49,161 nucleotides of DNA from Treponematales bacterium (GTDB lineage: Bacteria; Spirochaetota; Spirochaetia; Treponematales; UBA12059): positions 1-49,161 of the forward strand of contig JBGSKZ010000745.1 in the NCBI GenBank assembly GCA_041741035.1. The letters are read 5' to 3'. Below the pieces are notes generated by a model, which worked only from the letters and a program-made list of their open reading frames with translations, did not search any database and had not been told where the DNA came from. Positions 1 through 49,161 of the stretch are shown here, in pieces (the first letter of the stretch is position 1; every line of letters starts with the position of its first letter). Both the position numbers and the translations under genes were made by a program.

Positions 1-1
1 C

Positions 2-262
2 TATCCTGCCTTCGCGCCGTCAAGCCCGCGCCGCGCCTTCCCGGCGCAGGGGCCGGTATTCCTCGTGGAACGAGGCGGCGGCGCCGCCAGCGTACTCGTT
101 TTGATCAATTGCTCGCGCAGTCCGGCGAGGGTCGCCCTGCCTGAAAGCTGGCGCGTCGCGTCGCGCATCCTGGACCCATTCGCCCTTGGGGAGGGATTGG
201 CGCAGCCCGGCGCCACGTCGCTTATACTTCCGCCCTACGCCGTTCGATGGCTGGTCCCGTAG
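2..262 (+). CDS. Glycoside hydrolase family 13 (alpha-amylase-like) protein, C-terminal fragment; 5' end outside window
   Basis: Frame +2 is open from the window edge to TAG 260-262. The tail ...FLVERGGGAASVLVLINCSRSPARVALPE...SLILPPYAVRWLV resembles the C-terminal beta-sandwich ending of alpha-amylase-family enzymes (recollection, no search). Confidence 0.45.
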   Translation, partial: YPAFAPSSPRRAFPAQGPVFLVERGGGAASVLVLINCSRSPARVALPESWRVASRILDPFALGEGLAQPGATSLILPPYAVRWLVP

Positions 263-314
263 CCTCATCGCAGGCACTCAATACAAGTATATCTATAAAA
301 ATAAGCATGGCTTG

Positions 315-343
315 ACCGGACTCCCGCCGGTCCGGTATTTTAT
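315..343 (+). terminator. Hairpin terminator after the GH13-like gene
   Basis: ACCGGAC (315-321) pairs with GTCCGGT (330-336), followed by ATTTTAT. Confidence 0.5.
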
Positions 344-470
344 AAAGCAAGGGGGCAGCCATACGGTGCCCCGCGCCGCCTGAGGTAAATACAACGGCGG
401 AGAAAGCAAAATAGGGATTATGGAGGGCCTTGTCGCCAAGCCGCTCCGTGATCGCCAAAAGGAGCGCAAC

Positions 471-1397
471 GTGATAGACCTACGAAACGTCGTCAAGGCC
501 TTTGACTCGGTCAAAGCCGTGGACGGCGTTAATTTTTCCGCTAAGCCGGGGGAAATATTCGGGCTCATTGGCCCGAACGGCGCTGGAAAAACCACCACCA
601 TCAGGATGATCATGAACATCCTCGCGCCGGATTCGGGGAGCATCATGCTTGACGGCAAGCCCCTGGCGGAATCCGACAAGGCCCGCATAGGCTATCTGCC
701 CGAGGAGCGGGGCCTCTACAAGAAAATGAAAGTGGGCGACATGCTCGCCTTCTTAGCCGAGATCAAAGGCGCCGACAAGGCCGCGAGCGCGGCCCGAGCC
801 GACGAGTGGCTTAAGCGCTTCGACATATTCGACTGGAAGGGCCGTAAGATCGAAGAGCTCTCCAAGGGCATGGCCCAGAAAGTGCAGTTCATAGGCACCG
901 TGGCCCACGACCCCGATATCATGCTCTTCGACGAGCCCTTCTCGGGCCTGGACCCCGTATCGCAGGACCTCCTGCTCGACGCCCTGCTCGAGCTCAAGCG
1001 CGCGGGCAAGACCGTGCTCTTCTCCACGCATATCATGGATCACGCCGAGCGCATATGCGAACGCATCTTCCTTATAAATCACGGCAAGGAGGTAGCCTCG
1101 GGCAGCCTCGCCGAGGTAAAGGCGCGCTTCGGTTCGGACGCGGCGCGCATAGAATACGACGGCGACGCTTCTTTCGTAGCGGCTCTGCCCTACGTGAGCG
1201 CTACCCGCGAGTTCCCCCGCTGGATGGAAGTGGAGCTTAAGGGCGAAGACGCCGCCGACAGGCTCTACCGCGACCTCGCGGGCCGCCTGCGCATGCGCCG
1301 CTTCGAGCTACTCGAACCCAGCCTCCATTCCATTTTCATACGCCTCGTAGGCGGCGATACGGCGGAAACCGGCCGGGGGGAGGCTCAGCATGCGTAA
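471..1397 (+). CDS. ABC transporter ATP-binding protein (ABC-2/NatA-like)
   Basis: Walker A GPNGAGKTT, signature LSKGMAQKV, Walker B IMLFDEP, H-loop STHIM. GTG 471 is preceded by AAAGGAG (the ORF track opens at 420). Confidence 0.9.
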   Translation: MIDLRNVVKAFDSVKAVDGVNFSAKPGEIFGLIGPNGAGKTTTIRMIMNILAPDSGSIMLDGKPLAESDKARIGYLPEERGLYKKMKVGDMLAFLAEIKGADKAASAARADEWLKRFDIFDWKGRKIEELSKGMAQKVQFIGTVAHDPDIMLFDEPFSGLDPVSQDLLLDALLELKRAGKTVLFSTHIMDHAERICERIFLINHGKEVASGSLAEVKARFGSDAARIEYDGDASFVAALPYVSATREFPRWMEVELKGEDAADRLYRDLAGRLRMRRFELLEPSLHSIFIRLVGGDTAETGRGEAQHA

Positions 1398-2622
1398 GCT
1401 CTTAGCGGTGGCAAAGCGGGAATTCAAGGCGGCTGCGGCCAATAAGACCTTCGTCATCATGACCATACTCGGGCCTTTCTTCATATTCGCCGTTACGGTG
1501 CTGCCCACGCTCCTTACGAATAATCCTACGGTCATGGGCTCGGGCAAGACCTTGGCCCTGTATGCGGCTAATCCCGCGGTCGGCGATTACCTCGAGGGCG
1601 CGGTGGCGAGCCAGGGCATGACCCTGGTAAAGGTTAGCGACTCCCAGCGGGCTAAGGACATGGTGCTCTCCGGCGACTACGCGGGCTACGTGGAAGTGCC
1701 CGCTTCCTGGCCCGACGATGAGGCTCGCTACTTTACCAAGACCGGCACCGAGGCTACCATTTATGGCAGCATAGGGGCCATGCTCGGTTCCTATGCCACG
1801 CAGGCGCGGATACGCGAGGCTGGCCTAAGCCAGGAACAGGCGCAGCGCCTCTTATCCAGGCCGGATTTCAGGGTGATCAAGCTCGGCGCTGACCAGAGCG
1901 AGGAAACCAAGACCGATCAGGACTTCTTGGGCATCCTTCTTACCGCCCTTACCTTCGTCATGCTCATATACATGACCGTGCTCCTCTACGGCCAGATGAT
2001 AGGCCGTTCGGTGGTGCAGGAAAAGACGAACAAGACCGTCGAGATCATGCTTTCGAGCCTCTCATCCCGCGACCTGATGTTCGGTAAGATAGCCGGCTTG
2101 GGCCTGGCCGGGCTTCTGCAGTACGCGGTGTGGATAGGCATGGGCGTGCTCATGGTCACCGTGGTGGGGCCCGCCTTCGGCTTAAGCCTGCCCGCGGCCG
2201 TGTCGGTGGCCAATTTCCTCTGGCTCGTGGTGTTCTTCATACTGGCTTACTTCCTCTATGCCGCGGGCTACGCCGCCCTGGGGGCCGCCGCCGAGGACGA
2301 GCACCACTTAGGCCAGCTGGCCTGGCCCCTCATACTCTTCCTCGTCATCCCCATGGTACTCATCAGCACGATGGTCATGAATCCGGGCAGCCCCCTCGTC
2401 ATGGCCCTCTCCTTCTTCCCGCTTACGAGCCCCATAGTCATGCTGGTGCGCCTCCTCGTATCCGCTCCCGCCTGGTGGGAGCTGGGCCTGTGCATAGGCC
2501 TGCTCGTGGTCACGATCTACGGAATAGCGGCTTTCGGCGCCAAGATATTCAGGGTGGGCATCCTGATGACCGGCAAGCGCCACAAGATGGGCGAGATACT
2601 CCGCTGGCTCCGCGTTCGCTAA
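1390..2622 (+). CDS. ABC-2 type transporter permease (NatB-like)
   Basis: 410 aa: one N-terminal TM helix, a large soluble loop, then about 5 C-terminal TM helices. The ATG overlaps the ATPase gene stop by 8 nt. Confidence 0.8.
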   Translation: MRKLLAVAKREFKAAAANKTFVIMTILGPFFIFAVTVLPTLLTNNPTVMGSGKTLALYAANPAVGDYLEGAVASQGMTLVKVSDSQRAKDMVLSGDYAGYVEVPASWPDDEARYFTKTGTEATIYGSIGAMLGSYATQARIREAGLSQEQAQRLLSRPDFRVIKLGADQSEETKTDQDFLGILLTALTFVMLIYMTVLLYGQMIGRSVVQEKTNKTVEIMLSSLSSRDLMFGKIAGLGLAGLLQYAVWIGMGVLMVTVVGPAFGLSLPAAVSVANFLWLVVFFILAYFLYAAGYAALGAAAEDEHHLGQLAWPLILFLVIPMVLISTMVMNPGSPLVMALSFFPLTSPIVMLVRLLVSAPAWWELGLCIGLLVVTIYGIAAFGAKIFRVGILMTGKRHKMGEILRWLRVR

Positions 2623-2645
2623 AGCCAAGCCTTGTCCTAACGCTC

Positions 2646-2674
2646 GGCCCCGCCCGCAAGGCGGGGCCGTTTTC
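2646..2674 (+). terminator. Rho-independent terminator of the ABC-2 operon
   Basis: GGCCCCGCC-CGCAA-GGCGGGGCC followed by GTTTTCCC. Confidence 0.8.
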
Positions 2675-2676
2675 CC

Positions 2677-3801
2677 TTGCTTGCCGCTAGCAAAGTGGCT
2701 AGGATGGCAGGCATGCAGCATCATCAGCATGCGCTCCGCTCGACTCGGCTCGGTAGGCTTAAATATATAGCGAGGCGACTATTTCGCAGCTACCTGAGTT
2801 TCATGGTGGCCATACTCTGCATATCCGCCGTAGTCAATGCCACGATGGAGACCACGGTACGCAGCCAGATCGTCGAGATGGTTCAAGGCGCGGTCATGAA
2901 CAATTCCGAGCTAAAGAACGCCGAAGACGTCATAGCCTTCAAGAAGGAAACCATGGAAGCCTTGGAGCGCTCTTTCGGCCTGCACCTGCCCTCCTGGCAG
3001 CGCGTGCTGCGGCGTACCTGGTATATCATGACCCTCAATTTGGGCGACTCCCGCTCCGCGGTGACGAAGTATCCCGCACGCTCCAGCAAAGTACGAGATA
3101 TCGTCCTGGAGCGTACTCCTCACACCCTCATACTCTTCACGAGCAGCACCCTCATCAGCATAGCCTTAGGCCTGTGGTTGGGCACGCGCATGGCCGCTAA
3201 GCCCGGCGGCAGGCTGGATAGGGTAGCCAGCCTCACGACCATGGTCATGTACGGCACGCCCTCATGGTGGCTAGGCACCTTCTTTATCCTGTTTTTCGTC
3301 TATCTCCTACCCATCTTCAGGATAGGTTCTCTCTATTCCGCGGAGCCGCCGGCCGGCGCGATCGGGCGCTTTTTCGACTACCTGTCCTACCTGATCCTGC
3401 CCTTGCTTACCCTCGTGGTCATAAAGCTCTGGAGCTTCGCCTACCTTACCCGGTCGATGGTCGTCATCCCCATGCAGGAGGATTTCGTCATGGCGGCGAG
3501 GGGCAGGGGCATACCCGAGGCGAAGATACTGCGCAAGCACGGCTTGCGAACGGCGGCCCCGGGGGTTATGACCCTGGCGGCCCAAACCTTCGCCCAGTCC
3601 ATCGTGGGCGATATACTCCTGGAGCGGGTCGTGACCAGGCCGGGCTTGGGCACGGCCCTCTTCAACGCCCTGGGATGGAACGATATCAATTTAATAACGG
3701 GGATTTTGGCCATGGTGACGGCCATATACTGCCTGACCTATGCTTTCCTAGACATAGCCTACGCCATGCTGGACCCGCGCATAGCCTATGGGCAGGGTTG
3801 A
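2677..3801 (+). CDS. Binding-protein-dependent ABC transporter permease (DppB/OppB-like), orphan
   Basis: Multi-TM protein with an EAA-like loop (VMAARGRGIPEAKILRKHGLRTA) and the typical ending DIAYAMLDPRIAYG. The likely start is ATG 2704. No partner OppC/D/F/A gene is adjacent. Confidence 0.8.
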   Translation: MLAASKVARMAGMQHHQHALRSTRLGRLKYIARRLFRSYLSFMVAILCISAVVNATMETTVRSQIVEMVQGAVMNNSELKNAEDVIAFKKETMEALERSFGLHLPSWQRVLRRTWYIMTLNLGDSRSAVTKYPARSSKVRDIVLERTPHTLILFTSSTLISIALGLWLGTRMAAKPGGRLDRVASLTTMVMYGTPSWWLGTFFILFFVYLLPIFRIGSLYSAEPPAGAIGRFFDYLSYLILPLLTLVVIKLWSFAYLTRSMVVIPMQEDFVMAARGRGIPEAKILRKHGLRTAAPGVMTLAAQTFAQSIVGDILLERVVTRPGLGTALFNALGWNDINLITGILAMVTAIYCLTYAFLDIAYAMLDPRIAYGQG

Positions 3802-3822
3802 AAAAGCCCGCGCCCGGCGGGC
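3801..3822 (-). terminator. Hairpin terminator for the minus-strand regulator gene
   Basis: GCCCGC (3806-3811) pairs with GCGGGC (3817-3822). On the minus strand it is followed by TTTTT (complement of 3801-3805). Confidence 0.5.
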
Positions 3823-3869
3823 CTGAAAGCCGCGCGACCGAGGAAGCTTACGCTTCTGCGGCCGCCGCT

Positions 3870-4220
3870 TTAGGCGGCGCCGGGACGGACTGCGTGAATA
3901 TCGGCGCAAAGGCCCTGCGTTAACTGCGGGACATCTGCGCACACGCCCAGGATAGGCTTCTTGCGGTACAGGATCTTGCGTATGGCATCGGACGAGAGAG
4001 CGTATTCGTCGGCAAGCTCATTGATGGTCTTGCCCGCGGCCTTCGCTTCGCGAATCGCTTCGTCACGCTGGTCGAGCTGTACCCGGGTACCGTTCTTGTG
4101 TCCCCAGGGCATACGCTCTTGCGGCGGCCTCGGTATATACACCAAGGCCCCTTGCACGTACTTTTGGATCTCTGCGAGTAATTCTGGCGGGAGGGTATCT
4201 TCTCCCTTTAAATAAGACAT
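3870..4220 (-). CDS. Small CD3324-family / Mor-like HTH regulator
   Basis: N-terminus MSYLKGEDTLPPELLAEIQKYVQGALVYIPRP and C-terminal HTH TINELADEYALSSDAIRKILYRK match the CD3324-family pattern as I recall it. Confidence 0.55.
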   Translation of the reverse strand: MSYLKGEDTLPPELLAEIQKYVQGALVYIPRPPQERMPWGHKNGTRVQLDQRDEAIREAKAAGKTINELADEYALSSDAIRKILYRKKPILGVCADVPQLTQGLCADIHAVRPGAA

Positions 4221-4715
4221 ACGGAATCCTCTCGGTTAGCAGGGCGACTGCCGCTTGGCCGAGCGGAAAAGGATCATTCCGATAAGTAGGCGCTTCCGGG
4301 CGCCGGTGCCGGTTCTTCCGGCTACGAATCGTTCCTTCGCTGCTCAAGCGGCTCCGACGAATAATCGGACGGCGGAATCAGTTACTGCGTTGATCATCAT
4401 TGTGCGCCTCCTTGAGCGTTATAGGGCGATGCCGCGCTCGCGGCAAAGTGCCCTGGATTTACCTGAGAATTTACCACACAATAAAAAGCGTGTAAACTGA
4501 TCTAAACGTTATAATCATTTTTTCCCCTAGTACTTACATCGTAGAAAGTATTCATATAGCGGAGTTTTAGCCTTCTCCCTCCCTCTTTCCCATGCGATAG
4601 TAGCCTTGCCGGCATATCCTGAGTATTCGCTAGCGGCCGCAAGGCCGCCCATGCGAGAAAGGAGGCATACACGATGATTGACGCAAACAGGAGGGCCTCG
4701 GCCCTCTAACGCGTT

Positions 4716-4746
4716 CCCCGGGGGCTCCGCCCCCGGGGTTTTCTTT
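4716..4746 (+). terminator. Rho-independent terminator of a short orphan transcription unit
   Basis: CCCCGGGGG-CTCC-GCCCCCGGGG followed by TTTTCTTT. It lies just after an 11-codon ORF (ATG 4674) that has an AAAGGAGG RBS. Confidence 0.7.
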
Positions 4747-4753
4747 GCCCCCG

Positions 4754-4783
4754 TTGACCTTTCCCCCCCCGTAGTGCTAGATT
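4754..4783 (+). promoter_or_regulatory. Candidate sigma70-like promoter of the tRNA-Gly locus
   Basis: TTGACC (4754-4759), 18-nt spacer, TAGATT (4778-4783). The predicted start lies a few nt before the 12-nt tRNA 5' fragment at 4798. Confidence 0.4.
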
Positions 4784-5032
4784 TTCCCTTATACTTTGCG
4801 TCCGTCGTACAACGAGGGCTGATTTAGTCTACAGACGACCGAATTAGTGAAAAGCCCGAGATGAACGACGACAACCTTAGAATTCGTGCTGCTGAAAGCA
4901 GCACACGACAAAATGAGCGCGTCGTATGACGCTGGTAGATTCTGGCTCCAATTGGCCGAATGAGTACTAAGCCAGCGGCAAACGACGGCAACATTTAAAA
5001 ACATGTCGCGTATAGCGACATACGTTAATATC

Positions 5033-5104
5033 GCGTCCGTCGTATAGTGGCTATTACCCCAGCCTTCCAAGCTGGAGATGTGGGTTCGATTCCCATCGGA
5101 CGCT
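5033..5104 (+). tRNA. tRNA-Gly (anticodon UCC)
   Basis: Cloverleaf read by eye: acceptor GCGTCCG/CGGACGC, D-arm TATAGTGGCTATTA, anticodon stem CCAGC/GCTGG with loop CTTCCAA (UCC), T-arm GTGGG-TTCGATT-CCCAT, discriminator T. CCA is not encoded. Confidence 0.9.
5061..5104 (+). repeat. attL core: 44-bp direct repeat (3' half of tRNA-Gly)
   Basis: AGCCTTCCAAGCTGGAGATGTGGGTTCGATTCCCATCGGACGCT is identical to 44022-44065. Confidence 0.9.
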
Positions 5105-5122
5105 CTTGTGGAGCAAGGAATT

Positions 5123-5153
5123 ACGGAGCCTTAACAGGCTCCGTTTTTCTTTT
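5123..5153 (+). terminator. Rho-independent terminator after tRNA-Gly
   Basis: ACGGAGCC-TTAACA-GGCTCCGT followed by TTTTTCTTTT. Confidence 0.75.
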
Positions 5154-5203
5154 GGGTAGCAAATTGGGTAGTAAATATCTAAAATCGTGGTATCATCTTT
5201 ATT

Positions 5204-6406
5204 ATGAGAGAGCCCTTTATCCTGTATAGGCGTGCCGACGGCGCTTTGGATGGCAAGGTCTTCTATGTGCAGTTCTGGTCGAACGAGGCCGGAAAATACA
5301 TCCTGAGACGGTCCGTCGCCTCCCTTCTTGCCGAAATCACTGGCGTCCTGCCTCCAAACACGAGTCCAACAACCAAGCCCGGAGCTCGCCGTATCGTCGA
5401 AGCATGGCTGCAGTCCCATCGGCCGGTTTCTGCTAAAGGGCAGGCGCTAACTTTACTTGATTATCTGGCGACGTTCTGGGCCGACGAGGGCCAATATGCC
5501 ATGGCCCTAAGAGCTCGAGGCAGGGCCATATCGCCGGCCTACCTGCAAAATAACCGCTACCTTGTGATCAACCATGCAAAACCCTATTTTGAGGCCCATC
5601 ATCCAGGTTTATCCCTCTCGCTCGTAACACCTGGGCACCTTGAAGGCTTCGTAATGGCGCTTTATAACTCGAAAACTATTTCGCCACGAACGGTAAACAC
5701 GGCACGTCAGTCGATCACAGTTCCGCTTGCTGAGGCCTATAGGCTGGGTTTGATAAGCTCGAATCCTGCTGCCCGGGTGGCAAAAATGGCAGAACCTAAG
5801 TCAGAACGCACCATTTTGACCATGGAAGAGGCCAAGAAGATTCTGGGAGGCCCGTGGCCGGATACCCGGTACTACGCGGTAAACCTGCTGGCGGCAACGA
5901 CGGGCATGCGCTTAGGCGAGATTCGCGGGCTGCAGCTCGATGACATCAAGGCAGGGGAAATAATCGTAAGGCACAACTGGCAGGATAAGGAAGGCCTCAA
6001 GGCTCCAAAGTGGGGAAGTTCCCGCATCGTCCCGCTCCCTAAACAAACCGAGGAGGTATTGAGAGAGGTAGCTGCACAAAGCCCATGGGGAGACGGGTTT
6101 GTGATCTATGGATCCAAAAAGGGCCGGGCGTTATCGAGAAAGTATATTCAGGATCAGTTCACAGAAGCATGCACCGCCGCAGGGATCCCGGAAAGCGAGC
6201 GAAGGATACGGCATCTTACGTTCCATACATGGCGTCATTACTATAATTCTGTCATGCGCGATAAGCTTCCGGACTACGCACTGCGCATGCTCACCGGGCA
6301 TAAGAGTGAGGAAATGACGGATCGCTACTCACACCTGACGGAGGAGCAGCGGATCGCGGCGAGTGCCTTGGCAAATGATATCTTCGTTGAGGCAAGAAAG
6401 ACATAA
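5204..6406 (+). CDS. Tyrosine recombinase / phage integrase
   Basis: 400 aa. Catalytic-domain motifs: GMRLGEIRGL (Arg), HTWRH (HxxR), GHKSEEMTDRYSH (Tyr). It lies 100 nt downstream of the tRNA. Confidence 0.9.
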   Translation: MREPFILYRRADGALDGKVFYVQFWSNEAGKYILRRSVASLLAEITGVLPPNTSPTTKPGARRIVEAWLQSHRPVSAKGQALTLLDYLATFWADEGQYAMALRARGRAISPAYLQNNRYLVINHAKPYFEAHHPGLSLSLVTPGHLEGFVMALYNSKTISPRTVNTARQSITVPLAEAYRLGLISSNPAARVAKMAEPKSERTILTMEEAKKILGGPWPDTRYYAVNLLAATTGMRLGEIRGLQLDDIKAGEIIVRHNWQDKEGLKAPKWGSSRIVPLPKQTEEVLREVAAQSPWGDGFVIYGSKKGRALSRKYIQDQFTEACTAAGIPESERRIRHLTFHTWRHYYNSVMRDKLPDYALRMLTGHKSEEMTDRYSHLTEEQRIAASALANDIFVEARKT

Positions 6407-6611
6407 AATACTCAAAACCTTCTAAATCAACTCGGAGCCTTAAAATTTGATACAAGCTCGAATGAGCTTCTTGGCTTAAACCTGCTATAAAATAAATTAT
6501 TATAAGTGGATACCGCTGCGCTTCGAGCTTGAACTCAAGTGCTTCTTCCTTCTATAATGTTTCTTCGAGCCCCTCTTCCGCCTGAGCCGGGACGGCGAAG
6601 GCGGTCTTTAT

Positions 6612-8138
6612 TCAATAGTTTTTATAGAATGCTTCTGCAGTAAACTTAACAAACTCATCTTTTTGATCTATTCCTCGACTTATTACTTGCCATGGTTCCA
6701 ATCGTGATACCTCTGTCTGAAGGTCCTTTGCTGTTTTTTGACTGCAACCTAATATATCTTGAATAGAACTCGCAGATACACCATCACATTGAAAAATATA
6801 GGCAAACTCAAGAAGCTCCTGGAAGTTGAAGAACTTTTGCTGATAATCATTTGGTGACTGACTGGCAAAGAAAACCACTATTCCTTTTGATCTACCCTCT
6901 CGAATAATTCTCTGCAAAAATATATTCTTTTGGCCCAAATAATTATGCGCTTCATCAATTACAAGTATTGTTCGTATTGTTCTTTGATTATCAACAATAG
7001 GGCTATCAGGCAATACCGACATCTCTTTATACAATCGTTCAATCACAAGGTAAGCAACCAGTTCTTTAAGCACTGGCATCGAGTGAACATCAATTAATAA
7101 TGATCTATCCGTCAGCTTTTCGATTGGAGTTACATCTGAACCATGTGACCAGAATAAATTGAAATCTGATAAGTCACGGAGAACCTCAATAAGGCTGTCA
7201 TCCTTTTTCCCTTCTTCTTCATAACTCGAACGAGCAATATCATAGATATCCCTAAAATCTGGATATGGTATTCCTGTATTGGATCGGCTTGCATAAGCAG
7301 CACGAATGGCTTCTGTTAAGGCACCTTTCTGGACTACTCCAAGTTTAGAGTTAATAGACGCAAAGCTTTCTGCTTTCTCGCGAGCAGATATATTGATAGT
7401 TTGTTCATCGTAGTTTGGTAATATAAAAGGATTAATTGGAAGAGTTTGAGTACCTTGTAGAAGCCTATATACCTGTACTTTAGATACCTCTGTAAATTTA
7501 GAATTGTCTGCAACATCTCCTTTATAATCAAAATAAATAAAATTTGTTTGGTAATTTGATTGATGGCGAATGTCTGCTAGAATTTTTAACAAATACTGCG
7601 TTTTACCAACGCCAGGTTTTCCCATAATTGCCATGTGTGAATTCGCATGGATACGTGTATTGTTGAGTTCCATAACCACATCATTCTTTTGGAGAATCTC
7701 CTTACCGAGAAAAATCTCAAATCCTTTACCAAAAAGTTCTTTTCTTCCCCTAAACTCAATCCTTGAAACAAGCTTTTTTATTAATAAATCAGTATTATTT
7801 CCAGATTCTTCAAATATCTTTTTAAGTTTTAATGCACCATTATCAATATGATTCTTAATAATTGATTTATTTGAATAAAAGTAATCCTCTTCAAAATCAG
7901 GGCTTTTATATACAGCGCTAATTAGTGTTCGAATAAATAATTCATCTTGCCCCATAAATGTTGGGCGCTTAATTTCTGCGCCACTAAAATCTGAAGAAAC
8001 AGAAACATTTACACCATCCTCTGTAAGAGAAAGAATTAAAGCGATTCTGGCAATGACAAATTTTTCAAGTTTTGTTTCGAGCCGTAATGCACTCAATATT
8101 TCATCAGTTTCTCTTGTTGTATATAATCTATCAGCCAT
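6612..8138 (-). CDS. DndE-like N-terminal domain fused to a HerA/FtsK/VirB4-type (DUF87-like) P-loop ATPase
   Basis: N-terminus RLYTTRETDEILSALRLETKLEKFVIARIALILSL is DndE-like. Walker A MGKPGVGKTQ, Walker B ILVIDEAHNYL, then REGRSKGIVVFFASQSPNDY. It starts 2 nt after the DndD-like stop, with a GGAGG RBS inside that gene's end. Confidence 0.65.
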   Translation of the reverse strand: MADRLYTTRETDEILSALRLETKLEKFVIARIALILSLTEDGVNVSVSSDFSGAEIKRPTFMGQDELFIRTLISAVYKSPDFEEDYFYSNKSIIKNHIDNGALKLKKIFEESGNNTDLLIKKLVSRIEFRGRKELFGKGFEIFLGKEILQKNDVVMELNNTRIHANSHMAIMGKPGVGKTQYLLKILADIRHQSNYQTNFIYFDYKGDVADNSKFTEVSKVQVYRLLQGTQTLPINPFILPNYDEQTINISAREKAESFASINSKLGVVQKGALTEAIRAAYASRSNTGIPYPDFRDIYDIARSSYEEEGKKDDSLIEVLRDLSDFNLFWSHGSDVTPIEKLTDRSLLIDVHSMPVLKELVAYLVIERLYKEMSVLPDSPIVDNQRTIRTILVIDEAHNYLGQKNIFLQRIIREGRSKGIVVFFASQSPNDYQQKFFNFQELLEFAYIFQCDGVSASSIQDILGCSQKTAKDLQTEVSRLEPWQVISRGIDQKDEFVKFTAEAFYKNY

Positions 8139-8140
8139 TT

Positions 8141-10129
8141 TTAATCCTCCCAGAAGTAGCCGGTTTTAACAGTTGTTAATTCCTGCTTATGATCAAATTC
8201 AAGCTTGGCTGCACCAGACAAGTGGGCTTTCAAGATTTTATAGTAATTGGTGTCTATTTCCGTATCCGTTGAAAGTACAATTACTTGTTGCCCGGCATTT
8301 GGAAAATAGTTATTGATGATATTATCTCGATGTGTGCTGTCCAGCCTTGATAAAGGTGTATCGACAATGATCGGTAATTTTAATTGACTGGTTTGCGCAA
8401 GCCCCCATAGAAGTGAAACTGCAAACACTTCCTTTTCGCCGGCTGAAAGACCGGATTTTTTTATTTCATGGCCAGAACGATCGATTACTTTAATTTCGTA
8501 GGTTCTTTCATCGATTGTAATATCCTTGATGAGACCTGCTTTGCTGGACAATAGCCGGTACATTTCAAATGTCTTTTCTTGAAGTAGATGAATTTTGTTT
8601 TTTCTCAATCTGACTACAAATTGAGCAAGAAGATTGGCAATTGCATCACATTCGGAAATAAAATCAGCCTTGTCTTTTGATAGATGGTGTTTCTCATAGA
8701 GTTTTTCAATCTCAAGTTCTATTTCTTTGATTTTGTGCTCTATTATCAAAAGATCGTCTTCAATAAGTCTAAGCTGTTCGGTTTTTCTGCCTATCTGAAT
8801 AGCACTGTTTTCTATAGTCTCTTGAAGCTCTGAAAAGAGTTCTTGTTCCGAATCACTCGCTCCTTTACTTCTCGAAGATGCTTCTAAATCTTTGAGTTGA
8901 AGAATGATTTCATTTTTTTCTTCAATTAGTGGAGTAATTAGAAACACATCACTTTTTTCATAAGATTCTATTTGGTTTAATACTTTGGCAGCATCTCTTT
9001 CGGAAAGACTCAGTACTTTCGCAATGTTTCTTGATTGCCCATCATTCAAAAGTTGTTCGATTCTTTTTTCCAGTTCAAACATCTTCTTAGGTGAAAGTTT
9101 TTCTTTATATATTGGTTCTGGTTCTTCCACTACACGAACAATTTTTTTCGCAAGTTCAGCCGCATTTTCCCGAATAGCATCGCTTAGTGCTGACGAGCGC
9201 TCAGTATCAATCTGATTACTAATGCGATCAAACAAAGTTCCTGCTAATGAAAATGGCAGAAAAGATTCACATAATACTTTTATTTCACTTTCGATCTGGT
9301 TTAGGCGATTGGACAATTGAATCCGTTTTTTTTCATTTTGCCTGATAGAGTCCTTCGATTCAGGTGTCTGATTAAAAACTGCCTGAAACCTGGCTTTCGC
9401 ATCGTCCTGTTGCTCAGTGAATGACTTAATTTCCGCTCTGACTTCTTCTTTTTCCTGATGTTTTTTATAAAGTTTGGTTTTTTCTCTCTTTAATTCACTT
9501 TCTTTAAACTCGAGGTCCGCGTCAGTAATATCTACAAAGCCCTTTCGCTCTTCCTGTTTGAGATATGTTACATCAGTGGCAAGTTGATTAATATACTGGA
9601 TGCCCAGAGCTGCTTCGAGAGATGACTTGAGCCTAACTTCCGAGTGGTCGTCAGAAGCAATTTCCTGAATCTTCTCGCCGTCAAAGAAGAAAAACTGCGT
9701 AATCCCCGGAGGCATTGCAGCGCGGATATATTCTTGCCAAATCTCCTTATTTTGAACAGTTACACGCCTACCGTCTTTAACCACGACAAGACGTTCGGAC
9801 AGGTCTTTAGGCTTGGGGTCATCAATAGTACCTGCAGTCCATGACCTTTTTATTATGAGTTCAGCCCCATCATCTTCTTCAAGAACTACTTCAAAGGAAA
9901 CGGCTGTATTATTTCGAGACTTTTCTTTTCTGTTGATACAACGGTAAATTTCTTCATTTTTTACGCCATAAAGACAAAAGTTTATAGCCTCCATAATGGA
10001 GGACTTACCGGCACCGTTCATGCCGCCGATAAGAAATATGCTTTTATCTTTCTCACTCGCAGGGAATTGTATTTCGGTAGGAAACTGAAATGATTTGTAA
10101 TTTTCTATGACAAGTTTTCGCAGAATCAT
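8141..10129 (-). CDS. DndD-like SMC/ABC-type ATPase
   Basis: Walker A GGMNGAGKSS and a ~400-aa coiled-coil middle. C-terminus LSAGEKEVFAVSLLWGLAQ...LPIIVDTPLSRLDSTHRDNIINNYFPNAGQQVIVLSTDTEI closely follows the DndD C-terminal pattern. Confidence 0.75.
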   Translation of the reverse strand: MILRKLVIENYKSFQFPTEIQFPASEKDKSIFLIGGMNGAGKSSIMEAINFCLYGVKNEEIYRCINRKEKSRNNTAVSFEVVLEEDDGAELIIKRSWTAGTIDDPKPKDLSERLVVVKDGRRVTVQNKEIWQEYIRAAMPPGITQFFFFDGEKIQEIASDDHSEVRLKSSLEAALGIQYINQLATDVTYLKQEERKGFVDITDADLEFKESELKREKTKLYKKHQEKEEVRAEIKSFTEQQDDAKARFQAVFNQTPESKDSIRQNEKKRIQLSNRLNQIESEIKVLCESFLPFSLAGTLFDRISNQIDTERSSALSDAIRENAAELAKKIVRVVEEPEPIYKEKLSPKKMFELEKRIEQLLNDGQSRNIAKVLSLSERDAAKVLNQIESYEKSDVFLITPLIEEKNEIILQLKDLEASSRSKGASDSEQELFSELQETIENSAIQIGRKTEQLRLIEDDLLIIEHKIKEIELEIEKLYEKHHLSKDKADFISECDAIANLLAQFVVRLRKNKIHLLQEKTFEMYRLLSSKAGLIKDITIDERTYEIKVIDRSGHEIKKSGLSAGEKEVFAVSLLWGLAQTSQLKLPIIVDTPLSRLDSTHRDNIINNYFPNAGQQVIVLSTDTEIDTNYYKILKAHLSGAAKLEFDHKQELTTVKTGYFWED

Positions 10130-10317
10130 TTTGTGCTTCCTCCTGCGATCTCTCTTGATTTAAGTATCTCTCTAAGCGCATCGTAAATGCCGGAGCGTCG
10201 GTCCTTAAACTCATATTCGTGAACAGTATCAAGCAATTTCAATACTTTATCTAAATTAACTTCATGTTGTGCGCATAGTTCCTGCAATAACTGTTTATCT
10301 TCAATGGATAAATTCAT
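10126..10317 (-). CDS. 63-aa acidic helical protein, operon-internal
   Basis: Its stop overlaps the DndD-like start (ATGA). GGAGG lies 8 nt upstream of the ATG. I recognise no domain. Confidence 0.5.
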   Translation of the reverse strand: MNLSIEDKQLLQELCAQHEVNLDKVLKLLDTVHEYEFKDRRSGIYDALREILKSREIAGGSTK

Positions 10318-10358
10318 TGTTCAGCCTCCATTTTTAGTATAATGCATCTCCAGACGGT

Positions 10359-11747
10359 TCATTTCTGCACCGCCTGTTCAATGAGTTCTTCGACACGGCG
10401 TTTTGCTTGTTCGAGGAGTTGCTGGGATTCGTAAAGTGCCTTTTTTGACTCAGAAACAAGCCCCCCAAGTTCTTTCATTGTACTATCTGGCAAAACTGGT
10501 ATTTTTAGTTTCATTATAGAATTAGGTTTCCAGTGTACTATCAACGCGCCTGAACACTCTTGATCTATTTGCATTTTGCAAATACGTGAATTTATAACTA
10601 AACTCAAATATTCTTTGGGAATCTTGCTATCCTGTAATTGCAAACGAACAACTCCGCCGGAAACAATGCCTTCAATTTCAACTGTAACTGTATAACACAC
10701 ACCTGGTGTTCCATCTTTTGTTAGTAATAACTCTCCAACTTGTGGCTGATAACATTTTAGGGCTGAATATAATTGTGATGAAATGTATTTATCACTATTC
10801 CCTAGGCTGATGCCTTTATCTTTGATATTGCTTACACGAAGAAATGGAATTCCGTTTTCAACATATGAATGAGAGCCTACTTCAGTACCTTTAATAACTG
10901 TTGCCATTTTACCAAGTGGGGTGGTATTCAATTTTTTCAAATGCTCTTCAAGCATTCTGAATGGTATTTGATAATAATCCGCATCTGCCCGATTATTCCC
11001 CACCACCTCACTCAAGCGCGCCTCATACGACAGCGGCCTGTCAAACACAAGTTTATCCAGCCCTAGCTCGCGTTCGAGGAGTTCTTGGGCCTGGGTGTAG
11101 AGGGATTGGGAGAGATCGAGTCTCGAAAATGAATCACGAATGAGATTGCCAATCTTCTTTTGTTTTTCAATATCAATATAAGGGATGATTACTCTTTCAA
11201 CTTCACGGCAATTTAGATTTACCTGTTCTGTTCTCCGTGAATGTCGCCATAACTGATCCCGTCCATACTTCGTCTGAAAATATGCTGTCAAATAGTATGG
11301 ATCTAATAGATTACTTGTTTCAATTATTGCAACATTTTGATTTGTTACTCGTTCTGGGTCAATATCTCGTATAATCGCTGTTCTCCCAACAATTTCAGGA
11401 GTTGCTCCTATAATGGTAACTACAACTGAATCATTAGGTATAAAATCATTTTTTTTTAAAACTCTTTTTGGTAAGAAAAAACAGTTTGAGTAATCTATCC
11501 TGCCTTCTCGTAAAGTATTAGTTTTAATAAAGTGAACAAGTTCGTCGTCTTTTGTGATTCTGCGATCTCTAGGGGTATGACCAGTCCTAACAGGGGATGA
11601 AAGTAGCTTTCCTAGTTTTTTAATACTATATTTATCTGAAAAACACGCCCATAACTTATCGTCTTTAATATATTGAGGGCTATAAAACTCTCCATCAAGT
11701 CTAGTATATTGTAAACTTGACAAATTTACCTCACTCCAAACAGCCAT
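10359..11747 (-). CDS. hsdS: Type I-like restriction-modification specificity subunit (two TRDs)
   Basis: 462 aa. Two variable TRD halves are separated by a conserved helical spacer (LYTQAQELLERELGL) and end in a second helix (LYESQQLLEQAKRRVEELIEQ). The ATG shares 1 nt with the methylase stop (TAATG). Confidence 0.85.
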   Translation of the reverse strand: MAVWSEVNLSSLQYTRLDGEFYSPQYIKDDKLWACFSDKYSIKKLGKLLSSPVRTGHTPRDRRITKDDELVHFIKTNTLREGRIDYSNCFFLPKRVLKKNDFIPNDSVVVTIIGATPEIVGRTAIIRDIDPERVTNQNVAIIETSNLLDPYYLTAYFQTKYGRDQLWRHSRRTEQVNLNCREVERVIIPYIDIEKQKKIGNLIRDSFSRLDLSQSLYTQAQELLERELGLDKLVFDRPLSYEARLSEVVGNNRADADYYQIPFRMLEEHLKKLNTTPLGKMATVIKGTEVGSHSYVENGIPFLRVSNIKDKGISLGNSDKYISSQLYSALKCYQPQVGELLLTKDGTPGVCYTVTVEIEGIVSGGVVRLQLQDSKIPKEYLSLVINSRICKMQIDQECSGALIVHWKPNSIMKLKIPVLPDSTMKELGGLVSESKKALYESQQLLEQAKRRVEELIEQAVQK

Positions 11748-14470
11748 TATTCCGCCTCCCAGAAATCAAACTTGTTTTTCTGAGCAAAGCGAATAAAGGC
11801 TTCAGCAATACAAAGCTGGTCATCAGGTATTTTATTGGCCTCAGCTAGGTTTTCTGCACTTAAATTGTAGTTTACAAGGTCTTGATTGATTATAGGTTGG
11901 CCGTCTTCGAACTCCATCAGGTTCCCATTTCCATCAGTCATGTGCTCATAATCGCCGGAATTGTTTTTACCGCCCCGTTCACTCACTGCCATAAATATAG
12001 GGTAATCCAGTTTTTTCGCTACTTCTGCATCAATCCAGCGATTCTTGAGCGAGCCGATCAGGTCACCATCACCAAGAATGATTTGCAGTTTTCCTTTGTT
12101 GGTGAGAAGTTTCAGTTCGTATTCTGCTTCAGGGATAGCATTCTCTAGAGACTTAATCTCAGCCTTTATCTGCTTTTGTTGAGTCTTCTGTTTTTCCTTG
12201 AGAGCTTTTTCTTGTTCTTTATAATTCGCTTTGATTTCAGCCTTTGCGGCTCTATCAGCGATCTCAAGTTCGCGGTCCCGTTCCAACTGCAATGCTTCGA
12301 AGTCAGAATCAAGATCAGAAAGTTTCTGTTTTGCTTTTATCAGGCTCGACCTAAGCTCATTAATTTTATCATTCATAGTATCAATGTTCTCACCTGCATC
12401 CATTGATCCAGCACTGTCTGCAGCTTCGAGGCCTTCTTCAACGGATTCATTATCGTCATCCTGTGTTTCTTCATCAGAAGTAAAGATTTCAAGCATCAGC
12501 TCGGCAATCGCTTCGGGGATTTCTTCATCAGGTATGTCTTTGTCGTACAGTTTATTTGATAGCAAATCTCGAATTGTTTTTTCATAGTCAGGGCACTTTG
12601 AAGCAACTTTTTGTTTCACTTCTTCGATATTCGCTAATTGTTCATCTGTATATTTTTGAGTAAAAAGGACCGATGTTTTTGTTCCGGTGTGGGGTTTGAA
12701 AGTATTCCCATGCAAACCGACTACGGCTAAAAGTCTAGCTTTCCTGAGTATCCATTCTCGAATGAAAGCAAGCGAGGAGTTATTAAACTTACCCTGTGGC
12801 AATACTATCGCTGCACGACCGCCAGGTTTAAGAAATTTCAATATTCTTTCAATAAAAAGAACATCTCTCTCTTCTTTGGCCTGCTTGTCTTTAGCGCGTT
12901 TTAGTGCCGGCTTCGCAAGGTCGTAGTAAGCAAGCATCTTCTTATCTTTCATCTCGCCTGCAAAGGGTGGATTTGCGAGGATTACATCAAATTTTAGTTC
13001 GTCAAAATAACGCCATGCGAGGTCTTCATCACGGAGCAGATTCGGTTCGTCTGCTGTTGTTGGTTTATTTTTCAACAATTTAGCTTCTTTTAAACCCTGC
13101 ATCAGCTTTTGGCCGGATGAGGTGCTATACCAGGTCTTTGGATCTAGACTGCTGACATCGGGTCCGAAAATATTTGTGTGTCCATCTCCGGCAATTAGCA
13201 TTAATGCACGGGAAGTTTTCGCCGCACGAAGCTCAAAGTCAATACCCCAGAGATACTTTGCAGCATAGTTATGTTTACGCTTAAATCTGTCATCACTCGA
13301 TTTTGCTGGATAACACCAATCCATTGCATGAAGAAGAAATCCCCCAGAACCACACGCAGGGTCCATAACAAATTCATGCCTCTTAGGATTAAGCATACGA
13401 ACACACATTTCAACAACATGTCGGGGTGTAAAAAACTGTCCCTTTTTCTTTTTTGCCTCAGTAGGAAGCAAATATTCAAAAGCATCATCCATTATCCGTA
13501 GATTAGAACCCATTAGCCGGACGCCTTCGATGGGACCTACACAAACAGCAAGATGATCTTTTCTCAATTTAATATCTTCATTTTCATCAAAAATACCAGG
13601 CCATTCAGCAGATGCTTTCTTGAATAATTTATTAATTCGGTCATATGTAATTTCTGGATCAAGCGACTTCCTGAACTCTACAACTTGATCTCTTCGATTT
13701 TCCAATGCTTCCTTTTCATCCCAAATTTTGGCAAAGATGAGCTTGAATATTTCATTGAATTCGTCGACGCCGCTATCGGCAAGGACAAGTTCTTCCAAAT
13801 CTTGAACAATCTTTTTAAAATTAAAATTTGTTTTTAGGTGGCCGAGCGTCTTTTTAGCTTCGAGAACATCTTTAGGCTCTTTGCCGCGTTTGGGAATATC
13901 AAATAGCGTGTCATCAAAGTCTTTTGGGTACGGTCTATAGAGTATGATGCTGTCACTTCCATTGGACCAAACCCCTACTGGTGAACCTTCAGCATTTAAA
14001 TAGCTTTTTAATTGCTCAATCCCGTCCTTCCTTTTTGGTTTTTTTACCTCGATAATAATTTTAGGTGTCTGCTTGGTCGCATCGGAGTAGACAACAATAT
14101 CTGCAGCTTTTGTATTTACTTCTGTACCGAAGTGAATACTTTTTTCAAGTTCAAGTTCTCCTGGTTGATATTCATATACATTCAATAGCTTATAAATCCA
14201 TAATTGACGTACTATTTCCTCCGGATTAGATTTTCCATCTTCTGAATATACTTGTACCTCTTCCTTTCCACTAGAAAAAGGCACAAAGCTTTTCATGAAG
14301 TATTTTGTCTTTCCGGCTTCACGGCCTGATTCAATAATTTTAGGATAAATACTCACAATTTCATGAATAGGGCTGCCCAAAGTTTCAAATTCTGTTAATT
14401 CATATTGTGTTGATGGATCCTTAAATATTCTTTCGATAATTTCTTTAGTATTCATTGTTGCTTCTTTCAT
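11747..14470 (-). CDS. N6-adenine DNA methyltransferase fused to an N-terminal HSDR_N-like PD-(D/E)xK domain (type I M / type IIB A-subunit-like)
   Basis: N-terminus AADIVVYSD...PKIIIEVKKPKRKDGIEQLKSYL...VGVWSNG is restriction-endonuclease-like. MTase motif I is VMDPACGSGGFLLHA and motif IV is ILANPPFAG. An acidic plus coiled-coil insert spans about aa 660-800. Confidence 0.85.
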   Translation of the reverse strand: MKEATMNTKEIIERIFKDPSTQYELTEFETLGSPIHEIVSIYPKIIESGREAGKTKYFMKSFVPFSSGKEEVQVYSEDGKSNPEEIVRQLWIYKLLNVYEYQPGELELEKSIHFGTEVNTKAADIVVYSDATKQTPKIIIEVKKPKRKDGIEQLKSYLNAEGSPVGVWSNGSDSIILYRPYPKDFDDTLFDIPKRGKEPKDVLEAKKTLGHLKTNFNFKKIVQDLEELVLADSGVDEFNEIFKLIFAKIWDEKEALENRRDQVVEFRKSLDPEITYDRINKLFKKASAEWPGIFDENEDIKLRKDHLAVCVGPIEGVRLMGSNLRIMDDAFEYLLPTEAKKKKGQFFTPRHVVEMCVRMLNPKRHEFVMDPACGSGGFLLHAMDWCYPAKSSDDRFKRKHNYAAKYLWGIDFELRAAKTSRALMLIAGDGHTNIFGPDVSSLDPKTWYSTSSGQKLMQGLKEAKLLKNKPTTADEPNLLRDEDLAWRYFDELKFDVILANPPFAGEMKDKKMLAYYDLAKPALKRAKDKQAKEERDVLFIERILKFLKPGGRAAIVLPQGKFNNSSLAFIREWILRKARLLAVVGLHGNTFKPHTGTKTSVLFTQKYTDEQLANIEEVKQKVASKCPDYEKTIRDLLSNKLYDKDIPDEEIPEAIAELMLEIFTSDEETQDDDNESVEEGLEAADSAGSMDAGENIDTMNDKINELRSSLIKAKQKLSDLDSDFEALQLERDRELEIADRAAKAEIKANYKEQEKALKEKQKTQQKQIKAEIKSLENAIPEAEYELKLLTNKGKLQIILGDGDLIGSLKNRWIDAEVAKKLDYPIFMAVSERGGKNNSGDYEHMTDGNGNLMEFEDGQPIINQDLVNYNLSAENLAEANKIPDDQLCIAEAFIRFAQKNKFDFWEAE

Positions 14471-14683
14471 TAGTTGTGTCCTCTTCTCTTTAGCCCGCCA
14501 TAGACGGCCGGCGTTCTTAGGGGCACGTTCGATTATACCCTATTCTAATTTATCTTAGTTTAGCGCCGCGAAAGCGGCGTCCATCCAGCATACGCTTAAC
14601 CGGTAATCCCGTGCCCAATGGGCTTGGCGCGGTTGTTGCGAAGTAAAAACTGTGACAAAGGAATTACCCGGTTGAAGCGATTG

Positions 14684-15514
14684 TTAGGACAAATCTTCAT
14701 CATCATCTTCTTCTTGGCTTTCCATTTCAGATACAGTACCTTTACCACCTGAAAAATAGCCAGTTGATTCACCTGCTTTAAGTGCATTATTAATCCGTTT
14801 AATTGATTCCTCTAAAATAGTTAAAGCTACTTTTATATCTGACTCTTTTTTAATTACAAATCTACACCATCTTGGAGATAGTTTTTCGTTTGTTATCTGT
14901 GTGCCCTCTATTAAACTACTACCACAAAAGCATTTTATATTAATTTGTGTCTTTTTTACCCTAATCGAGGCAAACGCGCGTTGCGGAGAATACCAACCGA
15001 TGTATTTCTTGCCTATCTTCATCCAAACTTCAGGGTTATTTTTTTCAATCCCTTCAAATATAGCATCGAACCAACCTCGTAATTTATTAACTGAATCCTT
15101 ATTTTTAAAATATGAATCGAGCGATTCATCCGTAATAGATGTTTCATTCTCTATTGGCTTTTTTATTGAGTAATTTTCGAAACTACTAATCTCTGTTTTT
15201 AATTCAATTACTTCAATTGGACAGTCTTTCCAATTATGTTCCCAGCATATTATTAAATCACATTTATCAGGATCATGCCCATGTTGAATAAAATTCTTAC
15301 TTTGATATTCGAATTCTATAGAAACTCGTTCCCATCCTTTTCCAACGAACCGTCTTCCAATACAATCAGGGAAACCAGGTTTTATTTCTTCTATATACAT
15401 ATTTAAATCATCTGCTACCTTACCAAATAAAAATATGACACCATTCTCATTAATTGGTGAGTAGACTAATCCGCGGAAATTTATTAAATCTCCAACTATC
15501 GATTTATCAGCCAT
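14684..15514 (-). CDS. Hypothetical protein, N-terminal nuclease-like (PD-(D/E)xK-type) region, acidic C-tail
   Basis: 276 aa. FPDCIGRRF...ERVSIEFEYQSKNFIQHGHDPDKCDLIICWEHNW resembles restriction-endonuclease-fold cores. The C-terminal half (YIGWYSPQRAFASIRVKKTQINIKCF) resembles DUF5655-type domains. Low GC, separate transcription unit. Confidence 0.4.
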   Translation of the reverse strand: MADKSIVGDLINFRGLVYSPINENGVIFLFGKVADDLNMYIEEIKPGFPDCIGRRFVGKGWERVSIEFEYQSKNFIQHGHDPDKCDLIICWEHNWKDCPIEVIELKTEISSFENYSIKKPIENETSITDESLDSYFKNKDSVNKLRGWFDAIFEGIEKNNPEVWMKIGKKYIGWYSPQRAFASIRVKKTQINIKCFCGSSLIEGTQITNEKLSPRWCRFVIKKESDIKVALTILEESIKRINNALKAGESTGYFSGGKGTVSEMESQEEDDDEDLS

Positions 15515-15881
15515 GTTTTCTCCCTTTTGCGCAGCGTGAGCTGCGTCGTCCTAACATTAATTATGCTGTTCTTCATAATCAATTATGAGTGTAAGAAAAG
15601 TTACTAATCTGCTTTGCTCACCTTATTCTAGCAGTCCTTGTTTCTGATAGTAGTATATTTTATAGCGATATAGTGGAAAAGACACATTATACGTTGTTTT
15701 AAGAACTTGCGGTAAAAAACTAGTACGATCTAGTTTATTTTAGATATATAGTAAACAGATGAGTTAAAAGGTGACTAATACCTAGATTGTGATGGTTAGG
15801 AGTGTAATTAAGAAAATTGTTAAAAAGTGGGAAATATCAATATTCTGCAATTTGTTTTATCATTTTACCGGCTTTCGCCGG

Positions 15882-16274
15882 TTACCCGCCACCGGACGCG
15901 ACATTTTTACTTTTAGTTTTGAGAGCGAGACCTTCAGCCAGGGTCTCTACAGCGCTCAGACTATGCTCATCAAGTTGGAACAGATTGTCTATTACTTTTG
16001 AAATTCTTTTGGGCGGTCGCCATCCGGTGGGGTCCTTACCTGTGACGAGGTATTCAACCGATACATCAAGCAGCTCAGCTATCATAAATGCGTGAGATAC
16101 CGAAGGTTCTTGTTTTTTTGCCATCGCATTGTACAATGTTTTGGGGCTTATGTTCAAATGCTTGGCTAGCCATTTTAGGGTGGTGTTTTTATATATTAGG
16201 GCTTGGTTCACGCGGTCCCAAAAGTCCATGGCATAAGTATCACCCAAAAAATCTCTAATTGCACGAAAAATCAC
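15882..16274 (-). CDS. XRE-family HTH repressor-like protein (paralogue 1)
   Basis: HTH TTLKWLAKHLNISPKTLYNAMAKK and shared block VEYLVTGKDPTGWRPP. The likely true start is ATG 16229 (MDFWDRV). About 41% GC. Confidence 0.65.
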   Translation of the reverse strand: MIFRAIRDFLGDTYAMDFWDRVNQALIYKNTTLKWLAKHLNISPKTLYNAMAKKQEPSVSHAFMIAELLDVSVEYLVTGKDPTGWRPPKRISKVIDNLFQLDEHSLSAVETLAEGLALKTKSKNVASGGG

Positions 16275-16308
16275 ACTTTTTTAAAACAAAGTGTGGTTTC
16301 TAGAGTCT

Positions 16309-16686
16309 TTAGCCAGTACGAGCGGAGTCTTGCCTAACTTTGCTAGCCTCAGCAAGCCCGTGCGCGAGCACTGATACTGCGTTTAAATCGGGATCATCTA
16401 GGGCAAGGAGGTCATCAACGATTCGCGCTAATCTTATCGGAGGCTTCCAGGAGATTTGATTCTCTCCACTTACTAGGTATTCAACGGTTACACCAAGAGC
16501 TGCCGCAATAGCAACTGCCTCATCTACTCTCGGGAGCCGTCCAAGTCTGCGCCAACCAGATACCGTGGTCTCGGCTTTGTTTATTTTACCCGAAAGCCAT
16601 CGGTAGGTTGTTCGTTGAGAAACTATCTCTGTTTCAACCCTATCCCAGAATTTCATATACCTATTATCGTCAATAATACTACGCAA
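16309..16686 (-). CDS. XRE-family HTH repressor (CI-like, paralogue 2)
   Basis: HTH TTYRWLSGKINKAETTVSGWRR. It is divergent from the early rightward genes. The likely true start is ATG 16656 (MKFWDRV). Confidence 0.7.
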   Translation of the reverse strand: MRSIIDDNRYMKFWDRVETEIVSQRTTYRWLSGKINKAETTVSGWRRLGRLPRVDEAVAIAAALGVTVEYLVSGENQISWKPPIRLARIVDDLLALDDPDLNAVSVLAHGLAEASKVRQDSARTG

Positions 16687-23908: not shown

Positions 23909-24382
23909 GTGGAGAGTCCGGTGGCGCAAACGCCCGCTCGACAATGCAAGTACCCGCGATGCTCCAGATACTCAAGTGACGGCACTGGCTATTGCCCAGA
24001 GCATGTACGATTTTATATTCCTTTCGTCCGATCAATAGATGATAGAACCTCAGCTTCCCGACGCGGCTATGGCCGCGGCTGGCGCGTCATCCGCGAACGC
24101 ATCCTAGCAGCCTATGGGATCCCGCGCGAGCGATGGATTGATTACGATGTCGACCATGTCCCCGCCTACGATCCAGCGCGAGAACCCGATCACAATAAGT
24201 ATCAACTGATCCCCCGTCTGCATGCCGAGCACTCTCGAAAGACTGTCCTAGAGGATGGTGGCTGGGGCAATCGCAGGTCAACCAGGGTAGGGGGATGTCA
24301 ATCCCTAGCACCTTCTGGCGTAGACCGCTTTGTAGGGTCCGACACACACACAGAGAATTCTGAACTAAGGGGGTGTCCATGA
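23909..24382 (+). CDS. Phage HNH endonuclease (packaging-associated)
   Basis: CKYPRCSRYSSDGTGYCPEH, RRGYGRGWRVIRERIL, VDHV...HAEHSRKT. It sits directly upstream of TerS. The likely start is GTG 23921 after GGAGAG. Confidence 0.6.
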   Translation: MESPVAQTPARQCKYPRCSRYSSDGTGYCPEHVRFYIPFVRSIDDRTSASRRGYGRGWRVIRERILAAYGIPRERWIDYDVDHVPAYDPAREPDHNKYQLIPRLHAEHSRKTVLEDGGWGNRRSTRVGGCQSLAPSGVDRFVGSDTHTENSELRGCP

Positions 24383-24813
24383 GCATCCCCAAGGCACCGG
24401 CCGTTATACAGCGCAGCGCTTCGGCAAAGAAGGCCTGGCAGGATATATGGAGTCTGCTTAAAGCCAACGATATGGACGACGAGATCTATGCGCCTATGGT
24501 CCTCACTATCGCCATGGAGCTCGCGCTTGTGGACGACGCGTCGAACGCGATCTTCCGCCCTATGAATCCCGATACCGGCAAGCGTTCAAAGCGGACTCTC
24601 GAGCAGTACCTGGCCGGCCGCAACTCTCAGACCATTCCAGAGCTCACGCTGCTACGCGAGTCACTTAAGTCCTTGGCAAAGCTCGTCGCCGAGTTCGGCA
24701 CTTCACCGCTGTCTCAAAAGCGTGTCGGCGGGGTCAGCAAGCAACCCGAAGAGTCCCCAATGATGCAGTACATCAAGGCAGCCAACGAGCGCATGCGCAG
24801 GAGGGTCTCATGA
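24373..24813 (+). CDS. Terminase small subunit (P27 family)
   Basis: AKKAWQDIWSLL...LKSLAKLVAEFGTSPLSQKRVG fits the P27-family pattern. Its position is before TerL. Confidence 0.75.
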   Translation: MSMSIPKAPAVIQRSASAKKAWQDIWSLLKANDMDDEIYAPMVLTIAMELALVDDASNAIFRPMNPDTGKRSKRTLEQYLAGRNSQTIPELTLLRESLKSLAKLVAEFGTSPLSQKRVGGVSKQPEESPMMQYIKAANERMRRRVS

Positions 24814-26558
24814 CGGCCGGCCTGTCCGCGGTAACGCCCGTACGCGAGATCGGCGACTATCGCTGGGACGCGTACATGAAAGAAGTCATTTCTGGCGCGA
24901 TCCCCTCCTGCCGCTGGCTTAAGCTCGCGGTAAAGCGCTTCAAGAAGGACCTGGCTAAGCAACACCGCGAGGACTTCCCGTTCTACTTCGATGAGGATGA
25001 GGCAAGGCTCGCCGTGGATTTCTTCCCGCTCTTCCTCCGTCATTATCAGGGCGACCTGGCCGGCGAGCCCTTGTTCCTCGAGCCCTGGGAGCAGTTCATC
25101 ATCGCCAATATCTACGGCTGGAAGCGCAAGAGCGATGGCTTAAGGCGCTTCAGGAAAATATACGTTTCGGTGGCCAGGAAGAACGGCAAGAGCGCGATCG
25201 CGGTCGGCATCGGGATCAAGGGGCTGCTCCTCGATGGCGAAGGCGGGCCGCGCGTCGTGTGCGCAGCCACTAAGCGGTCCCAGGCGCGTATCGTATGGGA
25301 TATAGCCGCGCTTACCATCGAGCAGAATCCGGAGCTCATGCGGGAGTTCGGGATCACGATTTCTAAGAGCCTCAACACCACCCGCATTGCCGTGGTCGGG
25401 ACAGCCGCGGATTTCATCCCCTTAGGCCAGGACTCCAAAACCGAGGATGGGCACAACATCCACGTGGGCATCGTGGACGAATACCATGAGCATCCGAACG
25501 ACAAGATGGTCGGCGTGATCCGTACCGCCATGGGAGCCCGGAGCCAGCCGCTCCTTTTTATCATCACGACTGCGGGCTTCAACATCCAGAGCCCGGCCTT
25601 CGAGGAAGAGCAATACCTTAAGCGCGTCCTTGAAGGCGTCGTGGTCGATGACGACTACTTCGGGCTCATCTATACCCTCGACGACGGCGACGATTATCGC
25701 GACCCTGGCGTCTGGATCAAAGCCAACCCGAACCTGGGCGTCGGCAAGAGGCCCGAGCAGATCGCTTCGCTCATCGGGGAAGCGGAGCACAAGCCGGCGA
25801 CTAAGCAGCAGGTCCTGACCAAGGAGCTCAATGTCTGGACGCAAGCCTTGTCGACCTGGCTGGACTGGCGGGCCTGGAAGAAGAACAACCAGGGGAAGGT
25901 CCTCGAGGAAGAGCTGCGCGGCCGCGCCTGCTGGGCTGCCCTCGACTGTTCGATGTCGCGGGACCATACCGTCGTCAGCTATGTATTCCCGCCCGAGCAG
26001 CCCCTTGGCCGCTGGATATACCTGCACCGGATATGGGTGCCGGCCGAGGACCTAGGGCAGAAGTCGATCGGCGATAACGCCGACTACCTGCGCTGGCTTT
26101 CCGAAGGATGGATTAATCATCCTGGATCCCGGATCAACCGCGACCTCGTGACCGATCAGATCCGTGCGGACCTTGAGATCTTCGACCTGCGCGAGCTCGC
26201 TTATGACCGTTACGGCGACGGCCAGCCGATAGCGCTCGACCTGGAGGCAGAAGGCCTTCCCGTGGTGATGTTCCCACAGTCTGCAAAGGAATTCACCGCG
26301 CCTACCAACGAGTTCGAGCGCCTCGTCCTCGATGACCGCATGGAGCACGGCGGGAACCCGCTCATGGATTACTACGTCTTTAATGCTCACCTCTGGGAGG
26401 GCCCGAACGATACGAGGAAGCCGGTGAAACACCGGCATGGAGACGACACGAGCCGGATCGACGGCGTGATCACGTCGATCATGGGTACCTGGCGCGCGAC
26501 CATCGCGATCGACTCGGGGCGGTCGGTCTATGAAGACCGAGGAGTATTGACGGTATGA
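24810..26558 (+). CDS. Terminase large subunit
   Basis: 582 aa. Walker A-like VARKNGKSA, Walker B HVGIVDEYHEH, C-terminal nuclease region. Canonical position. Confidence 0.9.
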   Translation: MTAGLSAVTPVREIGDYRWDAYMKEVISGAIPSCRWLKLAVKRFKKDLAKQHREDFPFYFDEDEARLAVDFFPLFLRHYQGDLAGEPLFLEPWEQFIIANIYGWKRKSDGLRRFRKIYVSVARKNGKSAIAVGIGIKGLLLDGEGGPRVVCAATKRSQARIVWDIAALTIEQNPELMREFGITISKSLNTTRIAVVGTAADFIPLGQDSKTEDGHNIHVGIVDEYHEHPNDKMVGVIRTAMGARSQPLLFIITTAGFNIQSPAFEEEQYLKRVLEGVVVDDDYFGLIYTLDDGDDYRDPGVWIKANPNLGVGKRPEQIASLIGEAEHKPATKQQVLTKELNVWTQALSTWLDWRAWKKNNQGKVLEEELRGRACWAALDCSMSRDHTVVSYVFPPEQPLGRWIYLHRIWVPAEDLGQKSIGDNADYLRWLSEGWINHPGSRINRDLVTDQIRADLEIFDLRELAYDRYGDGQPIALDLEAEGLPVVMFPQSAKEFTAPTNEFERLVLDDRMEHGGNPLMDYYVFNAHLWEGPNDTRKPVKHRHGDDTSRIDGVITSIMGTWRATIAIDSGRSVYEDRGVLTV

Positions 26559-28372
26559 GCAAGAACCGTGGCAGCGGAGGCAGGATACTCGACGCGCTCG
26601 GCGCCGGTTTGGCCGCGGCGGGGCGGGCCCTGCGCTCGAACCCGAGTACGCTCGCGGATCCTGAGCCCTGGCTGCGCGAGCTCTTCGCCGGCCCCACGGC
26701 GTCGGGCGTATCGGTTACCGAGTCCTCGGCCATGCGCCTAGCCGCGCACTTCTCCTGCGTATCGCTTACCTCCCGCGTGATCGGATCCTTCCCCGTGCAT
26801 ATCCACGAGAGGCTGCCAGGCGGCCGCAACCGCATCGCCACGGATCACCCCGTATACCGGCTGCTCCACGATCAGCCCAACCCTGAGATGACCGCATTCG
26901 GCCTCAAAGAGACGATGCAAGCCAACCTGTCCAACGCGGGCAAGGCCTTCGCCGAGATCGTGTGGGGCCGCGACGGCTACCCCAAGGAACTCTGGCCCAT
27001 CCCGCCGCAGCTTGTCACGCCGCGAAGGAAGCCGGACGGCAAGCTTGAGTACCTCGTGAACGGCGAGAGCCTGCCTAGCTGGAAGGTGCTCCATATACCG
27101 GGCCTGGGCTTTGACGGCGTAAATTCCTTCTCGCCTGTGGGGCTCTTCAGGCAGGCCATAGGCTTGGGCCTCGCAGCCGAGGAATACGGCGCGCGCTTCT
27201 TTGGCCAGGGCACGAACATAGGCGGCTTCATCGAGTATCCGAAGAACCTAAGCGAGGACGCGTACAAGCGACTCAAGGGCTCCATGGAGGAGAAGTACCG
27301 GGGCCTTCAGAAGAGCCACGGCACGATCATCCTTGAGGAGGGCGGGAAATACACCAAGATCGGCATGTCGATGGAGGATGCCCAGTTCATCGAGACGCAG
27401 AAGCTTAATCGCTCCACGATCGCGATGATCCACGGGATCCCGCCGCACCTGATCGGGGACCTTGAGAAGGCCACGTTCTCGAACATCGAACACCAGGGCA
27501 TAGAGGCCGTGGTGTATCTGTTTAGGCCATGGGCGGTTCGTTGGGAGCAGGCGCTCACCGCGCGGCTGTTCACGCGCAAAGAACAGGAGCGCTTCTACAT
27601 ACGCTTCAATCTCGACGGACTTTTACGCGGCGACACCAAGGCGCGCTATGACGCGTACGCGGTGGGCCGACAGTGGGGCTGGCTTAATGTCGACGACATC
27701 CGCTGTCTTGAGGATATGGATCCCCTCCCTGACGAAAAAGGGCAGGTCTATCTGCAGCCGTTGAACATGGTGCCGGCTACCAAGGACGCGCGCGCGCAGC
27801 TGACCCAGATAGTCCAGGCGGTGCTCGAAGAGGCGCGCACCGAGCCTGCGAGGATCGACGTGATCGAACCGGATGAGCCGGCGACCGTGCCGCAGCGCGA
27901 GACCGAGCCTTTGGACTTTAGCCAAAAGCGCTCGGATATCCTTTCGGATCCCGATGGCACTGTACGCGCCATCTATGAAGAACTCGCGCTGTCGGTCCAG
28001 AACGGGATTGGCCCGCTTTCAGGAGATGCCGCAGCCTTCCTCGAAGACTATTGCGATGCTCTCCGTAAGCGGCTTTCCGCCGCGGATCCTCTGGCTGAGC
28101 TGCACCGGCTGCGCAACGCATCCTTGCGGCATCTGTACGAGCGCGCCGGCGTGAAACGCCTTGCGCTGAAGCCCGGATCCGTACTCCGCGCAGTCGCCCC
28201 GGCTCTGGCCGAGGACATCGCCCAAAGGAAAGTCGATATAGAGAGTCCCTTCTTCGAGAAGGACCAGGAGCTCACGAGCGGCGGCCTCTCGATACGCATA
28301 GGCTACCGCGTATGGAACCCGCCTGTATTCCCAGGCGACGATTCGGAAATCATTCCGGTACTGGAGGATTAG
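26555..28372 (+). CDS. Portal protein (HK97 family) with ~190-aa C-terminal extension
   Basis: The core (YRLLHDQPNPEMT...FGQGTNIGGFIEYP...IETQKLNRSTIAMIHGIPPHLIGD) is portal-like. 605 aa is long for this family. Confidence 0.85.
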   Translation: MSKNRGSGGRILDALGAGLAAAGRALRSNPSTLADPEPWLRELFAGPTASGVSVTESSAMRLAAHFSCVSLTSRVIGSFPVHIHERLPGGRNRIATDHPVYRLLHDQPNPEMTAFGLKETMQANLSNAGKAFAEIVWGRDGYPKELWPIPPQLVTPRRKPDGKLEYLVNGESLPSWKVLHIPGLGFDGVNSFSPVGLFRQAIGLGLAAEEYGARFFGQGTNIGGFIEYPKNLSEDAYKRLKGSMEEKYRGLQKSHGTIILEEGGKYTKIGMSMEDAQFIETQKLNRSTIAMIHGIPPHLIGDLEKATFSNIEHQGIEAVVYLFRPWAVRWEQALTARLFTRKEQERFYIRFNLDGLLRGDTKARYDAYAVGRQWGWLNVDDIRCLEDMDPLPDEKGQVYLQPLNMVPATKDARAQLTQIVQAVLEEARTEPARIDVIEPDEPATVPQRETEPLDFSQKRSDILSDPDGTVRAIYEELALSVQNGIGPLSGDAAAFLEDYCDALRKRLSAADPLAELHRLRNASLRHLYERAGVKRLALKPGSVLRAVAPALAEDIAQRKVDIESPFFEKDQELTSGGLSIRIGYRVWNPPVFPGDDSEIIPVLED

Positions 28373-28373
28373 C

Positions 28374-29054
28374 ATGGAGAGCAAACTCGAGCGCCGATTC
28401 CTTCCGCTTTCGAGCATGGACCTGCGGGCGTCCGGCGACGAAGGGGCCATGATCATCGAGGGCCATCCGGTCCTCTACGGCGTGATGACAACGCTCTACG
28501 CGGACGAAGAGTACGAGCTCCGCGAAGTCATCATGCCCGGCGCCGCGACGAACGCGATGGCCGTCGGCGAGGAAGTGGTCCTGTGGAACCACGACTCTTC
28601 TCAGCCCATGGCCCGCCGCTCGAACGGAACGCTCGAAGCGCGCGAAGACGGCGTTGGCGTTTACATCAGGGCGGACATATCCAAGACCGTGTGGGGACGC
28701 AATGGGCATGAAGCCATCAGGAACGGCGCGGTCAACGCGATGAGCTTCGGCTTTTACCTCGGGCAATCGGGCTACAAGTGGGAGCGCGAGAAGCGGGAAG
28801 GAAAAGTCATCGACACCAGGACCATCAACGAGTTCGCCAGGATCGTGGATTATTCGCCGGTCACCTACCCGGCATACAAGGATACCGACATAGCCGCCCG
28901 ATCAAAGGACCTGGCGCTCGAGTCGAGGCCCTCGATGGAGGAGCCCCCGGCACCCGATGGGGATGAGCGCGCAGAAGACGCAGCGAAGACCAAGGCGGCC
29001 ATTCAGTCGACACTCGACGAGATCGAGGAAAGGACAAGCCGATGGAAAGATTGA
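28374..29054 (+). CDS. HK97-family prohead protease
   Basis: IEGHPVLYGV...LREVIMPGAATNAM...VVLWNHDSSQPMARRSNGTLEAREDGVGVY...GAVNAMSFGF. Confidence 0.85.
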   Translation: MESKLERRFLPLSSMDLRASGDEGAMIIEGHPVLYGVMTTLYADEEYELREVIMPGAATNAMAVGEEVVLWNHDSSQPMARRSNGTLEAREDGVGVYIRADISKTVWGRNGHEAIRNGAVNAMSFGFYLGQSGYKWEREKREGKVIDTRTINEFARIVDYSPVTYPAYKDTDIAARSKDLALESRPSMEEPPAPDGDERAEDAAKTKAAIQSTLDEIEERTSRWKD

Positions 29055-30187
29055 TTGAGATGAAGCGCCAGTTCGCGGGTCTCGTTAAGGAGCTCCGCGA
29101 GGAGCAGGCCAAGGAAGCCCCTGAAAAGGCCAAGGCCGAGCGCCTAGCTGAAGAGATCCGCGCGCTTGCCGGCCAGATCGAAACCGAAGAGGCGATCCTC
29201 CGCATGGAGGAAGGCCGCGACGGTAGCGAAAAGCCGGCATTCCGCGCCGGGGACGACGAGAAGGCCGGCTCCCGCGCCGGCAAGGAGTACCGGGCGGCCT
29301 TCGAGAAGTACCTGCGCACCAACGATACCGCGGAACTCCGTTCCATGGCCGTTGGTACACTGACTAAGGGCGGCTATCTCGTGCCCGAGTCCTGGGAGGC
29401 CGCGATCGTGCAGAAGAAGCACGAGCTCTTCGTGATGCGCTCCTTGGCCGATGTGCAGACGAGCGCTCTCGACAAGAACATCCCCGTGGAAGGCGCCGAG
29501 GGCGTATCGACCTGGCTCGACGAGGAAGCAGCCTATCAGGAAAGCGATGAGGAATTCGCGCTCAAGGTCATGGAGGCCTTCAAGTTCGGCCGTATCCTCA
29601 AGGCATCGGAAGAGATCCTCGAGGACGAGACCTACAACCTCATGGCCTATCTCGTCACCAAGTTCGCCCGTTCCAATGGCCGCCTCGAGGAGTCCGCGTT
29701 CATAGCCGGCGACGGCGTCAAGAAGCCGCGCGGCTTCCTCTTGGACGCGGATGTCGGCAAGTCCACGGCGGTCAACACCGGCTTCACCTACGATGAGATC
29801 TTGGATCTCTGGGCCTCGCTCAAGAGCGGCTATGCCGCCTCTTCCAGCTGGCTCATGAAGCGCACCACGCTCATCGAGGTGATGAAGCTCAAGGACGGCG
29901 ACGGCCGCTACCTGTACCAGCCTTCCACGCTGCCCGGCCAGCTGGGCGCGATCCTGGATCGGCCGGTACGCCTCGCGGACGACATGCCCGCGGTGGCTGC
30001 CAACAGCAAGCCGATCGCTTTCGGCGACTTCAGCTACTACCGGATCCAGGACCGCACCGGCTTCTTCATGCAGCGCCTCAACGAGCTGTACGCGGGCACC
30101 GGCCAGGTCGGCTTCCGCGGCTACCAGCGGACCGACGGCAAGCTCCTCGTGAGCGAAGCCGTGAAGGTCTTGAGGGTCATAGCCTGA
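29042..30187 (+). CDS. Major capsid protein (HK97 fold) with N-terminal coiled-coil delta domain
   Basis: 381 aa. Coiled-coil N-terminus, then TLTKGGYLVPESW...FIAGDGVKKPRGFL...RTGFFMQRLNELY. Its position is after the protease. Confidence 0.85.
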   Translation: MERLIEMKRQFAGLVKELREEQAKEAPEKAKAERLAEEIRALAGQIETEEAILRMEEGRDGSEKPAFRAGDDEKAGSRAGKEYRAAFEKYLRTNDTAELRSMAVGTLTKGGYLVPESWEAAIVQKKHELFVMRSLADVQTSALDKNIPVEGAEGVSTWLDEEAAYQESDEEFALKVMEAFKFGRILKASEEILEDETYNLMAYLVTKFARSNGRLEESAFIAGDGVKKPRGFLLDADVGKSTAVNTGFTYDEILDLWASLKSGYAASSSWLMKRTTLIEVMKLKDGDGRYLYQPSTLPGQLGAILDRPVRLADDMPAVAANSKPIAFGDFSYYRIQDRTGFFMQRLNELYAGTGQVGFRGYQRTDGKLLVSEAVKVLRVIA

Positions 30188-30236
30188 TCGATCGCGGGCC
30201 GGTCATGCGTGGCCGGCCCGCAGGAAGGAGTTGCGC

Positions 30237-30482
30237 ATGGCGGATAAAAAAAAGACGGTCGAGATGAAGGTCAGCGTGGCCGGTTCTCCAAGCCTGTCGG
30301 CTAAGCGGCGCTATGAGCTGTCCGAAGACCTGGCCAAGCGCCTTATCAAGGTAGGGTACGCGGTCGAAGTCGAACCCGAAACGCGACGCGGGAGAAAGCC
30401 CAAGGCCGAAGGCCCAGAGGATCTCGAGGACGACGAAAACGCCGGCGAGATTGGCGGTCAAGACGACGAACCGAAGGAGTAG
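30237..30482 (+). CDS. Hypothetical charged head-associated protein
   Basis: GGAAGGAG RBS before ATG 30237. A 9-bp-stem GC hairpin (30194-30221) separates it from the capsid gene. Confidence 0.4.
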   Translation: MADKKKTVEMKVSVAGSPSLSAKRRYELSEDLAKRLIKVGYAVEVEPETRRGRKPKAEGPEDLEDDENAGEIGGQDDEPKE

Positions 30483-30485
30483 CGA

Positions 30486-31055
30486 ATGCCGTTGACCGCG
30501 GACGCGCTATCGAGTTGGGAGCAGGCGCAGGCAGTCTTAGGCTTCTCGAGCGAAGACCAGGCCATGGCCGAATTCCTCATTAACGCGGCGAGCGCCTACG
30601 CCAACCGGCGCGCCGGCCGGCAGCTGCGCGCGCGAACGGTCGATCTCCATCTCGATGGAACGGGAAGTGCGTCCCTGGTGCTCCCTGAATCCCCGGCCAT
30701 CGTCTCCAAGCTCTGGGTCGATACCGCGCGAGAGTTCGCCAATGGGCAGGAGCTCCTGCCCGCGGATTATCAGGTCTTCGGGGAGGCAGGGATAATACGG
30801 CTTTACGATGGGCTCTTTCCCGATGGCTTCGGCATCGTGCGGGTTCAGGGAACGCTCGGCTTCGAGCCCGCGCCGGCAGACTTGGAGCAGGCGGTGCTCG
30901 AGTGCGTGGCGGTGAACCTCCGCCGCCTGCGCGGGAAAGGAGCGATAGGGCTCAAGTCAATTTCGATCGATGGCGCTACCTCGAGCTCCTATGAGATCGA
31001 CTGGCCGACCACCGCGGTCATGGTCTTCGATTCTTACCGGAGGCCGCGCGTATGA
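30486..31055 (+). CDS. Head-tail connector (gp6-like)
   Basis: FSSEDQAMAEFLINAASAYANRRAGRQL fits the head-tail connector pattern. Gene order supports it. Confidence 0.5.
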   Translation: MPLTADALSSWEQAQAVLGFSSEDQAMAEFLINAASAYANRRAGRQLRARTVDLHLDGTGSASLVLPESPAIVSKLWVDTAREFANGQELLPADYQVFGEAGIIRLYDGLFPDGFGIVRVQGTLGFEPAPADLEQAVLECVAVNLRRLRGKGAIGLKSISIDGATSSSYEIDWPTTAVMVFDSYRRPRV

Positions 31056-31561
31056 TCGGCGTCACCTTAGCCAAGCGAAAGTACGGAGACCTCGACAAGT
31101 TCGCCTCCGATGTCCGCACCAAGATGAGCGCGCGGATCCTCAACATCATGGCCGCCGAATTCTCTGAGTACGTGAAGCGCTCCAAGCTTTCAGGCCAGGT
31201 GCTTTCCGTCCGATCGGGCAAGACCCGGGAGAGCATGGGCTTCTATCAGCTTAAGCGCGGGAAAGGTCCCGCTTACGTGATCAGGCCCGGGCGAGGTATT
31301 TCGGGTCGGCTCAATTACCTCTCGGGGATGTCCTCTGGCATGCTCATCGCTCCCAAGCGGGGCGAGTGGGTCTACATACGGGATGAGCAGGGCCGGATCA
31401 CGGCGCGGGTGCGCTCGGCCTTGGTCAAGGCGCGGCCTTTCATGGCGCCGGCCTGGAAGGAATATAAGGCAGGCGGCAACGTCCGCGCCATCATGCGCTC
31501 TGTCTATGCGGCCTACGTCGATCGAGGCTTCAGCGCTTCGGGCCAGGAGGTCCTTTCGTGA
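31052..31561 (+). CDS. Head closure / tail attachment protein (HK97 gp10-like)
   Basis: Position and size (169 aa). ATGA-type overlap with its neighbour. Confidence 0.4.
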   Translation: MIGVTLAKRKYGDLDKFASDVRTKMSARILNIMAAEFSEYVKRSKLSGQVLSVRSGKTRESMGFYQLKRGKGPAYVIRPGRGISGRLNYLSGMSSGMLIAPKRGEWVYIRDEQGRITARVRSALVKARPFMAPAWKEYKAGGNVRAIMRSVYAAYVDRGFSASGQEVLS

Positions 31562-32013
31562 GAACCGCCCGGATAATCGACGAGCTCGAAGCGGCTCTCG
31601 TAGCCGGCTTGAATCCGCAAATCGAGCTCGAGGCGAGCTCGTATGGGAAAGGTGCCGTCGATACTATAGCCGCCTTCTCGCAAGGCTATGAGGATCCGCT
31701 GCGCCTCGCGCGCTACAACGCTTGCATCATATGCCCGGACCAGGTGCGGCTCGAGCGCTCGCTGCAGCTCTGCAGGATCCCCGTGGATCTCGTGTTCGCC
31801 ATCCAAGGGCCGACCAAAGCCATAGTCATGGAGGCAATGAAGATCTACGTGGACGCGACGGGGAATCTGATCGAGGCCGACCCGAGTCTTGGCGGCCATG
31901 CATTCGAAGCCCGCTTTGAGTATGCCGAGTTCGTTGGTCCCACGCCGGTCAATGAGCTCATCGGCGTCGTCATCGCGCGGCTGTCCGTTGACGCGGACGA
32001 TCTACTGCAATAA
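31558..32013 (+). CDS. Neck/tail terminator-position hypothetical protein
   Basis: Gene order only. Confidence 0.35.
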   Translation: MRTARIIDELEAALVAGLNPQIELEASSYGKGAVDTIAAFSQGYEDPLRLARYNACIICPDQVRLERSLQLCRIPVDLVFAIQGPTKAIVMEAMKIYVDATGNLIEADPSLGGHAFEARFEYAEFVGPTPVNELIGVVIARLSVDADDLLQ

Positions 32014-32024
32014 GGAGGACAGCT

Positions 32025-32669
32025 ATGAATAAGCGTCCCGGCGGTTCCAAGAACTACCTCTATTTCGGCGAGCGCGGCGCGGTACTGGCGACAGGGATCC
32101 TCGTCGTCGGCACCTGGTACAAGGTGAGCGCCAAAGGCGCGGCATCGGCCCTGCCGGCCACTTCCAAGGTGGGCGACGCGTTCTATTGCGTCGATGCCCT
32201 GACTCTGGCCTCAGGCGACGCGGTGATCCCGTTCACCCTGGAGAAACTCGCCTTCGTGACCAATGTCCCGAATTCCTCGAGCAAAGAGAAATTCGAGAAC
32301 ACGGTCCAGACCGACGACGTGAAGAGCTACATCGAAGGCGACAAGTCGGAGAAGTCCGGCACCATCAACGGCTACTTCGTAGTCGGCGACGACGTCGTCA
32401 AGAAGATCCAGAAGCGCTTCAATCGCGTGGTCGACTACGCGGGCACCGTCGTATCGTTCTCCGATACCGAGACCGGCGTCCTGGATTTCTTCCTCGGGCG
32501 GAACGAGTCGAGCGAAGTAGGGGACACCGAAGTCTTCGAGTACATGCCCTCGATCGTGGAGAGCCTGGAGACCGAGAAGCCGATGGAAGGCCCGCAGACC
32601 TTCAATTTCGGCTACACCGTCGTCGGCTCGGAGCGGCCCAGCGTGCACTATCGGCCGATCACGACCTAA
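32025..32669 (+). CDS. Major tail (tube) protein
   Basis: 214 aa, immediately upstream of the chaperone/tape-measure block. AAGGAGGA RBS. Confidence 0.5.
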   Translation: MNKRPGGSKNYLYFGERGAVLATGILVVGTWYKVSAKGAASALPATSKVGDAFYCVDALTLASGDAVIPFTLEKLAFVTNVPNSSSKEKFENTVQTDDVKSYIEGDKSEKSGTINGYFVVGDDVVKKIQKRFNRVVDYAGTVVSFSDTETGVLDFFLGRNESSEVGDTEVFEYMPSIVESLETEKPMEGPQTFNFGYTVVGSERPSVHYRPITT

Positions 32670-32690
32670 GGAAGACTAGGAGGCGCGGCG

Positions 32691-32960
32691 TTGAAGATCG
32701 ACATACAGCCAGGCGCCGTGCGCCCTGGCGATATCCATTTGAGCGTGGCCGGCGAGCGCGTGGAGAATTACCGCGTGCTTTCGGCCAGCAACAAGGCAGG
32801 CCGCGTGACAGTCATCGCGGAGATTTACGGCAAGGAGAGCGAGCATGGACAAGACGGTGTCGAGCGACCTGATCACGGAGTACGAGCCGGATCTGCCGTG
32901 GAACCGGTGGATCCGAGAGCCCACAGCCCAAGAACCCGGCGAGGAACGGCCGAAGGCTGA
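32691..32960 (+). CDS. Hypothetical small protein (TTG start)
   Basis: AGGAGG lies 7 nt upstream of TTG 32691, but the 3' 116 nt overlap the chaperone gene. Confidence 0.3.
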   Translation: MKIDIQPGAVRPGDIHLSVAGERVENYRVLSASNKAGRVTVIAEIYGKESEHGQDGVERPDHGVRAGSAVEPVDPRAHSPRTRRGTAEG

Positions 32961-33231
32961 AAGGCTTCACGTCGAGATCCAGTGGCCGACTATCGAGGAG
33001 AGCAGCCGCCTTGCCGACTCAGGACCCTCTACAGCCATATCGATCGCGTACGCTAAGCGTTGCATACGATCGATCGCGAATCCCCAGGTGATCGGCATCG
33101 ATGCTGTCAACGGCGAACAGCTCGTGGCCATCCGCTCCAAGGGCAAGCGCAAGGCATGGCAGTTGGCCATTAACGTGGGAAGCCACATCTTCACCCAATC
33201 GTTCCTTACGGAGGACGAAGAAAAAAACTGA
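32845..33231 (+). CDS. Tail assembly chaperone, short form (gpG-like)
   Basis: AAGGAG RBS. Located directly upstream of the tape measure. Ends just after the slippery heptamer. Confidence 0.6.
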   Translation: MDKTVSSDLITEYEPDLPWNRWIREPTAQEPGEERPKAERLHVEIQWPTIEESSRLADSGPSTAISIAYAKRCIRSIANPQVIGIDAVNGEQLVAIRSKGKRKAWQLAINVGSHIFTQSFLTEDEEKN

Positions 33232-33539
33232 GGGTGGCGGCGCGCTTGGCCTTCGCCGGCGCGACCGCCACAGACGACGAGTGGGCGTTCGCCCCCGACG
33301 AAATGGAGCTCGTGCGGATCAGCACGATAAAAGTACCGGTGCCGGTGCGACGGAGGGATGCAGCGCGCTTGCTTGAGCACAAGGCATTCGTATCCGGCTG
33401 GCATGAGTGGTCGCGGTATAAACGGTTCGGGCTTCCGCATGGCAGCGGGTACAGGGGAGAGCGGCCCCTTTTGATAAGGGTTATCGAGGCGTTCGAGCAA
33501 GAGCTCGAAGATTACCAGGCGCAACAGATGGAGAGCTAA
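32845..33539 (+). CDS. Tail assembly chaperone, long form (gpGT-like) via -1 frameshift at 33222-33228
   Basis: The downstream ORF (33234..33539) is in the -1 frame, lacks its own good RBS and ends 1 nt before the tape-measure start. Confidence 0.55.
33222..33228 (+). promoter_or_regulatory. -1 programmed ribosomal frameshift slippery heptamer A_AAA_AAC
   Basis: Zero-frame codons are GAA AAA AAC TGA. The -1 frame continues open to 33539. Confidence 0.6.
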
Positions 33540-33540
33540 C

Positions 33541-36261
33541 GTGGCGGATGTTGAAGACCTGCGAATAATCCTCAGGGCAGAAGTGGCGAAAGCCGTCACG
33601 GACCTTGGCAAGGCTTCGCGCTCTTCTCGTACCGCTACAAAGAGCTTCGAGGATTTATCCAAGCAGTTCAAGGCCCAGGTTTCCGGCGCGCTCTCCATGA
33701 AGAACGCCTTTGGCCAGATGGCTACGAGCATGGCCGCGGGGCTCGGGGCATTCACCCTCGTCAGCAAAGCTGTGCAAGGCGTAAGCCAATACGCTCGAGA
33801 ATCCGTGCAGGCATTCCAGGTCCAGGAGCAAGCGGTCGCCAAGCTCGAAGGCGTGCTGCGAGCGACCGGCGGCGCGGCTGGGCTGACCTCGAAGGAAATG
33901 CAGGCTTTCGCCTCCGATCTCCAAGCCTCTACTCAATTTGGAGATGAGGCGATCATCGGATTGCAGGGAACCCTAGCCACCTTTAAGAGCGTTTCCGGCG
34001 ACACATTCAAGGATGCCACCCGGCTGGCGGTTGACCTGTCCGCGGCTTTCGGCGGGGACCTGCAGTCTTCGGCTATGCAGCTGGGAAAAGCGCTCGAGGA
34101 TCCGGTCCGGGGCGTGTCCGCCCTGCGGCGCGTCGGCGTTTCGTTCAGCGAGACTCAACTCGACTTGATCAAGAGCCTGGTCGAGACCGGCGATAAAGCC
34201 AGCGCACAGGCATTGATCCTCAAAGAACTTGAGGGGCAGGTGGGCGGCGTGGCCGCGGCCATGGCCGATACGGCGAGCGGCGCCCTGGTCCAGTACAAGA
34301 ACATAACCAGCGATACGAAAGAGGAAGTCGGCCGCTTCATGGTTAACGGCCTTGAGCCGCTCACGAGGCTCTTCTCGAAGGTGTCCGCGGCGATACACGG
34401 TGTGCTTAAGGAGCAGAACGACTACAACGACGCCCTGAAGGCGGTTCAGTCAGGTAGCGCCACGACGGATCAACGGCTTTTAGTGCTCAAGAACCAAGCA
34501 CAGGAATTGAACAAGCAGATCGCGACCATGGAGATACAGAAAGGCTTGGCTGAAGATCTTGGCGGCTATACGCAAGAACAGTACGAGTTCGCAAAGGCCG
34601 CACTTGGATCCATGGCGGACCAGATCCGCTGGCTCGAGCTCTCAGTCTCGCTATCTGGCAAGGCCGCCGCCGCTGCCAAGGAAAAAGCCGCTGCGGAGGC
34701 TAAAGCTGCCGAGGAAAGCAAGGCCGCGCAGGACAAGCTCGATGCCTACCTTAAGCGCGTCGGGGAGGCTTACGCCCAGACGAGCCTGGGCAGGATCGAG
34801 CTCTTGCGCAAAGAGATCGCCGAGTTCGAAGCCTACGCAGCAACCGCAGTCAAGACGGCCCCGATGGTGGAAGCGATCCTCGGGAAGCTGCGTGAAGACC
34901 TTTACAAACTTGAGAATCCCAAAAATAGCGAATCGGCAGATCCTGCGGCGCAACGGATCGATGCACTCTATGCCAGTACGAAAGAAGGAATAGCCGCGGC
35001 TAAAAACGAGACCTTGGCGTTCGTCCAAGCGCAGAAGGCGGCAGCCCTTGCGGCCGGAATGGCGGCTGAGGAAATCGCCAAGCTCGATGCCATTCTTTCA
35101 AGCCTGCAAGACACCGCAGCCGAATCGACGAGCGCATCGTTCGCCCTCTTCGACGAGAGCTTCACCAAGATGGTCGATGCTCTGGATAGCTTCAGTAAAA
35201 GCATGAACGACTCGATGGGCCAGCTTGCACAGCGGGGCTTCCTTGAGTTCTTCGAGGCGATGGGGCAGGGATCATCCGCAGCGGATTCCTTTGGCCAGGC
35301 ATTCGGACGGATGGCGCAGGAAGCCAGTAGGCAGGTCGCCGCCTTCGCGCTGGCCGCCGGCGTCAGGATACTTGCCGAGACGGGGATTGCCGGCCTCCCC
35401 ATCGCTCTAGCCCTGTTCGCTCTCGCCGGCGTATCGGCTATGGCCGGCGGCGCGCTAGGCCATTCAATGGGCGGCCCTCGAACGGTCGATTATGAGCGCT
35501 ATATCACTGACCCCGTCGTAGAGGCAGAGAAGCGTTTGGCCCAGGAACGCCTGAGGATACTCAAAGCAGAGCTCGAAGAAGAGAAGCGCCTGCGCGACGA
35601 CAACCTGCGCAAGCTCGAGGAGCACTTTAGTCAGGAGTTCGAGGTATTGCGCGATCTATGGGACCGGGGGCTCGTTTCGACGGCCGAATTCGAATCGCGG
35701 GCGACTGCGCTACGGGGCGAACAGGAAACCCAGCGCGGGGCGGCCGAGCAGCCATACAGGGAAGCTCAGGATGCCCTCGATGCCGAAGAGGATGCGCAAC
35801 GTCAGGCGCAAGAGGCTTTGGAAAAGGCAAAAACCGATAAAGTACGCGCCCTAGCGACCCAGGCCAAAGACCTTCAAGACAAGCTCAATGCGATGAGCGG
35901 ATGGGATAAGTTCTGGTCGGGCAAAGATGAGCAGTACGAAAAGAGCTTGGCTACTCTCGACCGTAGAATCCAGATCGTACAGAACGCGAGCACGCTCGAT
36001 CAGGTGCGGGCAGCTTCCACGGGAGCCGACTTTATAACGAACGGGCCTGAATTCCTGAAAGTAGGGGATAACCCCGGCGGGCGGGAACGGGTACGGGTCG
36101 AGCCGATCGGATCTCCGAATATCCATGGCCCCCGCGGCGATACGCTTGTGATCCAGATCAACGCGCCAGTCTATGGGGTTGATGACCTGTATCAAAAGCT
36201 CGAACAAGCCGGCCGGCGCTTAAGCCACCAGAGGCGCGTCCTTACGGGAGCCTTCTCATGA
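33541..36261 (+). CDS. Tail tape measure protein
   Basis: 906 aa, Ala/Glu-rich and helical, with a central hydrophobic segment (AAFALAAGVRILAETGIAGLPIALALFALAGVSAMAGG). Canonical position. Confidence 0.85.
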   Translation: MADVEDLRIILRAEVAKAVTDLGKASRSSRTATKSFEDLSKQFKAQVSGALSMKNAFGQMATSMAAGLGAFTLVSKAVQGVSQYARESVQAFQVQEQAVAKLEGVLRATGGAAGLTSKEMQAFASDLQASTQFGDEAIIGLQGTLATFKSVSGDTFKDATRLAVDLSAAFGGDLQSSAMQLGKALEDPVRGVSALRRVGVSFSETQLDLIKSLVETGDKASAQALILKELEGQVGGVAAAMADTASGALVQYKNITSDTKEEVGRFMVNGLEPLTRLFSKVSAAIHGVLKEQNDYNDALKAVQSGSATTDQRLLVLKNQAQELNKQIATMEIQKGLAEDLGGYTQEQYEFAKAALGSMADQIRWLELSVSLSGKAAAAAKEKAAAEAKAAEESKAAQDKLDAYLKRVGEAYAQTSLGRIELLRKEIAEFEAYAATAVKTAPMVEAILGKLREDLYKLENPKNSESADPAAQRIDALYASTKEGIAAAKNETLAFVQAQKAAALAAGMAAEEIAKLDAILSSLQDTAAESTSASFALFDESFTKMVDALDSFSKSMNDSMGQLAQRGFLEFFEAMGQGSSAADSFGQAFGRMAQEASRQVAAFALAAGVRILAETGIAGLPIALALFALAGVSAMAGGALGHSMGGPRTVDYERYITDPVVEAEKRLAQERLRILKAELEEEKRLRDDNLRKLEEHFSQEFEVLRDLWDRGLVSTAEFESRATALRGEQETQRGAAEQPYREAQDALDAEEDAQRQAQEALEKAKTDKVRALATQAKDLQDKLNAMSGWDKFWSGKDEQYEKSLATLDRRIQIVQNASTLDQVRAASTGADFITNGPEFLKVGDNPGGRERVRVEPIGSPNIHGPRGDTLVIQINAPVYGVDDLYQKLEQAGRRLSHQRRVLTGAFS

Positions 36262-39200
36262 TCCGGCGCATCGGGATCACGCTGGCTTTCCCCGGTGAGG
36301 GAGAGCCGGTCGACGTTACGCAGCTGTATCTCGACGGATCAGCCCATATTTCAGAGCGCTTGTTCAACGAGGATAAGCGCTCGGTTCAGGATGTCTTTCG
36401 CTTTTCCCTTGTCTACGATGGGCCGATAGTCGATGCGCTGCGCTCGGCGGGAGGGCGAATCGGAATCCACGTGCGCGAGCTGGATACGGATTCGCCATTG
36501 TTCTCTGGCGTCATCGAGCCGAACACCAGTCAGTCTTCGACTCAAGTGCCCGAACCGCTGCAGCTCGAGGCGGTCGACGCGACCTGGCGCCTGGATTCGA
36601 TCATCGCTTCGTCCTTCGAATACCCCGTAGGCATCGGCTCAGCCCCGTTCAAGGTATGCGATCCTGCGGAACCTGAGCATTCCATATTCCATCAGGTATG
36701 CCTCTTGGCCGGTTACGCTCCCCTTGAAATCGCGCCATTGCTGGCTAATACCGATACGGTGCTCCATTGCGCGGCGAAAGCGGGGCAACAGTCATACCGT
36801 GAATTCCTCGATGCGCTCCTCTTCGAATATGGGCTCGTCCTGGACGACGATGGCTTGGGCAGGCTGGGTGTACGCAAATGGACGAGGACGGCATCCGGAT
36901 ACGATGAGACTATCGACGCAGCCGACCTTTCGACCGTAGAGCCCTTTCACTGGTCGCGACGATACATTCAAGAAGACGGCATCATAGTCGAATGGGCGGA
37001 AACCCAGGTAATGCTTGATGCGCTCTTGTATCGAGATTCCCTGCCAGTCACTACCGACGGCGTATTCACGGGCAAGCCTATCGCCGCCGGCGACTACTAC
37101 CCGCCGGACTCAGATATAGAACAGACTTTCCAGGAGTACGTTGACCGTTGGCTGGACCGTCCATACCTGGAGCGGGCTACGCGGCTTGAAAACGATGACA
37201 TATCCCTCGTGACCACCGATCAGCAGCAGGTACTATTCCAGGCGGACGATGGCCTTCTTAAGGACTTCGAACTCTTCGAATCCCATCGGGCTAGGATCCG
37301 CTTTTTCAATTCCAGCGCCTTGACGAAGAGCATCTATAGCTTCGAGATCCGCGGCCGCGCGCTCTACAGATCCGCCGTGCGGGCCATCCGCGCCCCGCTT
37401 GCATCGGTGAATCCAAAAACCTACACGAGCCGCTTCATCTTCAACGCGACCGCGGCTGCAGGCCTTGCGAACGCCTTGGCCTTGGACCTTGCCTACGGGG
37501 ACTTCGAGTACTCCTTTGGCCTTAACCGCTATATTCAGCCAGGGACGATCGTACGTTTGATAAACGCCAGGAATGGCATCGATACGCAGGCGATAATCCA
37601 GGAATGCGATTGGAACGTCGGCCGGCCGGTATATCGCTACCGAGCTGTAGGCCTTGCCGAGTACGCCATCATTCCGTCCTCAAGCTCAGGCAGGACCGGC
37701 GCTGCCTTTTGGCCGCTCATTCAGGCGATCGAGGCCCAGATATCCACCGACATCGCGGCGCCCCCGTCGAACAATGTGACCGACGTCCTTTTCGCTTCTT
37801 CGCAAAATGCTGACGGTACGGTACGCATCGTGGCTACTTGGAATTACCTGCAGGGCACGAGCAAGGGCGATGGCGTTTTCATCTATTACAAGCAAGCCTT
37901 CAGTTCTCCCCCCGCGTTCGATTTCGCCTTAGATCCGGCGGAGTGGAAAGCCATGGATGCAAGCGGCGCGTATTCCTGGCAGGCCGATTTCCCGGTCAGG
38001 ACCGGAGGCATTGGAGGCGCTCCGATCCATTACCGTTTTGGCCTGGTCGCGGCGGCGGGAGCCAAGCTGCACACCGCCGGCGCTATAACGCCTCTTGGCT
38101 GGGAAGATATCGTCTTCTCAGGGATCATCAGCGCGAGCGATTTGAATTACTGGGATCTAGCCACCGGCCGGTTCAGGGTGGGGACGCTGAAAAAGTACGT
38201 CGACATTAATGCGCAATCCGGCGAGTTCAATATCAAAGGCCTCGAGATCGAGCTCTTGAATTCAGAAATGAAGTCGATGCAGACCATCTACGAGCAGCTC
38301 ATGCTCAAGACTGAAGTCCAGTGGCGCAAAGACGGCAGCGCGATCGGGCGAATAGGGATCGACCCAAGCAACGATTTCGTCTCCGCGAGCAATATCAAGT
38401 GGCCCGTCGATATACCCATCGTGGAGCGAACAGCCGATCTTCCCGCGTCGATCCAATATTCTGCTCTAGTTACCGTCGGCGTATTTCTCTATGGAATCAT
38501 CAGCGACTCAAGCTCGATACTCAAATACAATCCGCAAGACAACACCTATGAGCAGTTGGGCTACGCCATTGTCGCGCCGAAGAAGCGCGCGGTCGTGGTT
38601 GGTAAAACAATCTATGTGCTGTGCACGGGAGGGGGAGGGGGAATTGAGATCATCGATACGGTCTCCCAAGCCTCGCGACTCGTGCCCATTGGCAGTTCAC
38701 GCATGCAGAATGGCGCGTTCGGGCCCGTAGTCTTTGAGGGTTTCATCTACTTCCAGGCGCAAGGCTGGGATGGGAAGCGCTACATCTGCAGCTTCGACCT
38801 AGGGACCGAGCTCTATGATATCACCGAGATCCCGCAGGCCTCGATCTCAGGCAACGAAGTTGCAATAGTGTCCGGTAAGTACTACGTGCCCTATGGCGAC
38901 CGCATCCTTGTTTTCGACCTGGAGACGAAGACCCATACGACGCAATCGATCGAGGGCGAAAACGATTTGATCGATTCATGCCATCTCTATGGCGGCTTGT
39001 TATACATCTACCGCTCCTTCTCCACCGGAAGCAACGTGCTTATTTATGATCCAACCGACTGTTCATACCGGAGCGTAGCGTGCCCCAATAACGCGCTCGC
39101 ACGGTGGGGCGTTATCTACGGTGGCGCCTTGTATTGGTATACCCAGATAGCGAACCCCTATGTACGTGCGATACTACGCTTCGATCTTGCGAGTGAGACC

Positions 39201-40085
39201 TTCAGCAGCACTCCAGTGACTTCCATCGTCCTTGGGCCTACATGCGCATTCGGAGGGACTGTATATATCGCGTACCCGGGCACGATGTTCCGGTACCAGG
39301 TGAAAGTTCTTTTGAATCTGGGCGCGGGCATTGTCGAACGTGGCTCCGATCTAGCAAGCGACTTTGGCAGGCTTGAGGATGGCTTTGAGCTGCGGCCGAA
39401 GGGCTACGTCGACAATGCGCCTTCCGGATTGAATCGGGTCTTGGTCGGCGACGACTTCATCAGCGGTTCCCGCCCAATTTTCACAGTGACTTCGCTGATC
39501 CTGTCGGGGACGTTTACCATGGCATCGATTACCGATCTGCCAATTATCGACAAGCTGCGGCATCCTGGCGTTTACTCGATCCGCTCTTCGGCTACGGCTA
39601 ACTCTGGCGCGGTTATGTCGGAGAACTATGAAAGCATCCGCGACACGAAGGCGTTCAAGATAGTGTTCATGCTCAAGGCAGCCCTTACGACGAGAATCTT
39701 GCGCTTTGGGTTCCAAACTCACCTGACGACGATCGCGGTCCCGAGCGAAGGGTATTACCTCAAGATCAGCAACCTTTCCGCCCAAGGTATCAAGGCAGCA
39801 GCCGCGGCGGAGACGACGGTCGGAAGCGCTCGAACGCTGACAGCGGGAGTGTGGTATACGGCTAGCGTATCCCTTGATGATGCCGCGGGCACGGTTTCGT
39901 TCAGGATCGTGGAAACCGATACCGGCGTCGTGCTGCTCGATGTGTCGGGAAGCCTTAACGCGTTGAGTTCGGTCGCCGGCGGCGCGTGGCTTGGAGCATG
40001 GAATACGGGAGCCGCGGCGAATCTGCTCGCGCTGATCGATTATGTAGAACTTGCGTATCCGGCGGACGCGAAGCGTGGCAGCTGA
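36258..40085 (+). CDS. Large tail tip / fibre (host-recognition) protein with beta-propeller-like repeats
   Basis: 1275 aa and the only gene between tape measure and lysis region. Repeated G(K/G)x(I/L)Y blades (GKTIYVL, EGFIYFQ, SGKYYVP, YGGLLYIY, YGGALYWY, FGGTVYIAY) span about aa 735-1000. Confidence 0.6.
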   Translation: MIRRIGITLAFPGEGEPVDVTQLYLDGSAHISERLFNEDKRSVQDVFRFSLVYDGPIVDALRSAGGRIGIHVRELDTDSPLFSGVIEPNTSQSSTQVPEPLQLEAVDATWRLDSIIASSFEYPVGIGSAPFKVCDPAEPEHSIFHQVCLLAGYAPLEIAPLLANTDTVLHCAAKAGQQSYREFLDALLFEYGLVLDDDGLGRLGVRKWTRTASGYDETIDAADLSTVEPFHWSRRYIQEDGIIVEWAETQVMLDALLYRDSLPVTTDGVFTGKPIAAGDYYPPDSDIEQTFQEYVDRWLDRPYLERATRLENDDISLVTTDQQQVLFQADDGLLKDFELFESHRARIRFFNSSALTKSIYSFEIRGRALYRSAVRAIRAPLASVNPKTYTSRFIFNATAAAGLANALALDLAYGDFEYSFGLNRYIQPGTIVRLINARNGIDTQAIIQECDWNVGRPVYRYRAVGLAEYAIIPSSSSGRTGAAFWPLIQAIEAQISTDIAAPPSNNVTDVLFASSQNADGTVRIVATWNYLQGTSKGDGVFIYYKQAFSSPPAFDFALDPAEWKAMDASGAYSWQADFPVRTGGIGGAPIHYRFGLVAAAGAKLHTAGAITPLGWEDIVFSGIISASDLNYWDLATGRFRVGTLKKYVDINAQSGEFNIKGLEIELLNSEMKSMQTIYEQLMLKTEVQWRKDGSAIGRIGIDPSNDFVSASNIKWPVDIPIVERTADLPASIQYSALVTVGVFLYGIISDSSSILKYNPQDNTYEQLGYAIVAPKKRAVVVGKTIYVLCTGGGGGIEIIDTVSQASRLVPIGSSRMQNGAFGPVVFEGFIYFQAQGWDGKRYICSFDLGTELYDITEIPQASISGNEVAIVSGKYYVPYGDRILVFDLETKTHTTQSIEGENDLIDSCHLYGGLLYIYRSFSTGSNVLIYDPTDCSYRSVACPNNALARWGVIYGGALYWYTQIANPYVRAILRFDLASETFSSTPVTSIVLGPTCAFGGTVYIAYPGTMFRYQVKVLLNLGAGIVERGSDLASDFGRLEDGFELRPKGYVDNAPSGLNRVLVGDDFISGSRPIFTVTSLILSGTFTMASITDLPIIDKLRHPGVYSIRSSATANSGAVMSENYESIRDTKAFKIVFMLKAALTTRILRFGFQTHLTTIAVPSEGYYLKISNLSAQGIKAAAAAETTVGSARTLTAGVWYTASVSLDDAAGTVSFRIVETDTGVVLLDVSGSLNALSSVAGGAWLGAWNTGAAANLLALIDYVELAYPADAKRGS

Positions 40086-40112
40086 GCGAAGGCTATACAA
40101 GGAGGGCAGAGC

Positions 40113-40826
40113 ATGGACCGACAAATCATCGAGCTGATACAAACCTTCGCCTGGCCATTGGCCATTATGGTCGTCGGGATCCTTATATACCTCCTGATCC
40201 AGCGCGGGACCGTTTCGTCAGTATCGGCGGGCAAGGACGGGATCAGCCTGCAGCTCGTTGAGTCACGGCAAGAGCGAGAGTACTTCATGAACCGGAGGAT
40301 CGCCCAAATCGACCAGGACCTGCATACCGAGATCATGAGCCGCACCAGGGCCTTAAAGAAGCCGCTCCTCCGCGTGGTAAACGGCGCAGGGCTCTGCACC
40401 GCGGCCTTGAGGGCGATCGCCGCGGACCTGCGTTCGCCTATCTACCAGGCCGTCGACGAAAACGATTTTAAAGTGAACATGGCGACAGTCAATCGCGAGG
40501 CCTATCTTGAGCTGAAACTTGGAGCGCTCAAAGACGAGTATACGGACTTAGTCAGCGAGGCGGGAACCGATCCCTGCGTCGCGGGTCCCGCGGCCGTGAT
40601 CGTGTTTCCCGAATGGGACAGCGTGAAGCCGGGCATGGCACGTGCCTTGGAGCTCTGGGCAGACCGGGTGTCAGACGCTGTCGTCCTTTCCTGCCGGCGG
40701 AAGATCGAAGTCTATGAGGAGTACCGGCCTCAATTCCAGGCGGCGCGGGACAGGAAGTTCACCCAAATCGTGGAGGACTGCATCGCGAAAAACCAGGGCT
40801 ATATCGAAGCCCTCGGGAGGGCTTGA
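40113..40826 (+). CDS. Hypothetical membrane-anchored protein (lysis region)
   Basis: N-terminal TM helix FAWPLAIMVVGILIYLLI. 237 aa. Confidence 0.45.
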   Translation: MDRQIIELIQTFAWPLAIMVVGILIYLLIQRGTVSSVSAGKDGISLQLVESRQEREYFMNRRIAQIDQDLHTEIMSRTRALKKPLLRVVNGAGLCTAALRAIAADLRSPIYQAVDENDFKVNMATVNREAYLELKLGALKDEYTDLVSEAGTDPCVAGPAAVIVFPEWDSVKPGMARALELWADRVSDAVVLSCRRKIEVYEEYRPQFQAARDRKFTQIVEDCIAKNQGYIEALGRA

Positions 40827-41254
40827 GCATGGAGCAGGGAATCCAGACCTTTTTCGCCGAAGTAGGGGAAGCCGCCTGCTACGCTCTGGACATCATCCAA
40901 ATCGCGATCGAGGAAACAGGTCGAGCCATGGAGCCGGTGACGGCTCTGAATATTGGGATAAACCGGGGAGATATCTACTACAACCGCCAGGATCCAAACG
41001 ATAACCGGAACTTCTATGTCGACCACCCCGAACACTTCTTAGGAAGGCTCGCCGGCGGCGTTTGGACCGTTGATAAGACCGGCCCCGAGTACATCGCAAA
41101 GGCGGGCGAGCGTATCGTGGATCGCTGGGAACGTGACAAAGCCGGCGCGACGCTGAGCCACTTCCGGCTGCCTCATTGGGATTCTATACAACAATCCCTG
41201 ACTGTAGCCAAGGGGAAGCTCGTCTCGAAGAGGGTATTCAGGAGGGTGACGTGA
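40823..41254 (+). CDS. Hypothetical protein, possible papain-fold peptidase (endolysin candidate)
   Basis: 143 aa. Cys in GEAACYALDII plus downstream His residues (DHPEHF, LSHFRL). Its position is between two membrane proteins at the end of the late operon. Confidence 0.3.
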   Translation: MSMEQGIQTFFAEVGEAACYALDIIQIAIEETGRAMEPVTALNIGINRGDIYYNRQDPNDNRNFYVDHPEHFLGRLAGGVWTVDKTGPEYIAKAGERIVDRWERDKAGATLSHFRLPHWDSIQQSLTVAKGKLVSKRVFRRVT

Positions 41255-41787
41255 AATGGGAATCAAGGCAATGCTCGCGTTGGCTGCTATGGGCCTTGTT
41301 CTTCTCGGTATTGTTGGCCTCGGCGGATATATCGTGGGGAGACGAGACGGATTGGCCCAAGGCGCCGCTGAGCTCGCAATCGTCAGGCAACGACTCGGAC
41401 AGGTCGCCGTCCAGCTCGTCGAAAGTCGCTTGGCAGCCGACAGCGCTGCCCGAGAGCATCGTCGAGCTCTGGAGTCAATTCAGGGCAGAGTATCCGAGCT
41501 TTCGGCTGAATTTGGAGTCATTCTTGGATCAGGTCGAAGCCTTCGGGATCAGCTTAGAGGACTTACCCGCCTTTTTGAGCTACTCGATCTCATCTTTCGA
41601 GAATTCGGAGGCAGCCAGGATGATTGAACGGGAAGAGGCTGAGGCAAAAATCGTCGAGGCTATCATGCGCGGGGTTGAGGCGGATCGAAGTCTTGAAGAG
41701 TGTCAAGGTCGAGTGGATGTCTGGCGTGTATCCTTCTTCGTTGTGCTGATAGTAGGATCGCTGGGTTGGCTACTCACTTTATTTTAA
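41251..41787 (+). CDS. Membrane protein with N-terminal signal/TM and C-terminal TM helix
   Basis: GTG 41251 follows AGGAGG. WLLWALFFSVLLASA at the N-terminus, a Ser-rich linker, then VSFFVVLIVGSLGWLLTLF at the C-terminus. It has higher GC3 than the overlapping frame. Confidence 0.45.
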   Translation: MKWESRQCSRWLLWALFFSVLLASADISWGDETDWPKAPLSSQSSGNDSDRSPSSSSKVAWQPTALPESIVELWSQFRAEYPSFRLNLESFLDQVEAFGISLEDLPAFLSYSISSFENSEAARMIEREEAEAKIVEAIMRGVEADRSLEECQGRVDVWRVSFFVVLIVGSLGWLLTLF

Positions 41788-41952
41788 GAGTAACATTAGT
41801 CTATTAATTATCATAGTTTATCCATAATTTGTTTACATTCGGAATAAAACCCACCATGTTTGTGGCCCGAATAGTTTAGAGTTGAAGTTTAGAGGTATTT
41901 GCAAAGCTATTTAGCTTCAATAACTGCTTGAAAAAGCATATTCATAAATGTT

Positions 41953-42243
41953 TCAGCTTGATTGAATAAAGGCAATTACTGCAATAATGGTAGCCACTAT
42001 AGCTAAAAACGTATTAGTAATCGAGAGGAAAAGATCAAGTCTGGCCGTTCGTTCATTAGATCGAGTGTTAACCTCCCGAGTAAGTATATCAATGAGAAGT
42101 ATCTGCTCTTCACGGGTATTACTTAGTATCGGAAGGTGTGTCTGAGAGACATAGTTTATGTATTGATGAAGTTCTACATCTGAAGCTTCTCTCATCTCCT
42201 TATATGTATTTATTGAAGGAAGCCGAGATTTTGTCTTGTCCAT
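41953..42243 (-). CDS. Hypothetical tail-anchored small membrane protein
   Basis: 96 aa with the C-terminal TM helix FLAIVATIIAVIAFI. Low GC. Confidence 0.4.
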   Translation of the reverse strand: MDKTKSRLPSINTYKEMREASDVELHQYINYVSQTHLPILSNTREEQILLIDILTREVNTRSNERTARLDLFLSITNTFLAIVATIIAVIAFIQSS

Positions 42244-42494
42244 GAAGTTTGTCCTCCCATTCCTATAGAGATATCTTTGAATACAATATGTGTTTTTGTT
42301 ACAGAATTTAGAGGAATACTGAAGACCATAGCTGATTCAAGAATGGAATAAAATATTTCTAATTCTTTTAATACTTTAGCGGTCGGTTCTTGGCAGGAAG
42401 CATAAAAGTGTGAGGCTAGTGGTAAATAGAAAATCATAATCAGTCTTGTTGAACTGATTATGGTATGGTTGTGATTTGCCTCAAATCTATTCAT
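42210..42494 (-). CDS. Hypothetical protein (start uncertain)
   Basis: Internal ATG 42494 lies 13 nt after the upstream stop. The ORF track opens at 42566. Confidence 0.25.
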   Translation of the reverse strand: MNRFEANHNHTIISSTRLIMIFYLPLASHFYASCQEPTAKVLKELEIFYSILESAMVFSIPLNSVTKTHIVFKDISIGMGGQTSWTRQNLGFLQ

Positions 42495-42507
42495 GTCATA
42501 CTGGCTT

Positions 42508-43002
42508 CTATTGTGATTGAAATATAATTGTAAAAACCATATCGTCTGCATGAAATCTAAATCCAAGAATGTAATTCTCTTCTAACCATGGCTTTTTTGA
42601 GGCTTTTTTATATGTATACATTATGAGTTCGTTATCACTAAAATCCGGTTTTCCATTTCGATCTAGAATCTCGGCTCGCGTATTTCCAATAGTACAACCA
42701 TTAAAAATTGAATATCTTGAGCTTGAAATTACAAAATTTGAAACCAATAAATCGTGCTCATAATAGCCAATTATAATGCCACTATATATAAGGTTATAAA
42801 AGCCAGGTTCATCACCATCCTTTTTTACAAGTTTTTGTTCTATTGGATTTCCGAGTATTTTCAGGACTTCATTAATATTTTGATCTAGATAGATTTTTGC
42901 ACTACTTTCGTTATCGGTTATATACATCTCGCACTTTTCTATTGAGAAAATTGAAGTCCCGCTGAAAAGAGCTAAGGCAATTCCAAGTACAAGGATTTTC
43001 AT
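42508..43002 (-). CDS. Hypothetical secreted protein
   Basis: Signal peptide MKILVLGIALALFSGTSIFS. GGAGGAAAGC RBS. About 31% GC. Confidence 0.5.
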   Translation of the reverse strand: MKILVLGIALALFSGTSIFSIEKCEMYITDNESSAKIYLDQNINEVLKILGNPIEQKLVKKDGDEPGFYNLIYSGIIIGYYEHDLLVSNFVISSSRYSIFNGCTIGNTRAEILDRNGKPDFSDNELIMYTYKKASKKPWLEENYILGFRFHADDMVFTIIFQSQ

Positions 43003-43174
43003 GCTTTCCTCCGTTTAGCCCAGCTCACCCTAGACATAATCCCCGATTAGTGTAAAAGTTGTTCCGAATACGCTAAGAGCGGCAATTTTACTCCCCTTTG
43101 AGAAAAAAAGCTAATTTAAAAAGGAAGGTACCTATTAAGCAGAAATTGGTTTCGCACAATATATTCTATGAATC

Positions 43175-49161: not shown

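Follow-up and report, generated by a model that had tools for sequence, protein, structure and literature searches.

The Type IIB restriction-modification (R-M) enzyme BsaXI, of composition (RM)2S, requires only SAM and Mg2+ (PMC11997821). MADS is an experimentally validated anti-phage system that is keyed to methylation. Among systems related to Dnd, a DndE-HerA fusion beside a DndD-related ATPase has been mentioned by Rakesh et al. 2024 (PMC10853773), who cite Krishnan 2020 for this adjacency. The pairing of DndD with DndE-HerA was already noted, while its conserved union with an R-M subunit and a specificity subunit appears to be undescribed. Here we describe such a union in a stretch of 49,161 nucleotides (the window).

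The operon at positions 6612-14470 consists of five translationally coupled genes, all on the minus strand. These genes, their domains and the flanking prophage elements are as follows.

11747-14470, minus strand: gene 1, RM subunit with methyltransferase (MTase), 907 aa
13901..14242, minus strand: nuclease domain of gene 1, aa 77-190, catalytic triad D124...E141-V-K143
12596..13495, minus strand: MTase domain of gene 1, aa 326-625, N6_Mtase 117 bits
10359-11747, minus strand: gene 2, S, two-TRD specificity subunit, 462 aa
10126-10317, minus strand: gene 3, Sp-DndD small protein (Sp), 63 aa
8141-10129, minus strand: gene 4, DndD, 662 aa
6612-8138, minus strand: gene 5, DndE-HerA (EH), 508 aa
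7764..8138, minus strand: N-terminal DndE domain of gene 5, aa 1-125
6615..7736, minus strand: HerA/FtsK-type ATPase domain of gene 5, aa 135-508
5061-5104, plus strand: attL, in the 3' end of tRNA-Gly (5033-5105)
44022-44065: attR, partner of attL
5204-6406, plus strand: integrase

The coordinates and overlaps first annotated were reproduced: one nucleotide is common to RM and S (TAATG), the small gene is set off from S by 41 nt that contain GGAGG, ATGA belongs to both Sp and DndD, and DndE-HerA follows a 2-nt gap with GGAGG. The GC content of the operon is 0.379 (single genes 0.346-0.397), not the 33-36% first annotated, versus 0.594 in the left flank. The proposed position in a prophage cargo slot was borne out, as the operon has the integrase on one side and the repressors on the other in a 39-kb tRNA-Gly prophage, which is delimited by a perfect 44-nt attL/attR repeat of the tRNA-Gly 3' end and whose genes include two CI-like repressors, Ant, terminase, portal, major head protein and tape measure genes. 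Tight coupling, discordant GC and adjacency to the prophage integrase fit a mobile defence cargo. As the initial annotation had stated, no HsdR-, DndA-, DndB- or DndC-like ORF was found in the 49-kb window when all ORFs of at least 300 aa were scanned. Its domain calls for genes 1, 2, 4 and 5 also held, with HSDR_N_2, N6_Mtase, Methylase_S, DndD, DndE and DUF87 all scoring over the cut-offs of curated HMMs.

Gene 1 comprises an N-terminal PD-(D/E)xK nuclease (HSDR_N_2, 70 bits; GA 25), a helical connector, a gamma-class N6-adenine MTase and a coiled-coil C-terminus resembling a 'knob/paddle'. It scores 511 bits against PADLOC MTase_I and, over aa 77-620, 269 bits against NCBIfam MAD2, under the cut-off of 720. 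A profile of 15 gene 1 homologues matches RM.BsaXI (8w0p) with an E-value of 1e-42, in three segments covering nuclease (weak, 14 bits), MTase and C-terminus; identity to BsaXI is low. The nuclease triad D124/E141/K143 does not vary among 15 homologues and is conserved to 95% or more in a set of 36; in the alignment with BsaXI, the IEVK motif falls on FFFIEVKAPNK. MTase motifs I (DPACGSGGF, D370-F378) and IV (NPPF, N500-F503) are both invariant among homologues, and the two domains are equally conserved between loci (identity 79% for the nuclease, 81% for the MTase). Judged by these alignments, the homology of gene 1 to the Type IIB enzyme RM.BsaXI extends over its full length, and since the match runs end to end, with an invariant triad, restriction and modification would both be encoded. 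The absence of HsdR is real, but it is not that of a missing component, because gene 1 carries its own nuclease.

Gene 2 matches Pfam Methylase_S (25.4 bits; GA 22), PADLOC Specificity_I (111 bits, in two stretches) and MAD5 (136 bits), and in the PDB it matches EcoKI S and S.BsaXI. Its mean between-locus identity is 28% versus about 70% for the other genes, and its entropy 2.3 versus 0.7-0.8, a hypervariability expected of a specificity subunit under diversifying selection. The earlier description of genes 1 and 2 as an HsdR-less Type I pair is therefore right about the MTase and the two-TRD S and wrong about the type; together they are predicted to be an architecturally complete R-M enzyme of an ATP-independent type.

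Gene 3 was annotated as an acidic protein of 63 aa. The length is correct, the acidity is slight (pI 5.6; 12 D/E versus 10 K/R), and the protein is no orphan but belongs to Pfam PF20306, Sp-DndD (39 bits; GA 27.2); both Pfam and NCBI already have names for it. Three helices are predicted by AF2 (pLDDT 71), and 16 positions are invariant among 28 homologues. It matches the C-terminal region of DndC models (PADLOC, NCBIfam), and hhalign places it on aa 447-499 of the 544 of a canonical DndC (probability 93.6%, E 2e-7); on this alignment, Sp is homologous to the C-terminal segment of DndC and is its putative free-standing counterpart. In M. extorquens AM1, Sp is also a small ORF of its own; a PAPS-reductase gene precedes it, and DndD and then a DndE-HerA fusion follow.

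Gene 4 reaches 368 bits against the equivalog TIGR03185 (DndD), over the cut-off of 246, and 451 bits against PADLOC DndD, with PbeC models scoring up to 408. It aligns end to end with a canonical DndD at 29% identity (E 9e-73), its coiled coil matches DndD/PbeC models only, and it keeps Walker A (G35-S43, with K42), the signature LSAGEK and the Walker B/D-loop IIVDTPLSRLD (D590). By these matches it is a bona fide member of the DndD clade and a predicted ABC/SMC-like ATPase. In gene 5, the DndE domain scores 43 bits with Pfam (GA 25) and 37 bits, under the cut-off, with TIGR03184; the ATPase domain scores 26.7 bits with DUF87/HerA (GA 23.2), 134 bits with the DndH C-terminus of PADLOC and 74 bits with mad8, and among PDB entries it matches the DptH C-terminal domain 7es4 best (E 7e-21). 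Walker A (GKPGVGKT, K179) and Walker B (VIDEAH, D395/E396) are followed by conserved arginines R413/R416 and by Q427 at the end of the next strand. Between-locus identity is 59% for the DndE domain and 78% for the ATPase domain; the AF2 monomer is poor (pLDDT 61). All ATPase motifs of genes 4 and 5 are conserved across homologues.

Homologous loci were collected (n=80), and those in which no less than 6.5 kb of sequence precedes DndD were taken as informative (n=49). Carriers with complete genomes include Lysinibacillus sphaericus BKU_1 and Aequorivita nionensis. The linkage of the trio (genes 3-5) to methylase and S genes without dndC, which the initial annotation had proposed to check, is confirmed: a complete RM+S pair lies upstream of Sp-DndD-DndE/HerA in 36/49 informative loci and a partial one in 5 more, all co-directional and from about 15 bacterial phyla, and no DndC-like gene occurs within 10 kb at any of the 80 loci, nor any member of the DndC or DndA gene families among their 1240 neighbourhood ORFs. 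Dozens of unrelated genomes repeat this gene order, which puts the arrangement beyond chance. The coupling is not obligatory, as RM+S is absent from 8/49 informative loci (two with other MTase or R-M genes, four with none nearby, two degraded). Pairwise identities co-vary to a comparable extent for DndD-RM (rho 0.78), EH-RM (0.66) and EH-DndD (0.81). The tight Sp-DndD junction of the window occurs at 10 loci, all with RM+S. Most relatives carry between Sp and DndD an extra gene of about 212 aa (p212) with Mrr_N- or RAMA-type reader domains, and in the closest relatives a NOV_C nuclease gene is added; both are absent from the window, so the version here could be reduced or partly disabled. Accessory nucleases (NOV_C, YhcG) and toxin-antitoxin genes are inserted in relatives' cassettes, whose distribution is patchy and mobile.

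From the gene content, catalytic motifs, homologies, synteny and co-variation observed, we infer complex formation, ATP dependence, a direction of control and a role in defence, and we assign a probability of about 0.55 to the following reading as a whole: the operon is a horizontally acquired, intact five-gene cassette riding as prophage cargo, in which two co-inherited modules perform methylation-keyed restriction with Dnd-derived ATPases as the motor. Module 1 (genes 1-2) would be a BsaXI/BcgI-like, Type IIB-style enzyme, presumably (RM)2S, in which S would read out a bipartite target, the gamma-class MTase domain would place m6A as the self mark, and the N-terminal PD-(D/E)xK domain of the same polypeptide would be the restriction nuclease. 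Module 2 (genes 3-5) would derive from the DndCDE DNA-scanning machine and combine the DndD ABC/SMC-like ATPase with a DndE DNA-binding domain fused to a HerA/FtsK ring translocase, Sp being a possible docking or adaptor piece on DndD. Its ATP-driven DNA loading, scanning or translocation could make it a functional stand-in for the HsdR SF2 motor, which would let RM+S locate unmethylated sites on incoming DNA, bring them together or hold them, or would gate cleavage. In favour of this explanation, the validated MADS uses homologues of RM, S and the HerA-type ATPase and tells self by methylation; against it, module 1 could act alone.

Indeed, BsaXI-type enzymes need no ATPase, and a self-sufficient Type IIB R-M system might merely travel with an autonomous Sp-DndD-DndE/HerA system that has its own trigger, e.g., a 'HerA/FtsK capture' type of defence or a DNA-maintenance device. 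Four intact loci with Sp-p212-DndD-EH and no MTase within 7-10 kb, two loci that pair the trio with unrelated MTase or R-M genes, and the common clustering of defence genes all agree with such independence. We nevertheless regard it as unlikely, given that this RM family stands directly upstream and in the same orientation in 41/49 informative loci, that 10/10 loci with the window-type junction carry RM+S, that the co-variation of RM with DndD is as tight as that of DndD with EH, and that the trio in the window encodes no nuclease or other effector.

The trio might instead serve modification only, the DndD/DndE-HerA scanner delivering the MTase processively, as DndCDE is thought to do for phosphorothioation, in an epigenetic machine that does not restrict. 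Rakesh et al. propose a DndD-DndE core that can recruit other modifications (PMC10853773), and Sp corresponds to that piece of the modification enzyme DndC which adjoins DndD. The invariant triad of a nuclease domain conserved like the MTase domain, the R-M-like hypervariability of S, and the mobile, patchy distribution with accessory nucleases and toxin-antitoxin genes in relatives make this account distinctly improbable. Finally, the operon could still belong to a phosphorothioate (PT) system whose DndC and DndA/IscS are encoded elsewhere in the genome and act in trans: DndD exceeds its equivalog cut-off, DndA is replaceable by IscS, and the distant M. extorquens fusion adjoins a PAPS-reductase gene. 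However, the lack of DndC-like genes in the window and near the 80 loci, the occupation of the DndC slot by a remnant-like protein of 63 aa and an m6A R-M pair, and the statement of Rakesh et al. that no housekeeping PP-loop enzyme replaces DndC (PMC10853773) leave this with hardly any likelihood.

As the initial annotation had supposed, no named system covers all five genes: PADLOC-DB v2 gave only generic matches (MTase_I, Specificity_I, DndD/PbeC, DndH C-terminus, mad2/5/8, DndE), and the operon fits none of its system-specific models. A literature search found no experimental work on the family. The combination of Dnd ATPases with R-M is catalogued only in part, and the operon is a real, ordinary-looking, uncharacterised variant.

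Compared with the BsaXI/BcgI Type IIB enzymes, the order of PD-ExK nuclease, connector, gamma N6A-MTase and helical C-terminus is the same (907 versus 916 aa), as is the separate two-TRD S subunit; those enzymes are two-gene and ATP-independent, whereas the pair here is conserved together with two ATPases and Sp as one operon. Two-sided cleavage is a BsaXI/BcgI trait that the present pair may or may not share. Type I R-M shares the HsdM-like gamma MTase, the HsdS-type two-TRD subunit and the HSDR_N-family nuclease domain, but here the nuclease is fused to the MTase and there is no HsdR SF2 translocase. MADS (P. aeruginosa SMC4386) has a homologous REase-MTase (MAD2), S (MAD5) and a related HerA/FtsK-type ATPase (mad8); it differs in its eight genes (about 22 kb), mandatory mad6-8 and kinase. 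Identity with MADS was rejected, as scores fall far under the NCBIfam equivalog cut-offs (720 and 400), mad7 has no match in the operon and mad6 none among the matches listed, and DndD, DndE and Sp are left uncovered by MADS models.

With DndFGH/DptH only the HerA/FtsK ATPase domain is shared, closest to the DptH C-terminal domain, while DndF, DndG and the DptH N-terminal domains are lacking. CxC-ABC/PbeABCD follows the same logic, in that a small protein and a core of ABC ATPase and DndE are coupled to base methylation rather than PT; its methylase is a cytosine enzyme and its small protein rapidly evolving or disordered, whereas here the ATPase is of the DndD rather than the CxC clade, the HKD-SF2 PbeA is absent, methylation falls to an N6A RM fusion with an S subunit, and Sp is highly conserved. 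DndBCDE shares the DndD clade, the DndE domain, a DndC segment homologous to Sp and the order [DndC piece]-DndD-DndE; the present cassette lacks the PP-loop/PAPS-reductase body of DndC as well as DndA and DndB, has DndE fused to a HerA/FtsK ATPase and is tied to an m6A R-M pair. The neighbourhoods of Krishnan 2020 and Rakesh 2024 (HerA/FtsK 'clade-3') have the same fusion and DndD adjacency, the small protein being Pfam Sp-DndD. The M. extorquens AM1 locus reads PAPS_reduct-Sp-DndD-DndE/HerA, and in the family of the window a BsaXI-like RM+S pair replaces the PAPS reductase.

The operon comprises five minus-strand open reading frames, whose coordinates were reproduced exactly by ORF calling and are listed below together with the adjoining genes.

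Features of the operon and its surroundings
5033-5105, tRNA-Gly
5204-6406, tyrosine integrase of the prophage
6612-8138, minus strand, gene 5, DndE-HerA, 508 aa
8141-10129, minus strand, gene 4, DndD, 662 aa
10126-10317, minus strand, gene 3, small protein Sp, 63 aa
10359-11747, minus strand, gene 2, specificity subunit S, 462 aa
11747-14470, minus strand, gene 1, nuclease-methyltransferase fusion (RM), 907 aa
14684-15514, minus strand, gene for a 276-aa protein, GC 0.325, 213 bp upstream of the operon and on the same strand
15882-16686, two CI-like repressors of the prophage

The junctions agree with the initial annotation: RM and S have 1 nt in common (TAATG), 41 nt that include GGAGG lie between S and Sp, ATGA is shared by the ends of Sp and DndD, and DndE-HerA follows DndD after GGAGG and a 2-nt gap. 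The GC content, put there at 33-36%, is somewhat higher when measured (0.379; 0.346-0.397 per gene), against 0.594 in the left flank and 0.559 in the remaining prophage. A scan for promoters and terminators gave results at chance level.

The proposed position within a prophage is also correct. A perfect 44-nt direct repeat, formed by the 3' end of the tRNA-Gly gene, lies at 5061-5104 and 44022-44065, and between the two copies are genes for Ant, a replisome organiser, HNH, large terminase, portal, major head and tape-measure proteins. The tRNA-Gly gene, the att repeat and the phage genes together identify the operon as prophage cargo, located at the integrase end of the ~39-kb element. The tRNA-Gly 3' end/att region recurs in further, degenerate copies beyond attR, the right-hand repeat (44232-44279 and 47251-47298), which suggests serial integrations at a tRNA-Gly hotspot. 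Six tandem 21-nt iteron-like repeats (21318-21483) within the replisome-organiser gene (20835-22001) probably form the origin of replication of the prophage. In the early region (18227-18297, plus strand) ARAGORN reported a tRNA-like element whose anticodon loop, of two bases, is aberrant. Further low-GC morons occupy 22225-23217 and 42508-43771; one is a gene for a ClpP-like SDH-type serine protease, and the other, just inside attR, consists of an Imm5-like immunity gene and an unannotated 164-aa neighbour.

All earlier domain assignments hold under HMM testing. Gene 1 combines HSDR_N_2 (70 bits; GA 25) with N6_Mtase (117 bits), and a profile built from 15 of its homologues matches RM.BsaXI (916 aa) at E 1e-42 in separate segments that cover the nuclease (IEVK motif), the connector with the methyltransferase, and the C-terminal region (EVAKxLDYPIFMA). 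In these 15 homologues the PD-ExK triad D124/E141/K143, motif I and NPPF are all invariant. Gene 2 matches Methylase_S as well as EcoKI S and S.BsaXI, and shows two-TRD matches to many PADLOC Specificity_I models. BsaXI, an (RM)2S enzyme, requires SAM and Mg2+ only (PMC11997821). The initial annotation had read these two genes as a Type I methylase and specificity pair lacking HsdR; HsdR is indeed absent, but gene 1 is a homologue of RM.BsaXI and the idea of a missing R subunit falls away. The operon therefore codes for the chemistry of restriction as well as that of modification.

Gene 4 scores 368 bits against the NCBIfam DndD equivalog TIGR03185 (cut-off 245.85), shares 29% identity, end to end, with DndD from a canonical dndBCDE-dptFGH cluster, and has intact ATPase motifs (K42, LSAGEK, D590). 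In gene 5, Pfam DndE (43 bits; GA 25) is joined to DUF87/HerA. This fused DndE domain reaches 37 bits with TIGR03184, below the 71.85 cut-off, and aligns weakly to canonical DndE in hhalign. The ATPase domain, nearest to the DptH C-terminal domain (PDB 7es4, E 7e-21; PADLOC DndH, 134 bits), has intact HerA/FtsK motifs (K179, D395/E396, R413/R416, Q427). The AF2 model of the fusion is poor (pLDDT 61) and was built on a shallow alignment in which all sequences exceed 70% identity.

Gene 3 is no orphan: with 39 bits (GA 27.2) it matches PF20306, the Pfam family entitled 'Sp-DndD, small protein found in certain Dnd DNA modification systems'. Its relatives are named 'DNA modification system-associated small protein' at NCBI. 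Sp is strongly conserved, 16 of its positions being invariant across 28 sequences, and is modelled by AF2 as three helices at moderate confidence (pLDDT 71). PDB matches to TEL-SAM fusions were dismissed as sums of weak repeats. Four PADLOC and two NCBIfam models of DndC contain a match to Sp at positions ~395-455 (positions 494-543 in the longest of these models), and in hhalign the Sp profile pairs with residues 447-499 of a canonical DndC (544 aa) at a probability of 93.6% (E 2e-7, 34% identity). When searched against 1.84 billion representatives, the profile returned almost solely stand-alone small proteins, so the link to DndC rests on the model-level matches and hhalign. By these profile comparisons, Sp is homologous to a C-terminal segment of DndC.

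A related arrangement is found, unannotated, on the megaplasmid of Methylorubrum extorquens AM1 (locus L081, 5464-10446), where a PAPS-reductase (380 aa), an Sp-like ORF (70 aa; hhalign probability 79% with Sp), DndD (694 aa) and a DndE-HerA fusion (514 aa) stand in a row. The fusion is distant from that of the window (28%). The cluster is likely a cousin of phosphorothioate type, with DndC already divided between a catalytic body and a small protein; in the family of the window, the sulfurtransferase gene of such a cluster is replaced by BsaXI-like RM and S genes.

Relatives of DndE-HerA form more than 900 protein clusters at E ≤ 1e-10 in a search limited to 8000 candidates, the best 120 of which are 506-513 aa long (nearly all 508-509), 71-92% identical and spread over many phyla. 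A relative is encoded by 201 of 185,579 species-representative genomes, from which 80 loci were taken for comparison (67-92% identity, about 15 phyla) and their ORFs grouped into gene families: DndE-HerA in 77, DndD in 76, RM in 46, Sp in 46, a ~212-aa protein in 41 and S in 40. S is hypervariable, with a mean identity of 28% against about 70% for the other genes. Members of the close family are absent from the phage and plasmid collections. The integrase and repressor of the window have no homologues in the related loci, so the prophage location is particular to this window. In other hosts the GC content of the operon follows that of its flank (r = 0.80, range 0.34-0.61), hence 0.379 against 0.594 here points to recent acquisition, with a low-GC donor as the probable source. 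Identity to the operon is highest (92-93%) for relatives in a Bacillota MAG.

The window holds the minimal five-gene form of the operon; the tight Sp-DndD junction occurs in 10 loci, all 10 of which keep RM and S. Most relatives have the gene for the ~212-aa protein (L028, 7374-8009; L044, 5962-8009; 39 other loci), which is missing from the window; in 33 loci it lies between Sp and DndD. The helical N-terminus of its product is conserved and contains a (V/I)PxPxxL motif, whereas the C-terminal DNA-reader domain, Mrr_N or RAMA, is swappable. At times this gene is present in two to three tandem copies or downstream of DndE-HerA. In the nearest relatives (L001, 6641-7825; L083, 1067-2251; 91-93% identity) a 394-aa NOV_C (PD-ExK) nuclease gene is translationally coupled upstream of Sp, and in L001 a YhcG/DUF1016 nuclease stands between RM and S; the window has neither. 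RhuM or DarT/Macro insertions occur in other loci. The 276-aa gene upstream of the operon was considered as a sixth component. Its product has a PD...ExK-like string at the N-terminus (FPDC...IEFEYQSK), a weak DUF5655 match as its sole family match and no PADLOC, PHROG or PDB match. It is missing from all 80 related loci and was therefore rejected as part of the system; a 276-aa gene downstream of DndE-HerA in close relatives is unrelated to it.

The operon carries an intact nuclease-methyltransferase with its S subunit, an intact DndD ATPase and an intact HerA/FtsK ATPase, and these are co-inherited. We give a probability of roughly 0.55 to the reading that RM and S work with the Dnd-derived module (Sp, DndD and DndE-HerA) as methylation-keyed restriction, the ATPases standing in for an HsdR-type motor. 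RM and S would methylate a bipartite site and so mark self, while unmodified DNA would be cleaved. The Dnd-derived module would load on DNA via DndE and spend ATP to scan, loop or pump it, with Sp docking on DndD as proposed for the DndC C-terminus; it may then license or potentiate restriction, in the functional place of the HsdR-type motor. MADS, the eight-gene methylation-associated defence system, is a methylation-keyed defence shown experimentally, and by analogy the matches of its MAD2, MAD5 and mad8 models to genes 1, 2 and 5 may be taken to support such a mechanism.

That two independent systems merely lie side by side is rather unlikely. The linkage count was restricted to the 49 loci that extend 6.5 kb or more upstream of DndD. 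RM and S are missing from 8 of these: two are degraded, and the rest would suit independent systems, two having other methyltransferase or restriction-modification genes (an N6_N4 methyltransferase with TdeIII; an Eco57I-like protein of 930 aa) and four having no such genes close by. The predicted linkage of the trio to methylase and S genes is borne out at the remaining loci, with RM and S complete in 36/49 and partial in 5/49, and pairwise identities co-vary strongly (DndE-HerA with DndD, 0.81; DndD with RM, 0.78; DndE-HerA with RM, 0.66). Less probable again is a machine for modification only, against which stand the invariant nuclease triad and a nuclease domain as conserved between loci (79%) as the methyltransferase domain (81%). 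Phosphorothioation, with DndC provided in trans, would fit the DndD match, but is very improbable: no PAPS_reduct ORF occurs in the window or in the 80 related loci, among whose gene families there is also no PAPS-reductase or cysteine-desulfurase family.

If the coupling of restriction to the Dnd-derived module is functional, the DndD-DndE 'scanner' would be a portable chassis that serves base methylation and restriction besides phosphorothioation, restriction-modification enzymes could run on ABC/SMC-like and HerA/FtsK motors in place of SF2 helicases, the DndC C-terminal segment would gain a role as an adaptor to DndD, and the operon would be a compact five-gene relative of MADS that is simpler to dissect. 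More tentatively, Sp-DndD-DndE/HerA might be an unrecognised kind of restriction motor, in which an SMC-like ABC ATPase and a ring translocase, both derived from the phosphorothioation machinery, dock via a DndC-derived three-helix adaptor and make a Type IIB-like RM and S pair ATP-dependent and long-range; if true, this would be a new mechanistic class of restriction-modification, related to MADS, with the classical SF2 HsdR/Res motor replaced. The family is widespread and very conserved. Its members are currently mis-annotated as plain 'DndE family protein' and 'DndD', which can inflate counts of phosphorothioate (PT) systems.

No named system was found for all five genes, as the initial annotation had supposed, and none of the model sets in PADLOC-DB v2 is specific to them. 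A scan of all window ORFs of at least 300 aa confirmed that none is HsdR-, DndA-, DndB- or DndC-like. Type I systems are characterised by an HsdR subunit with an SF2 translocase; the operon, having no SF2 R subunit, is not Type I. It has the DndD ABC ATPase in common with DndABCDE phosphorothioation, but in place of the DndC PP-loop sulfurtransferase and DndA or IscS there is a 63-aa homologue of DndC residues 447-499, and with neither a DndC body nor DndA it is not a Dnd PT system. Nor is it PbeABCD/CxC, which is distinguished by a CxC-clade ATPase with a Zn hook and by the HKD-SF2 protein PbeA, whereas gene 4 scores better with DndD (451 bits) than with PbeC (408 bits) and no HKD or SF2 ORF occurs in the window. 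The MADS authors' MacSyFinder rule makes MAD6, MAD7 and MAD8 mandatory. Gene 5 gives a partial mad8 match (74 bits), no mad7 match was seen for the genes with full match lists, and mad6 appeared neither among the 11 matches of the DndD coiled coil nor among the top matches of the two heads. Gene 1 reaches 269 bits with MAD2 (cut-off 720) and gene 2 reaches 136 bits with MAD5 (cut-off 400), and these are homologues, not equivalogs. With no mad6 or mad7 among the matches listed and scores so far below the equivalog cut-offs, the operon is not MADS.

Sp-DndD, its Pfam entry PF20306 and 'DndE family protein' gave no matches in text searches, and no experimental study of the operon family was found in the literature searched. 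The DndE-HerA fusion was probably first described in Krishnan 2020. The conserved combination of RM and S with Sp-DndD-DndE/HerA appears to be undescribed in the accessible literature, Krishnan 2020 set aside, and its parts and general logic are already known. Genes 3-5 match the neighbourhood in the Aravind-lab catalogue (PF20306), with Sp-DndD, a DndD-clade ATPase and DndE fused to HerA/FtsK adjacent to one another. Judged from sequence, genes 1-2 have the architecture that defines Type IIB restriction-modification, sharing with BsaXI-like enzymes an RM fusion of an N-terminal PD-ExK nuclease with a gamma N6A-methyltransferase and a two-TRD, HsdS-like subunit encoded separately; what is atypical for the class is that the pair is coupled, in a conserved manner, to two ATPases.
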